DNA of 64,000 nt from Trypanosoma brucei (GCA_000002445.1 AL929603.2:288001-352000), one strand, 5' to 3'; shown: positions 1-64,000, counted from the stretch's first letter. Translations and numbers: made by a program. The notes: generated from the sequence alone by a model not told the origin.

Positions 1-581
1 CGCTGTCAGTTACACTGCGACTTTGAGGGAACGGTGCCAGCGGTTTTCCGTTTGTGAGCTTGACGCCTCCCCCCTTTTGTTCTGAGAGCATCAGGTGCTC
101 TGCCCAATCAAACTGGTGCTACCTTCGTTATCACAAAACACCCTGTGTCTTAATATCTTTAGTAGCGACCAAGCGTCGCTGCTTGCTCTGTAGTTATTCC
201 GTTTGTGAGTCATACCAAGCGCCAAACCTTTGGGTTCAACTGTTTGCCAGTATTTGTGTTGAGGTCATTGAAGTTGTGTGGGCGTTTTGTAAGTTGTTGT
301 AGCGGGGGTTTTAACAGCGATGGTAAGACTGTGATGAAACGCGCCATCCCGTTGTTTAGATTGTTGCCCTCTTTGATATCACCCAGTGCTGCCTCGTGTT
401 CGCAACGATTCTGTGTTAACAAAACACGCACCATTTTACGTTTTTAGTTGTCTCAGAGGTCGCGGGGAATGCCAATAAATCATAGTACTTGTACGATGCT
501 TGGCTAATTGATACGGTCTTGCACTTTTCAAATGCTTCTCTTTCTTTTTTTACTTTCGTTGACGAAGTTGCCTATTTTTAA

Positions 582-1706
582 ATGAGTGGCGAAAACATTA
601 AAAATTTGCTGGCGCCGCAGCCAACGGTGGATCAAGGACCGTACAGTGGGAAGTATGAGAAGCGTATGGTGGATCTTCCAAAACCAACGTACTCAACGTT
701 TTACAACAAGAACAAAGAGTTCGACAGTACTCACCCCAGGTATTTCAAGCAACGTGACGCGGTTATCGGCCCAATAGTGAATGATACAGTGGATCCCAAG
801 AACTTTCTCCGCACAGGACAGGGGATCAAACACATTGTTCCACCTGTGCCCCATAAAAAGCAGCACCGAAAGGATTTTTTAGACTGCGGAGACATACGGA
901 AACGCACTCAGGGAGCGATGGAGCCGGCAGATCAACAACAGAAGGAAAGTTCGGGGATGGGTGGTATGGGATCTCTTGCAAATACAAATGGGGTGGGTGG
1001 GCAAGCGGGTGATGGCATTCGGGAGCACGACATGAGCTCCAACGACCCTGAGCGAAAGGGCGAGCAAGCTAACGGTGGCGACACCGGCTTGCGTGGCACC
1101 GGAAACGTTGAATCTGCTGTGGGATCATGTGACAACAAAAATAATTTCCAGGGGGCCGCAACAGGAGACAATGGGCGCTGCCACCTGAATTCACTTGACC
1201 GCTCACGTTGTAAAAAGGACTTTGTCACGTCAAACATTATTGATGTAGACAACATGGTCCCAAAACGGCGGAAAGATCAACCTGAGGATCCAACCCGCAG
1301 AAAGACATTTGGTCGGGTACCTGGGTATATAGGACGAGTGAAGGAGGTAATTGAGAAGGAGCGAATGCAACTTAAAGCAATTGGTGAGGCGAGAACGAAC
1401 AATCGCCTAGAGAGAGTGGGTAAATTTGTATACCGATTGGATGAGCAAGAAAGGCTAAACATGATCTCCAAATTACGAGCGAAGCTGACAGAAAAAGGTG
1501 CTGAGTTGAATAGAATGCCATTTGCTAAAGATACATATATTCAGATGAAGCGAAAGTCTGATTTGGAGAAGCGTATCAAGGAGATCGAGAGCTCTCTCGA
1601 GAAGCTGGAAAAAGACGCTGTGTTTATTTATAGCGATGATCCAAGGGTAGTTCACTGGACCAAGGACGCTGCTTTTGAGGAGGCCCGTCTCTTTGCCTCC
1701 GACTAG
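582..1706 (+). CDS. enkurin-domain flagellar protein
   Basis: ATG at 582. The C-terminal ~110 aa (GRVPGYIGRVKEVIEKERMQL...LDEQERLNMISKLRAKLTEKGAELNRMPFAKDTYIQMKRKSDLEKRIKEIESSLEKLEKDAVFIY) align motif-for-motif with the enkurin domain (GVVPKYL...LSPEELEER...W.ELN..YQ.LP...DT..K.RRKE.LE.E..QLEKDI). The N-terminal part carries a KNFLRTGQGIK motif as in enkurin. Confidence 0.6.
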   Translation: MSGENIKNLLAPQPTVDQGPYSGKYEKRMVDLPKPTYSTFYNKNKEFDSTHPRYFKQRDAVIGPIVNDTVDPKNFLRTGQGIKHIVPPVPHKKQHRKDFLDCGDIRKRTQGAMEPADQQQKESSGMGGMGSLANTNGVGGQAGDGIREHDMSSNDPERKGEQANGGDTGLRGTGNVESAVGSCDNKNNFQGAATGDNGRCHLNSLDRSRCKKDFVTSNIIDVDNMVPKRRKDQPEDPTRRKTFGRVPGYIGRVKEVIEKERMQLKAIGEARTNNRLERVGKFVYRLDEQERLNMISKLRAKLTEKGAELNRMPFAKDTYIQMKRKSDLEKRIKEIESSLEKLEKDAVFIYSDDPRVVHWTKDAAFEEARLFASD

Positions 1707-1892
1707 AGTTTAGAAAAGATGTACTTCGGGCAATGTATATCAATGTTTGTGAAACTGTGTGTACTTTCCCTCTATTATCATTCACTTCGTAATGTTTTTA
1801 CGGGTCGACCGCCATGTTTTTTCTGTTCATTCCGGGAAAGACCTGCAATACTTTTAACAAACATTTTGTTTCGTTAGAATGAAGGTAGTACT

Positions 1893-3155
1893 ATGCGTCG
1901 CTTATTGTGTCTCTCACGCACTCGTGTTTCCTTCATGAGGTGGAAGTTCGACGAAGTGGCACATCTTCGGGACCAGGTTAAGGCCTTGGACAACCGCATT
2001 GCATTCATTGAGGAGAGTCAGACCATCAAATCACTTCTTGCTTTCTACAGCTCCCGCCCACTGAGTAATATAAACACACCAAGCAAGTTCATCAGCTATT
2101 GTGCTGAGTCTGATCACAATGCCAAGGTTTTTTGTCATGCAGAACTACCAACGCTACTAGCAAGACTCATCACAACAATAGACTCGTTCCCGTGCGGTCT
2201 TAACGCGATGCTGCCCATCGTGTCGGTGAGGAACACTTTTCTCGATTCCTTTAAAAAGCTTATAAAGTGTGATTTCCCCGAAGATGGTGCGAAGAGTGAG
2301 CAGTTTCTGGATGTTGTCAAGGAAATCGAGGAGGCTCATATGAAGAGGGAAGTGTTGCTTACAATAGGCACCGGTCTTTTGCAGTTGAAGGATCTTCTTT
2401 CGTGTCATAAGCGCTTTATTCTACGAAACAAGTGGTCTGGTTCATACAAAGAAATGGAGGCATCATCCAATGACTGGCTGTTGGATCTCACAGGGCCACT
2501 GGATGACTTCTGTTTCCGTATGGTGAACTACAATTTCCTCTCACGAATGCTGTTGAACTCAGAAGTTGTGAAGAATAACATGGTTGATCTGGTTGATCTG
2601 CAAATAGATCTCGAGAAGGTTGTTCGCAATGCTGTAGAGGATGCTCAATCTATCTGCACCAATTTTTACGGCTCCTGCCCGGGGGTGAAGTTTATTATTT
2701 TGAAGGATGAAAAACCAATGAAGTTGGCGTACCTGAGTTCAACTATATCGTACGTTGTTATCGAGTTAATGAAGAATGCGTTCAGGGCAACTGTCGAATC
2801 GCATTCAGACCTTACATCACCCACCATTGATTGTGATGACGCACCTCAGGTGGAAGTTTTAGTGAATATAAAAGAGGGCTCCAGTCACGCCTGTATACGT
2901 ATTTCAGATGAGGGTCTCGGGATGACGGTAGCACAGGCGAAAATGGCGATGAGCTATGCTCACACGTCAGCAAAAAAGTGCCTCATTGGCTCCCACCTTG
3001 GACAAGAGGACGGTGGCGAGAACGTAGCGCCCCTGGCTGGTTACGGTTTCGGTCTTCCCATGTCGAGAGTTTATGCCCGGCACTTTGGTGGAGATCTTGT
3101 ACTGAACACGATGGAGGGGTACGGGACCAGTGTCTATTATTTTATCCAAATTTGA
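1893..3155 (+). CDS. mitochondrial pyruvate/branched-chain ketoacid dehydrogenase kinase-like (GHKL ATPase) protein kinase
   Basis: ATG at 1893. GHKL signature boxes are present: N-box ELMKNAFRAT, G1 ISDEGLGM, G2 GYGFGLPMSRVYARHFGGDL. Length of ~420 aa fits the PDK/BCKDK family. Confidence 0.7.
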   Translation: MRRLLCLSRTRVSFMRWKFDEVAHLRDQVKALDNRIAFIEESQTIKSLLAFYSSRPLSNINTPSKFISYCAESDHNAKVFCHAELPTLLARLITTIDSFPCGLNAMLPIVSVRNTFLDSFKKLIKCDFPEDGAKSEQFLDVVKEIEEAHMKREVLLTIGTGLLQLKDLLSCHKRFILRNKWSGSYKEMEASSNDWLLDLTGPLDDFCFRMVNYNFLSRMLLNSEVVKNNMVDLVDLQIDLEKVVRNAVEDAQSICTNFYGSCPGVKFIILKDEKPMKLAYLSSTISYVVIELMKNAFRATVESHSDLTSPTIDCDDAPQVEVLVNIKEGSSHACIRISDEGLGMTVAQAKMAMSYAHTSAKKCLIGSHLGQEDGGENVAPLAGYGFGLPMSRVYARHFGGDLVLNTMEGYGTSVYYFIQI

Positions 3156-3584
3156 GGGAATCTTATTACTTTTGATCGATACCCGAGCACTATTTTGATG
3201 TTTAGTTAATCGTTTCGTTTAGTTGCCCCTTGGTGTTCCTTGGTACCATTTGCTAATTCGGTCATTGCGCGCGCGGTGGGCGGAAAGCCGTTTGTAGTGG
3301 GATTTGCGCTAACGTGATCCCTGCGGCATATGTTTATTTACATGCTCCTCCTCATGGTCAGCCAAAGTGTCCGATTCAGGTAGTACTTTTTGAACTTTCT
3401 AACTTTTTTATACTTTTCTTTTTATGTTTGTGAACGATTCGAGTTAACTCTATTCCGTCCGTTCTCGTATCCCCCTTGTCAGGTGGAGAATAATGAGTGC
3501 GCTTACCAGCCGTGAGGGCTGTTATGTTGTCTATATCTTTTCCATTTATCCATTCGCTCCCTAGGTCAGTACGTAGTTGCTAGG

Positions 3585-5744
3585 ATGGACGGCAGTGAGT
3601 GCTTTCTCGTGACACCGACTCGGTGGGGGCTTATGCTAGAATACGAGCGTGAGGATGCTGTTGCTTTGCTGCGCCAGAAACTTGCTTTTTTCTCATCAGA
3701 CAGTCTAACTTTGACTGAAAGGGAAGATGTACTTTTATCATCCGGTGCAGAGTCCTCGAAGACAGACTCACTGTTGATTTACGGGTCAGTAGCACTGGTT
3801 CGCAAGGAGGCATTTCTATGGTTTCTTAGAGTTATTAGGCTGACGCTCGTGGAGGATATGGCCTCACAGGTTGTCATTTGCCCGCAAGTAGGGGACGCCG
3901 TGCCAAATCTACTGCTACCTCCCTTATGGGAAACAGGACAAACGAAGAGCTTCCGCCGATGGAGCGTCGTTTACTGGGCAATGCGATGTGGAATTCTTCG
4001 GGGTATTAAAAAGCGGTATGAGCTGACACAATTATATTTGGATCAAATTGTGAGCATTGGAGCTGGTGGTGACGACTTTGACGTGCGCGAAGAGGAGGAG
4101 GCAGCATTTCTGCAGGAGAAGTTGTTCCACAATGCCCATCAGGAACTTCGAGAGAGTGTTTTGGAGGCGAAGAATGCGCCATTCGATATCTATCATAGCG
4201 CTTGTAATGAGGAAAGGATCAACCTCTCGTTTGTAGTCTCAAATGTACCCACACTCATCGTCGTTTGGGCCAGCTGGGATGGCGCCTCGCTTGATTGGCT
4301 GAGGAAGAACATCTTCAATCGGGAGGTCACTTGCAGTTGCGACCCCGTCCCGCGGCCAACTTTCGTCGCCGATCTGAAAATCAGGGATCCGTGGCTACGG
4401 GTCGTGAGGGAGTTTACTTCTATTCCCAATGGGGAAGCGAACCAGCCGGTTGAGGAAGTGTCGGGAATTGCCAAGTGTGCTCAGATAGTATTAATTAGTG
4501 TTGATGAAGAGCAAGGCGCAGCTGTCGGCTGCCTGAAGGGGTTGATAGATGGGATTGATGGATGGAAGAGTCCCATTGTCCCCCTAATGCCGCTGTGGAG
4601 TGGTCCAAAGGGTATGCTAAGTGAACTCTCATCTGCCCTTGGTTTCTCGAGGCTTCCGTACTTTATGGCCGTTCAAAATACCCGTGTTGAGACTGCGAAG
4701 GGGGATGCCAAGCAGTTTCCGCGCATCTGTTACGTTACTCCTAATGGGCAGGGGGAGGTCCCCCCAACCCAGTCATGTACTGAGGGTAATACTGCTGAAC
4801 TTGGAGAGTGTGGGATGAACTCGCCAGATTGGCATCTTGTCGATAAGGGGGAACGTCAGCGCGTGACTGGTGAAATCGAGCGATTTTTATTATCCACTGA
4901 TGCACCTTTGCGTTTCCACGCTCGTGTTGACAAAACATATCATTCTCTTGGGACGCCCACGTTGGCGTCATCAGAGTCCCACCAACCTGACGTATCGTCG
5001 TTTGTGTCCCTGTCAGGAACTATTTCTTCGCTTGATTTAGCGAAGCTAAAGAATGCGTTGCGCGTCTTTGCTGGTGTTCGGAACAGCGCCGTAAACCTAA
5101 ATGTTATTAAGCCTTCGTGCCCGTTACTGGTTGAGCTGAACCCTGCTACTCCAACAAAATACATTCGGGGGGTGCAACGGTGTGTCACGTGTAGTGAATG
5201 TCACAAGGATATATTAATAGATAAGGAATACCACTTTAGATGCATTCAGTGTAGCCAGGTAAATGGAACTCTCTGCAAGATCTGCTTTGAGGGCGCCAAA
5301 CATCCGGCCCACCACATACTACTGAGGATGAACGTCGAAACCCCAACAACAGTGGAGTTGCTTTGGGGCCCTTCAAATGTTGCACCATTAGAACTTTTTC
5401 GAGGAGTACTCGTGACGAACAAGAGGAACACACACATTGGTGTGTACTGCAATTTATGTGCCCAACTTGTGCGTGGCAGACGTTGGAAATGCGCCATGTG
5501 CTACGATTTCGACATATGTAATGGGTGTATCGAGGAAAATTGTATGAAGTTCAGCGATGCCGGCGAAGTGAGTTTTGTTGTTTCGGACGGCGTCGGACAT
5601 GGCCAGAAGAATACTTTGTCGAGTTCTTACCATACAAAGGATCACATGTTTTTGTGCGTCCGTCACGCATGTGGCTCCGCTGGTGACGCATGTTTGAGGC
5701 CAGTAATGGAGCCGAATGCGGTAAAGCTTCTTCTGGAAGGATAG
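3585..5744 (+). CDS. hypothetical protein with two C-terminal ZZ-type zinc fingers
   Basis: 719-aa ORF starting at ATG 3585. Two Cys/His clusters of ZZ type: CVTCSECHKD...HFRCIQCSQVNGTLCKICFEGAKHPAHH and YCNLCAQLVRGRRWKCAMCYDFDICNGC. The N-terminal region has a thioredoxin-fold-like stretch (PTLIVVWASWDG), which is speculative. Confidence 0.5.
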   Translation: MDGSECFLVTPTRWGLMLEYEREDAVALLRQKLAFFSSDSLTLTEREDVLLSSGAESSKTDSLLIYGSVALVRKEAFLWFLRVIRLTLVEDMASQVVICPQVGDAVPNLLLPPLWETGQTKSFRRWSVVYWAMRCGILRGIKKRYELTQLYLDQIVSIGAGGDDFDVREEEEAAFLQEKLFHNAHQELRESVLEAKNAPFDIYHSACNEERINLSFVVSNVPTLIVVWASWDGASLDWLRKNIFNREVTCSCDPVPRPTFVADLKIRDPWLRVVREFTSIPNGEANQPVEEVSGIAKCAQIVLISVDEEQGAAVGCLKGLIDGIDGWKSPIVPLMPLWSGPKGMLSELSSALGFSRLPYFMAVQNTRVETAKGDAKQFPRICYVTPNGQGEVPPTQSCTEGNTAELGECGMNSPDWHLVDKGERQRVTGEIERFLLSTDAPLRFHARVDKTYHSLGTPTLASSESHQPDVSSFVSLSGTISSLDLAKLKNALRVFAGVRNSAVNLNVIKPSCPLLVELNPATPTKYIRGVQRCVTCSECHKDILIDKEYHFRCIQCSQVNGTLCKICFEGAKHPAHHILLRMNVETPTTVELLWGPSNVAPLELFRGVLVTNKRNTHIGVYCNLCAQLVRGRRWKCAMCYDFDICNGCIEENCMKFSDAGEVSFVVSDGVGHGQKNTLSSSYHTKDHMFLCVRHACGSAGDACLRPVMEPNAVKLLLEG

Positions 5745-6227
5745 TGGACCTTGGAAGGGCTAAGAGTCACATTGCTCGCACGTTTGTACTAACAGGGTGA
5801 TGTCTGACTTATTCTATCAGTTCACAGTTTATTATGTTTAGTTCCACTTCACGGAAGACTGTCGCGGAGTTCTGCGGAAGAAGAAAAAATAAAAGAGGTA
5901 ATGTAGCCTCCGAAATGCGCGGTGCACCCAGTATGGCTCCAGAAACGAACTTTGGTATCCATGCATCCACCCATGTTTGTTTTCACAACACTATACTGCT
6001 TGAGCGCAGAGTGTTGTCGTCCCTTCAATATTTGCAGCTTTATCCTCTTTTTTAATCATTTGCTTCACCTCTTGTTATATTACTTGCGTTAATATGTCGA
6101 AAGTGATCGCAAGGACGTTAGTTGTACCCCCGCCGCTGGTCTCGGGTGGTGTAATCGACTATTCGTTGGTAAAAGTGTCCCGGGCATCCGGGGCTGCGAG
6201 GGTCATTACGTTTACCGTGCCGAAGCT

Positions 6228-7508
6228 ATGGGTTGTGCAGGGAGTCAGCAGCAAAAACCTCGTAGCAATCAAAATATACGTACAAAAGATGAAGGTGTGG
6301 GACCCACCGAACCCTTTGGTGCTCAAAACGGGGACGAATTTCGTTCGTGCGAGCTCTCCACCGTCGAAAGACCGATACGACTGGCTTCACCAGGCTCGCT
6401 GAGTCGGCTTGAAGCGCAACAAAATTGCAGAGAGACATCACACCGACGCAGAAAGGCTTCAAAAATCAGTGGGAAGGACAACTTTTATTTTTCCCACTGT
6501 AGCGTAGGGGGCAACGGGCGATCGAAGAGTAGAGGGACTTATAAACTTGCAAGCCAAGATACCTTTGCTGACGGGGAGATGACTTTAACCATTCTTAGCA
6601 ATTCCAGCTCCCCCCAGCTGCTTCGTATCCAGCCGTCAGAGCGGGCACAACAGGGTGATGGGACGTGGGAATGGTGGTATGAACAAGTGGAGAAGCTGCT
6701 TGTGACCAAGGACTGTAACTCGCGTACAAGGCTTCAGGACATCCCCAACCGCCTGACAAGGCAATACGATGCGGACAAAGAGCATGTGGAGCTGGACCTG
6801 AGTTGGTGTTTTATGGAACGTTCTGCCCCGTATGTTCTGAGTCGCCTTCTTGCAAGTCCTTATCTGGTGGAAATTCGATGGGTTACAGCCTTGCGGCTCG
6901 ACGGCAACTACTTCACAGATGATGGATTCGGAAGCATGCTGGAGGTAATGAGTACCGTAAATGAAACGCAACTGACTTTGCCCCTTTTAAGGCATCTGTA
7001 TCTTAATAATATGAACCTTGACCATCATAGCCTTCATGGGATTTTGTTTTACTTGTTTCCAGTGGACGATGCCTGCTACCCTTCCGTGGGTTTGACTTCC
7101 GATAGCCGAGCGATCGCAGGAAGAGCGTTTGGAAAGCCCCCAAAGGCGTATTTGCCCTTCAACAGTGCCCCACGTATCGCTCTGTTTCCATCGCTGACAG
7201 TACTCAGCTTGTGCGATAATCCTGGGATCGGGAACCTCGGTCTCATAGAGTTGTTAAGGTGTTTTCTTGCATCACATTACGAGCATCGGGTCCTGCCTGT
7301 GCTCGACATGTCTCGCTGTGGCATCGATGAGGTGGGTGCAAGATGTATTCGTGAATATATTGAGAAGCTCCCACTCGCAGTGGAGGAAAACCGTCCGGTG
7401 GTGACCACCCAGCGCATTGTGCTGTATGGAAACAGGCACAGTGCTGATCGCGTAGTTGCCGCCGCCACGGACGATTCGCCGTACGATACTGCGAGTGTTG
7501 TGGGATAG
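6228..7508 (+). CDS. N-myristoylation/palmitoylation-motif (MGCAGS) leucine-rich-repeat protein, RNI-like LRR
   Basis: ATG at 6228 encodes MGCAGSQQQK (Gly2, Cys3, Ser6 dual-acylation consensus). The C-terminal half has RNI-type LRRs (LDMSRCGIDEVGARCIREYI, LSLCDNPGIGNLGLIELL, LYLNNMNLD). Confidence 0.5.
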   Translation: MGCAGSQQQKPRSNQNIRTKDEGVGPTEPFGAQNGDEFRSCELSTVERPIRLASPGSLSRLEAQQNCRETSHRRRKASKISGKDNFYFSHCSVGGNGRSKSRGTYKLASQDTFADGEMTLTILSNSSSPQLLRIQPSERAQQGDGTWEWWYEQVEKLLVTKDCNSRTRLQDIPNRLTRQYDADKEHVELDLSWCFMERSAPYVLSRLLASPYLVEIRWVTALRLDGNYFTDDGFGSMLEVMSTVNETQLTLPLLRHLYLNNMNLDHHSLHGILFYLFPVDDACYPSVGLTSDSRAIAGRAFGKPPKAYLPFNSAPRIALFPSLTVLSLCDNPGIGNLGLIELLRCFLASHYEHRVLPVLDMSRCGIDEVGARCIREYIEKLPLAVEENRPVVTTQRIVLYGNRHSADRVVAAATDDSPYDTASVVG

Positions 7509-8393
7509 GGGTGTGGCAGGACACGTAACGTGAAGCAGCATAGAAATTGCTATATTTTATAACGCATCCCGGCCAGTGGCTATGCAACTCAGCTGGTGAT
7601 GGTCTTGTACGAAATTCTCAATGCTCGTATCGTGTGACGTAAAACAGCACAACTGCTGTTGTATTTTCTTGCTATACATGACGACAAAACGAAAAAAAAA
7701 GAGATTGCACAGGTATGCTTACGTGTATGTTTCTACATTGCGGTGGGCCGCATGCTAGTGAGGAGGGAATGCCAAACGTAGGTCTGATCCCTTCCATTCA
7801 TTGTCGTCATTCTTAGTTGATAGAAGTGACTGATAACCAAGCGCCTGCGCAAAACCGTTCTGCTACTACAGACCCTTCATGCGCGGAGGGCACTGTAGTT
7901 GCTTTATTGCCAGAGGGCGGGAAACAAAGCGGTCGACGTACACACACGTACATACATATTTGCGTGTACATGTGCACATATTCTTTTCTTGACCCCCAGC
8001 GATTTGTTTTTTTTCTTTTGATACCGCCGAAATTTTATGTTTTTTTTTCACCAGCACGCAAAAAAGCACGCGAATCTATGCCAATCTTGTAGAACGTTAT
8101 ATGAGTACGGAATGGAGCGCTAGGGGGGATGACGAGTGGGCGCCCCTCAGAGGGAAGTATCGGAATGGGACGAACCGCTCCTTTGTGGGAACACGGGCCA
8201 CCCTTAAGACAATACCTTGCAATAAAGGTCTTTTTTTTTACTACTCGCGTTGCGCATCGCACATAGGTCTGCATTCTTTCTTTTTCCCTTCCCCGCTGTA
8301 GGGCATAGGTGTTTCTTCGGTTGAGGCATTATCGTTGGCGGAGATCGAAGTAGGTTAACATACGGATACAAGTGCGAGTGAGCTGAAGTGGCT

Positions 8394-8645
8394 ATGTTTC
8401 GCTCGTCGATGGTAGTGCGGTCCTTTACGCAGGAATCTTTTTATCGCATGAGCAAGTACATCAAGAGCCGCAACCCCAACGAGAGGTACCTGCGCACTGG
8501 CCACATTGTACTTGAAACGCTAAAGAGGTACCATTCGTATGTGTTGGCCCTGGTATTTACTCTGGGGGTCACGTGCTACGACCAAATCAAGCACCCAGAG
8601 AAAATTAGAGTACCCGTACACGATGGTCGATCACTTGTTCTTTAG
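8394..8645 (+). CDS. small hypothetical protein with one predicted transmembrane helix (candidate unannotated small ORF)
   Basis: Track ORF starts at GTG 8388; first ATG is 8394. It is preceded by a polyY tract at 8230-8300. The sequence is not low-complexity and has a hydrophobic segment YVLALVFTLGVTCY. No homolog recognised. Confidence 0.25.
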   Translation: MFRSSMVVRSFTQESFYRMSKYIKSRNPNERYLRTGHIVLETLKRYHSYVLALVFTLGVTCYDQIKHPEKIRVPVHDGRSLVL

Positions 8646-8967
8646 TACATAGCCCGGAGAATGTTTGGTGGCCGCCAAAGTTGTCAAATTCCTTTGGCGC
8701 GCATGTATACGTAAACGCGTGTGAGAGCGTACGGTGGCTTATTGATTCTGACTGCTATATATATTTTTCGAATGCCATATAGTCGAGTTGTTCGGTCTCT
8801 GTCTTTTTCTGTTGCTGGTGCGCTTTGTAGCACTGAGCCCAACGTCTCTCTCCCTTGTTTACACATTTACGGGGTTTCTATATATATATATATATATTAC
8901 ATGGGTATCACTTTCAGTTTACTGCCGGTAGTTTGCTGAAGTCTCAGTAGTGCTCTAGCGAGCTACG

Positions 8968-10341
8968 ATGAGTCGTTTTGCCGCAAGCGGTGACGGGAAG
9001 GTTGTGGCAAGGAAGGAAAGAGCTTTAATGTCGGTCAAGAACTTCATTGAGTTGATCCCACTTGACATCGACCTCGAAACGACACGGCAACTTGTTTTAA
9101 AGGGAAAAAATATCACGGCAATTCCGCCAAATATCGGTACTCTTCTTCGAGAGGTTCGGAGGTTGGATCTATCAACTAATGATGTGCGTGATATAACACC
9201 GTTGGCGACGCTCGCCAACCTCACATCTATAAATCTCACGCGAAACCCTCACCTCCTATCCATAGCACCCCTTGCGTCTCTACACCTTACCGTAGTCGTC
9301 GTGGCTCACTGTGGCCTCCGATCGCTTGTCGGCCTTGAAGGTAGTGCAGGGACGCTCAAAACCCTCGTGGTGAACGACAACAATTTGCTCCTGCGGTCAC
9401 CCTCTGGAAAATGCGTAGAAGGAGCGGGTGCTGACGAAATCGCAACTGCAGTGAAGAACTATGACGTTATCGCGGACCTTACGGAGTGCGAAACGCTCGT
9501 TCTCTCCAGGAACCCGCTCCTTTGTAGCCTATATGCGGGACCAACAGAGGAGGATAAGACTCATCCACAAAAGAAGGCTGAAGCGGGAGAGGAAACAAAA
9601 TGCGAACCAGATTGGGAACACCCTCTGTCTGCAATCGTGAAGATGACCTGTCTGAAGAAACTTTCACTTAGCGGCTGTGGCTTAACGTCTTTACCGCGAC
9701 ACTGGTTTATACCCAAGGTCACAGAGCTGCGGCTGAGTCAGAACAAACTGAAGAGTTTGGTTCCAGAAGGTGTTCTTTTTCGTTCTGTGAAAATTTTGGA
9801 CGTTAGCCACAATGAATTGAAGGAGGCGTCTACGTTGCGGCGGTGTCGCTTTGTTTACCACTTAGGTGTTCGCGGTAATCCATTTGTGGAAGATGGTAAT
9901 GTGTCTACGGGGGCAAAGAGAAAGGCGGGGAAGGGAGACGACGACAACAAGAGCGAAAGCCCACCTCCAGCGAAAAAGAATCTTGGGGTAGTGCTGCAGT
10001 ACCTCATGCGGATTATGCCCCACTTAGAAATGGTGGACGGCACACCTTTGGCGCAACTGCTGCCGACCGAGCAAGACGATGAGCGGAAGGAAACTGTGGA
10101 GTTTACGGCCAATAAACAGGAAGAGAGTGCTGAAAGTGTGGCAGATGACGGCGGATCTAAAGTACCGGAAGAGGAAGATAATGCATTGGAACCTCCGGAA
10201 ACATCAGAGTTGGGCAAACCTGCCATCGTCCGACGGGGGCAAACAAACTTACTCGCTACAAAGAAGAGAAGGCTCTCTGCTGAGGGCGCAGCCGTCACGC
10301 AAATACTGCTTAAAAGAAAGACTGAGGCCTCAGGTTGGTAA
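8968..10341 (+). CDS. leucine-rich repeat protein (SDS22-like LRRs) with acidic/basic C-terminal tail
   Basis: ATG at 8968. Consecutive ~22-aa LRRs (LDLSTNDVRDITPLATLANLTSINLTRNPHLLSIAPLASL..., LRLSQNKLKSLVPEG, LDVSHNELKE). The C-terminal region is charged, with KKRRLS. Confidence 0.55.
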   Translation: MSRFAASGDGKVVARKERALMSVKNFIELIPLDIDLETTRQLVLKGKNITAIPPNIGTLLREVRRLDLSTNDVRDITPLATLANLTSINLTRNPHLLSIAPLASLHLTVVVVAHCGLRSLVGLEGSAGTLKTLVVNDNNLLLRSPSGKCVEGAGADEIATAVKNYDVIADLTECETLVLSRNPLLCSLYAGPTEEDKTHPQKKAEAGEETKCEPDWEHPLSAIVKMTCLKKLSLSGCGLTSLPRHWFIPKVTELRLSQNKLKSLVPEGVLFRSVKILDVSHNELKEASTLRRCRFVYHLGVRGNPFVEDGNVSTGAKRKAGKGDDDNKSESPPPAKKNLGVVLQYLMRIMPHLEMVDGTPLAQLLPTEQDDERKETVEFTANKQEESAESVADDGGSKVPEEEDNALEPPETSELGKPAIVRRGQTNLLATKKRRLSAEGAAVTQILLKRKTEASGW

Positions 10342-10770
10342 GCGAAACGCATTGCCGACACTGTGCCTCAGCTTCTCGGTGCGACAAAAGAAGTGGCCCA
10401 GGTGTGCCGATGGAACGTCTTAAATTTTTCAAGTAGTACATCAGTTAAGTTTTACACGTAGAATCTCTCTGTATTGTCGACAGACACTGCGTGTTTGCCT
10501 ATCTCCTCATACCTTGCGTGTTGCTAAGGATTGGTGATAACTTTTTCCCGCTACAACAAAAATATTTGTTTGTTAAAAACCTATAATCAGAACCATATTC
10601 TGCCGGTTAGTTGTATACCCACATTAGTGAATATGAGGTTGGTTCTCACATAACCATGGGGAGCCGCACACATCATGAATACCCGATAATAAACCTGTAC
10701 AGCTTAATGTATACTTAAACTTCTATGCTCTTTCCCCCCTTTTTTACCATTCTCACTACTGTGAACAGTA

Positions 10771-11280
10771 ATGTGGCGGGTGAAACCCTTAGTTTGGTTG
10801 GCTGCTCGCGATGTCAACACCCTCCGTACTGTCTCTTCACTTCACTCCCGAACCCGGCAAGAGGATGTCACCATCAGTGGAAATGACAAAGTGACAAGAA
10901 ATAGGGAGCGTAACTACGCAGCGGCACCGTCTGGATGCTTTCGCTTTGATTTACCGACTGCATCGCTGCATTCGGAACTTTCAAGAGGCCGTCGTTATGA
11001 TGTACCGAAGGGAAAATCATGTAGCGGCCAATGGGCCTCAAAAGGTAAAATATGCACAACTACCAATAATGGGAGAGCTGCAGTGGGAACAGGTAAGGAA
11101 CCTTCAATGGGACCGCTTCCATCTTCCCGGAGTTCCGGCACCCGATTCCCAGTTGATTATCGACGGATGAAAGAGTCTCACAAGGTGGAGGCTGGTAATG
11201 CTGTGAATTCAACAATATCGAGTAGTGACAGCAGGGCACCGTCGAAACGAATTAGTGTTCGAGTCATCGCTTTGGAGTAA
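10771..11280 (+). CDS. hypothetical protein (Ser/Arg/Gly-rich)
   Basis: ATG at 10771 lies immediately after a polyY tract (10728-10770, ...ctctttccccccttttttaccattctcactactgtgaacagtaATG). Composition is biased and no homolog is recognised. Confidence 0.3.
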   Translation: MWRVKPLVWLAARDVNTLRTVSSLHSRTRQEDVTISGNDKVTRNRERNYAAAPSGCFRFDLPTASLHSELSRGRRYDVPKGKSCSGQWASKGKICTTTNNGRAAVGTGKEPSMGPLPSSRSSGTRFPVDYRRMKESHKVEAGNAVNSTISSSDSRAPSKRISVRVIALE

Positions 11281-11705
11281 CCGGAACAAACATCGTCACC
11301 CCCTCCCTTTTATTCATCACACACATAGTTTCTTCACAGTTATTTTGTTTTCTCGTACCATTGCTCGCTCGATTGTACTCTTTTCTCTGCCTAATTTGTT
11401 TCTTTCCATGCCGAGAGTGGAGTCAGGCACATATAGGTGTTTGTACACTTTCTCGCGCCGCAACTTACTTGCGTAGTAACTTCTGAGACTAAGCAATGCC
11501 TCTTTTTGAAAAATTGTGAAGGAAAATCCCTCTTTTTTTCTTACCTTGCTGCTCTTTTTAGGTTAACTCGGTGGTTTTCCCGCTAGACCTCTTCTCACCA
11601 TACCCTTTCGCATGTCGTACCTTCTGTATGGACGGCGTCCGTGTTTGTGTGGGTAGAGCGGGTGTGGAAGTTGTGATTGCGCCTTTTGATGGTTGCTTTT
11701 CCCAC

Positions 11706-12025
11706 ATGATGTACCGGTTCTACAACGAAGACATATCATTTTGGATATGCGGAACTCAGATCTCTGTGTTGGCACAATTGTCTTTTGCTATGAGAGTGAA
11801 GGGCGCGTTGAGTGGGAAGCCATGCCGAATTTAGTGCGAGGCCATCCTAATTAAGGTACCCGAGAGCGCGGTGAGTTGTGTTACTTTCCGTATTGGGGTA
11901 CAGTTGTGTATACTGTTTGATTCTATTCGCTTTGGTATCTAGCACAGCCGGTGGCTAGGACGAAAGTTGCTCGAGGAAAAGTGCTTGCTTTTACGCTGTC
12001 TTTCGTATTTGCTGCCCTTTTCTCA
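11706..12025 (+). repeat. dispersed ~320-bp repeat, copy 1 (full-length unit)
   Basis: Near-identical to 41619-41939 (one mismatch, tattggGgtac vs tattggAgtac). The unit begins acATGATGTACCGGTTCTACAACG and ends ...GCTGCCCTTTTCTC. It ends 72 nt upstream of the ATG at 12097. Confidence 0.9.
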
Positions 12026-12096
12026 AAGCCAACTCTTTCTCCTTTATCCTTCGTTCTCCGCTTCACGTGACGATAGCATATAACTGAAGGAAGCTT

Positions 12097-15000
12097 ATGA
12101 ATGTCACTAACCCCTCCACTGTCAGGTACGCCGATGCATTCATGTCGTACTTGCGATTTCTCGAGAAGGATGTGTGGTGGACAATAGTGTATGTCATATT
12201 CTTGGCGTGGATGTATTTGTTTCACGCCCCATTTCGAGTCCACAATGTTTGGCGAACCGATTGGTATGCGCAGGTGACGAAGGTGTTGCAAGTATGGATT
12301 GGCGTTGTTGTTTTCCTTTTTCATACCGGCTCGGGGTTTTTTCAACCCCAAAGGTCTCTGCAGGCAGAAATTTGCAATGCCGACGATGATACTGTTGCCA
12401 CGATTTTTTTCCCAATCTTCAGCACAACGACACTTATAATCTTGTACATTCACAGCAAGAAGCGTGTCTGGGGCCTGGGTGTGACGTATGGTTCTAGTAC
12501 AATCGTGGTTGTGTTGAATTCCTTACTTCTTTCGCTATTTTCTACCGTACATTTTGCGTACGGTATGCGAATTCAAGACTTTGAGCACTCCTCGTTGTTG
12601 AAGGGTGCCGTGGGTGTGCTCTTTCCATCACCAAAGCAGACACTTTTCCCGACGCTGCTACTGTTGAGTGTCATGAATGTACTTTTTATAACTTTTGACT
12701 ATCAGTACAAAAAGCGTTGCGGGTTTGATCCGCTGCGCGGACTATTATGGAGTGAGGTTTGCCGTTCGCGAAAGGCACACGAAGTCGTTCCCACTACTAT
12801 CCGAGATGGCTGCGATTGGCGAAAACTTCAACCGAAGCCGAAACGAATATCGAAGGTTGAGCAGCCCTGGATTGTCTCACCAGAGGGGGGGAAACGGCTG
12901 AGCTTTGCGCTCTCTTCTCTGGAGGTCAAGCAGCTATCCGTGCAGTACCCAGTGAACCGACCGGGCATGGTTCCTTGGTTTTCAACTTTCATTGCGGGCA
13001 CAGCCCTTCAGTCTGTCCTTGGAAATTCGCTCAATTTTTTGACGTTTGATCAACGTGCCGTGGAGTCACAGATGAATCCCAAGGTGTTCAAGTTGAGTTT
13101 TACCAAACACAGATCGAAAATTAGCAAGTCATACAGCCTTTCCCGTGTTTCTGAATGCTCACCATCAACCAGTGTGGATGCTGTGTGCTGTGATCCGTAC
13201 GGTGATGATGATTATGAAAATGTTTGGTTCGACTTCGTCGCGGACGTCGGAGATGGGTTTAACTCGACGTATGAGATGGCTCGTTTGATGGCACAACCTT
13301 TCCTCCGTCTAGCATCAAGTGATTCGGTGCAAACGCGAAGCGGACTCGTGAATTCAGTTTCTGTGCGCGACGGTGGAGGGAGAAGGGGTTTGATGACGCC
13401 ACCTCTGACGGCCGGTGATGGAGCCTTCCTTGCTGTCGAAGGTAATGGACAGCAAAACAGATGCGGGCGGACGCTGTCGATGTGTGACTACGAACCCCAA
13501 GAGAACTTTTCCCTTCCCCGTGCATCGTTTGTGGTGGTTGGTGGAGATTTGGCGTACCCGAATCCCACCAACGAAACGTACCGCACACGCCTGCTCGAAC
13601 CGTACAACAACGCGCTTCGGTGCTGCGCACCTCTATGCAAGCTTGTGAAGAAATGGTACAATCGCCTTGTTGTGCCAGAGGAGGACAACAAAGATGTTGC
13701 CCGTATTCACATGCTGTCGGCGTCCAAAGTTTCGGAAATGACTCAGCGTAGAGATATAGCTGACATGTGTCTTGGTGAAGACGAGGTGGTACACAGCACT
13801 CCCCTACTGTTCGCCATCCCCGGTAACCACGACTGGTTAGATGGTCTCGTGACATTTAAGAAGTTTATCATTGACGAGAGTTGGATGGGTGGCTGGTTTA
13901 TGCCCCAGAAGAGCTCCTTCTTTGTTATAAATCTCCCATATAACTGGTTTTTGCTGTGTGTCGATACAGGAAGTGTGACTGACATCGACCCAGGACAACG
14001 CAACTACTTCCTGAATTATATTGAGGAACACCTCGACGTTTCGTCCTGTGTGATTTTAATTTCCCATGAGCCTGGGTGGATTTACGAGGCGATGAACACC
14101 AATTTGACGTCGACGATGCAACCAGAGTTACACCGAGTAGTGGACGCCCTCGGTACACGCCTGCGCATGCGACTTTGTGGCGATATCCACCACTACTCTA
14201 GACACACACCTACAGACGCGCTTTCAGAGGCACCTGTTCTTGTTGTCAGCGGCGGTGGTGGTGCCTTTCTACACGGCGCCCGGAACAATACCGTTATTTA
14301 TCAAGGAACAGAGTATAAGCGGGAGGCAGCGTTTCCTAGAGATAATCATGTCACATCGTTTCTGACGAGGTTGGTCGGCTTCCGCCTGATTAACTGGAAA
14401 TTTGACATAATCGCTGGTTTTATGTGCTTCGGGCTCATAACCTCCTCGCTACCCTTGAACATGGAGGACAAAAAACTAGAGGAGATCGTGGACATCCACG
14501 TCCTTTTCTGTAGTACCGTAACCCGCACAGCCGAACTCTGTCTCTATACATTTGACAAAGGCATTATATCTTTGTTCGTGGCGGTGTGTTTCTTTATTGG
14601 TTTCTTCTCGGTTGGGTCAGGGAGAAAGAGTGTATGCTTTCGGATCGCATACTCTTTATGCTGGACGGCACTTGTTGTGTTCGCTTCATCTGGAATGTTA
14701 GCCGTTGTTCAAACAACGATGGCCTACATGATGAATCATGGCTTGATTCTATCAACGAAAGAACAATGGAGCAGTATGTTGGAGTCTCAGGTTCGTACCG
14801 CTGCGGATGACACATCCAATCACCTGATTGAGTGGTTGGGTGACGAGCATGCTCTCTCAAGGGGCATCGAAAGCCTGCGGTCGGCTGCACACGGTAGTGT
14901 CCTTGTTGGAGCCGCCTGTACGTTGTTGAGGAGTATGGATATGATTGAAAACTTGGCGTATCTTTCGTACCACGTCGGTACAAATGTCACGGGTACCCTC

Positions 15001-15453
15001 TCACACACGACTAACCGTGTTCAGGTTGTTCTGTACTATCTTCACATTCTTCTGATCTACTGGCTCTTGGCAACGCCGCTGCTTTCGTTTATTATCGGTG
15101 TATTTCTATTTGTATCTGTTCACTACTTTGATTTAACATATGACGCGTCATATTCCTCATTTCAGATTGAGGATTACAAACACTTTTTGCGTTTCTGCTT
15201 GGATGGCAGAACGAGGTGTTTACATGCTTACGTCGTTGCAGAAAAGTTTGTGCCGAAAGTTTGGATATGCGATGGCAGACACGTTACCGAGTGCAGGGAC
15301 GAGAGAACCAAGCATCTTCCACCACATCTAAAAAAACATCCAAGTCGCTGGGTACCACATGGGGTTTCGGGCACTGACTACACACCCACAGTACTAGAAC
15401 ATTTTGTTGTAAGACCACATCGGGTTACTCAGCCAGATCCTCTCCGTGAGTGA
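12097..15453 (+). CDS. polytopic membrane calcineurin-like metallophosphoesterase
   Basis: ATG at 12097. There are ~5 hydrophobic helices N-terminally and ~4 C-terminally. The central soluble domain carries metallophosphoesterase motifs in canonical order: VVVGGDLAYP (GD), AIPGNHDW (GNHD), ISHEPGW, CGDIHHYSRH (GD-H-H). Confidence 0.65.
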   Translation: MNVTNPSTVRYADAFMSYLRFLEKDVWWTIVYVIFLAWMYLFHAPFRVHNVWRTDWYAQVTKVLQVWIGVVVFLFHTGSGFFQPQRSLQAEICNADDDTVATIFFPIFSTTTLIILYIHSKKRVWGLGVTYGSSTIVVVLNSLLLSLFSTVHFAYGMRIQDFEHSSLLKGAVGVLFPSPKQTLFPTLLLLSVMNVLFITFDYQYKKRCGFDPLRGLLWSEVCRSRKAHEVVPTTIRDGCDWRKLQPKPKRISKVEQPWIVSPEGGKRLSFALSSLEVKQLSVQYPVNRPGMVPWFSTFIAGTALQSVLGNSLNFLTFDQRAVESQMNPKVFKLSFTKHRSKISKSYSLSRVSECSPSTSVDAVCCDPYGDDDYENVWFDFVADVGDGFNSTYEMARLMAQPFLRLASSDSVQTRSGLVNSVSVRDGGGRRGLMTPPLTAGDGAFLAVEGNGQQNRCGRTLSMCDYEPQENFSLPRASFVVVGGDLAYPNPTNETYRTRLLEPYNNALRCCAPLCKLVKKWYNRLVVPEEDNKDVARIHMLSASKVSEMTQRRDIADMCLGEDEVVHSTPLLFAIPGNHDWLDGLVTFKKFIIDESWMGGWFMPQKSSFFVINLPYNWFLLCVDTGSVTDIDPGQRNYFLNYIEEHLDVSSCVILISHEPGWIYEAMNTNLTSTMQPELHRVVDALGTRLRMRLCGDIHHYSRHTPTDALSEAPVLVVSGGGGAFLHGARNNTVIYQGTEYKREAAFPRDNHVTSFLTRLVGFRLINWKFDIIAGFMCFGLITSSLPLNMEDKKLEEIVDIHVLFCSTVTRTAELCLYTFDKGIISLFVAVCFFIGFFSVGSGRKSVCFRIAYSLCWTALVVFASSGMLAVVQTTMAYMMNHGLILSTKEQWSSMLESQVRTAADDTSNHLIEWLGDEHALSRGIESLRSAAHGSVLVGAACTLLRSMDMIENLAYLSYHVGTNVTGTLSHTTNRVQVVLYYLHILLIYWLLATPLLSFIIGVFLFVSVHYFDLTYDASYSSFQIEDYKHFLRFCLDGRTRCLHAYVVAEKFVPKVWICDGRHVTECRDERTKHLPPHLKKHPSRWVPHGVSGTDYTPTVLEHFVVRPHRVTQPDPLRE

Positions 15454-15639
15454 TTAGGTAAAACAAAGGTCCCCATCCTGACACTTTTTTTTTGTTATAA
15501 TTTGTCGTATACGTCGCGCACGAATTGTGCGGTGCATCGCACATACTAAGCGACTGGTTGGGCTGTCTGTCCAGTGTGCGGTACCTGTCAGGATGTGAAC
15601 GCAGTATATGGCATTTCTCTAAGGGTCTGGCGTTTTGAA

Positions 15640-15900
15640 GTTGTTTTTAGGCATCAATGCTGCTGTCGTCTTATCCTTTGTTACGCGTCACTGTGTTCCT
15701 GCTCAACGGTCACGCACCGGAGTGGGAGTTTCGGTAGTTGGCGCTTCATCGGATGCAATTTTCATTTCGTTTGCTTGGTTTATCTCATTATATTTTATTT
15801 CTTACCGTATTCACCTGTGCTGCTGTTATCTCATTACTGGCCCCCACCTTTCTTGTCTGCTTTTAGTACATTGTGGTACCTCGATACCGGGGAGGTTCCG
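15640..15900 (+). promoter_or_regulatory. polypyrimidine tract / putative trans-splice acceptor region upstream of Rad1-like gene
   Basis: Long C/T-rich run (ttatcctttgttacgcgtcactgtgttcctgctc ... ccccacctttcttgtctgcttttag) ending in AG dinucleotides ~30-40 nt before ATG 15934. Confidence 0.5.
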
Positions 15901-15933
15901 AAGCACGCATACGGATCAAAGGGTGCCATTTTC

Positions 15934-16851
15934 ATGTCTGTTCAGTGCCAGGTTGCTCATCCGTACTTGCTTCTCAAGTCACTTTCTCTGCTCACCATCT
16001 CCAAAGATGCGTGGGCAGAGGTGGAGTTTACTGAATCTTCCGTGACGTTGGACGTTGAGGGCGCAGGTCAGTCGGCCACAGCTACGGCTGTGCTTCCCAC
16101 ATCAATCTTCTCACAATACACCACGACTGGCGTTCGTTTTGCTGTGCACCTGGGCATGTTTCGGAACGCCTTGTTGTTGGGTGGTCCGTCGCAACTGAAC
16201 TCCATGTCCACCTCACGTGTGGTGTTGTCGTACCCAACCAAAGAAGCGAGGTTGCTCGTCGAACTGTCGGACGGAAAAATCACGTTGCGTTCAAAACTTA
16301 TCACTCAACGACCGAAGGAATATCCGCTTGACCTTCAGTTTTCACATGCGCGTATTTTGAATCAGGTGACACTGCCAGGTGACGCGGCGAGAGCTGCCAT
16401 AGAGGATTTAGTGACAGCACAATGTTCTCATGCGGTTGTAACGCTGGACCCTCGGGAGGGTGTGCTGTTCCGAGGGGAAGGTGGGCCGTATGGTAGCGCA
16501 CTTATCAAAATCCCACTTAATTCAGATGTTATTTCTTCCATTTTTGACGGTGATGAGCGGGTGGAAACTCACGTACTTCAGTCACACCTGGTCCTAGTTT
16601 GCGGAGTGCGCTCGGGAGGTAAACAACGGCGTAACACTCTTGTACCAGCAAATGATTTCCTTATGGGACCCAATAGTAATGGTGGTGGTGGTTACGGGCA
16701 GCAACAAGCGGCGGTTGGTGGGTTTGAGAGGTTGATGCTTCAGATAAATGAAGCACGGCAGCTTAGTGTGGTGCACATGCTGCGAGAGCGGGATATCCCT
16801 GTGACTGTTACGTTGGTTGTTTCCCCCATATACAATCTGCACGATCAGTAA
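15934..16851 (+). CDS. PCNA-like checkpoint clamp subunit, Rad1-like (9-1-1 complex) candidate
   Basis: Track ORF starts at GTG 15574 with a junk N-terminus that translates a polyY tract (15640-15900). The first credible ATG is 15934 (MSVQCQVAHPYLLLKSL...). Local similarity to Rad1: ATATAVLPTSIFSQY ~ VQANAFIQAGIFQEF, and VRFAVHLGMFRNAL ~ VTFRINLTVLLDCL. Length is ~305 aa. Confidence 0.45.
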   Translation: MSVQCQVAHPYLLLKSLSLLTISKDAWAEVEFTESSVTLDVEGAGQSATATAVLPTSIFSQYTTTGVRFAVHLGMFRNALLLGGPSQLNSMSTSRVVLSYPTKEARLLVELSDGKITLRSKLITQRPKEYPLDLQFSHARILNQVTLPGDAARAAIEDLVTAQCSHAVVTLDPREGVLFRGEGGPYGSALIKIPLNSDVISSIFDGDERVETHVLQSHLVLVCGVRSGGKQRRNTLVPANDFLMGPNSNGGGGYGQQQAAVGGFERLMLQINEARQLSVVHMLRERDIPVTVTLVVSPIYNLHDQ

Positions 16852-17306
16852 TATGAAAACCTCTTGAGGTGACCGGTTCTTTACGTCATTGTTATACTTC
16901 CCTCCCCTAGACTGTCTCAGTACCTCTTGGCGGGGAGGATTTTTGGTTGCACATCGACAATTCGTGTGCGACACACAGGAGTGGGGAAGTCAGCAAACTT
17001 CCTTTTAAAAAGGGGGAAAGGAGAATGTCAAGCTGACTCTCAGTCACTCCTGTCCGTTGCGGCACTGAAGGTGTCACGCACCGTGCGCCACGGGCTGCAA
17101 CGGTCTCTGTGCGCCCAGCACGAATGTCGAGTACATCATTGTGCTGATGGCTGATCTTTCATTGCAGGTCGCACAGACACCGAACGACATCCTTAAAAAA
17201 AAAAAGAAGAGGTCCGCTGTTGTCCTTGGATGGCACGTTGGTAATGGAGGCCATGCCAGCGCGTCTGCTGCATCGCTGTCGTACTGTCCGAATGGTGGCA
17301 TTACTC

Positions 17307-17461
17307 TTTCTGTGTTGGCACAATTGTCTTTAGCTATGAGAGTGAAGGGCGCGTTGAGTGGGAAGCCATGCCGAATTTAGTGCGAGACCATCCTAATTAA
17401 GGTACCCGAGAGCGCGGTGAGTTGTGTTACTTTCCGTATTGGAGTACAGTTGTGTATACTG
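17307..17461 (+). repeat. dispersed repeat, copy 2 (155-nt core only)
   Basis: Shares TCTGTGTTGGCACAATTGTCTTT(T/A)GCTATGAGAGTGAAGGGCGCGTTGAGTGGGAAGCCATGCCGAATTTAGTGCGAG(G/A)CCATCCTAATTAAGGTACCCGAGAGCGCGGTGAGTTGTGTTACTTTCCGTATTGGAGTACAGTTGTGTATACTGT with copies 1 and 3. Both flanks are unrelated to theirs. Confidence 0.85.
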
Positions 17462-17842
17462 TGTGCTGTCGATCTTGTTGGGACCGTCTTTTATACTTTG
17501 ATTGGCTTGGTGCTCCTCCGTCCAAGTGGAAGTGTGTCATTGGAAGGCGTTGTTCACAAATATTGACGAGGATCAATTGTCCGTTTTATTGTTTCCGAAG
17601 CTGAAGGGCCGCAGTTTGTCCAGTAGTGTTGGGATTCACGCGGTCTTCGCGATGGGCTTTTGACCTCTGTTTTACCTGTGCTGATTTTTTGGTTAAGCGC
17701 ATTTAAATATCATATGAGATCTTCGCTTTAAATCATTTTTTTCTTGGATGTTGGATACTGCTGCAAACTCTCTTCCCCTTCTTTGCTCTGTTGTTTTCCC
17801 CCTTTGGAATACTTGTGTGAATCTTTTTGTAAGAGACCGGTT

Positions 17843-19300
17843 ATGAGTCAACTCAGCGAGTTGCTAAACACCTCACAACTGACGAAGTACTATGCACTAA
17901 TTCAATTCCTTTCGTCACACACCAACACTGAGTACACGCTCGCTCAACTGGACTACTTGCTTCCGCGGGGAGCGTCACTTCAGCGTTTTCCAGCATCATG
18001 GATAGAGTTTATGGAGGAAGGGTTGTGCAACAACCAAAATGTTGAATTGTATCGTCGTCCCGTCGCTGGTGGAGAAGCTGCGGGTGAAAACATTTCTTCC
18101 CTTGTGCAAGAGGAGCGCGAGGAAATTGTCCTCATTTGTCGGAGGCCAGTCATAAATGATCTGAAGGACCTCGCCAGGTTGTTGCAGTCGCCAGCGACGG
18201 TTCCTGACGTGGAGGGTTGTGTAGCACTGCATACAGACCAAATTACACTCAACGAAAACCTCTTAAGAGCGTCGCAAACACAAGGCCTGTTGTACTATTT
18301 TCCCGATAACTATACCAAATCACGTGAACATCGCTCTGCTAAGTCCCGTCGTTCTTCCAGTCAGAGCGAGATTGTAAGCAACCTTATGCGCAATGAAGAC
18401 ATAGAGGGACTTCTCAATGAAGAAAGTAAAGATGGCAAACTGGATCTGCCTGCCGGCGTTACTGCTCAATTTATGCTCTACAACCGACGGGGTGTGCCTG
18501 TTCGAGGCCGAAATAGTTTTCCTATGCGATACAATGTGGGTGACAGGGCCATGGTTATTGTTGAGAGGAGCGTCCCTCCTGATGCAGATCATGTACCAGC
18601 CAAACCTCCTTTGGTGACCACGACTCTGGGAAGACCAGTTGGTATGAGTAGTGTTGGTGGTAGTGACGGCAGTACACCAGTCGAAATCCGGGTGAAGGTA
18701 TCTGCCAATTCCGTCGGGAGCCAACGTACCTGTATAAGTATTAAGGCTCAGGTTAAGGGTAGAGTGGTTTTGTCCCTTTTTGTTGACAGTAGGGAGACAA
18801 TAATTCCGCTGGAGGTGTTGGATGAGAGTGTGGGGATGCCAGGAGTGATAGTTGGACGCGAGCAGCAACCACTACTTCCGGTACCGGATGATATTCGCAT
18901 TAACGACCCTGCCATTTGGGGGAGTGGCAACGGCGATGAACAGGCGGGAAGGGGTGGTGTCAGCGGTATTGACCGTGACAGTGGTAGTTGCGGTAACTCC
19001 GCTTTGTCTTGGTGGCTTAATCCATCGCCTGCCATTCTTGAAGTGCGGGATCTCACATTACCGGATAGTGAGACTTTTGCGGCTGCGTCGCGCGCCGTGT
19101 GGAATGTTCACCGCGCCGATGAGAGTGCAATGAAGGCGGTGCGGAAGGCATTGAAGGACCAGCGCAACTCAGAGACGACGCGGAAGAAGCGAAACAAGCG
19201 CAGTCGACCACGTGATCTACGCAACAGTCACATGATTCATTATGGATTCGATGCCTCAATACCTTTTGGCACCCAGCGCTCTTTTCCGAAAGATGCTTGA
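17843..19300 (+). CDS. hypothetical protein
   Basis: Track ORF starts at TTG 17744 and translates a polyY tract (17745-17835). First in-frame ATG is 17843 (MSQLSELLNTSQLTKYY...). 486 aa, non-repetitive, no recognised domain. Confidence 0.45.
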   Translation: MSQLSELLNTSQLTKYYALIQFLSSHTNTEYTLAQLDYLLPRGASLQRFPASWIEFMEEGLCNNQNVELYRRPVAGGEAAGENISSLVQEEREEIVLICRRPVINDLKDLARLLQSPATVPDVEGCVALHTDQITLNENLLRASQTQGLLYYFPDNYTKSREHRSAKSRRSSSQSEIVSNLMRNEDIEGLLNEESKDGKLDLPAGVTAQFMLYNRRGVPVRGRNSFPMRYNVGDRAMVIVERSVPPDADHVPAKPPLVTTTLGRPVGMSSVGGSDGSTPVEIRVKVSANSVGSQRTCISIKAQVKGRVVLSLFVDSRETIIPLEVLDESVGMPGVIVGREQQPLLPVPDDIRINDPAIWGSGNGDEQAGRGGVSGIDRDSGSCGNSALSWWLNPSPAILEVRDLTLPDSETFAAASRAVWNVHRADESAMKAVRKALKDQRNSETTRKKRNKRSRPRDLRNSHMIHYGFDASIPFGTQRSFPKDA

Positions 19301-19647
19301 TTTGCTGCTCCCTCTCTTTACTCTTCCTGCTGTGCTTGTGCATATGCGTGTACTTCCAGTACAACTTTATGGGGGAGACTCACGCCTCAACACACTGCGC
19401 AGTATCGCATATTTTGTCCCCTCTTGCTGTCTTGGTGACAACTAAATATGTTGCTGATTCCACGTCGAACACTCTCTTAATTTTTGTGCCTTATCTCTAC
19501 TATAATAATTCCTTGATATAACCACTATAGGGGGGAGGAAAAAGAATCGAGACAGATTACATTTACACACATAACTATTCAGGCAGGCATCGGGTCAACG
19601 CGATTTTGCTCTAGTGTTATTATTATTTTTATTTTTTGGTGGGATGC

Positions 19648-20220
19648 ATGGTTTGGTTCTCCGCGCCCGACAACAGTGAGTTTCTAGGGGACCCTTTACC
19701 CCGAAAAGCACGACAACCCAAGGTCCATTTAGCTACTGAGGTGTCTGTGGAAGCATCGGTGCCTTGGGAAGACGTGTCCTCGTGGGAGTGCGGTAGTCAA
19801 ACTTCTCGCAATAGTTCACGTTCATCAACTTCCGACAACGCCGCCAATGGGCACGTGGCGAATATCAATAAGTTTCATGACCGGATGGAGCTCATCCGGC
19901 GGCTCAACAAACGCCGCCGCAACAATTCCACTTGTAGGGAATCAGGTCGTACAGAACAATGGACGTGCCAACCGCTTTATGTGGGAGTTAGCACCTTTCC
20001 CGAGATGAAGGAAATGTCACCTAAATCGGTGGGTGGAGAAAACGTGCCGTTTTGGAATGGTGCTGTTGTGCATGATTCACCACTTATGACCGACAGGTCT
20101 GGGTCAGAAGTCGACAAGAAACCGCTGAAGACAAGAAAGTGCGCATGGAATTTGACGTACGTGAGGAAAAATGATTGGCCTGAGGCACATCAAATGCACG
20201 AGGGGGATGCAATTATATAA
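19648..20220 (+). CDS. hypothetical protein
   Basis: Track ORF starts at TTG 19636; first ATG is 19648. It is preceded by a T-rich tract. ~190 aa, no recognised domain. Confidence 0.3.
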   Translation: MVWFSAPDNSEFLGDPLPRKARQPKVHLATEVSVEASVPWEDVSSWECGSQTSRNSSRSSTSDNAANGHVANINKFHDRMELIRRLNKRRRNNSTCRESGRTEQWTCQPLYVGVSTFPEMKEMSPKSVGGENVPFWNGAVVHDSPLMTDRSGSEVDKKPLKTRKCAWNLTYVRKNDWPEAHQMHEGDAII

Positions 20221-20703
20221 TAGTGGTGAGCTGGTTTGGTTCCTAGTGCAGCACGGTATCGCGGAATTAAACCATCGCATGTGTGTCGAACTCTTCTTTT
20301 TTGTTGTTAGTTTTTAATATTTGTTTTATGGGGTACTGGTTTGCTTGCGTCTTTGCTTTTCTTTTGTTTTGACAGAGTCTTGTGTAGACGTAGTGTGATC
20401 GTGTGGTTGTTTCCTTGTGGTAGTTGTGGTCCTGCTGACGTGACTTTCTCTTTCCCCCTATTTCTTGTTGTTTTTTCTCACAATTCAATGCCTTGCACCC
20501 TGTGGTGCCCTCAGCAAAAAAGAGGGGAGGACAAAAGCATATATATATATATATATTTATACACACATACGCATAGATTGTATTCCATAGACGAATCGAT
20601 CACGCATTTCGTGGCTTCCGTTTAACCAGAAGAGTAGGCTGTGCTGACACCTTGTGCAGCGGAGCAGGGAGCCTTGTCGTTTGCTTGCTCGGGGCGGGGT
20701 GTC

Positions 20704-23616
20704 ATGCCGAAGTCTTCCTCAGCCTATCGACATGATCTTCCCGAGGATCTGCTTGAACTCATCGATCACACAACAAAAGGTGTACAACGTCTGTACGAAT
20801 CTACCAAGCGCGCGAGCCGTGCTGTTTCGCGCAACCAAAGGCAGGCGCCAACAACACTGCCCTCATATTCAAGTTGCAGCGAATGCACAAGCGAAACAGA
20901 GCACGCAGCAACCCAGTTGAGGAACGGCAGAGGAACATCAGTGCCGCGTCAGAAATCTTCTTCCTCGAGGGCTAAGGAGAGAAAGGCATCTGCACCTGCG
21001 GTTAAGTCAATACGTGATGAGGGAACGGAATTGACGTATGATGACGGCCTGCCGCTGCATCCTCATCCTCTTTCTTGTGTGGGACATGAGAAAAATGGCA
21101 AGGGCAGGCGACGCAGCACCGATAGCGGGGACAGGGTGACAGCGCGACAGCAACAGTGGGGTTATTCGCAGCCACTTCCGACAAGTGGAGCTGATATGGG
21201 TGGTCCCTCCCACATGAGAATGGGTAGCACAACTTTTTCATCAGACAATCCCACACACCACCCCGTGTTCAATCGTTCCGCTTCCAGACAGCAAATGTCC
21301 ACTTCAAGTGCCTTTAGCAGCTCTGCTGCTTTTGAGCAGGACCACAGCTCTTCTTTGGCTAGGAAAAGTTGGAAAGACACATTCAGGTCCCTTTTGACGG
21401 GTGACGCAGCACCTCCATCATTTTCGAATGAAGCGGCGATTGAAACTATATCTTCTCGTAGTCCGACGCCCTTTACGCAGGGGGCGAACGCAGTGCCCGA
21501 TAAGGCGCCAAGTCACTGCGGATCTCGCGTTGCCTTGGAGGATGCAGATAGACACTCGCGAAAGCCTCGTTCACCATTGCAAGAGCCAGAAGAGGAAGAC
21601 ATAGAGCATTTGCGGCATCGTCTGAGGGAACAAGAGGTGTCGCACAAGGAAGAGCTAGCGCAACTCCGCACTAAACATTGTATGGAGGTTACACGGCTCC
21701 GTCGTGCGGCACTGGAGGCACGTCAAAAGATTTTAGATGAGGTCACTGCGCAGTTGCAGTCATCTGCTGATGTGAAGGTGAAGTTGCTTCGTGCAGAAAT
21801 TGAAAGCGAGCGCCAACGAGCAGACGGCGTGCAGAAAATGTTGGAGGAGGATAAAGCTGTCATTGAACGACTGCGAGGGGAACTTGATGTAGCCAACAAC
21901 AATGTGAAAACACTTCGAAAGGATCTAAGCACCAAAACGAAGACTATAGCAAAGTTAAATGACAATCTGGAAGGAACACAGCGAGAGCTCGCCGAGTGCA
22001 GGGAGGAAGTTGGTAAACATTCAAGGAACCTTGCAGAGAGTACGCGACGCGAGAAAGTTGCCATTTCACGCGAAAAAGAACAAAGAAATGCGGTGAGGCA
22101 GCTGGAAGAGCAACTGAATGAGCGGGAGCGTCGGTCGCGTGAGGAGCTTGCGCGGCTGCAGGAGGAGCTTCGCACAATGTCAGACGGCTACGAGAAGTTG
22201 ATTAAAGAAGCGTCAGAAAAGCTTTCGGTCCTGGAAAAGGTGGAGCGGAAGTATCATGCCTTGAAGGAGCAGCACCGCGATGAGAAGAAGCAGAGTGAAG
22301 TTGTAACTTCGGAAACTGCTGTGCTGAAAGGAGAGAAGGAAGAGCTGGAGAGGAAAGTGGAGGAGCTGCAGGATGAATTGGAGGCGTTTCGCCTTCAAGT
22401 GGCGAGGAAGGAGCACGAACTGCGGGAAGAGCGCGTCGGACACAGTCAAATGGTCGATGAAATTGTTCAGAAGATGGAACAACAGCAGGAGAAATCCGCT
22501 CGAGAGCAAGAGGACCTGCAAAAAGCTCTTCGCAACTCTGAAGAGCGCCTCGCACGGTCCCAGCGAGCGACTGAAGGGTTGGAGCGGCAACTACAGGAGG
22601 AGCAGGCACACAGCAAGGAATTATTGCTGAAACTCGAGGAGGGAACGCTGCGGCACAAGGAGGAACTCGCCGCCACTCGCCGGTCGGCGGCCACGTATCA
22701 TCAGCAATCGGAGGGGGTTATATCAAGCCTGAAACGACAGCTTCGTGAGAAAGATACCAAACTAGAGGCTCTCGCTAACGCCGCATCGGAACCACTTCAC
22801 CGACTACGCAGTCAACTGGAGGATGAGCGCAGCAAACGCGCCCGCCTCGAGGAACAGTTTAACCAATATAAGCAGAAAGCAAAACTTGCACAGGAAGCGG
22901 CACTAAGGGAGATACGACGTGAGCAACAGCGAGTGTCGTCAGTAGGGCGGACGCAGCCAAAGAGTGGGCTGATGCCGCGCCCCCGTCTCTCGGGACACGA
23001 GGAGGGGGATCTAATGTTTCCTACTCCTCCCTCCGCTTCGTCTGCCTCTCCTGCCGGAACGATTGCTGTTGCCGATGTTTCGCCGATGCCCACCCCCACG
23101 TATCCTCCTCCACTGCGTGACACCGATGTGGCTGGGGGCTCAAGTCGAACACCTGTTAAAGTCGCGAACTCCGTTTCACACGCACCGCAGATGCACGATC
23201 GCCATAATGAAGGCAATACGGTTACACCACCGCAGTACGTTGGTCACCGTTCCGGTTGGGATTCCGTTGGTTCGATCTCAAATATATCTTGCAGTTCACC
23301 TCTCTGTAGTAGTCGTTTTGGTGATTTGAGGAGCGTGGATGAGTCAGTGGTAAGTGCGGGTGATGGGCGGCCCGCTGCACATGCCCTGGCGAACGGCAAC
23401 GGCATGTCACCCGCAGGCCAAACCATCGACGAACGTATGGTTCAACACGAACTAGTACTGCAGGAATTTCACAAATCAGCTGCTGAAGTTTTCAGGAAAA
23501 TAACGGGTAACCGTGACGAGTTCCTTGCGAGGTGCACTTCTGCAGTGCGTTCGGCATCACATCGTACTGCTGACAAGGAGCATATTTCTGTTCATGGTAA
23601 TGGGGTGTTGGACTAA
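20704..23616 (+). CDS. large coiled-coil protein (Glu/Leu/Arg/Lys-rich heptad central region)
   Basis: Track ORF starts at GTG 20641; first ATG is 20704 (MPKSSSAYRHDL...). About 500 aa of uninterrupted heptad-like sequence (EELAQLRTKH...LQEELRTMSDGYEKLIKEASEKLSVLEKVERKYHALKEQHRDEKK...). The termini are Ser/Pro-rich. Confidence 0.55.
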   Translation: MPKSSSAYRHDLPEDLLELIDHTTKGVQRLYESTKRASRAVSRNQRQAPTTLPSYSSCSECTSETEHAATQLRNGRGTSVPRQKSSSSRAKERKASAPAVKSIRDEGTELTYDDGLPLHPHPLSCVGHEKNGKGRRRSTDSGDRVTARQQQWGYSQPLPTSGADMGGPSHMRMGSTTFSSDNPTHHPVFNRSASRQQMSTSSAFSSSAAFEQDHSSSLARKSWKDTFRSLLTGDAAPPSFSNEAAIETISSRSPTPFTQGANAVPDKAPSHCGSRVALEDADRHSRKPRSPLQEPEEEDIEHLRHRLREQEVSHKEELAQLRTKHCMEVTRLRRAALEARQKILDEVTAQLQSSADVKVKLLRAEIESERQRADGVQKMLEEDKAVIERLRGELDVANNNVKTLRKDLSTKTKTIAKLNDNLEGTQRELAECREEVGKHSRNLAESTRREKVAISREKEQRNAVRQLEEQLNERERRSREELARLQEELRTMSDGYEKLIKEASEKLSVLEKVERKYHALKEQHRDEKKQSEVVTSETAVLKGEKEELERKVEELQDELEAFRLQVARKEHELREERVGHSQMVDEIVQKMEQQQEKSAREQEDLQKALRNSEERLARSQRATEGLERQLQEEQAHSKELLLKLEEGTLRHKEELAATRRSAATYHQQSEGVISSLKRQLREKDTKLEALANAASEPLHRLRSQLEDERSKRARLEEQFNQYKQKAKLAQEAALREIRREQQRVSSVGRTQPKSGLMPRPRLSGHEEGDLMFPTPPSASSASPAGTIAVADVSPMPTPTYPPPLRDTDVAGGSSRTPVKVANSVSHAPQMHDRHNEGNTVTPPQYVGHRSGWDSVGSISNISCSSPLCSSRFGDLRSVDESVVSAGDGRPAAHALANGNGMSPAGQTIDERMVQHELVLQEFHKSAAEVFRKITGNRDEFLARCTSAVRSASHRTADKEHISVHGNGVLD

Positions 23617-24456
23617 CAGTATATTTTTTGACCTGTTTCCTTTCCCTTTACCCATGGGATGGGTGGCAATATATCGCCTACTGTTGCGTGTGAGCCCTCC
23701 AGGAATTGTTTCGTTAGTTTAATAAGGTCTTCGATTCAATGTGTAGCCGTTCCCGCATGTGGCGGCACATGATTGCTCCGGAGTGCGCTGTGGTGAAGGC
23801 GGGTCTTCGGCACCTTTTTTTGCTGCTGTTTTTCAGGTCCCCGAATCTGTGGACTATTCTCGTCCGCTATTGCACGTGGGTTCCATGGATTAGTACCAAG
23901 TGTTGATTGGGGTATTGCAATTGTGAGGACTTTTCAAGGGAATATGTGTTTGAGGATTACTGCTGTTGGTGTGTGTATGTGTATGTTAGTGTGGCGATGC
24001 TCTGTTCTTAAAGTCGTCTCTTGACGGGGCGTTAGTGATACAGGATGGGCGGTGCTCACAGACATCTTAAAGAGGCTTTTGCATAGCGAAAATGTGCTTA
24101 GTGATGCATACACGCACACTTTTGTGACTGCTGATCTGCCGATGCGCGCAGTTCCGTAACTTGTACCATTGTCGAGGGGTGAAATTCCCAGGATATCCGA
24201 AAAAAGCCGACTACAATTTTTTCTGCTCCTTCCCCTCCAATTCCTCCTATAGCACCCATATATATATTCCTATTCAGTTAACCATTAACGTTCTTGTTGG
24301 CGGCTGTGCCAGCACAATCATCAGTCAAAAGTGGGTTGAGTGTCTATCACTGAGATTATTTTTCCTTTTCCCTTTTTTCAAGTTTCCGGTAGTTTGTGTG
24401 CCTACCCGAACGTGGCTCTAGGACGAAAGTAAATACTTCTGGGCAGTCCACTTTTT

Positions 24457-25566
24457 ATGTCTCGGGGTGGAATATTTGGTGACCCTCGCAAAAAGGGTCG
24501 TACCGCGACGGACAAATATTCCAAGAAAGAGCCTCCACAGAGCAAAAACCGCACAGAGACGAGTTCTGCAGCCAAGGTGTCAAAGAAAGCAGGAGCGCTG
24601 TATGGCCCTGTTGTTGTACACAGTTCTGGGTGTGCCAGTCGTGATTCTGCCAATGATCGTAGGGGCATTCCATTTAAAAACAAGCACGAAGAACGCGAGT
24701 ACAAGAAGGCGAAACACATTCCAAAGTATGCACCAAATCCAACGGGAGGGAAAGGAGAAAACGGGGAACCAACTCCGCGCCCAAGCGGTGCCAGTAGTGC
24801 CGCGCAGCGTCGTGCTATTCGCCGCGTGAGGGATGATGATAGCGTTTTGGAACACTTCCGCACAAAACTTTCAGCGAGTACCTTTCGTCTGTTAAATGAG
24901 CAAATATATAACTCGCCTATTTCTTCTGTTGCAGAGCTGTTGCGTGATCCATCCACGTATGCTGATTACCATAATGGCTATCGCCAACAGATTCAACAGT
25001 GGCCCATCAAACCATACGATGTTATCTTGCAAGCCCTGCTTGAGGATCGTCGGGGGCGTTTTGTAGCTAATAAAGCCAAGAGCATGCCTGGGTACATTCC
25101 TTCCAGTTGGGTTATTGCAGACATGGGCTGTGGGGATGCGCAGGTAGCACAAGCACTTTGTCCAAAAGGTTACACAGTTCACTCATTTGATTTACATGCA
25201 ATGAACGAATATGTAACTGTTGCTAACATCGCTCACGTCCCTCTAGAGAAAAAGTCCGTCGACATCTGCATTTTTTCTCTTAGCCTCATGTCGACTGACT
25301 ACATTAAATGCCTGTACGAGGCATTTCGCATCCTCAAACCGAAGCGACTGCTGAAGATCGTCGAAGTTCGCTCGCGTGTTCCGCACCCTCGGCGTTTTGC
25401 AGAGCTTGTTGAAGGTATTGGTTTCACTTTGGATTATCACGATACTGTTGGGGATTATTTTGTAGCGTACGACTTCATTAAGTTAGATGGACAGGAGTCG
25501 GCTAATCAGCACCCAAAGTATGACCCGCAAGAGGTGCTTGTCCCGTCACTGTACAAAAAGCGGTGA
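24457..25566 (+). CDS. RRP8: ribosomal RNA-processing protein 8 (Rrp8/NML-type class I SAM-dependent methyltransferase)
   Basis: ATG at 24457. The basic N-terminal tail is followed by FRLLNEQIYNSP...YHNGYRQQIQQWPIKPYDVI...VIADMGCGDAQVA...HSFDL...VTVANIAHVPLEKKSVDICIFSLSLM...LKPKRLLKIVEV, collinear with human RRP8 (FRYLNEQLYSGP...YHRGFQSQVKKWP...VADFGCGDCRLA...). Confidence 0.72.
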   Translation: MSRGGIFGDPRKKGRTATDKYSKKEPPQSKNRTETSSAAKVSKKAGALYGPVVVHSSGCASRDSANDRRGIPFKNKHEEREYKKAKHIPKYAPNPTGGKGENGEPTPRPSGASSAAQRRAIRRVRDDDSVLEHFRTKLSASTFRLLNEQIYNSPISSVAELLRDPSTYADYHNGYRQQIQQWPIKPYDVILQALLEDRRGRFVANKAKSMPGYIPSSWVIADMGCGDAQVAQALCPKGYTVHSFDLHAMNEYVTVANIAHVPLEKKSVDICIFSLSLMSTDYIKCLYEAFRILKPKRLLKIVEVRSRVPHPRRFAELVEGIGFTLDYHDTVGDYFVAYDFIKLDGQESANQHPKYDPQEVLVPSLYKKR

Positions 25567-25712
25567 TAGGTACCGGTTCGTTCGTGACAACTGCGGTTTT
25601 TGCCGTGCGGAAACAAATTAAGCGGAAGATAAATAAGTATAGTACAGTGGGGGGGCAGCCAAAGAAAGCGTTTAAAAATCACTACACTGGTGATTCGGAA
25701 GGGTTGGAGACG

Positions 25713-25745
<33 letters not shown>

Positions 25746-25746
25746 C
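25713..25746. repeat. (TA)n(TG)n compound microsatellite
   Basis: cgtatatatatatatatgtgtgtgtgtgtgtgtgtctg, read directly. Confidence 0.9.
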
Positions 25747-25979
25747 TGTATAAGTACCTCCTTTCCTCACCCTGCTTCTCTGAGTCCTACTTGCCCCCTA
25801 TTTTTAAGTGTAAAAATGTTGTGCTCTCACGCGTGTAAGATTCAACAAAGAAGGAAGTCTGTTTGTGACTCTAGTCCAGTTTTTTCTCTAACCTGCTTTG
25901 TGCGGTCTTTTTCATTCCTTTCTGTAGGTATAACTCACCTGACGAAAAAAAGGAGAAGGTGGGGAGGTGGGTACTACCA

Positions 25980-27833
25980 ATGGGTCGCTATACGCGCCGG
26001 TTCACGCTTCGCGTGGGTGTTGGAGCAGTCGCCTTCGCTTGTGCCTGGGCGGTATGTCACCGCTGGAATCTGCGACGCAGCGGTGTCATTTCCTTTCCTG
26101 AAGAAGTTGTTCACTTTCAGCCTCTTCCCCGGGACTTGAAGCTGCGGCAAATGAAGGAAAGCAGCAGTTTTGAAAATCCTTTTGATGCTCTTATTATTGG
26201 TGGAGGCGTTACGGGGTTATATACTGCAGTAGATGCAGCGAAACGTGGCTTGCGCGTTGCTGTTGTCGGTGCGGGTGATTTTGCCTCCGGTTACTCTGGA
26301 ACATCTCCTCCGCTCCTTCCTGGTGCGTTTCCATACGTCCAGCGAGCATTGCGACAACGAGACGCGAAGTGGCTACGCCGTGCTGCTGAAGCCTGGGAAG
26401 CCCGTACAATTTGGTCGAATGTAGCACCAAGTATCGTTAATAATAATGTACGCACACTGGTTCCCTCTGCGCACGCGATGGAGTTTATGGAACTAGCCGC
26501 AACGGCAGTGGTTGCCACACTCCTGAGCCCGTTCTTTGGCCCGTGGAGGTCGTGCTCATTTGTGAGGGGAAAACATCTCCTTGAAGAGTTTCCCGGCGCT
26601 GAAGATAAGGCAGTGGGGGCCATCATCGTGCGCGACGCGACAGTTGACGGCGCGGCGGCCGCTATAGCACTGGCACGAACGGCTGACGCCTTGGGAGCTG
26701 TAACGCTGAATTACGCCCAGGTTGAGAGGATTACCGAGATTGACAATGAGTCAACTTCGTCTGGTAGAGCAAACTTTGTTGTCACCATCAGTGATGTGAA
26801 TGCATGTTGTGGATTGGGAGATGTCGCTACCTCTAAAGTGGAGATGTACACTCGTTCTATCGTTAATTGTGCTGGAGCTTTGGTGGACGAAGTGAAACAA
26901 CTCTTCCCCGGCAATTCATCAGATAACGTGCCGACAGCAGTAGAGCGGCATCAGCTCAGCTCGTATCTAGTGATGCCAGCTACCGCATTGCTCACTGGTG
27001 AGCGTATTACGGGTTGGGCTGGTTCTGCTAGGGCGTTAATGGCTTCGTCAACGTCATACGCTTTCTCCTCGGTTATGATTGTTCCATGGTTCGATGAATG
27101 TGTGTTATTGGGGCCAAGTGTAGCCCCCTTTTCTCTCTCTCCCACCAGGGCTGCCGCTGCTGCCACAATTTCAGGAGCGGTACCAATGCACTCTCTTCAA
27201 GCATCAGGCGGACACGCCAGTGGCGCGGACGACAGTACATGTGAACGAATTTGTGCCGCATTGAAGGCCTCTGGTGTTGAAGTCGACAAGGGACGCATAT
27301 TGTCATGCATTTCCACGGTTGTGCCTGTTCTTCGTGATCCCTCGTCCGTTCCTTGGTTGTCAAACGTTCTGTCAGAGGGTTACCACATTGCCGCAGGAGG
27401 AGAGAATCGGCACCGTGTGCACATATATGGTGGATCTCTGGGGTTAGCACGGCTCATTGCGGAGAAGGCTGTGGACAAGCTACTTAACAACGGTATAACC
27501 TTCAATGTGGAAGAGGTGAAGCGGCTTCGACCGTGTGAGACAAAATGGTTGCCACTTGTTTTTGGAAGTGCCGGTGCAGGAATGGACTATTATGATTCTT
27601 TGTCACCACTGGAGCGCGTGCGTACTTTGGTGCGTGAGCAGTACGCAGTGCGACTAGTGGACGTGGTCTCACGTCGGACTCGTATCGCATACAGTAGCCC
27701 AGCTGAGGCGCTTGCTGCGCTTCCAGCGCTTGCAGAACTTATGCGTGTTGAACTTGGATGGAGTTCGCGGAGGGCGAAATGGGAGTTGGAGGAAGCACGG
27801 TCGTTTATCCTCGCCGCCACGGCTCTCACATGA
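25980..27833 (+). CDS. FAD-dependent glycerol-3-phosphate dehydrogenase-like oxidoreductase (DAO family), mitochondrial-type
   Basis: Track ORF starts at GTG 25959; first ATG is 25980. The N-terminal region is presequence-like. The FAD Rossmann motif FDALIIGGGVTGLYTAVDAAKRGLRVAVV is followed by GDFASGYSGTSPPLLPGAFPYVQ, parallel to the G3PDH motif DDFSSGTSSRSTKLIHGGVRYLQ. Confidence 0.5.
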   Translation: MGRYTRRFTLRVGVGAVAFACAWAVCHRWNLRRSGVISFPEEVVHFQPLPRDLKLRQMKESSSFENPFDALIIGGGVTGLYTAVDAAKRGLRVAVVGAGDFASGYSGTSPPLLPGAFPYVQRALRQRDAKWLRRAAEAWEARTIWSNVAPSIVNNNVRTLVPSAHAMEFMELAATAVVATLLSPFFGPWRSCSFVRGKHLLEEFPGAEDKAVGAIIVRDATVDGAAAAIALARTADALGAVTLNYAQVERITEIDNESTSSGRANFVVTISDVNACCGLGDVATSKVEMYTRSIVNCAGALVDEVKQLFPGNSSDNVPTAVERHQLSSYLVMPATALLTGERITGWAGSARALMASSTSYAFSSVMIVPWFDECVLLGPSVAPFSLSPTRAAAAATISGAVPMHSLQASGGHASGADDSTCERICAALKASGVEVDKGRILSCISTVVPVLRDPSSVPWLSNVLSEGYHIAAGGENRHRVHIYGGSLGLARLIAEKAVDKLLNNGITFNVEEVKRLRPCETKWLPLVFGSAGAGMDYYDSLSPLERVRTLVREQYAVRLVDVVSRRTRIAYSSPAEALAALPALAELMRVELGWSSRRAKWELEEARSFILAATALT

Positions 27834-28189
27834 AGGTATGTTGTTGTTGAAGAGGCCGGTAGTGAATGTGTCGACCCTTTCAAAGTCCTTACACTCTTCT
27901 GCACCTTTACGCAAGTTGTACATTTATGGACACGTCACAGGAAGTGTGTCTTCCAGCGTTGCGTATCGGTGGGTCGTACGTCACAATGTTTGTTCTTTCT
28001 TTCTTCTGTGCCTTCCCCCTCTCCCCATCCCCCGCACCAGAGCCGCAAGTGCATAAAGCACGCTCACACACAGCGGATGCTGCCAGTTTAATTTTTTTTT
28101 TCCCGTTCCCTCCCTCTCCCCTCTGTTATTTGTAGGCGGCCGTTGCTTATCGCCTTCGTATAACCACCGCTTAGTACGCGCCTTGGAGC

Positions 28190-29263
28190 ATGGCGACTAT
28201 TTACCACGAGGGCTTCAAAGTGCGGTATGTGACTCGCGGCATCGGTTCATGGGTGCTTTATTTCTTAAGCCTTGCCGCTCTGTTTATTCTACCTTTTGTT
28301 ATCGCTACTTCTATGGGGGGCATTTGGCTAACCAACAGCCACTTTACGCAGCATCCCAGGTTGAAGTTCAGCGGCAGGTGTCTCCTTCGTTATACGACTG
28401 TGCGCGGGAAGGAGAAGTTGTGGACGTGTTCTGACGCCTTCAACGAAAAGTTGTTATATGGCCATGCGGAGTTGGACACGTTGCCATTCTTCACCATCTA
28501 CGAGGAGGATCGGGACAGTGATGGCAGTGTAGATTGTGTAACCATAGTTCTTGGCCTTCCTGTGAATAGTCTAGGAAGCAGAGTGGAAAATAGCTTTCCA
28601 CCACCCGATGAGATGGACGCGATCGAACGCGTGGAGTTTATTCCTGAATTCATCTACGAAATCATACATCCATCTATTCATTTGAATATGACAGCTGCCC
28701 CCCTTATTGTTTTCCAACGTCCCGGGGGAGGGCACGCATCGGCATCCGGGACGGGAGGGGCGCATACGGGTGGTCCTGTGTGTGCGTCCACATCGGGGGA
28801 TATTTTATTTCACACAACAGAACCTCTGTATTCGTGGTCCAACGTGCATTATGCTCACACATACGCGGACAGTCCCCTCGACGCCGTGGAGAGCATAGAT
28901 GATGTACTTAATGTACCCCGTTTCGCTCAGAAATACGCATCCCGGAATCAATCCCTTTTGTTCAGACGTTACGCAGAATCCGCCGGTGGTGCCTCACTAC
29001 TGCCTGACATAACATACGATCGAGTATTAGGCGAAGATATGGATACTGTGGGCGATTTCACATGGAAGCTCACGCTACGTGTTCAGGATGCCAACGTGCC
29101 GTACGTGTCATCTATACCGGAATTAATAAAGTGGGCGTGGATTCAATATTTTACCATTGCTTACGTTATACAATGGGTGCTATGGAAATTACGTGGCATG
29201 CTGTTGAAATCAGGAATGATTGGTTCAACTGCAATATTTCACCGTGGTTATGCACCGCGCTAG
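28190..29263 (+). CDS. TMEM231-like ciliary transition-zone membrane protein
   Basis: ATG at 28190. There is an N-terminal TM segment (WVLYFLSLAALFILPFVIATSMGGIWL). TIYEEDRDSDGSVDCVTIVLGLP matches TMEM231 [23 protein letters not shown]. The C-terminal SIPELIKWAWIQYFTIAYVIQWVLWKL matches TMEM231 [30 protein letters not shown]. Confidence 0.55.
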   Translation: MATIYHEGFKVRYVTRGIGSWVLYFLSLAALFILPFVIATSMGGIWLTNSHFTQHPRLKFSGRCLLRYTTVRGKEKLWTCSDAFNEKLLYGHAELDTLPFFTIYEEDRDSDGSVDCVTIVLGLPVNSLGSRVENSFPPPDEMDAIERVEFIPEFIYEIIHPSIHLNMTAAPLIVFQRPGGGHASASGTGGAHTGGPVCASTSGDILFHTTEPLYSWSNVHYAHTYADSPLDAVESIDDVLNVPRFAQKYASRNQSLLFRRYAESAGGASLLPDITYDRVLGEDMDTVGDFTWKLTLRVQDANVPYVSSIPELIKWAWIQYFTIAYVIQWVLWKLRGMLLKSGMIGSTAIFHRGYAPR

Positions 29264-29828
29264 GGTTCTTAGTGTTGTTGTCTGTGAATTGTGGGTCGGC
29301 GGCCGCGTACCGAACGGCGAGTCCGTATAGCGTGTAGAACTCCACACATTTTTTTCATACATATCATGACTTCCTGTCACAGACGTACATAGTAACGGGA
29401 AACTGCGTATCGCTCGTAAGGAGGCTAACATCCCTCCTTTATATGTAATACGTACCGGTAAATGCACTCTTTATGTGCCAAGTTATCTTCGTGCGGTCGA
29501 AGCTCAAATTGTTTCTTTGTGGCTGTTACTATTAGTTTGTTTTTGTGCTTCTCATGTCGTGGGATCCGTGACCGCTTTTTCTTTCTTTTTTCAGCTACTT
29601 GCATGTTCTCCTTCAACCTCTATCCTCTTTTTTTCCTCATGCACCTCTTGCTCTTTTTGCTTTGGACCACGCTTTACTTCCTAAGGTGCGGCTTTTTTTT
29701 TGTGCGTTGTCGCACCCCTGCCGTTTCTGAAGGAGTCGCACAACGTCAATCACTTGGGTAGTGTGTTGCCCCGTGGTCCCAATTCAACTGGTAGAAGTGC
29801 GGAACTCACAGATTATTTTTGTTGTTAG

Positions 29829-31271
29829 ATGGCAATTGTTGTCGTGCAGGTGGGCCAATGCGGTAATCAACTGGGTGAGGAACTATGGCGACAGCTTTCG
29901 ATTGCCACTGATAAAGGTGCCGTGCGTTCACCTTTCTTTACCAGTAATCGGAAGGCTCGTTGCGTTATGGTTGACTCTGAACCTAAGGTGGTGCAGACCG
30001 TCTACAACCGTTATGCCGATATTATGCGGGCTGAAAACGTTGTCTGCGGTCACTCTGGTCGCGGGAATCACTGGGCGTTAGGTTATTACGGTCTCAATAA
30101 TCCAAAAAGTAGTCGGTGTGCTGAGAAAGCCGCCGCATCCCGTCCATTTCAGGTCACGAAGGATCAGCGGCGGGGTGACAACTTTGTTGTACGCGATGCT
30201 CTTCGCGCCATCTATGCCGAAACACGTCGCACAGATGACACGGAGGAGTTTGAGGCAATTTTGGTATTACACAGTTTAGCTGGTGGTACAGGCAGCGGTA
30301 TGGCTTCGCTACTGTTAGAGAAGATACGGTACTACTTCATTGAACCGACTGAAGACGAACTTGCAAATGCGGACGAGAAAGCGGAGGCGGACATGATGTG
30401 GAACGACGGACTGGATGGTATGCTGATGCACAAACGGCGAGCCCTATTTCTTATCAGCATTGCAGTCGCACCACAATCCATTGGGGAAATATCCACCCAA
30501 AGTTTGAATGCAGCACTTACTCTGCATGCCTTGCGGATCGTAGATGCTGTGCTGCTGTTACGCAACGACGACTGCCTGAGGGCGCGGGATGATCGAGCTG
30601 CTGGTCCGCGTGGGGCCGGAGGGAAGGAGACCATTTCCTCTTCTTCTTCCCTTTCCCTCCTTAAACCTTGTGCAACCTTCACCGAGGTGAACGAAGTTTT
30701 CGTGACGTTGTTGATGCCCGTGCTCTTGTACGGTGTGGGGGAGAGTCCTATTTGTAATCTTGTGCTATCGTGCTCCCCGAGTCATAGAAAAATGAACAAC
30801 ATCTTGACGATTGTGCCTACACCGCAGCGTCACTACCTGCGGTTCAAGGAGTCCTCCATTCTCTCACGTTTCTACTGCATCACTGGTGCGAAGTCACACC
30901 TGCCATCCGTGTGTCCAACAGTTCCTGTGGAGTTGTTGCACACCTCGAGGTCTCTTCAGTCGACGGATCCTGTGCATTCTAGGGAGGAGGTAAAGATACC
31001 GAAACCGCTGTATCTGAGCTTTGTTCAACCTGGGTCAAAGAAGCGTTCTCCGGCGGCTACACTTCTGACTGAAATTGAGGGTGTCCTCGTTATGAACCAG
31101 GCGCGTGAACTAAATGCACAGTTGCTGTTCCCTCTCTTGCGAACAGCAGCAGTGAAGGTAAAGGCAGGTGCTTTCATGTCCACATTTCTGGATTCCGGAG
31201 TGGCGGCAGAGCGCATTCAGTTGGCGATCAAGAGTGTTGCTCTTAAGCTTGCTGATGCGGAGGAGGATTGA
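29829..31271 (+). CDS. divergent tubulin, delta-tubulin-like
   Basis: ATG at 29829. MAIVVVQVGQCGNQLG is the tubulin N-terminal GQCGNQ motif. RCVMVDSEPKVVQT and GRGNHWALGY match delta-tubulin blocks (RAVLVDMEPKVINQ, GSGNNWAYGY). The GGTGSGMASLLLEKI loop is present. 480 aa. Confidence 0.6.
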   Translation: MAIVVVQVGQCGNQLGEELWRQLSIATDKGAVRSPFFTSNRKARCVMVDSEPKVVQTVYNRYADIMRAENVVCGHSGRGNHWALGYYGLNNPKSSRCAEKAAASRPFQVTKDQRRGDNFVVRDALRAIYAETRRTDDTEEFEAILVLHSLAGGTGSGMASLLLEKIRYYFIEPTEDELANADEKAEADMMWNDGLDGMLMHKRRALFLISIAVAPQSIGEISTQSLNAALTLHALRIVDAVLLLRNDDCLRARDDRAAGPRGAGGKETISSSSSLSLLKPCATFTEVNEVFVTLLMPVLLYGVGESPICNLVLSCSPSHRKMNNILTIVPTPQRHYLRFKESSILSRFYCITGAKSHLPSVCPTVPVELLHTSRSLQSTDPVHSREEVKIPKPLYLSFVQPGSKKRSPAATLLTEIEGVLVMNQARELNAQLLFPLLRTAAVKVKAGAFMSTFLDSGVAAERIQLAIKSVALKLADAEED

Positions 31272-31652
31272 TTTTCGGTGTTTCCCCTTCTTCCCCACCA
31301 GTTTCCAATGAGACGGTTGTCTCCACGGAGGGCGTGATACATTGCTTTCCTTTTGGTTGCAGTGCGGAAGGGGGAGTATATATATTTTTTATGTTCGTCG
31401 GATTCCCAGCTCCAATTTGTCTTGTTTGTGAATTCTTTGTCAAGTGGCGCAGCGGCGAGTGGATGGACAATGAATCTGTCATTGCCATGATCAGAGTATT
31501 TATTCCATTGTCACGCGTAACGTCAGCGTGCGTCTACATTCGCCACCGCATACTCGTCACATTCCATATCTGTCTGTTTGTTTATTTTTTAATTTTGGTA
31601 TCCCTTATGTGTTTTCCCCTTTACTCTCGACTTACCTGTGTTAGCATGCGAC

Positions 31653-33248
31653 ATGAGGCCACTGAGGTGTAGTTTTGGTCGCAGGCACCGCGTGACGAGC
31701 GCGGCATTTGGCGTTTCCCAGTTTCCTTCTAGCAGTAGCACCTTCTCAGCATCGTGCCGGTGGGTGGTGATACCACCAGTGGAACCCATAACTAGCGCAT
31801 CCGCATCCGCGTCCTCTTCCTCTTCCTCCTCGCGCAAAGGTGAGTGCCGCACATCGTATCGTTTCGCAGTTAAGGATGAAGAGCGAGGGCTATACGATCA
31901 TGGCGTTACACCCGATGCTCGAACTCTTGCTGCGGAGGCTGAAGCGCAATATCGTGCCAGCTCCGAGTTCCTTCACGCACCTGCCGGTGGTTTACCCGCC
32001 CCGGAACTACACATGGAGGTGGACGGCACATCGGTTTCCTGCATTGCAGCACCATTTGGAGAAGAGTACGTTCCATCAAGTAAGGAACGCTTTGCGCACC
32101 GTGGACACGTGGGGGACCTGAGCAGGCAACGTACTTCGGACCGAAAGTACCTTTTGGATGCCCGGTCGCACCTGAATATCCGTAAGGAGCGGCAACTAAG
32201 TGAATTACTGTCCGCCCCCATGCCACTTTTGCAGAAATCAAATGAAATCCAGCAGATGCTTCTGTCGGATTTCTACCCTCAAAATCTTGTTGTGTCATCT
32301 CGCAACGTAGAGGCCGTCATTGCCCTATGGGCGCAGTGTAGCCTTGAACAGTGCATCGCTGGGCTCAACAGTCAACGACCAGAGAATCTTTTAGCCCCGT
32401 CAGCTGACACAACTTGTCATGAAGTGGACGCAGTGGATAGTGTGCCGTTTCTCAACCATATGAAGCGATTGTATTTTCATTCCAGACAAACCCACGTGGC
32501 ACCAACTCCCCTTGTTCTGGAGTATGTGATGACAGCATTAGGCAACGTGACCACTGCAGACAGTCGCGTTTTTCACCTAGCCAACCGGCTCCTGTTGGAT
32601 GCGGACAAGTACGTTATATTACCGACGCGTACCACCTACGCCGCGTTCTTCACTATATGCTCGCTCCATAACGCAATGCCGTTTGCGCTTTCCCGCTTCA
32701 AGGATGCGGTTGTTAATCTCCACGTAGCTGTTGACGCTACTATGGCGTCGGCAATACTTGAGGGGTTGGTACAAAATGGCTTGGTGGAGGAAGCAGTGCT
32801 CTTATTAGCTCGGCTTCAACACGTTCCGATGGACGTACAACTGTTAAACACGGCACTCGAAGTGCTTTTGCTGTCAAAACAGCCACAATCCTGCTTTTCT
32901 GCGTTTGAAGCTGTTAGACACTCTGGGGTAGAGCCCACAGCAGACACTTATACTCTGCTTTTGCTAGCGTGCGAGCGCTCCGGCCTCTGGGGGAATACAA
33001 CCGCAATTCTTGCTGACATGCAAATGCGTCGCGTAAAGGGGGATGGGAGGACACTGAACCTGCTACTCAAGGGCCTTCTCACCGAACGCCTCCATGGTTA
33101 TTCGAGGCAGTTATATGAGACGATGGTAAACAAAAATGTGGAGGTATGGCCAGCGTTGGAGTCTCACATGAAGTCACGAACAGCTGGGGGCGAACAATTA
33201 AAACGTGGTTCAACTATTAAAACCTCGAAGTCAAGTCAGCCGTCGTAG
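31653..33248 (+). CDS. pentatricopeptide-repeat (PPR) protein, probable mitochondrial RNA-binding
   Basis: Track ORF starts at GTG 31638; first ATG is 31653. The C-terminal half has tandem 35-aa PPR-like units (e.g. TYTLLLLACERSGLWGNTTAILADMQMRRVKGDGR; LNTALEVLLLSKQPQSCFSAFEAVRHSGVEPTAD). Confidence 0.45.
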   Translation: MRPLRCSFGRRHRVTSAAFGVSQFPSSSSTFSASCRWVVIPPVEPITSASASASSSSSSSRKGECRTSYRFAVKDEERGLYDHGVTPDARTLAAEAEAQYRASSEFLHAPAGGLPAPELHMEVDGTSVSCIAAPFGEEYVPSSKERFAHRGHVGDLSRQRTSDRKYLLDARSHLNIRKERQLSELLSAPMPLLQKSNEIQQMLLSDFYPQNLVVSSRNVEAVIALWAQCSLEQCIAGLNSQRPENLLAPSADTTCHEVDAVDSVPFLNHMKRLYFHSRQTHVAPTPLVLEYVMTALGNVTTADSRVFHLANRLLLDADKYVILPTRTTYAAFFTICSLHNAMPFALSRFKDAVVNLHVAVDATMASAILEGLVQNGLVEEAVLLLARLQHVPMDVQLLNTALEVLLLSKQPQSCFSAFEAVRHSGVEPTADTYTLLLLACERSGLWGNTTAILADMQMRRVKGDGRTLNLLLKGLLTERLHGYSRQLYETMVNKNVEVWPALESHMKSRTAGGEQLKRGSTIKTSKSSQPS

Positions 33249-33624
33249 CGTCATGGTTACGTTGTGGAGTTGTCTACGTTGGTTGGTGTACGTGTGTCTG
33301 TGTTTGTGTTAGTAACATGCAAAAGGACGTAGTTCCCTCATCCAACCGTCATGCTGGTGAAACTGGGCGGTTGTTTGGGTTTGTTAAATGAGACAGTTAA
33401 TCCCCTTAAAGTACTGTTGCGTTGCTGATTCCATCTATCGTGTGTGTTTTGTTTCCTTGTGTTTTAGTCCATCTCCTAATTTTCATTGTTCTCCCCTGTT
33501 CCCCCCGTTTTTTCTCCTTCTTGCTACCAAATACCGTGTGCGCGTTTGCTCCCGACATGGCTTTCATTTTTGGGTTGTCTTCAACCGAAGGAGGACTAGT
33601 ATATTCGACCCTCAAGCGCGCAGC

Positions 33625-33873
33625 ATGCTTTCGTATACAGTGAAGGAGGAAGTAAAGGATGAAAAGCTCCCCGGAGCTAACAACTTCGCTGACGTCGGAG
33701 GATCATTGGAGGATGAGGAACCCATGACGCTGTACACGTGCGCGAATTGCACGCGCGTTGTAGCATTATGCCCGTCCTCCCAACTCATGTGTACGCATTG
33801 CGTTCATCGTACGGGTTCCTCTACAGTGTTCTACAAGGTTCGCCAGCAACCCACAACATATGACACTATTTGA
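33625..33873 (+). CDS. Rpb12/RPABC4-like zinc-ribbon protein (RNA polymerase common subunit candidate)
   Basis: Track ORF (from 33388) translates a polyY tract N-terminally; the credible start is ATG 33625. YTCANCTRVVALCPSSQLMCTHCVHRTGSSTVFYKVRQ follows the Rpb12 pattern YICGEC...IRCRECGYRIMYKKR (CxxC...CxxC then Y-K-x-R). Confidence 0.35.
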   Translation: MLSYTVKEEVKDEKLPGANNFADVGGSLEDEEPMTLYTCANCTRVVALCPSSQLMCTHCVHRTGSSTVFYKVRQQPTTYDTI

Positions 33874-34219
33874 TAACACAAAGCCATTTAGGAGATGGTG
33901 CCCTTCCGGCTGACGCCTACATTGCCTCGGTTGTGGCGGCCCCCTGTTGTGCGAGTACGGAAGAGGTGACTGAATTGATTCTCTTTCGCGCACTCCTCCG
34001 CGACGAACGCCATCAGTTGCGCACATACACACACACATACACAATTCTCTATGCCAAATTTCTGTCTGTGTGTACTGATTCTTTTGTTGAATATGTCAGT
34101 AAATTTTTACTATTTTGTTTCTTTCTCAGCCACGTTTATGTCCGTGCCCCTTTATTTTATTTATTTTATACTCCATGCATTCCAGCGTTTGCCCTCACAA
34201 TAGTTTCACCGTTGCAACT

Positions 34220-34444
34220 ATGATGAACAGGCCGCCGCCCCAGCAGGCGATGCGGTCAGCAGCAACCAAAGATGTTGTGCCCCAACCCCAGTGCGTCTGC
34301 GCAAGTTGCTTCTCACCGCTTCCGTTACCTCGTCCCGACGCAACAGGAACACCGTTTCAATGCCCCCAATGCCGAATGGCTGGTATAGATATGAAAGTGC
34401 TTTACACCCGTCGTGCGTTCCCAACAGAGCATAGTACAAACTGA
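34220..34444 (+). CDS. small Cys-cluster (zinc-ribbon-like) hypothetical protein
   Basis: Track ORF starts at TTG 34115; first ATG is 34220 after a polyY tract (34130-34215). 74 aa with CVCASC ... FQCPQCRMAGIDMKVLYTRR. Confidence 0.25.
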   Translation: MMNRPPPQQAMRSAATKDVVPQPQCVCASCFSPLPLPRPDATGTPFQCPQCRMAGIDMKVLYTRRAFPTEHSTN

Positions 34445-35196
34445 AGGGCGGGTGTTAAGCCCCATTCTGGGATGTTATTTTTTCTTGTACCACATTTACG
34501 GTAAGGGTGCAAGAGTGGGAGCTGACAGAGGGCAGTGGATTACGGTTCGAGGGAGGGGAAAGTATATGAAAGTTGGGTGTGCTCTCGCTTTTGTAGGCAT
34601 GTATGTTTTACTCATACTGGAAACGTATCCGTCCCCGAGCTATTCTTTTTTGGCTTCCGCATCTTTAGCAACCCGTGTGCTCAAGGAGGGCGATGAGAGG
34701 TGCTCATATCTTCAACAGTTTTACCTTGTGTCCGTGGTGGCTTATCGTGCCAAATTCATTTTCTTGCATTCCTTATCTGGAGCGCTCAGCAGCCCGTCTG
34801 TACGTGATCTGGGCACACTCCTGTTTATTCTTGTGTTATCGTGTGAAGTCAGAGATAGATTGCAAAGCACTACAGCCTGTTAAGCGACAAAACGGGGTGT
34901 GTTACCGGTTTCTTCTTCTTACTACTAAAACATATTTTTCCTTTTTAAAATTTTCAAGTATTAACCGAAAGTCAGTTGGGTGTGGGCCGTTAGGGTGTGC
35001 CTCTGTAAATTTGTTTATAGTTCAGCGGAGGAGGTCTCTCCACGCACAAACCAGTGCGTGTTTAGGAGGTGGTGGTGGGAGGTTGAGGGATTTTTGTGTG
35101 TTGCCACTACGCAAACACAAGCGGCCAAATAAGGTGTAAATTCGGTTGCCGTCCTCGTTAGCGTACGTCTTGTGTTGACATTGAGGTCGCAGCACC

Positions 35197-36486
35197 ATGT
35201 TCGTGCGGTCTTTCTGTTTCCTGCGTAAATATGGCAGCAAGTCAAAGACACCGGACCTCAAGACAAGTTTCACCAAAACCACTAACTTCCGAAAGGCGGA
35301 GAAAATTAGTATCACCACAACAGATGGGGAAATAGTAAAGGGCCGCGGTAAGATACGGCGGCGCACCCACAGCGCACTAAAAGAAGCCATTGGGGCCATG
35401 GAGCACCCCGCGATTTGGCTCTGGTACCCGTGGCGTATGAATCCTGAACCCCCGACACCGCACATGCCCCAACGCCGTGCCCTGAAAAACGTTCATGGCG
35501 CGGTATTTAACGATCTAACACCCGTACAGAAGAAACGGCAGGAGCAGATGTTGTATGGCGTTAACATACCGGAGACGCGACAAATGAAGTTTGAGGAGCA
35601 ACATCCGCTGCTTGCTGGAGCGCTGCGGAAGCTTGAGGGTCAGCCGAAGGGTTTCCCGTTTTGGTACAGAAAGTATCCGACACGTCGTCACGCCTACGAG
35701 TACCGTTTTAGCATTCCTGTGGAGATGTTAGACGGGTACAACGATGACGTAAAAAAGGCTCTCTCAAAAGGTATGATGTCGATTCAGGAAAAACAGTTCG
35801 CTCAAGAAGCCATGTACATGGAGCGTTACGCCGAACACGACTTCGATACCACAAGCCCGGCGGTGCTAGCGGTTAAACGCGCGCTTAAGTGCCGTGTGCT
35901 ACGAAACCACCTTCTGACCAATCCGCACAATAACATTATCAAGACAGTGTTGGCGAACACGGAGCGGAAACTTAACCACGCCCTGCGCAGACTGCGTAAG
36001 GTAGATTTTAAGAAGTACTGGGAAATCATTCGTGACCACGATGTGCAGGATATACTTCAGCCTCCCAACCTCGTCACATACCGTCAGGGATCGTACTGGA
36101 AATATGACTGGAATGCAGGCTTGGCAATATCAACAAATCTTGCGGATGTGATGGATCCTCGTGGTTTAAATGGTTGCGTTGAAACGGGCCGATCCCGCTC
36201 GGAGGTCGCGCGTGATCTCGGCCTCTCATATACTCGGCCTCTGCATGAGAATGAGAAGAAACAGTTGTCTCACCAAGCCGTCTACTATGAGCGGCTGGCT
36301 AAATTTAAAATGGAGCAACCCGAAGCGGCACGGGCGATGGAGCGTGAGCGGTTCGTGCGGAAATTCTCCGGCATGTTTGTGAAGATGGACATTCGTTCGG
36401 GAGCACCAGACTTCCCAAGCACATATCGTAGGTTACTTGGAACAAAGGTGGTGCGATGGGCGTCTAAGCGACACGGCCCCAATTAG
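35197..36486 (+). CDS. mitochondrial ribosomal protein uS15m-like
   Basis: ATG at 35197. FDTTSPAVLAVKRALKCRVLRNHLLTNPHNNIIKTVLANTERKLNHALRRLRKVDFKKYWEIIRDHDV parallels bacterial S15 [68 protein letters not shown]. The rest is a long extension, as is usual for kinetoplastid mitoribosomal proteins. Confidence 0.45.
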   Translation: MFVRSFCFLRKYGSKSKTPDLKTSFTKTTNFRKAEKISITTTDGEIVKGRGKIRRRTHSALKEAIGAMEHPAIWLWYPWRMNPEPPTPHMPQRRALKNVHGAVFNDLTPVQKKRQEQMLYGVNIPETRQMKFEEQHPLLAGALRKLEGQPKGFPFWYRKYPTRRHAYEYRFSIPVEMLDGYNDDVKKALSKGMMSIQEKQFAQEAMYMERYAEHDFDTTSPAVLAVKRALKCRVLRNHLLTNPHNNIIKTVLANTERKLNHALRRLRKVDFKKYWEIIRDHDVQDILQPPNLVTYRQGSYWKYDWNAGLAISTNLADVMDPRGLNGCVETGRSRSEVARDLGLSYTRPLHENEKKQLSHQAVYYERLAKFKMEQPEAARAMERERFVRKFSGMFVKMDIRSGAPDFPSTYRRLLGTKVVRWASKRHGPN

Positions 36487-37553
36487 TCGCACACACACGC
36501 GTACGTTTCGGCTTAAGTGTTGGATAAGGCATTTTAACTCAATCATGTTTGTTCGCCTTCTATTGGTGGTGCGTGGACATGCGTTTGTCATAGACCAACA
36601 CAGTGGTTTTGGCTGAGGCATATTGTTTTCTCCGTCTTGAACCTTTGTCTGCTTGGGCTTGAGTTCTAATCACTTCGCTTTTTTTTTTACATTTATAATT
36701 TTGTAGCGTTTCTCTTTTAAAATATGAGACTTCTTTGTTACCACTCTTTGTGCAGCATCGATGGTTCCTAAACAAACAACAACGTTACGGGTACGACATA
36801 GCAGTTTTTTTTCTTTATTGATGATTATCTTCTCGCTAATGGTGGTGAAAATAAAAAGGAATGCGAAGGTTTAGATTGGCTCTACTGTGTTTGATGCATA
36901 TGCGGCAGTAAATGGCGTGGTCGTGGAAGTGGATATATATTTGAGGCTGCGATTTCGTTTTGCAACGATGGCAACATTAATTGGGTATATTTGATGAGGT
37001 GAGCCAAACTGCCCGCGCAACCGTCATTTTGCCGTAATGCTGTGAAAGTTGTGCGTTTTCATTGGTTGTTTTACCCATTGTGTGTAATACGGAGGAAAGG
37101 GAAATTGAGTAGGTGGTTGTGCAGTGGTAATATTGAGTGTATGTTATTTGATGTTGATTGTGATCGTCGCGGGCATACGTCGGATGCTAAGTTGCGTTTA
37201 TTCACCTGTTGAAATCCCATAATTCCAGCTGACAGGCTCTGTTGAAACATATTAATAATGCTTGCTTATTTTCCACTCTTATACTGTCTTTTTTTTTTTA
37301 CATTTTGTGCTGTACTTCATTTGTTGGTGAAATTTACCGTCTATATTTTCAAAAAAAAGAAGGGGAGAAAAGGGGAGATCATTGGGTCGCTGGTTTATTA
37401 CTGTCTGCGACCATTTCGCACATCCGTATCCACGGTATTGTCAACCCCTCCCGCTTCGGTGATTTTATTATAGTTACTCCATTTTTATCGTCACTGAAGC
37501 TCCTTCTGTTTTTAACATATATAAACGGGGCGAGTTCGTGTTCGTATTAAACG

Positions 37554-37988
37554 ATGGGTTACACACGGGAGCGTACTAATCGCCATTTTTTTGTAGCGCG
37601 GGCCAACGCCTTCTTTTCACGGCTTCCCATCGCCCGCGTCCAACGTTCCCTTGCGATGGAGGCCGTACGTGAAGGGCGTATGCGACCGTGGAAATATACG
37701 AAGGAACAAATATTGGGTGCACCAGTGACATGCAATTTTGAGTATAACCCGCGTCCAGTGCGGCTTATCGGAACGGTGATGGACGCCCACACGGAGGAGA
37801 CGAGTATTAAAGGCGGCTTGAAGGTGTACGCACGAAATGAGGAAACGAACATGATGTTGTGGATACCACCTGGGAATCCTAAGCTACGTCATGAGGTGAC
37901 ATCTACAAAAGGAAGCTTTCAGCATTACCTCGATGAACGTGATAAGTGGGATGAGGCGTGGATTACGGGGCGTGCAAGAATGAAGTAA
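37554..37988 (+). CDS. hypothetical protein (basic, 144 aa)
   Basis: ATG at 37554 downstream of a polyY tract (37250-37340). Non-repetitive, no homolog recognised. Confidence 0.35.
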   Translation: MGYTRERTNRHFFVARANAFFSRLPIARVQRSLAMEAVREGRMRPWKYTKEQILGAPVTCNFEYNPRPVRLIGTVMDAHTEETSIKGGLKVYARNEETNMMLWIPPGNPKLRHEVTSTKGSFQHYLDERDKWDEAWITGRARMK

Positions 37989-38430
37989 ATGTATGAGGTG
38001 GCGTCCATGTGTTGTTTTATCCTTCACACGTTACAGTTTTTGACATGTCGTTTGGGTGGCGTGGGCGGGAGGCCCCAGTTACTTTTTTTTTTTTGCATGT
38101 TTGGTTCGTTGGTACCTTTTGTTGTTTGTTTGCCAGCTTATGGTGCAATTACATCAGTTGTGTCACTGAAAAAAAAAAGGTGTGATACGGCTGCTGCTGC
38201 TGCTGCACTTTTGCCTTTTTGGTGGACGTTTGTTTCCCTCCTCCTTGCACATGGTTTGTGATACTTCACCCGAACGGTGCGTCTACGCGATTAACCCCGG
38301 TCCATTTAAAGCAGCGTGAGGAAGTGTATGCGAGACGTAAAAGCTTGAAGTATAACCGAAAAGTGTATTTAAAATAAACAAAAAAAAATATAATAAGACC
38401 GGTTATCGGTTATTCCCCTTTTGCTTTTTT

Positions 38431-38458
38431 TTGGGGGGGGAGGGGGGAGAGGGGGAGT
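38431..38458 (+). other. G-quadruplex-forming G-run cluster (intergenic)
   Basis: tttggggggggaggggggagagggggag: four or more G3+ runs within 28 nt on the + strand. Confidence 0.5.
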
Positions 38459-38711
38459 AACTATTAAACTTTTTGTTTACTTCCCCTTTTCTATTGCCTT
38501 GGAAGGACAGACTGTAGAGCGCGTTTGAGGGGGGTGGTCGAAACCGACTTGAGGTCGACGGGCTGGAGTCACTGTTATTAATTCCCCAGCGCTGAGTGTA
38601 CAGGGGCATTCACACGCGTCTGTAGCAATACATATCCAGATAAACGGGAATAAATACAATAAATAAGTATACATAATACTGTATTGAGAAGTTAGTCACC
38701 ATTTTGACAAG

Positions 38712-39395
38712 ATGCCGGCCACTGAGATGCAACAGATGGAAATGGATATGGTGCAAGGCATGTATGATTCCTTCACTCTTTGCAGTGAAGACCCTCCAAC
38801 ATATTCGGTCGTTCTCTCAGCTACGGAAGATGAGCCGCCGGAGTTACGCGTCACTGTTGTATACGAGTCTGATGACTATCCCGAAACAATGGCACCGACT
38901 GTACGGCTGGAACATTTCGCCAAAAATCGTCGTATGCCCACTGCTCCACTTTTAAAGGAAATAATGGAACTCTGTGAAGAGCAGATAGGTATGCATAGTA
39001 TTATCTCTGTACTTCAAAAAGCCCAAGAGTATTTGACAGAGTTTGCAGAGGGAGATGAAAAGGCAGAGTTGCAAAAAAGGGGCGAGGCGCTTGGAAACGC
39101 AGCCGGTACCGCGGTTGTTCAGGACCCGACCATTCGAATTGGTAACGCCGTTACACGCGAGCTCTTCGAGGAATGGAGTCAAAAACGCAGAGCCGAGAGA
39201 TTGCGGGAGCGTGAAGCTAATGAAAAGAAAGTTAGTGGAAAGCTGACAGGTAGACAGTTGTGGGATGCGGCGCTTAGGAACACGGAGTGGGACCTGTTTT
39301 GTGGCTCGGATACCGAACAAGATGTTGATTTGGACGCTTTTGAACCGGTAGATGAAGACGACTTGGACGAGCAGGAGTTTGATTTGGATGAATGA
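38712..39395 (+). CDS. RWD-domain protein, RWDD1/DFRP2-like (DRG GTPase partner)
   Basis: ATG at 38712. EMDMVQGMYDSFTLCSEDPPTYSVVLSATE ~ RWDD1 ELEALESIYPDSFTVLSENPPSFTITVTSE. KLTGRQLWDAALRNTEWDLF ~ KLSGKQLFETDHNLDTSDIQF. There is an acidic DEDDLDEQEFDLDE C-terminal tail. Confidence 0.65.
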   Translation: MPATEMQQMEMDMVQGMYDSFTLCSEDPPTYSVVLSATEDEPPELRVTVVYESDDYPETMAPTVRLEHFAKNRRMPTAPLLKEIMELCEEQIGMHSIISVLQKAQEYLTEFAEGDEKAELQKRGEALGNAAGTAVVQDPTIRIGNAVTRELFEEWSQKRRAERLREREANEKKVSGKLTGRQLWDAALRNTEWDLFCGSDTEQDVDLDAFEPVDEDDLDEQEFDLDE

Positions 39396-39540
39396 GATTG
39401 CAGGAGGGAGGGCGAGTTTGTGGTGCAGGTAAATACTGGTGGGGAGATGAGAATAATGATCATATCCGCGTGGTTACATTTTTAAAAATTTAGAAACTTA
39501 ATTCCTGAATGGGCTTCTGAAATGAACATGCTGTGAGCAT

Positions 39541-39650
39541 GTTTTTTTTTTTTTGCTCAGTCTAAGTGATCTCATTTAGTCCTTTTTTAAAAAATTTTTA
39601 CTTCTGTTTTTGTTTTGCGTGATAGCCGTATTTTCATCCTTGCTTTGCGG
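39541..39650 (+). promoter_or_regulatory. polypyrimidine tract / putative trans-splice acceptor region upstream of DnaJ gene
   Basis: g(t)14gctcag...cttctgtttttgttttgcgtgatag, followed by ATG 39663. Confidence 0.45.
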
Positions 39651-39662
39651 TGGGAGCCGTTT

Positions 39663-41105
39663 ATGCGAGGCATTACATTGGCGCTGGCGCCACCATCTCT
39701 TTTATTTGTCCCGAAAATTCAGCGGCGGTGCTTCAACGTCATACAACGTGGTAACGATCGCGAGGTGGATTCGCTTTTTGCACTGCTGGGCTTTGCTGGT
39801 GACAATGAGGCGCATCGCATACGCCGGACCCGTGCGGAACTGCGGCAGGGGTTTATGCGTGAAGCAATGAAGCTGAAAGACCCTCAAAATGACAAGAGCG
39901 ACGCAGCCAAACTGGAAAAACTTAGAGAGGCGTATCAGTTGCTTTCCAATGATCGCTTTCGTGTGCAATACGCTGCGCATCACTACGCCTCTCCAGATGC
40001 CTCACTTCATCTTCTTGTGGACGGCGGCCAGGTTGCCGCTAACTTTAACCCTGAACATCAGTCGTTTAACTTTGTTGATCACGCCATCTCAAGAGCCGCT
40101 ATGAGCCCCTCTTCCCGGTCATCGTCGGATAAACAGCGATCCTTCAGTGACTTTACTGGTCAGTATAATTCAGTGATAGGTAACACCGGTTGCTCAACCG
40201 ACGCTCGTCCATATAACGCTCCTGAAGCCCGAGCCGCCATAAATGGTGCGGGTATTAATTTTATGTTGCGCATCTCATTCGATGAAAGTGTTCTCGGCTG
40301 TACCAAGACGGCTGTCTATGAAAAAAATGTTTCATGCCAGCGGTGTAGTGGTAATGGGCGAATGGTGCTCAAACGCCCTCGGAAATGCCCACAGTGTCGT
40401 GGTCGCGGCTCCACGCACCTTCCAAGCGCCACGTATCATATTGAGCGCTCATGCACGTATTGTAATGGCGACGGAGTGACACCTCCTCCGAAGTGTAGCG
40501 GGTGCCGAGGAGCCGGTGTTGTGCCCGGGCACACGGTTCAGGTTCCAGTTGATATCCGCCCCGGAACCACAAATATGACAGCGTGTCGCCTTCGTGGTAT
40601 GGGACATGATGGTGTGCGTGGCGGTGTGGCAGGTGATCTTATTGTGACTGTGTTAGTTCAGGAACACCGCGTCTTTCACCGTGATGGTCTAGACCTACAC
40701 ATGGTGCTGCCCATTACTTTATCTACGGCATTATTGGGTGGTATGGTGTCTGTGCCTCTGCTTCACGGGCCTTTTTGCACACGGGTGCCACCATGTGTAA
40801 GAAATGGGCAACAAATAAGGCTTAGTGGAAGGGGTGTTACACTCGACGGTAGCGGAGTCCTCACCAATGCTGAAGAGGGGATTGATACGGACAGTTCAGC
40901 TTCTAAACAGGAGCAACAGCAACGTGGTGATCTCTACATACATTTACTTGTCGTTATTCCTAAGGGTGAGGAATTAACTGGGGCGCAGAGGAGCGCTCTC
41001 GAACAATTTGTTGTTGAACAGGATGGCAATGGTGCTGAAGGTGTGGATGATATCACACCAACTGCCCTGAAGAGGCGGTTTCGGCACTGGCTGCCGGGTA
41101 CGTAA
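39663..41105 (+). CDS. type-I DnaJ/Hsp40 family protein with degenerate J-domain (HPD replaced by KDP)
   Basis: Track ORF starts at 39615; the likely start is ATG 39663 after a polyY tract (39541-39650). J-domain-like helices (LFALLGFAGDNEAH...REAMKLKDPQNDKSDAAKLEKLREAYQLLSNDRFRVQY). Four CxxCxGxG zinc-finger repeats (CQRCSGNG, CPQCRGRG, CTYCNGDG, CSGCRGAG). DnaJ C-terminal beta domains are present. Confidence 0.7.
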   Translation: MRGITLALAPPSLLFVPKIQRRCFNVIQRGNDREVDSLFALLGFAGDNEAHRIRRTRAELRQGFMREAMKLKDPQNDKSDAAKLEKLREAYQLLSNDRFRVQYAAHHYASPDASLHLLVDGGQVAANFNPEHQSFNFVDHAISRAAMSPSSRSSSDKQRSFSDFTGQYNSVIGNTGCSTDARPYNAPEARAAINGAGINFMLRISFDESVLGCTKTAVYEKNVSCQRCSGNGRMVLKRPRKCPQCRGRGSTHLPSATYHIERSCTYCNGDGVTPPPKCSGCRGAGVVPGHTVQVPVDIRPGTTNMTACRLRGMGHDGVRGGVAGDLIVTVLVQEHRVFHRDGLDLHMVLPITLSTALLGGMVSVPLLHGPFCTRVPPCVRNGQQIRLSGRGVTLDGSGVLTNAEEGIDTDSSASKQEQQQRGDLYIHLLVVIPKGEELTGAQRSALEQFVVEQDGNGAEGVDDITPTALKRRFRHWLPGT

Positions 41106-41250
41106 GGGATGGGATTGTGGTATGGAGCAGCTGCCAATACGATTTCATATGAGATGTGCCATGGCCCTACCGTGAGCTCATAGTTGAATGCGGGTGCAGC
41201 GCCCTCATTTTATTACGCGTTCACACATATGAAAGTTCAATCGAATAACG

Positions 41251-41313
41251 GTGACAGAACACACACATATATGTATATATATATGTGTGTGTGTGTGTTT
41301 GTGTTTGTGTCTG
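41251..41313. repeat. (CA)n(TA)n(TG)n compound microsatellite
   Basis: acacacatatatgtatatatatatgtgtgtgtgtgtgtttgtgtttgtgtctg. Confidence 0.9.
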
Positions 41314-41618
41314 TTTTTTTTCTTTTTGTATAGGGTCAACATAAAATGTTTTCCCCTTTCCTTTCTCTGTGAAGTTTCTGTTCACCCCCCTCCTCTAATC
41401 CTCATCGTCTTTGTGCTTGCACTCGAAGCAGTTGCAGCTGCACGTACTTTTAGTCCTTCTTTCCCTTATTAATCTTCCCCGCTGTCTTTACCGCATTGGA
41501 TGATTGGTAGGTAATGAAAACAGAGGTAAGCTTGCAAGCGAGAAAAATACAAGATTAAAAACCTGGTATTTGGTACCACGATTGAAATTGTAGGGAGAAT
41601 AAAACAAAAAAAATAAAT

Positions 41619-41939
41619 ACATGATGTACCGGTTCTACAACGAAGACATATCATTTTGGATATGCGGAACTCAGATCTCTGTGTTGGCACAATTGTCTTT
41701 TGCTATGAGAGTGAAGGGCGCGTTGAGTGGGAAGCCATGCCGAATTTAGTGCGAGGCCATCCTAATTAAGGTACCCGAGAGCGCGGTGAGTTGTGTTACT
41801 TTCCGTATTGGAGTACAGTTGTGTATACTGTTTGATTCTATTCGCTTTGGTATCTAGCACAGCCGGTGGCTAGGACGAAAGTTGCTCGAGGAAAAGTGCT
41901 TGCTTTTACGCTGTCTTTCGTATTTGCTGCCCTTTTCTC
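41619..41939 (+). repeat. dispersed ~320-bp repeat, copy 3 (full-length unit)
   Basis: One mismatch relative to 11706-12025 (tattggGgtac vs tattggAgtac). It lies 350 nt upstream of the CTP synthase ATG. Confidence 0.9.
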
Positions 41940-42288
41940 TGGCTTTGAACTGTCAGGATTTTTTTAAAAAAAGAATGCTTCCCCCCCTTTTTTTTTTGCT
42001 ACAGAGCCAAAAAAGAAAAAAACCACAAAAAACCGCTAAAGGGGGCCAGCATCACAGCTTCGTTGTGCTGAAGGTTGTTGCGTGTTCTTTCTTTTGTCTG
42101 TATGTTTTCTTTTTCCATTCTTGCTCATAGTTCTTGCATCCCCTCTTTTTTTTTTTTTGGTTGTTGTTGCGTTGGCATCCGTTTGTTATCCTCAAAATAC
42201 TGACGCAAACACGCTGACGGCCAATAACAGACACGCCGAAACATCACTCGGTTGAGTTAAAACGGTAGACGAGGAGGGTGGGGGACGT

Positions 42289-44058
42289 ATGGAAGGCAGT
42301 GCAACTGCGAAAGCGTATATGCTTCCGTCACCAGAACTACGCCCGGTGAGTGGGACGGGTGCTTGCAAGTACATTGTGGTTACTGGTGGGGTATGCAGTT
42401 CCCTTGGAAAGGGAGTAACAACATCAGCTACAGGAGCACTTCTGCGCGCTGAAGGATATCAGGTGTGCAGTATAAAAATTGATCCCTACATTAATATGGA
42501 TGCGGGGCTTATGAGCCCCTACGAACATGGTGAAGTATATGTTCTTGATGACGGAGGGGAAGTAGATCTCGATCTTGGAAACTATGAGCGTTGGATGTCT
42601 GTTCAGTTGCGGCGTGAGCACAACATCACGACCGGTAAGGTCTACCAGAAACTCATAAACAAGGAACGTCAAGGGGGTTTCTTGGGTAAAACCGTGCAGT
42701 TGGTTCCGCATTTCACAAATGATGTCGTTGAGTCCATTTTTAGAGTATCTCAGAGCCCAGTTGATGAAAGTGGTGCCCAACCTGAAATATGCATGATTGA
42801 GCTTGGTGGTACAGTGGGTGATATGGAGTCTCAACCCTTTGTTGAGGCGTTGCGTCGGCTTCGCTGCTTAGTGGGGCCGGATGAATTTTGTTTAATGCAC
42901 ACGACATACCTACCGGTGTTTGGCGGATCACAGAAGACAAAACCAACTCAACACAGCACGCGCACTCTTCTCTCTATGGGGCTACAACCCGATATTTTGA
43001 TATGCCGAAGTGAAAACCGACTGACTCCTGATGCGAAGGAGAAGCTGAGCAATTTGTGTGGAGTGCGATCTGGTGATATCGTGTCTGCCCCGAATGTGAG
43101 TTGCCTCTATGAGGTTCCCGTTGTTTTTACTAAGGATGGCTTGGTTGATCGGCTGGTTGAAAAGCTCAGACTTGTGAAGAGGACACCAGCCACCGATGTG
43201 CCTCGTATTGACACATACAAAACTTACGTTAAGATCCTTCGCAACATGAGTAACCCAACTGTGCGTATTGCCTTCGTTGGAAAGTACTTGCAGGACGCCG
43301 GGGATACGTACTTTTCAGTTCTTCAATGCTTTGAACACTGCCAAATTGCCCTGCAAGTGCGTCTTGACATTCTTTACGTAGACTCCGAGGAACTTGAGGG
43401 TCCTAATGCGGATGAGGCTCGAAAAGCACTTCTCGGTTGTGACGGCATATTTGTTCCGGGTGGTTTTGGTAATCGGGGAGTGGACGGCAAGTGTGCTGCT
43501 GCTCAAGTAGCTCGCATGAACAATATTCCTTATTTTGGTGTGTGTCTTGGCATGCAAGTAGCAGTTATTGAACTCAGCCGCAATGTAGTGGGTTGGTCAG
43601 ATGCCAATAGTGAAGAGTTCAACAAAGAAAGCACCCATCAGGTGGTTCGCATCATGGATTGTGATCGTAACAAAATGGGTGCCAACATGCACCTCGGCGC
43701 TTGTGATGTTCACATCGTTGAGAAGTCATCCATCATGGCTAAGATTTACTCGAAATCAAACATTGTTGTTGAGCGACACCGCCACCGTTATGAAGTAAAC
43801 ACCGCTTACTTTGAAGATTTGCGTAAGGCTGGGCTTTGCATCAGTGCCGTGACGGACCCCACATTTTCCTCTCGCTGTCGTGTTGAGGCTGTGGAGAATC
43901 CGTCGTTACGCTTTTTTCTCGCAGTGCAATTTCACCCTGAGTTTATTTCAACCCCAATGGATCCCGCGCCAACATATTTGTCGTTTATGGCAGCAGCAGC
44001 CAAGAAGGATTACGTCTGGCCGCAAAAGTGTTCTCAACGCCGGTTGAAACAGGCGTAA
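42289..44058 (+). CDS. CTPS: CTP synthase
   Basis: ATG at 42289. The N-terminal synthetase domain has KYIVVTGGVCSSLGKG, DPYINMDAGLMSPYEHGEVYVLDDGGEVDLDLGNYERW. The C-terminal glutamine amidotransferase domain has GVCLGMQ and HRHRYEVN. Confidence 0.9.
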   Translation: MEGSATAKAYMLPSPELRPVSGTGACKYIVVTGGVCSSLGKGVTTSATGALLRAEGYQVCSIKIDPYINMDAGLMSPYEHGEVYVLDDGGEVDLDLGNYERWMSVQLRREHNITTGKVYQKLINKERQGGFLGKTVQLVPHFTNDVVESIFRVSQSPVDESGAQPEICMIELGGTVGDMESQPFVEALRRLRCLVGPDEFCLMHTTYLPVFGGSQKTKPTQHSTRTLLSMGLQPDILICRSENRLTPDAKEKLSNLCGVRSGDIVSAPNVSCLYEVPVVFTKDGLVDRLVEKLRLVKRTPATDVPRIDTYKTYVKILRNMSNPTVRIAFVGKYLQDAGDTYFSVLQCFEHCQIALQVRLDILYVDSEELEGPNADEARKALLGCDGIFVPGGFGNRGVDGKCAAAQVARMNNIPYFGVCLGMQVAVIELSRNVVGWSDANSEEFNKESTHQVVRIMDCDRNKMGANMHLGACDVHIVEKSSIMAKIYSKSNIVVERHRHRYEVNTAYFEDLRKAGLCISAVTDPTFSSRCRVEAVENPSLRFFLAVQFHPEFISTPMDPAPTYLSFMAAAAKKDYVWPQKCSQRRLKQA

Positions 44059-44894
44059 AGGGAGTTGTGGCTTCAATAAGGAACAGAAAATTAAATATAT
44101 TCGTGGATAAAAAAGAGAGAAATGAGGGAGGGGGGAGGAGGAGGAGGGAAAAAAAAAAGGAGTTTTGTTGTTGTTAAGATGCGCTGTGTTTGGATACGGA
44201 GATGAAAACGAGTCTAGTGTATATATGTGTGTGTATGTGTGTGTGTGTAACAAGTGATACGCTTCGTATTCACGCTAGAAATGAGGTTAGTGGAGGAGAA
44301 CAAATTAATCGGGACGGCCATGACTTCCTCTTGAACGTTAACATAAACCGATTAATTCAATTCGTCAGACCAATGAAAAAAGAAAAGAAAAAAGAAAAGA
44401 AAAGAAAAAAGAAAAAAGAAAAAAGAAAAAAACATTTTAGGTGTCACAGCAGGGCCATTGGTCTGGTGGAGGTGGTGGAGGAACTACGTTACGGAATGTG
44501 CTGCTCGTTGTAAAGGAACAATATGAACGCTATTACACATACCACTTTTTTTTCCCCCTTTTTTTTTACTCGTAGCCGGTTTTTTGTTTTTGTTTTTCTT
44601 TCCGTGGAGGCGGGTTGCTTTCCGCAAGAAAACTTCAAGTAAAGAAGTGAGGGGTGAAAAAAAAAAACAACAAAACAACAAAAAAGTTTCATGTGTTCTC
44701 CTTTTTTTTTTTTTCTGCTTTTGCTTTTATTTTCTCCTCTTGTTGGGACCTGCGTGCCGTTCTGAAATTTGTATAACTCATGACAATGAAACTTCTACAA
44801 TAAAAACTCACAATATGAATGGAAGAAGAAGAGGCGATTTGACACCGCTGCGGGATGCGAAACTCTCCGGGAAACAAAAAAAAAGGGCTGGAAG

Positions 44895-44921
44895 ATATAT
44901 AAATATATATATATATATATT
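44895..44921. repeat. (AT)n microsatellite
   Basis: gatatataaatatatatatatatatat. Confidence 0.9.
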
Positions 44922-45340
44922 TGAGAATAGTAAAGAAGAGGAAAAAGAGAATTTTTTTTTTAAAAGAAAGTTTTTGTGTGAAGTGTGGAGAAGGGCTTTT
45001 TTTTTTTTGAAAAAAAAAAAGGTGCCGCTTTCGACACCAATGTGGATATTTGGCGCGCGCCTCTTCCTCCTCCTCTTTTGTCGTTTTCGTTTTCTTCTTT
45101 GGTGGTAACTACATCTGTATATAATATATATATATATATATATATATCCATGAAGGGGAAGTAAAAGAGAAAAAAAAAAGAGTCTAATAACGATAATAGC
45201 AATAATAATTATTATTATTTTAATAACAGTATTCGTCTCACTTCAAACTGAAACCGATATCACCAACTGCTAACCGCTATGGTTCCCAAGCTGCTTTACA
45301 CAATTAGTAAAAGACTGTGAGATTAACATTCCTTTTGTGC

Positions 45341-45353
45341 ATGTGTTTGTGTT

Positions 45354-45388
<35 letters not shown>
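45341..45388. repeat. (TG)n(TA)n compound microsatellite
   Basis: atgtgtttgtgtttgtgtat followed by (at)15. Confidence 0.9.
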
Positions 45389-45390
<2 letters not shown>

Positions 45391-46686
45391 CTTCGCTTCA
45401 ACACGTGATTATGAGTACCAAAATAAAGAGGAGGAGGAGAAAGAGAAAGAGAAAGAGAAAGAGGGGAAAATAAAAATATATATATACCGACATGCGGACT
45501 TTTAAATGAAAACTTGAGCAAATTTACACATAAGCACACACAAGAACAAAATGACGAATTGAATCATCCAGCACAGTTGTGTTTAATAAGGTTATTGAAT
45601 TGGTGTAGTGCATGAATGGCAGGCTACGTAATTATTGTTACTATTATTATTATTATGATGATGATGAGGGGGGTTACGCAAGTAACTAATGGCCCAGATG
45701 CGGATGTGCTGAAGGGAAAGAGCGCTTGAGTAAGAAATAAATATTATTGAAAGAAAGAAAGAAAAAGAAAAGAAGCAAAAATAAGGGGGAATGAATGTGG
45801 AGGGACGTCACGTTACGGTCGGCTGCTTTTTGTCTGTTTTTCTCTTCTGTTTTTCTCTTCTTTTTTTTTCCTTTTTTAATTATTTTTCCCTCCTTTCCCC
45901 CTTTTCCCCGCCATTCCTCATCTCTTTTCCCACAACATACTCGCGCGTATGTTCCTCCTTTTTTTCTCTTTTTTTTCCTTTTTTTAATTATTTTAGGGGT
46001 GAGGGAAAGAGGAGGATGGGGAATCGTATTGATTGTTGATAACGCAACAAAAAAAAAATAAAAAATAAAAATAAAGTCCATTAACGAACTATAGAATTTT
46101 TTTTTATTTTCAAAAAAAGAAGATATTCGATACATGCCGTAACACTTGTCGAAGAAAGCGAAGCATCTGAGGGACACCATTGGCGAAATTTTTCAAATCG
46201 CACCTGTGCGGGGTACTCATGTCGCTGAAGTTATCTTTTTTTTTTCTACTTTTTTCTTTTTGTTCTTTTTTATTTTTCTTTGTATGTGTTTGTGCGTTTG
46301 TGTGTCTCTTTGTGTTTTTTTAAACAAATAAAAAAGAAAGAGAAAAGGGGAAAAAGAAATTATTATTGTTTCCGTTTTCCCTTCCTTCTTTTACTTCTTG
46401 GCCAAAGATAATTCCCTCTATTAAAAAAAAAACAAAAAAACAAAAGCTTGTGGTTCAGTGGTACATCGCTAACGGATCGTTTTATTTTAATTTAATTTAA
46501 TTTCTTTTTCTTTGTTTTTGTTTCGTTTTTTTTTAAAAAAAAATAACACCCCCCTCCTCCTTGTGGAGACTGTCCGCCTGACTGCTTTTATTTCATTTTT
46601 ATCCTTTTTCTTTCTCCTTTCTCCCCCTCATTTCTCTTTTTAAAATAATAATAATAATACTACTAATAATAAACAATAAAGACAAA

Positions 46687-47988
46687 ATGAAGGACATTAG
46701 TTGCCCTACGGGGGAAACCGGCTCGATATTTGAGAAATCCAAGAAGTTTCAACATTTCTTTACGATGGATGGAGCTGTGGGGACATTGGTGGAAAGATGT
46801 GGTTTGGATCCATCTAAAATGGGTTCCATGTGGTCAACATCTGCACTTATCACGGATGAAGAAATAGTTCGTTACGTTCATAAATCCTACTTGGATGTGG
46901 GGGCCGATGTTATTTTAACAAATACTTATCAAATGCACGCCGCTGGATGTGCTCAGGCGGGAGTAACCATGAATGAAGTGGTAAACACCGCCGTCCGTGT
47001 TTTGTGCGACGGCATCACGCCTGAACGTGCGGCGGCAACAAAAGAGGCAAAAGTATGGGCTCAACATGTTATGAATAACAAAAGGAGCGAATTCGTAAAT
47101 GTGTTTGCTCCACTTTTTTATGGACCACGAGATGATGCATCAAAATGCCCGGTGTTGGTTGGTGGTAGTCTCGGATCATATGGAGCTTCACTCGGGAATG
47201 CGCAGGAATACCGCGGGGAATATGAGGTTAATGAAGACATCATCAGGGATTATTATGTAGGAAGGTTTATGGCCTTTGTGAACCATGTGGATGAGAAGGA
47301 GGCCCACTTGAAGGTGGATTTCATCATGATTGAAACAATTCCATTGTTAAATGAAGCAATAGAAATATTTACATGGCTGAAATATCAGAAGGAAGATGAG
47401 ACACTTCGGTCGGCACCGGTGTGTTTGTCATTTATTTCTTGTTTACGGGAACCGCGTCCTGACGTGACTGTTGATGATGCCACTTTGAATGAATGGTGGC
47501 TGGCGGCGGAATCAAACATCCGTCTTATTGATGGCAATACGTTTGAGAAGGCGTTTAATTCTCTAATGGAACTTCAGTTACCGCAGCTGGTTGGGTTTGG
47601 AACCAACTGCTGTAGTCCTCTTGAAGCGAGTGTCGTTGCAAGTGCTTTTCTCAAAAAGAAAAAGCATAAGGTGACGGACCCATCACTAGCGCTATTTTTG
47701 TATTCAAATTCTGGCGAAAACTTCAAGGAGGGGGAATGGCATTGGGGCGGTCAATTACCACGGGGTTCACATTCACCAACATCCAGCCCTAAGGAAACAT
47801 TACCATTTACAACATTACAGAGATTAATGTTGTGTTGCGAAGCTGATGTCCGCACCGCTGCTTTTTTTGCCTATCAGTTACTGCTTCAAAGGCCCGAAGC
47901 GGACGATTGGCTTTTCGATATTATCATCTGCGGCGGTTGTTGTCGTTCAACTCCTGAAGATATTGCTATGATACGCAGTTTAGTGTGA
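46687..47988 (+). CDS. homocysteine S-methyltransferase family protein
   Basis: ATG at 46687. MDGAVGTLVERCGLD...MWSTSALITDEEIVRYVHKSYLDVGADVILTNTYQ matches the HMT N-terminal consensus (LDGG.ATELE..G..L...LWSA..L...P..V..VH..Y..AGADII.T.TYQ). The C-terminal IICGGCCRSTPEDIAMI matches the GGCC metal-binding motif. Confidence 0.7.
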   Translation: MKDISCPTGETGSIFEKSKKFQHFFTMDGAVGTLVERCGLDPSKMGSMWSTSALITDEEIVRYVHKSYLDVGADVILTNTYQMHAAGCAQAGVTMNEVVNTAVRVLCDGITPERAAATKEAKVWAQHVMNNKRSEFVNVFAPLFYGPRDDASKCPVLVGGSLGSYGASLGNAQEYRGEYEVNEDIIRDYYVGRFMAFVNHVDEKEAHLKVDFIMIETIPLLNEAIEIFTWLKYQKEDETLRSAPVCLSFISCLREPRPDVTVDDATLNEWWLAAESNIRLIDGNTFEKAFNSLMELQLPQLVGFGTNCCSPLEASVVASAFLKKKKHKVTDPSLALFLYSNSGENFKEGEWHWGGQLPRGSHSPTSSPKETLPFTTLQRLMLCCEADVRTAAFFAYQLLLQRPEADDWLFDIIICGGCCRSTPEDIAMIRSLV

Positions 47989-50097
47989 GGTTGTTTTTTT
48001 TTATTTTTCGTTATTTGACAGCACTCACTTATCTTTACCATGGTGTTTCTCCGTTATAGGTATGGAGTTACGATTTTTTTTCCTTTTTTTTCCTTTTCAA
48101 ATATTGTTTTTCTTATATTGTTCCTTTTTCTTTTTCGTATCTTTTCTCATTTTTCTTTTTTTTTTCTGGGGTGGAGCTATGATTTTCATGACTAGTGACA
48201 GAGCCCCCATTCATTTCCCTTCTTTTTTCTTTTTTCTTTTTTCCTTTTTTCCTTTTTTCTCTATTCCTTTCCTTTCCTCAACGAAAAAAGAAGAAAGTGA
48301 AAATGTTGTAAGTGAATTAACCAAAATTCAAAAAAAAAAGCAGCAAAGAAAGAAAAATAAAAGGAAAAGAGGATACAACAACAGAAGCAATCAAACAAAT
48401 AAACAAAGAAATAAACACATCAACACAAGAATTCAAGCCAGAATAGAAACAACAAAAAGAAATGATGTTGAAGTGAAAGCGGCTACTTTTTAGTGTGCAG
48501 CGGCCAGTGTTTTTTTCTTTTTTGGTCCGGCACCTTCATTTCGTTTTTATCGTTTTGCTGCAAGAGAAAAAGAAAAGAGGAAGGGATTATTATCTGAATT
48601 TATTTGATGAAGGATAATTTGAAAGTGTTTTCACTTTTATTGTTTAGTTTCGTTTTGTTTGTAGTGGTTATTGTAACGCCGGTGACGGTTAAGATAGAAA
48701 ATCACACGTAACGGAGGGATGATTTTTAAAATCAAAGAGATTTTTTAATATTAAAGAGAAGAAAAACAAAGACGTAAATTGAAAAAAAAAAAGCACACAG
48801 TGGTGAAGTTTGACCACAGACATGAATTTAATTTAACGTTCCAATGACAAACGAAACAAACACACGTTTATTAAACATTTTTGTGATCGTTGTCATTGTT
48901 GTTATCACTTACTCTCTTTTACCCTGTCGTCTTTCTTTCTTTTTTTTTTTTAGTGCTGTGATTACCAAATTTTTTCCCCTGTTTAAATAATATATCTAAT
49001 CATAAATAAATATATATATATTTCTATATTCCCCTCCCATTTCCCCCATTTTCCTACTAAACTATCATCCGTTATTTCTCTTTTTCTTTTCTTTTATTAT
49101 TTTTATTTTTTCCCCCTTTATCTTGTTTCATAATTTGTTTTTTTTTCTTTTTAAATCGAACGGATGATGTTTAAAAGGAGGGGAAAATGTTGTTTAAAGA
49201 TTATTTATAACCTCCATAGCACACGGACACACACACACACACACAAAAACAAAAACAAAAATAAAAAAGAAAAAAACGGAGGAAAATGAATTAAATAATA
49301 GATATATTATTATATCAGTAAGAGGGGAGAGATATATAACGTATAAAAAAGGAAAAAAAAAACAACGTGGAGGAAAAATAAGAATAATGTGAGGGGAAAA
49401 TACAATAGAATGTTTGAGTGCCGAATTTGTGTGCATGTGTTTTTAGCAACAGATGAAAATGCTGGCGACATTAGGGGGTGTAAAAAAAAAAAAGAAAAAG
49501 AAAAAAAAAGAAAAAAAGAAAAGAGGGTTCGTAGGAATATTCATTTCAAAAGCAATAAAACGGAGAACACAAATGTCTCTATGTGGAAATATTGGCGAGA
49601 GTACCGCTGTTGTTTTGATGATATGTTTCAATTTTTTTTCCCCCTTTACTTTTGGTTTTTCCATTAATAATTCTTCACTTTTTTACACACTCTTTCCTCT
49701 CTCTCTCTCTTTTTTTCTTTTATCATTTTATGTTTTGCAAGTTTCTGATGACACGTATGAAAGTTGCCTTCACTGAGGCACGAGTTTTGGTTTCGCAACT
49801 TTGCATTTTACAAACCGTCAAAACCCACATGAGTAAATGTTCCCTCAAATCCCTTTTCCTTTTGTTATTATTATTATTTTGTTGTTATTATTTTCACTGA
49901 TTTAAGACTATTCATCTCAATTCTTTTCCTTTTCCATTTTCCCTTTTCTTCTTTTTCCCCTTTTCCCCTTTTTTTTTTTCCACTTTTAAATTATTTACAT
50001 CCGTCTTTAGTTGTTGCCTCTGTTGTTGCCAATTTCTTTCCCCCCCTCCCATACGTGTAGCTGCAAAGCAAAGAAAAAATAATAATAAATTAAAACA
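47989..50097. repeat. 2.1-kb low-complexity intergenic spacer (T/C-rich then A/G-rich blocks, (AC)n-(AAAAC)n at 49227-49262)
   Basis: Strongly biased composition. The track ORFs within it (48062..48493, 49389..49667, 49453..49776, 49652..49900) are homopolymer-like artefacts. Confidence 0.8.
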
Positions 50098-51021
50098 ATG
50101 ACAGAGATTGTGTCGGATAATTACTTTCCACCTAACGACAAATTGGGAGAAACTCCCTCGGTTCCGAACGAAGCAACTCCACCTCTCGAATCGCCCTCAA
50201 GTACCACTGAAAACGCAACATCATTAAAAAGGGAGGAGAACACATCGGCGTTACATTCAAACTCACTTTTGGACACATCATCAAGTATATGCGCATTTGA
50301 GTTTAATTTTGTTATTGAACAGGATGAAACAGTGCGTGGCGCAATTGAGACTATTAATGCTCTCATGCAAGCGGGTGACATTAATGGGGCGGTAGCGGTA
50401 GCTGAAGCGAGTCAACTTACTATTGATATGTTAGCGCTCAATGGAACACAACTGGCGACTGCAATGAATATGACGCTAAAATATGCGGTGCGGCCGATAT
50501 GTGGCGCTTTCTTATTTTTATTTGATACCGCCTTTGGTGTGTGGGCGATGGTGCCCTCATTAGAGGGAATTTTGAGAAAAACAGCACACAAAGTTGAAAA
50601 TAATAATACCACCGCCACTTCTTACGTAGCAACGCGTGAGAAACCTTTCTTATGGGGTATTACAGGCGGAATGGATGTTACAAATCGGGTGTACGCGGAG
50701 GTGACGATGCTCGTTGTTTGTGTTATTCTTTGTTTGCTTATTTTTAGTATTCGCCGTTTGTTTAGGCATTATTCTGCGAGCATTGACACTTTGGAAGCTT
50801 GGAAACAAAAAAGTTGGCATGTCCAGGCAAATGGTGCGTATTCGCCAGCTCCTCTGTTACCGTTGGCTGTAAACCATACGCACGTTGAGACACTCGCATG
50901 GGAGGATGGATTGCAGTTTGCCAACAAATCAAAGTCACTGCATAATATTTCTCCCACGTCGTCTGGAGCGAACTTAGTGGAAGATAACATGAGCCCAATA
51001 TCACTTTCACGCACCATGTAG
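50098..51021 (+). CDS. hypothetical membrane protein (Ser/Thr-rich N-terminus, 2-3 predicted TM helices)
   Basis: ATG at 50098. Hydrophobic segments ICGAFLFLFDTAFGVWAMV and VTMLVVCVILCLLIFSI. No homolog recognised. Confidence 0.4.
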   Translation: MTEIVSDNYFPPNDKLGETPSVPNEATPPLESPSSTTENATSLKREENTSALHSNSLLDTSSSICAFEFNFVIEQDETVRGAIETINALMQAGDINGAVAVAEASQLTIDMLALNGTQLATAMNMTLKYAVRPICGAFLFLFDTAFGVWAMVPSLEGILRKTAHKVENNNTTATSYVATREKPFLWGITGGMDVTNRVYAEVTMLVVCVILCLLIFSIRRLFRHYSASIDTLEAWKQKSWHVQANGAYSPAPLLPLAVNHTHVETLAWEDGLQFANKSKSLHNISPTSSGANLVEDNMSPISLSRTM

Positions 51022-51120
51022 TGTAGTTTCTGCAGAGTGTTGCGAAAAATTATGAGTGCGCGTATGTGTGGTTGGAATCCCTGGCTACCTTGTCCATCAA
51101 ATGCAAAGTCGCAGCTATAT

Positions 51121-51208
51121 TGTAATTGTGATTGTGATTGTGTTACTGTTACTACTAATACTGCTACTGCTACTATTACTATTACTATTACTACTACCCG
51201 CTGCTGGC
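51121..51208. repeat. imperfect (TGT/TAC/TAT)n trinucleotide-period repeat
   Basis: tgtaattgtgattgtgattgtgttactgttactactaatactgctactgctactattactattactattactactac. Translates as poly-Leu / poly-Ile-Thr in the track ORFs 51056..51274 and 51037..51300. Confidence 0.85.
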
Positions 51209-51556
51209 TGTATGATTACTGCCGGCTCTTTAAAAACACTTCCGCTAACGCTGCGTGTTCTATTAGTTTTGTAACGCGCACGAATACATTGTTGAAGTGA
51301 TTTCACATCGTGATATCTACGCTTGTTGAAAACCATCAAATCTGTGGTCGCGCTGACTGAAGTTTCAGTATATATATATATATATATGCATGTACGTGTT
51401 TATTTGTTTATTCATTTACTCTTCCCACTTTATTGTCCTTATTTCTCATTTTTATTATCAACGTGATTGCTTCCCCAAATAAAAACGGTACTCTTGCGAT
51501 TCATTTGTGTAAGAGGGGAAGGTGTGTGTGTGAAAAGCCTTTATGTTAATAGCAGA

Positions 51557-52849
51557 ATGTCACTTCTAGTTGCTCTCGTACGCGTCATCGGGTTTGTTCT
51601 ATTCTTTACCGCCCTATTGCGGGTGAAGAAAACTCGCGTCCGACACCTTCCCTCGCGCCGTACGCGTGTGTCACGGCATCAAGGTGAGACATGCATATGG
51701 TTGGAGCGATTAACGAGTGCTGTGTTTGACATTTTTTATAGCGCGATGCGTGAAGGGAATGAACCCGACACGAGGGAGCAGCGAGGGCAAAGCCAAAACA
51801 ATTCGTGCGAAGGAGATTTTGCGGCCAACTCAGCGCGGCGTGAGGATAAAAGCTGCGGTGGCGGTGGCGGAGTTGGTGGGGATGCATGGCGTTTTGTAAG
51901 ATTAATTGAGGAACATGTGGAGGCACTGCTAGAGGATCGTGGCATAGCTGCATGCGCAACTTTCAACATACATTCACTTGGCGATAAGCCACCCATTATA
52001 CGAGCCATACGGGTAATAAACCGTACAGGAATGGAATCCGTCCCACCAGGTTCTGCTGCTCCGGCGACAGGGAGTGGCAGCCCCGGATCTGGTGATAAAG
52101 ACACTGCCACGCCTTCCACAGTTGTTGTACCACCCGCCCTTAACGCTAACACCTCCACTAGTATCAATGCCACCGGAGTTAAACCAGTGGTTTCGCACAA
52201 AACGAAGCTTCGTCCCTCTCAACTTACCTTGTATCCAACAGGTGACGGTACGGAGAAATGGCACAACGAAATGCACCCGGACGAGGCTGTGGCAGCTGCG
52301 CCGTCAGCGGCAAACCCCATTCTATCGTGTTTACCTCCACTGCCGGCAACAGCAATTGAACTGGAGGCTGAAGTGGAGTATGCTGGGGATATTGACGTAA
52401 GGTTGCAGGCTGATATTTGCCTCGCACGTGGAAGGCGATTACCGGTGTTTATTCGTGTTAGTGACGTTGAATACATCAAAGCCCATGTGAGACTGCATGC
52501 CACGCTGAAGCATGAAAATGCCACGATGGATACTCAGCGAAAGCCGTACCTCCAGTGTACTTTATGGCTTGAATCGGAGCCAACGTTCTCCTTCAAAATG
52601 TCCACGGTCTTTAGTTTCCATGGGATTCGCGATTTCTTCGCCGTTCCGGTTGTAGCTAAGTTTTTGTTTCTCCGCCTTGTTAACTATCGCATGTTGTATC
52701 CGCGTGGCGCGGGTTTGTCATTTAATATTCCCCTCCCAGAAGACGTGGTGGACGGTGGCGTTTATCCCTGGTTTTCGCCCATGGATGACGTTGGGACGGT
52801 GGCGACTCCCTCGCTAAATAGTTTTATGATGGGGCGCGGTGCATTGTGA
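51557..52849 (+). CDS. hypothetical protein with N-terminal signal-anchor
   Basis: Track ORF starts at TTG 51467; first ATG is 51557 (MSLLVALVRVIGFVLFFTALLRVKK). A Ser/Pro/Thr-rich linker is followed by a C-terminal folded region (LPVFIRVSDVEYIKAHVRLHATLKH...). A possible lipid-transfer (SMP-like) fold is speculation only. Confidence 0.4.
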   Translation: MSLLVALVRVIGFVLFFTALLRVKKTRVRHLPSRRTRVSRHQGETCIWLERLTSAVFDIFYSAMREGNEPDTREQRGQSQNNSCEGDFAANSARREDKSCGGGGGVGGDAWRFVRLIEEHVEALLEDRGIAACATFNIHSLGDKPPIIRAIRVINRTGMESVPPGSAAPATGSGSPGSGDKDTATPSTVVVPPALNANTSTSINATGVKPVVSHKTKLRPSQLTLYPTGDGTEKWHNEMHPDEAVAAAPSAANPILSCLPPLPATAIELEAEVEYAGDIDVRLQADICLARGRRLPVFIRVSDVEYIKAHVRLHATLKHENATMDTQRKPYLQCTLWLESEPTFSFKMSTVFSFHGIRDFFAVPVVAKFLFLRLVNYRMLYPRGAGLSFNIPLPEDVVDGGVYPWFSPMDDVGTVATPSLNSFMMGRGAL

Positions 52850-53298
52850 CGATGAATAACCGTTGCCGCCTTTTATATATATGTGTGTGTGTGTATGTGT
52901 GTTTTATATTTTTTCATTGTGCCTTGGGCTGTACGATGGTGGTGCCGGTGTGATTCTCAACTGGAGAAGTGAAATCTGCCTTTCATTTAAGGTAGTATTT
53001 ACGGGTGAGCGAAATGAGGAGATCCAGTCGCGAGGCGAGGGTAAATGCGGTGACATTTACGTTGAATGTGTATGCCTTTGCGCAGCGTCGTTGTGCATTT
53101 GCCCTCAGTGAATACTTTAGGTGCTTCACCTCGCAGAAAGAGGCGAGAAGTGGAAGGAACGCAAAGAGCTGACACGTATAGAAATAAGTGTGTTTTATAC
53201 AGTGTGCCGAACTATGGCCGCATGTATCTTTTTTCTTCTGTTTGTATCGTACCTTCCCATTCAATCTTCACAATGGAAGCAGTGATTGGGGTGCATAG

Positions 53299-54519
<1,221 letters not shown>

Positions 54520-54977
54520 GTGACATCCTTTCACATCATTGGATTTACCTGTCGTGTTGTTGGAGTTCAAACCATATTGTTAGGAAAGGCACTTCCAACT
54601 CAACGAAGATGGGTGGTGGATATGGTTGGAGCTATCCGTTCACAGATAAGAGCGTCAACGAAAGGAAAAAAAAATACATATAGTCACATTACCACTCCTT
54701 AATGTATTAGGTTACCTGCAAGCGCGCATGGCACCTCTTCATAATAGTATATCCTTTAAGTATGTCGTAATATTCAAGGAGAATTTTTTTCTGTTGATAT
54801 CCATTTAAACGCCAGGAGGGAATTACTCTCTTCTTTTTTTAGAATCTCCTTGTTTGTTTTTCTTTTCAGTGCTCAGTTTTGATTTAATTTATTATTGACA
54901 CCCATATCCTCTTCGACCTGTCGAAGGACCTTACCAGGGGGGAGGGAGGGGGGAAAGGAGAGTGAATTTTGTCATTT

Positions 54978-57206
54978 ATGGCATGCAGTACCAAAAGGGA
55001 TGCGAGCGATATTCGAGACGGGAGAACTGAGCGGCGATTACCTGCCATTCCCCTTGATGCGTGGGCATTCCGCCGTATGGCACCTCAAGGCTCCATCACC
55101 CCAAGTGGCCTCATCACCGCAGATGTGGATGGTGACGGTGTGGAAGAGGTAATTATTGGCACAACAGAGGGGCAGTTGCTGTTGTTGAAGATGGGTTACA
55201 GGACACCCGTGTATTCTCGAACGATTCCTGCCACGATTTCTGTGGTTCTTTATAGCGCAAAGACGCTTCGTCTCCTTTTGGTGACACTGGAAGGACAATG
55301 TGAAGTGATAGAGGGATTCATTACTGGCAGTAAAACTATAGCCTGCTCATCTCGTGGTGGGTCTACGACATCTTCTCGCAAGAGGGATGAAGATGCAACC
55401 GCCGGTGTCATGGGTTCGGAGATGTGTTCTGGGGGAAGCCACAGCGGGGTCTACAGTGAATGTTTGGACAAGGAGTATCAACCCTGTGGGGCCTCTTACA
55501 TCTTTTCCATCCCGCCAAACTGCATTTGCGGTGATATTGGCGTCGATGAGAAAAGCGGCGAGGGAAACATTGTTTTCTTGGGATCATATGATGGTCATGT
55601 GTACGTTTATTCCGTTTCGCCTCTTGGTGAACGGCTTGGGTTGCTTTTTCTTCACTCCCATGTTTCCTCCATAAAATCGTTTATTGTGCCGGCCAACGGG
55701 ACTGCACTGCCACCTTCCAGAGATGACCACCTTACGTGCGCGGAAAGCAGCAGCACTACTACAGCATCATTTACGATGGAAACCTGGCGCAGATGCTCCT
55801 TATTGCTCGTCTGCTGCAGCCAGCGTATCGTATTGCTTGGTGCCTCTCGGGAGGAAATAATGCACTGGCAGGGGCACCATCAACCTCGAACGGTTTCGAT
55901 GGTTGGGTACGTGTGTGAGGGATGTGCAGCAACCTCGGCGTGCATGCGACCCACAGATGCTGTAGGCTCTTTGACTATAGGAATGGAGACTCCGCTTTCT
56001 GACAGTAGCACTTCTTTAAACAAAACGGCACCATTGGAACCCAAGTGGCAGTTTCCACTTTATCATTTGTCGAAGAGTAATGTACATCTTCCCACTGAGG
56101 AAGGTGGTAGACAGGTGGCCCCTCAGGAGGAAAGTACCGCCGAGTTGCACGCTCCGTGGTTGTTGCCCTGGAAATATTCGCAACATCAAGGCAGCTCAAA
56201 TGCCACGGTGACAACACTGGAAATTCAACAGTGTCGCCATTCTTATCAGCGGCAGCATGACAGTGTTGCCAGCACCAGCACAACACATGACCATGGGGAA
56301 TCATCTCCTAAGGTTAATGACGCGGACGTGATTATTCGCTCACCTGCAGCTGTAGATGTAGCAACTGCGCCACATGCTGCGCAGTTCGCCGTTGCCACGG
56401 AGGACGGTCGTTGGTTCATATTCGAAATGTTGCTCGCAGGTTCGAGCATTGGAACGGCTTCCCCGGGGCGAATAGGGGATGGGCCGGTTGAAGGCTCCAC
56501 ATCTTCATTCCGTGGGACGGTTGTGTGTTTAATGTCGGGTTGTGTCCAAGATGCCGGATTCGTTGAACGTGTTCGCGTCGTCAATGTAGGAAACGATGGG
56601 TTCCAGGCAATCTTCCTTTCCATGGACGGGACCTGTTATGCCCTTGATGCGCACAAAAATACCGTTGTCACATCACGGGTGAAGGCGGGTGCGCTTTCCT
56701 TTACCGTAATGGGGTGTGCTTCAGAAAATGGGGAAGCTGGATCCCCTGCCGGTAACACTGCCGCTGCTGCAATGCGTCAGAATGAGGCGCTCTCCAGTCT
56801 TGCTCCATGCGGATTTTCTCTCGTTAGTGTTGCTGTTGATGAGGTGGTGGTTTTGTCAATTGGTGGTGAATCGCATGAGTGGACTCCACCAACAGGTGCG
56901 GATGGTTTAGTTCGTGATCGTGGGTCCTCGGCGCTTCAAACGCGCATATCTACGAATGAGGGCGGTCGTGGTATCCATGAAGGTAGTGAACAGTCAAATC
57001 GAAAGCTCCTTGACCAAACGGAAAACGATGCACCCGATGAAGATGCTGTAATGTTGAAGCTCGGCGCCCTGCTTCTAAAAGGTAGCCATAACCCCGGGGA
57101 TGTTGAGCGTTTCTCGGAGGAGTACCGGCGTTTTGTTGCTCGGAAGTTTTGTGCGTTTGGCCTCACACAGAAGGAGTGGAGGATGCTTCAGCAGCTGGGC
57201 GAGTAG
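54978..57206 (+). CDS. BBSome-subunit-like beta-propeller protein (BBS1/2/7 family candidate)
   Basis: Track ORF starts at TTG 54969; first ATG is 54978. ITADVDGDGVEEVIIGTTEGQLLLLKMG resembles the propeller-blade motif conserved in BBS1 (ALADLHGDGEYKLVVGDLG...LKVLKG), BBS2 and BBS7. Size is ~743 aa. Confidence 0.4.
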   Translation: MACSTKRDASDIRDGRTERRLPAIPLDAWAFRRMAPQGSITPSGLITADVDGDGVEEVIIGTTEGQLLLLKMGYRTPVYSRTIPATISVVLYSAKTLRLLLVTLEGQCEVIEGFITGSKTIACSSRGGSTTSSRKRDEDATAGVMGSEMCSGGSHSGVYSECLDKEYQPCGASYIFSIPPNCICGDIGVDEKSGEGNIVFLGSYDGHVYVYSVSPLGERLGLLFLHSHVSSIKSFIVPANGTALPPSRDDHLTCAESSSTTTASFTMETWRRCSLLLVCCSQRIVLLGASREEIMHWQGHHQPRTVSMVGYVCEGCAATSACMRPTDAVGSLTIGMETPLSDSSTSLNKTAPLEPKWQFPLYHLSKSNVHLPTEEGGRQVAPQEESTAELHAPWLLPWKYSQHQGSSNATVTTLEIQQCRHSYQRQHDSVASTSTTHDHGESSPKVNDADVIIRSPAAVDVATAPHAAQFAVATEDGRWFIFEMLLAGSSIGTASPGRIGDGPVEGSTSSFRGTVVCLMSGCVQDAGFVERVRVVNVGNDGFQAIFLSMDGTCYALDAHKNTVVTSRVKAGALSFTVMGCASENGEAGSPAGNTAAAAMRQNEALSSLAPCGFSLVSVAVDEVVVLSIGGESHEWTPPTGADGLVRDRGSSALQTRISTNEGGRGIHEGSEQSNRKLLDQTENDAPDEDAVMLKLGALLLKGSHNPGDVERFSEEYRRFVARKFCAFGLTQKEWRMLQQLGE

Positions 57207-57278
57207 TTGCCGCGTTGCATACGTGTGAACTCACTTCATTGACGAGTTTTAGCTTGTCATTTTGGTCTCTTTTTGACA

Positions 57279-57301
57279 AACACACACACACACACACACA
57301 C
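57279..57301. repeat. (CA)n microsatellite
   Basis: aaacacacacacacacacacacacg. Confidence 0.9.
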
Positions 57302-57784
57302 GACATACCGGTGTCGAGATATTTTTTCCTTTATCTGCTTTTACTTATCGTTAACTCACAGTGCACGTGCATACGTCACCTGTTTTTTTTCTTTTTCCCT
57401 CTTCTATTTCGCCGTTGCCTGATACCCACTACCACACAGTTGGCCTTGTTCGCTCTCTGAGCTTTCGTGCAAGGGAGGGGGTTTCAAAAAAAAAAAAAAG
57501 ACGAAAAGAATAAAGCCGAAACAAAGTAATTTTGTAAGTGGCACGACGCACAAGTCGTATACCTTCCTTTGGCTGGCTTTTGCCGGTTCTTTAGATTACA
57601 CGCCGCTTCAGTGAGGGTTTCTGTGGGGGGGGGGGAGGGAGGTAAAGGGTGAAGCACAAGAAGGTGTGTGAGGCTGCGTAATTTTAGAACGGTTAACCGT
57701 GCGCGAAAAGCCATCAAGTCACCCAGCGGGGACAATTTTGTTATCGATAACGCTCTCCCTCCAATCATTTGACCACCCCGATTC

Positions 57785-60445
57785 ATGCAAACATCGCGAC
57801 CCTCTGCCGATAATGTCCACGTTTCGTGTAGGTTTCGACCCCTTAGTTCAGGTGAGCGGAATGGCGGGTTGTGTGTTCATCTCGAGGGGTCCAATCATGT
57901 CGTCTGCAGAGTTCAATCTTGTCAGCGGCTCGGGCGGTCCAATGGAGCCCCAAGGCAGCAACCGATTCCCTGCAACTCGGTAGGTGGAGATGGCTTCAAC
58001 CGATTTCCCTCTGCAGACACTGCAGTTGATCAATATCGTTTTTCCTTCGCGCGTGTTTACCCACCAGAGGTGGGGCAGGACGAAATTTATAATGAGGTTG
58101 CACGTCCCATAGTGAAGGATGTAATGAAGGGTTACAATGGAACTTTGCTTGTTTACGGCCAAACGGGAAGTGGGAAGACGCATACCATGTTTGGTGCTGG
58201 TGAAGCAGTGGGTAGGGAAAGAAGTGGAACCATCAGCACAGCTTTATACGGCACCGCTGGCGATGACCGTGGACCCGTACGAGCACAGGGCGGACGTGCG
58301 AATGTTAATGCGGGTATCATCCCCCGTGCCGTCAATCAAATCTTTGATATGATCCATAGTGCTGACGAGGCGTTAGAATTTGAGATACGAGCAATGTTCG
58401 TTGAGGTGTACATGGAGCGTGTTCGAGATCTTCTTGACCACGGAAACCTCAATCTTCAGGTACGTGAGGGCCCTTCAGGTTTTTATGTGGAAAATTGTAA
58501 GTTACCGTACGTGTCAAGCGCAGAGGAGATGATGCAGCTTATCAACTCAGGCGTGTGTCGCAGAGTTACCGCGGCCACAGCCTGCAATGAAGCGAGCAGC
58601 CGTAGCCACTGTGTGTTGAACATCACAGTTAAGAGTGTCAACCACACGAAGCACGTTGCAACTGTTGGGAAACTGTTTCTGGTTGACCTTGCGGGGAGTG
58701 AAAAAGTTGCCAAGACCCATGTGGATGGAATGCAGCTGGAAGAAGCAAAAATGATAAACAAGTCACTCACAACTCTTGGTCATGTGATCATGAGCCTAGC
58801 AGACAAACAGGCCCACGTGCCGTACCGTGACAGCAAACTTACACGAATCCTCAAAGACTCTCTTGGAGGCAATTCACGAACGGCACTTGTAGTGTGCTGT
58901 AGTCCTTCACAATTTAATGATCAGGAGACGTTATCGACATTGCGCTTTGGAGCGCGCGCACAGAACGTTTGCAACGTAGCGATTGTCAATAAACAACTTA
59001 CCGCGGAGGAGCTGAAGGGTATGCTGGACCTTGCCCGAGTGGAGATAAAGAGACTTCGAAAGCTGCTCCATGATATGGGTGTCACTGTTCCCAGTAGCGG
59101 AAACCACGGTGGTGAGGAGATTAGTGACTGTTTTAGTGGCGTGGCTGAATCTTCCTGTGGAGGCGAGACTTTCGCAACTCGCGTTGCAAGCCCGTGCGAC
59201 ACTGCAGTTCCGGGCCCACATTCTGAAGCGTCGGCGGTGGGGCATCTGGAAGAAACAGACGCTGTTATTAATGCCGACGGGGTGGTGGATGAGAGCTCCG
59301 TAAATGAGGGGGATGTGGTGCGGCGAGGGATTTACGATGAATTGTCGGGGGAGGGTATAAGTCCGGAAGTTAGTCACCTGCACGACAACCCGTGTGTGTC
59401 TCAAGGAACTACCGAAGCTATTCGTAACCAATTAGCCGAACAAGCAGCGCTGATTAAATTGTTGAGGGAGGAGAACGCTGTTTGGGAAGAGGAACACATG
59501 ATCGCTGTACGAGAATTGTATGGCTACAGACGCTACGCCGAGCATTGCCGCGAGGTCTTGGGCGAGGTGAGCATTACGGGGGATGTTGTATCTCGACGTA
59601 TTTCTTCATACAGAGAGCGAGTTCTCGCTATTGTCGCAAAGCTTTGCAGTCATTCGGATACAACAGAAGATAATTTAGCCACACAGAGCAATGAGTACCC
59701 TAACCAGATTAAGGAGGGGCGATCCTTGGTTGAATTGGGAGCAACACGCGAGACTTGTTCTTCGGTTTCTAACAACCTTTCCCAACCCTTGTTATCATCT
59801 CATATAAGCAGTCGGACAACTATGTGTTCCTTACCAGCTCTTGGTGACGGTACTGCAGGAAATAATAATACAATCACTGGGTCGATGGAACTTGCATGTG
59901 CTAGTGTTGAGTCCCCGAATGGAGACACCCTTCAAATCCGAAAAAAATATGAAGAGTTGCAGGGGCGTCTGGCACGCGCAATGGATGAAATTGAGAGGCT
60001 TCAAAGCACCAATAGTGTTTTATCACTGGATTTGCAGTTGGCGGAGAAACGGCTCCAAATTCGCCACGAACGCATTGAAAGCCTGAAGTTTGGGTTACGT
60101 CAGGAGTCTGCAAGTAACCAAGAGCTGCAGCAGAGTTTGGAAAGGCAAATGTCTGCTCACCGAACACAACTTCAGGCGGCGCGTAACGATGCGTTGTATT
60201 GGAGACAACGTTATGATGATTTATTGAACCACTGCCATACCAGCAGCAGCAGCAGAAAACCTCGTGCTACTCATATCAGCCCTATACGCCGGCGGAGCCT
60301 CACACCAACATTAGAAGGCGTGTTGGTAGCTCGAAGTCCATCTGCGCGTGCACCGCCATCATCAGTTGCTACGTCACCGGGGCGTGGTGTTATTGTTAAA
60401 CCCATACGTGGCGGCGGAAGCAAGTTGGAACACGCCTTTGCGTAA
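57785..60445 (+). CDS. kinesin (N-terminal motor domain, C-terminal coiled-coil stalk)
   Basis: ATG at 57785. Motor motifs: VHVSCRFRPL; P-loop GQTGSGKTHTMFG; switch I SSRSHCVLNI; switch II LFLVDLAGSEKV. These are followed by a neck and coiled coil (IERLQSTNSVLSLDLQLAEKRLQ...). Confidence 0.9.
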   Translation: MQTSRPSADNVHVSCRFRPLSSGERNGGLCVHLEGSNHVVCRVQSCQRLGRSNGAPRQQPIPCNSVGGDGFNRFPSADTAVDQYRFSFARVYPPEVGQDEIYNEVARPIVKDVMKGYNGTLLVYGQTGSGKTHTMFGAGEAVGRERSGTISTALYGTAGDDRGPVRAQGGRANVNAGIIPRAVNQIFDMIHSADEALEFEIRAMFVEVYMERVRDLLDHGNLNLQVREGPSGFYVENCKLPYVSSAEEMMQLINSGVCRRVTAATACNEASSRSHCVLNITVKSVNHTKHVATVGKLFLVDLAGSEKVAKTHVDGMQLEEAKMINKSLTTLGHVIMSLADKQAHVPYRDSKLTRILKDSLGGNSRTALVVCCSPSQFNDQETLSTLRFGARAQNVCNVAIVNKQLTAEELKGMLDLARVEIKRLRKLLHDMGVTVPSSGNHGGEEISDCFSGVAESSCGGETFATRVASPCDTAVPGPHSEASAVGHLEETDAVINADGVVDESSVNEGDVVRRGIYDELSGEGISPEVSHLHDNPCVSQGTTEAIRNQLAEQAALIKLLREENAVWEEEHMIAVRELYGYRRYAEHCREVLGEVSITGDVVSRRISSYRERVLAIVAKLCSHSDTTEDNLATQSNEYPNQIKEGRSLVELGATRETCSSVSNNLSQPLLSSHISSRTTMCSLPALGDGTAGNNNTITGSMELACASVESPNGDTLQIRKKYEELQGRLARAMDEIERLQSTNSVLSLDLQLAEKRLQIRHERIESLKFGLRQESASNQELQQSLERQMSAHRTQLQAARNDALYWRQRYDDLLNHCHTSSSSRKPRATHISPIRRRSLTPTLEGVLVARSPSARAPPSSVATSPGRGVIVKPIRGGGSKLEHAFA

Positions 60446-60698
60446 AGGAAGAGAAGTAGCCATCGCATGACATCCTTGAACAAATTACCGCTGAATTTAG
60501 TAATTCGAAAGAGAAGGAAAATAATTGATAATAAGGAAACAGCAGTGCGTTTGGTTAGGGACTATATAATGCTTACACAGATATACATGTGGGACGTGCG
60601 CCAGTGTATTTTGTCTTGTTCGGCGGTTTTTTTGGGGGGGGAAGGAGGCTTGACTGCGGTCTCAAAATCATTAAAACCGGTTGAGATTTGTTCGGTGG

Positions 60699-60722
60699 AT
60701 ATATATATATATATATATATAT
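60699..60722. repeat. (AT)n microsatellite
   Basis: (at)12 immediately 3' of the kinesin gene. Confidence 0.9.
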
Positions 60723-61738
60723 GTTTCAACCCTTATGTTTCTTTTTCACCTTTTTTTTCTTTTCATCTGTCGTAAAGTTCGTATGCTGGACACGAGGTAA
60801 GAATAAGGTTCGTTACCCCTCAGTCAGTCTCTTTCCGTCTGGCTTTGTTTTTCTCATAGCCATTTTTACCTTGTTTCTATTACTGTTCTTGCAAACACAT
60901 TATTTTTTACACACATACCAAAAGAAAAAGAAAGATGGAGAAGAGAGAAACGAAACAGAAAAGGGAAGCAGCCGCAACCTACTCCACTGTTTATCCGTGT
61001 GCTGTACCCCCTCCCTTAAATTTAAATCATCTTTTGCATTGGCGTGTGAATGGAATGTGATGGGTGGTGGTGTCTAGATTTTGTTCAATGTGCCTTTTTT
61101 TTTTTAAATTTCTTCGCTGTTGTTGTACACTAAGTGATGCAAAGGGCATTTGTTTTTTGTTTTTTTTACCCCCAAACTCACGGGGATTTTCCTTATTTGT
61201 GCAGACTTCGTTATTTAGATGCGACGAAGTGGAGCGTCCGCAATGGGATATGGAAGTATGCCCTCTTGCATAACTTTCATTCCCCTGTATTTATTGTAAC
61301 TTTAAAAAAAAAACTTCTGTCAAGGAACTGTGGTTGAACAAGTAAAATGTATGATTTTCTTGTTTTTAAAGTGTGTAGGAAGGTGTGAGCCAGTAACAGC
61401 ACAAACACTTTAAATTCCTCATTGAATCTCTGGAGAGGGTTAGAGCTGTGTTTTCAACGCAGTTATTTTCCTCATGGATTCGTTTCAGTTCGATTTTTGT
61501 ATTAATTAGTTTGCGGTCGGGTGGTGTGTGTGTGTGTATGTGATTCGGCGGTGAAAGTTTGAGAGTTGGTGGAGATGGTGGCAAGTACGAGGAATGATTC
61601 AAATAAATAAAAAACAGTGCAACTGAAGGTGAAAGGAAATGGGCATGCAAAGGAGTCATGAGTCTGTGGTGCGCTGCACTGTTTCACCATATCCAGTGGG
61701 GAGTTATCACGTTTAAAAAAAAACATAGATTGTTTAAT

Positions 61739-61740
61739 AT

Positions 61741-61774
<34 letters not shown>

Positions 61775-61798
61775 GCTTTCTCTCTCACACACACACAC
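61739..61798. repeat. (CA)n(AT)n(CT)n(CA)n compound microsatellite
   Basis: acacacacacatatatatatatatatatatatatgctttctctctcacacacacacac. Confidence 0.9.
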
Positions 61799-61879
61799 TA
61801 TTTTCCTCTTATTTTGAGTATTTCACAATCCCACAAATGCCCAGATGAAATAGAACCAAGGCATCTATACCCATTATTT

Positions 61880-61990
61880 GCATGCGCGCACTCTCCTTCT
61901 TTGCTCATCTGTCGTTGCTCCCCCCACGTTACTGTGTTGATCAAACGCCAAATAACTTCTTACTCATCGCTTTTGCTTTTCTCATCGCTT
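61880..61990 (+). promoter_or_regulatory. polypyrimidine tract / putative trans-splice acceptor region upstream of Rrp5-like gene
   Basis: ctctccttctttgctcatctgtcgttgctccccccacgttactgtgttg...cttttgcttttctcatcgcttccctgcg, then AG and ATG at 62095. Confidence 0.45.
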
Positions 61991-62094
61991 CCCTGCGTTA
62001 TAAACAGTCGGGGTGTGAAGAGTTGTTTACAGCGTCTCGAACAGAGCGAAAAGGAAAGAAGGGAGAAAAGGAGAAGTGTGCGTGTGTGTAACAT

Positions 62095-64000
62095 ATGCAG
62101 TATCGTGAGTATCGCGTGCATCATGCCGCCCCTGACGGTATTCTTGTGCAACTTCCAGGGAATGGCGGCTTTGGTAAATTGACTGTAGAAACACTAGGAG
62201 GAGATGCATTAGCCGCTGCACTTCTCAAACGATTTGCCACTAATGATCACATCCGTGCCGTGGCGCGTCCAACGCGTGATGTTCACCACTACCGGCTGCT
62301 TAGCGTACAGTTGCTGGAGTTGTGGAGCGGAGCGGCTACTTACCCAGCCCCGGTGTTGTCTCTCCTCCTGCAGTTATTTCGCAAACACGCACTCATCGGT
62401 CTCGGGACGACTGCAATGGCTCGTGTAGTGAAATCTTCACCCGAGAAGGGTGTCGTCTTATCCCTTCCTGGTGGCATTCCCGCTGTTGCAGTGCTGGAAA
62501 ATGTTAGTGAGGAAGCTGGGGCAGTTGAAGTACGGTTGCTTAACTACGATGTCCAGGTTGATGTGGTCAATGTGACAGTGCAATATGATGTTGTTGAACG
62601 TACACCGAGTGATGTAGATGCGCTGCAGAAACTTCTTACATCGGTTACTGCGGGAAGCGTCGTCTCCGCAACTGTACTCGTTTCATGTACGGATGACAAT
62701 TGCGCTATCGTGGAGGTCCCATGCGGTGACGAGTGCAGCGTAATCGGGTACTACATTTATAACTGGCCGGGTTTAAGTGCTGCAGGAGACGAAAAGCCAG
62801 TTGTGGGGAGTTGCCTTCAGCTTACTGTGGAGTTTGTGCCCGAGGAGCCCGCACTGCAGGATGTTTTACCGTTTTTCGTGCTCTCCCGCCGTCAACACTT
62901 TGCAGGCCTTCCCGCAGTTCGTTGTGCTATACTTCCAAACACGTCTACACCGCACGCCACAGTGGGGCTAGTTGGCCGTTTTCCGTGGCGTGACAAAAAG
63001 CGGGATCGCCGACCAGAGGTGGAGGATATTAATGATCCGGATGATGATGATAGTGACGACGACGAGAACACAAACGTGAATCGAAGTAAAATTCGCAAGC
63101 GAAAACTGGAGGAAACCATTGATGCATACGAGCGGTCGATGGAGACAGCAGTTCCTTCTTCTTCGGAAGAGTTCCAGCGGCTCTTGCTTGCATCTCCCAA
63201 CAACAGTTACCTTTGGGTACAGTGGATGACTCATCATGTATCGTTGCAGCAGTTCGAGGAGGCGCGCCTCGTGGCGGAGAAGGCATTGACTACAATTGGC
63301 GTGCGTGAAACGCAGGAGCGGCTGAATGTGTGGGTTGCGTACATGAATCTGGAGAACCTTCATGGTACAGCAGAGTCTTTGGCATCTGTTTTCAAACGAG
63401 CGTTGCGGCATGCCCTTGATGAACTCGTTGTGTATGAGCGACTTGCTGACATATTCTCAGCAACACGAAAGTTCAACCAACTGCTATCCTTGTGCCGGGC
63501 TATGGTGTCGAAGAACCGCAAGGTGCCGCGTGTGTGGGAACGGCTTGGCACTGTTCTCATTGATCATAACAAAAGGGATCAGCTGAAGCGGGTCCTAAAG
63601 GATATGAGTGACGCCCTTAAACGTGATGAGTATGCATTAGTAGTTGTACACCTCGGGGTTCATGAGTATAGAAACGGGAGCGTTGAGAATGGTCGTGCTC
63701 TGTTTGAAGGGTTGCTGCTTCGCATGCCCAAGAAGTCTGACGTTTGGTCCGTGTATTTGGATCAAGAACTGGGGCTTCTCGCGCGAAGGTCAGAAGTTGC
63801 ATCAGCCGTGTTCGTGAGGGGCTTGTTTGAGCGTGCAGTTTCCACAAGTTTTTCCGCGAAGGTGATGCAGCAGGTATTAACGCGCTTCATGTCATTTGAG
63901 CGGGCGCACGGCACGCCGGCAGACGTCGAGAAGGTGAAGGCCCGGGCGCGAAGTTATGTGGAGGCAAAAATTAGTGCATCGGTTGGAAGCGTAGACCCCA
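62095..64000 (+). CDS. Rrp5/PDCD11-like HAT-repeat rRNA biogenesis protein (partial; continues past window end)
   Basis: Frame 1 is open from ATG 62095 (after a TAA at 62089) to the window end. The ORF track omits it because it has no stop in the window. EEFQRLLLASPNNSYLWVQWMTHHVSLQQFEEARLVAEKALTTIGVRETQERLNVWVAYMNLENLHGT is collinear with the yeast Rrp5 C-terminus (EFERLLLSSPNSSLVWLKYMAF...EKLNVWIALLNLEN.YG). An acidic DDDDSDDDEN tract precedes it. The polyY tract at 61880-61990 would supply the splice acceptor. Confidence 0.5.
   Translation, partial: MQYREYRVHHAAPDGILVQLPGNGGFGKLTVETLGGDALAAALLKRFATNDHIRAVARPTRDVHHYRLLSVQLLELWSGAATYPAPVLSLLLQLFRKHALIGLGTTAMARVVKSSPEKGVVLSLPGGIPAVAVLENVSEEAGAVEVRLLNYDVQVDVVNVTVQYDVVERTPSDVDALQKLLTSVTAGSVVSATVLVSCTDDNCAIVEVPCGDECSVIGYYIYNWPGLSAAGDEKPVVGSCLQLTVEFVPEEPALQDVLPFFVLSRRQHFAGLPAVRCAILPNTSTPHATVGLVGRFPWRDKKRDRRPEVEDINDPDDDDSDDDENTNVNRSKIRKRKLEETIDAYERSMETAVPSSSEEFQRLLLASPNNSYLWVQWMTHHVSLQQFEEARLVAEKALTTIGVRETQERLNVWVAYMNLENLHGTAESLASVFKRALRHALDELVVYERLADIFSATRKFNQLLSLCRAMVSKNRKVPRVWERLGTVLIDHNKRDQLKRVLKDMSDALKRDEYALVVVHLGVHEYRNGSVENGRALFEGLLLRMPKKSDVWSVYLDQELGLLARRSEVASAVFVRGLFERAVSTSFSAKVMQQVLTRFMSFERAHGTPADVEKVKARARSYVEAKISASVGSVDP

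What the first reader, a model, noticed from the sequence alone, without database searches (positions are those of the whole stretch)
11706..12025. Dispersed ~320-bp interspersed repeat: three same-orientation copies (11.7 kb, 17.3 kb, 41.6 kb), each in the 5' region of a gene
Seen in sequence. Copies at 11706-12025 and 41619-41939 differ by one mismatch over ~320 bp and have sharp boundaries (start acATGATGTACCGG, end GCTGCCCTTTTCTC). Their flanks are unrelated. A third copy (17307-17461) keeps only the central 155-nt core, and both of its flanks are unrelated too. The near-identity of two copies 30 kb apart means recent transposition, gene conversion or strong constraint. All copies are on the transcribed strand. 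They end 72, ~380 and ~350 nt upstream of the start codons of three unrelated genes (metallophosphoesterase, hypothetical, CTP synthase). The pyrimidine-rich 3' tail of the element (ctgtctttcgtatttgctgcccttttctc) could donate the polyY/trans-splice signal to the downstream gene, as T. cruzi SIRE does, or could be a shared UTR regulatory module. The core shows no poly(A) tail or target-site duplication. It does not obviously match a tRNA, snRNA, SL RNA or 5S. It has weak Pol III A-box-like (TGGCACAATTG) and B-box-like (GGTACCCGAGA) motifs. I could not assign it to RIME/ingi/SIDER from memory, so it is either a known short retroposon or an undescribed SINE-like or structured-RNA element.
Basis: partly seen in the sequence, partly recalled or inferred. 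Interest (0 to 1): 0.7.

Follow-up and report, generated by a model that had tools for sequence, protein, structure and literature searches.

The report
Three copies of a known snoRNA gene
The dispersed 320-bp repeat in this Trypanosoma brucei chromosome 1 window is not a mobile element: its core is a small nucleolar RNA gene, almost certainly the already described TB1Cs1H1, which guides one pseudouridine in 18S rRNA, and gene conversion keeps the copies alike.

Summary
The window (T. brucei TREU927 chromosome 1) holds three same-strand copies with unrelated flanks: 11706-12025, 41621-41939 (1 mismatch in 319) and a 157-nt core at 17309-17465.

The SINE/retroposon reading is not supported. There are no target-site duplications and no A-tails.

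The central ~70 nt of the core is the only part conserved in other trypanosomes. It sits at the same syntenic intergenic positions in T. vivax, T. theileri, T. rangeli and T. conorhini. It forms a single hairpin followed by an invariant AGA box. Its two invariant internal-loop strands (GUUGAGU and AAUUAAG) are complementary to 18S rRNA on either side of one uridine, UUAAUU-U-G-ACUCAAC, 14 nt from the AGA box.

Published maps place pseudouridine SSU-1592 in exactly that context and name its guide TB1Cs1H1, that is, chromosome 1, cluster 1. So the repeat is a known H/ACA-like snoRNA gene with co-duplicated flanks.

The near-identity comes from gene conversion. In T. b. gambiense, copy C keeps diverged ends that TREU927 has overwritten. 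In T. rangeli and T. conorhini the units are also near-identical within each species but unalignable between species outside the snoRNA.

Verdict: ordinary and already known, with low interest.

The parts
11704..12025 (+). Repeat unit, copy A (full unit), between the 169-aa T. brucei-specific gene (10771-11280) and the 1118-aa phosphoesterase-like gene (ATG 12097)
41619..41939 (+). Repeat unit, copy C (full unit), between the DnaJ gene (stop 41105) and the CTP synthase gene (ATG 42289). It differs from A at one position (unit position 192)
17309..17465 (+). Copy B, core only (unit positions 58-214), between RAD1 (stop 16851) and a 485-aa gene (ATG 17843). Its flanks show no residual homology to the outer parts of the unit
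11799..11868 (+). Predicted H/ACA-like snoRNA, copy A (about 70 nt; AAGGG...CCCGAGAGCG). Proposed to be TB1Cs1H1
   Evidence: nhmmer (E 2.6e-21), covariance model (89.8 bits), folds
17345..17414 (+). Predicted H/ACA-like snoRNA, copy B. It has one G-to-A change in the upper stem compared with A and C
41714..41783 (+). Predicted H/ACA-like snoRNA, copy C
11807..11813 (+). 5' strand of the pseudouridylation pocket, GUUGAGU, complementary to 18S rRNA ACUCAAC (3' of the target). The same motif is at 17353-17359 and 41722-41728. It is invariant in all five species
11849..11855 (+). 3' strand of the pocket, AAUUAAG, complementary to 18S rRNA (U)UUAAUU (5' of the target). The same motif is at 17395-17401 and 41764-41770
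11863..11865 (+). AGA box, 14 nt downstream of the top of the pocket's 3' strand. Also at 17409-17411 and 41778-41780. It is invariant in all species
11706..11760 (+). Tentative decayed relic of a C/D snoRNA that precedes the H/ACA gene in T. theileri, T. rangeli and T. conorhini. It has a C-box-like AUGAUGU, no CUGA D box, and only weak homology (p about 0.015)
11997..12025 (+). Pyrimidine-rich 3' tail of the unit. In copy A it is followed by AAAG 68 nt before the ATG. In T. b. gambiense the equivalent 33 nt of copy C carry 14 differences

Best explanation
Each copy of the repeat carries a gene for a trypanosomatid single-hairpin H/ACA-like (AGA-box) small nucleolar RNA of about 70 nt. The gene lies in the sense orientation in an intergenic spacer of an RNA polymerase II polycistronic unit, and the RNA would be cut out of the precursor. 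The two strands of its internal loop pair with 18S rRNA on either side of one uridine in helix 31 (UUAAUU-U-G-ACUCAAC). This directs the CBF5 pseudouridine synthase to make SSU pseudouridine 1592, which lies 4 nt 5' of the hypermodified m1acp3-pseudouridine 1596. This RNA is almost certainly the published TB1Cs1H1. The remaining 250 nt of the unit are lineage-specific flanks that were co-duplicated with the gene, possibly including a decayed C/D snoRNA partner. The copies stay nearly identical within a species because of ectopic gene conversion (concerted evolution), not because of recent transposition. The sharp boundaries are the ends of the homology over which conversion can run. What is shown here: the repeat, the conservation, the hairpin with its AGA box, the complementarity to the target, and the conversion pattern. 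What is taken from the literature: pseudouridine 1592 and the name and expression of its guide. What is inferred: sequence identity with TB1Cs1H1, processing from the polycistron, and the direction of conversion.
For: (1) The organism is T. brucei TREU927 chromosome 1. (2) The core is conserved at syntenic positions. T. vivax has it between RAD1 and the next gene (nhmmer E 4e-10). T. theileri has it upstream of the phosphoesterase gene. T. rangeli and T. conorhini each have one copy upstream of the phosphoesterase gene and two between RAD1 and the next gene (81-90 bits). (3) Between species only about 70 nt align. The invariant blocks are AAGGG, GUUGAGUGGGA, CC(U/C)AAUU, CCC and AGA. The apical stem-loop varies but 90.5% of cells stay paired, against 24-70% when the partners are slid. 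Two pairs carry changes on both sides (8:62 U:A/C:G and 24:45 U:A/C:G). (4) I predicted the target from sequence alone as UUAAUU-U-G-ACUCAAC. The supplement of Rajan et al. 2023 then showed SSU pseudouridine 1592 in 'UUUAAUU-Y-G' followed by 'AC(m1acp3Y)CAACAC', with the guide listed as TB1Cs1H1. Chikne et al. 2016 credit TB1Cs1H1 to Michaeli et al. 2012 and report RNA-seq reads for it. (5) The geometry fits the published consensus for H/ACA-like RNAs: 14 nt from pocket to AGA, 7+7 bp guide duplexes, a 10-nt upstream pocket side, 3 bp of stem II next to the pocket, and a 10-nt apical loop. (6) Concerted evolution: within T. rangeli and T. conorhini the units are 96-99.5% identical over 380-550 bp. 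In T. b. gambiense, assembly GCA_003543875 and one Logan assembly, copy C differs from A at 14 of the last 33 nt and at 2 positions (6 and 9) near the 5' end, while TREU927 and T. equiperdum carry the A-type tail. (7) There are no TSDs or A-tails.
Against: I could not obtain the published TB1Cs1H1 sequence or its coordinates, because the Michaeli 2012 supplement is not held. Identity therefore rests on the chromosome in the name and the target match. Rfam has no family for this RNA. The thermodynamic fold is only mildly better than shuffles (z about -2 for copies A/C and T. vivax, about 0 for copy B). With six sequences the covariation measures do not exceed the shuffle controls. Stem I in T. 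brucei has only 3 perfect pairs before a C-A mismatch, whereas the published consensus says 5-8, usually perfect. The two pocket strands can also pair with each other. No copy was found in the syntenic L. donovani locus. The genome-wide copy number was not measured.
Confidence: 0.9

Rival explanations
1. The repeat is a short non-autonomous retroposon (SINE-, RIME- or SIDER-like) that recently inserted into three intergenic regions.
For: The boundaries are sharp, the flanks are unrelated, and two copies 30 kb apart are 99.7% identical. Short-read assemblies break inside the unit, as they do at repeats.
Against: There is no target-site duplication and no A-rich tail at any copy. Only three copies lie in 64 kb and none in the other T. 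brucei locus examined (L006). Copies occupy the same syntenic positions in T. vivax, T. theileri, T. rangeli and T. conorhini, so they predate the divergence of these species. The near-identity is explained by conversion, because T. b. gambiense copy C keeps old, diverged ends.
Confidence: 0.03
2. The repeat is a shared UTR or intergenic regulatory module. Its pyrimidine-rich tail supplies the polypyrimidine tract and trans-splice acceptor for the downstream gene, or the unit is a 3'-UTR element of the upstream gene.
For: In copy A the 29-nt pyrimidine-rich tail is followed by AAAG, 68 nt before the ATG. In TREU927 the same tail lies 350 nt upstream of CTP synthase. Michaeli 2012 notes that some snoRNAs lie within annotated 3' UTRs.
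Against: Copy B lacks the tail entirely. In T. b. gambiense the tail of copy C has 14 differences in 33 nt and is less pyrimidine-rich, and longer polypyrimidine tracts lie closer to the CTP synthase ATG. Nothing outside the 70-nt snoRNA is conserved between species. The neighbouring genes are functionally unrelated. At most this is a side effect at locus A, not the reason the repeat exists.
Confidence: 0.05
3. The repeat is neutral duplicated DNA, a patch copied during double-strand-break repair or segmental duplication, with no function of its own.
For: The neighbouring 169-aa gene is itself part of an 828-bp dispersed duplication with sharp ends (window 10576-11403 matches L006 5804-6633 at 98.2%). 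This shows that such patches arise on this chromosome.
Against: In intergenic DNA that is otherwise unalignable, the 70-nt centre is conserved across Trypanosoma, with invariant blocks that match an rRNA modification site.
Confidence: 0.02
4. The unit encodes a 42-aa micropeptide that starts at its first ATG (41621-41749).
For: The ORF begins 2 nt inside the unit boundary.
Against: No homologue shares even three 5-residue words with it among 5.8 billion protein clusters, and the exact sequence is absent from the collection. Copy B lacks the first half of the ORF. T. b. gambiense copy C has two base substitutions (unit positions 6 and 9), within the first three codons. The reading frame is not conserved in other species.
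Confidence: 0.01

Closest known systems
TB1Cs1H1, the T. brucei H/ACA-like snoRNA that guides SSU rRNA pseudouridine 1592 (Michaeli et al. 2012; Chikne et al. 2016; Rajan et al. 2023)
   Same: It is on chromosome 1. It has the single-hairpin, AGA-box architecture. Its predicted target is the U in UUUAAUU-U-G, 4 nt 5' of m1acp3-pseudouridine 1596, which is the site assigned to TB1Cs1H1.
   Different: No difference is demonstrated. The published sequence and coordinates could not be retrieved, so identity is inferred. As far as I could read, the literature does not discuss the three dispersed copies, their variable conversion tracts, or their synteny across Trypanosoma.
Yeast snR36, guide for 18S pseudouridine 1187 in the helix 31 loop, 4 nt 5' of m1acp3-pseudouridine 1191 (recalled from memory, not checked here)
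   Same: It targets the equivalent uridine in the universally conserved UUAAUUUGACUCAAC segment.
   Different: snR36 is a canonical two-hairpin H/ACA RNA with H and ACA boxes. This one has a single hairpin with AGA, like all trypanosomatid guides. There is no sequence homology outside the guide strands.
Reiterated snoRNA clusters of trypanosomatids that mix C/D and H/ACA-like genes (Liang et al. 2005; Myslyuk et al. 2008)
   Same: The gene is multi-copy, sense to the polycistronic unit, and intergenic. In T. theileri, T. rangeli and T. conorhini a C/D snoRNA lies immediately upstream of it.
   Different: The T. brucei copies are dispersed over 30 kb between unrelated protein-coding genes rather than arranged in tandem. 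The C/D partner appears to have decayed in T. brucei and T. vivax.
T. cruzi SIRE, Leishmania SIDER and T. brucei RIME short retroposons
   Same: They are short dispersed repeats in intergenic or UTR regions of polycistronic units.
   Different: This repeat has no TSD, no A-tail and very few copies. Its positions are syntenic and ancient, and its conserved part is a snoRNA.

Membership tests
Trypanosomatid H/ACA-like (AGA-box) snoRNA | [quoted passage not shown] | tested here: met
   The hand-drawn structure keeps 90.5% of cells paired across 6 sequences, against 24-70% for slid partners. RNAalifold and single-sequence folds give the same hairpin. The apical loop is about 10 nt. The covariation statistics are weak (2 pairs with changes on both sides, not above the shuffles).
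Trypanosomatid H/ACA-like (AGA-box) snoRNA | An AGA box immediately after the hairpin, 1-3 unpaired nt after stem I and 3 nt from the 3' end | tested here: met
   AGA is invariant in T. brucei, T. vivax, T. theileri, T. rangeli and T. conorhini, one nt after the CCC of stem I. The position of the mature 3' end cannot be tested from sequence.
Trypanosomatid H/ACA-like (AGA-box) snoRNA | Pocket strands complementary (3-9 nt on each side) to rRNA flanking a uridine that lies 13-16 nt from the AGA box | tested here: met
   GUUGAGU pairs with ACUCAAC and AAUUAAG pairs with (U)UUAAUU, giving 7+7 bp. The spacing is 14 nt (window 11849 to 11863). The rRNA context and pseudouridine 1592 come from the supplement of PMC10662448, and the rule from PMC2613932.
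Trypanosomatid H/ACA-like (AGA-box) snoRNA | Stem I of 5-8 bp, usually perfect, and a perfect stem II of 3-7 bp adjacent to the pocket | tested here: inconclusive
   Stem II has GGG/UCC (3 bp including one G:U) next to the pocket. Stem I in T. brucei is GGG/CCC, then a C-A mismatch, then G:U and C:G. Other species have 4 perfect pairs. This is shorter than the stated norm but above the experimentally tolerated minimum of more than 2 bp.
Trypanosomatid H/ACA-like (AGA-box) snoRNA | Expressed as a small RNA whose stability depends on CBF5 | not testable with these tools
   The literature reports RNA-seq reads for TB1Cs1H1. No expression data could be mapped to the window.
TB1Cs1H1 specifically | Sequence or coordinate identity with the published RNA | not testable with these tools
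   The Michaeli 2012 supplement is not held. The name does not appear in any main text. Only the chromosome in the name and the target site match.
Non-LTR retroposon or SINE (RIME / ingi / SIDER / SIRE) | Target-site duplication and an A-rich 3' tail | tested here: not met
   Within 30 nt of either flank no shared k-mer is longer than 5 nt, and none abuts the boundaries. The 3' ends are followed by AAAGCC, TGGCTT and CTGTCG.
Non-LTR retroposon or SINE (RIME / ingi / SIDER / SIRE) | The 77-79-nt 5' signature (Pr77) shared by ingi, RIME, L1Tc and SIDER | not tested
   No reference sequence was available in the tools. From memory there is no resemblance.
Box C/D snoRNA (5' 60 nt of the unit) | A C box RUGAUGA near the 5' end, a D box CUGA near the 3' end, and an adjacent terminal stem | tested here: not met
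   AUGAUGU is present at the unit start, but there is no CUGA anywhere in the unit. The C-like box is mutated to AUGAUAU in T. b. gambiense copy C. Copy B lacks the region.
Any curated Rfam family | A covariance-model hit at or near the gathering score | tested here: not met
   There are no gathering-level hits in the window. At E up to 10 only an irrelevant lncRNA fragment outside the core appears. The T. theileri and T. conorhini loci give the same negative result.

The most novel reading that the evidence does not exclude
Beyond the known snoRNA, two modestly new points survive. First, the ancestral unit was a C/D plus H/ACA two-gene cluster. Its C/D member is intact in T. theileri, T. rangeli and T. 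conorhini but has decayed in the salivarian trypanosomes T. brucei and T. vivax, which would imply a lineage-specific loss of one rRNA 2'-O-methylation guide. Second, ectopic gene conversion between dispersed copies 30 kb apart has, in the TREU927 / T. equiperdum lineage only, copied the pyrimidine-rich tail next to the phosphoesterase gene into the region upstream of CTP synthase. That could alter RNA processing signals there.
Probability: 0.3. Interest if true: 0.3.

Novelty: already known. Interest (0 to 1): 0.13.

Why it matters
It matters little beyond correct annotation. The repeat should be labelled as three gene copies of the H/ACA-like snoRNA that guides pseudouridine 1592 in helix 31 of the small-subunit rRNA, a fully modified site next to the hypermodified m1acp3-pseudouridine in the decoding region. 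It should not be labelled a mobile element. The case is a neat small example of concerted evolution of dispersed, non-tandem snoRNA genes, with conversion tracts that differ between T. brucei subspecies. It also shows that Rfam lacks this family. For anyone planning a knockout of this guide, it shows that at least three loci must be targeted.

Tried and rejected
- **Rfam** gave nothing relevant, either at gathering level on the whole window or at E up to 10 on copy A. ARAGORN found no tRNA.
- **Folding the whole 320-nt unit** gave no signal on the + strand (z = -0.03) and a weak one on the - strand (z = -1.5). A structured 320-nt RNA is therefore rejected.
- **The 42-aa ORF** at the unit start has no homologue and is not in the protein collection. 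A coding role is rejected.
- **An exact-match scan of JGI metagenome contigs** with a 48-nt core pattern found nothing, as expected for a trypanosome sequence.
- **A larger segmental duplication around copy A.** Logan contigs (L002-L005, L009) seemed to join the paralogous 169-aa gene locus to the repeat. The finished T. b. gambiense chromosome shows that the paralogue homology stops at window 11403, 300 nt before the unit, and that the paralogue locus has no unit. I treat the Logan joins as probable assembly chimeras or strain differences.
- **Residual homology of copy B's flanks** to the outer parts of the unit was not significant (2570 of 3000 and 502 of 3000 shuffles scored at least as high).
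- **Leishmania.** nhmmer and the covariance model found no copy in the syntenic L. donovani locus.
- **A functional C/D snoRNA in the T. brucei 5' part** is rejected because there is no D box and the C-like box is mutated in T. b. gambiense.
- **Literature searches** for 'TB1Cs1' in main texts returned nothing. The name was found only in supplementary tables.

Full report
**1. Checking the observation**

The three copies exist as described. BLASTN of the unit against the window gives 11706-12025, 41621-41939 (99.7%, one mismatch in 319) and 17309-17465 (unit positions 58-214, 97.5%). All are on the + strand, and nothing else scores better than E=0.69. The repeat finder and MAFFT agree. A query carrying 1.5 kb of flank on each side of copy A matches nothing beyond the unit.

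The proteins encoded in the window are exact matches to T. brucei brucei TREU927 chromosome 1 entries (CTP synthase CAJ16071, CAJ16040, CAJ16037). All large ORFs around the copies are on the + strand. Each copy therefore sits in an intergenic spacer of one polycistronic unit. The upstream and downstream neighbours are:

- Copy A: a 169-aa T. brucei-specific gene and a 1118-aa phosphoesterase-like gene.
- Copy B: RAD1 and a 485-aa gene.
- Copy C: DnaJ and CTP synthase.

**2. First tests gave nothing**

Rfam and tRNA scanning were negative. The 320-nt unit does not fold better than shuffled sequence. The 42-aa ORF that starts at the unit boundary has no relative in 5.8 billion protein clusters. 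There are no target-site duplications and no A-tails.

**3. Comparison within the T. brucei group**

I fetched the orthologous loci through exact-protein look-ups. All three copies are present in T. b. gambiense DAL972 and in assembly GCA_003543875.

Copy C differs between lineages. In T. b. gambiense, GCA_003543875 and one Logan assembly it matches copy A closely from about position 10 to 287. It differs from A at positions 6 and 9 and at 14 of the last 33 positions. In TREU927 and T. equiperdum the tail is identical to that of copy A.

Fourteen changes in 33 nt cannot have arisen by point mutation between subspecies that differ by about 1%. They mark the edge of a gene-conversion tract. The duplication is therefore older than the 99.7% identity suggests, and in TREU927 the 'sharp boundary' is simply where the homology ends.

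Short-read assemblies break inside the unit. Some Logan contigs appeared to link the unit to the paralogue of the 169-aa gene. The finished T. b. gambiense chromosome shows that this paralogue homology ends at window position 11403 and that the paralogue locus has no unit.

**4. Comparison across species**

I found orthologues of the 1118-aa protein and fetched their loci. nhmmer with the T. brucei unit hit T. vivax between RAD1 and the next gene, which is the position of copy B (E 4e-10). A profile and a covariance model then found more copies (81-90 bits):

| Species | Upstream of the phosphoesterase gene (position A) | Between RAD1 and the next gene (position B) |
|---|---|---|
| T. vivax | none found | 1 |
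| T. theileri | 1 | none found; a truncated extra hit lies at the end of the locus |
| T. rangeli | 1 | 2 |
| T. conorhini | 1 | 2 |
| L. donovani | none found | none found |

The window itself holds only the three known copies.

Between species only about 70 nt align. Within T. rangeli and T. conorhini the surrounding 380-550 bp are 96-99.5% identical between positions A and B. This is the pattern expected for a conserved small gene inside flanks that are homogenised within each species.

**5. What the 70 nt are**

The consensus is AAGGG-NNN-GUUGAGUGGGA-[variable stem-loop]-CC(U/C)AAUU(A/U)A(A/G)G-NN-CCC-(G/A)-AGA-NNN. It folds into one hairpin. With my structure 90.5% of cells are paired, against 24-70% when the partners are slid. 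Pairs 8:62 and 24:45 switch between U:A and C:G. With only six sequences, however, the covariation measures do not exceed the shuffle controls.

The invariant blocks are the two strands of the internal loop and an AGA triplet one nucleotide after the lower stem. This is the published architecture of trypanosomatid H/ACA-like snoRNAs: a single hairpin, an AGA box 3 nt from the 3' end, the target uridine 13-16 nt from AGA, and guide duplexes of 3-9 nt per side (PMC2613932).

I then read the pocket as a guide. The 3' strand AAUUAAG pairs with CUUAAUU/UUUAAUU. The 5' strand GUUGAGU pairs with ACUCAAC. A 'UG' is left unpaired, and the spacing to AGA is 14 nt. The predicted target is the universally conserved 18S segment UUAAUU-U-G-ACUCAAC in helix 31.

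I made that prediction first and then checked the literature. The supplementary tables of Rajan et al. 2023 (PMC10662448) list T. brucei SSU pseudouridine 1592 in the oligonucleotide UUUAAUU-Y-G, followed by AC(m1acp3Y)CAACAC(Gm)G. The site has stoichiometry near 1 and the guide is given as TB1Cs1H1. By the field's naming convention that means chromosome 1, cluster 1, H/ACA number 1. Chikne et al. 2016 (PMC4855143 supplement) credit TB1Cs1H1 to Michaeli et al. 2012 and give read counts that are higher in bloodstream forms. Michaeli et al. also describe another chromosome-1 snoRNA, TB1Cs2H1, and note that snoRNA genes lie in intergenic regions or 3' UTRs, sense to the polycistron.

I could not retrieve the TB1Cs1H1 sequence. 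Identity is therefore an inference from chromosome and target, and I rate it at about 0.9.

**6. The rest of the unit**

In T. theileri, T. rangeli and T. conorhini a well conserved element of about 90 nt with C/D snoRNA features lies just upstream of the H/ACA gene. It has a C box (G/A)UGAUUA, a C' box UGAUGC and a D-like AUGA. The alignment score between T. theileri and T. rangeli is 116, against 15 ± 2.6 for shuffles.

The first 25 nt of the T. brucei unit align weakly with its first guide region (16 of 21 identities, p about 0.015). T. vivax shows a similar partial match (p about 0.01). T. brucei has no CUGA in the unit, and the C-like AUGAUGU at the unit start is mutated in T. b. gambiense copy C. 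I therefore regard the 5' part as a probable decayed C/D partner, and I hold this view tentatively.

The 3' 155 nt have no counterpart elsewhere and no box motifs. The pyrimidine tail may well serve as the splice-acceptor tract of the phosphoesterase gene at locus A. It is absent from copy B and differs in T. b. gambiense copy C, so it is not what defines the repeat.

**7. Verdict**

The retroposon and UTR-module interpretation is not supported. The 'gene conversion / constraint / structured RNA' alternatives are right.

The feature is three copies of a known H/ACA-like snoRNA gene that guides SSU pseudouridine 1592, kept alike by ectopic gene conversion. Novelty is 'already known'. The only incremental points are the subspecies-specific conversion tracts, the conserved synteny across Trypanosoma, the likely decay of a C/D partner in salivarian species, and the absence of this family from Rfam.

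Noticed in passing
window 10576-11403; L006 5804-6633; L017 4651-5526: The 169-aa 'T. brucei spp.-specific' gene just upstream of copy A is part of an 828-bp dispersed duplication (98.2% identical) with sharp ends. Its paralogue lies about 118 kb away in T. b. gambiense, next to an Acetyltransf_13 gene. In T. vivax that acetyltransferase gene lies between the LRR gene and the phosphoesterase gene, which is where the window has the 169-aa gene. This suggests a rearrangement in the T. brucei lineage with the duplicated gene at both breakpoints.
   Followed up: partly
L019 about 9490-9580; L020 about 7555-7650; L022 about 9155-9250: A conserved C/D-type snoRNA of about 90 nt (C box UGAUUA, C' UGAUGC, D-like AUGA) lies immediately upstream of the H/ACA-like gene in T. 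theileri, T. rangeli and T. conorhini. It has no Rfam match, and its rRNA targets were not determined.
   Followed up: partly
L001 start; L002, L004 and L009 ends; L005 end; L012 start: Public short-read assemblies (T. equiperdum GCA_001457755 and several Logan assemblies) break inside the unit, at unit positions 288, 96, 39 and 67. The break at 287/288 coincides with the point where the two tail variants of copy C diverge.
   Followed up: no
window 44200-50000: Long low-complexity tracts (poly-purine, poly-pyrimidine and (AT)n) flank the S-methyltransferase gene at 46687-47988. Some form imperfect inverted repeats, for example 46236-46314 with 49220-49298 at 72% complementarity. The spacers here are unusually long for this polycistronic unit.
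   Followed up: no
window 17390 (copy B) compared with 11844 and 41759: Copy B carries an A where copies A and C have a G in the upper stem of the snoRNA, which breaks a C:G pair. T. vivax has U:A at this pair. Copy B folds no better than shuffled sequence (z = -0.07), whereas A and C give z = -2.0, so B may be a weaker or partly disabled gene copy.
   Followed up: partly
L019 23274-23294: The covariance model gives a truncated hit (positions 1-21, E 0.0015) at the very end of the fetched T. theileri locus. This suggests a further snoRNA copy about 10 kb downstream of the phosphoesterase gene.
   Followed up: no
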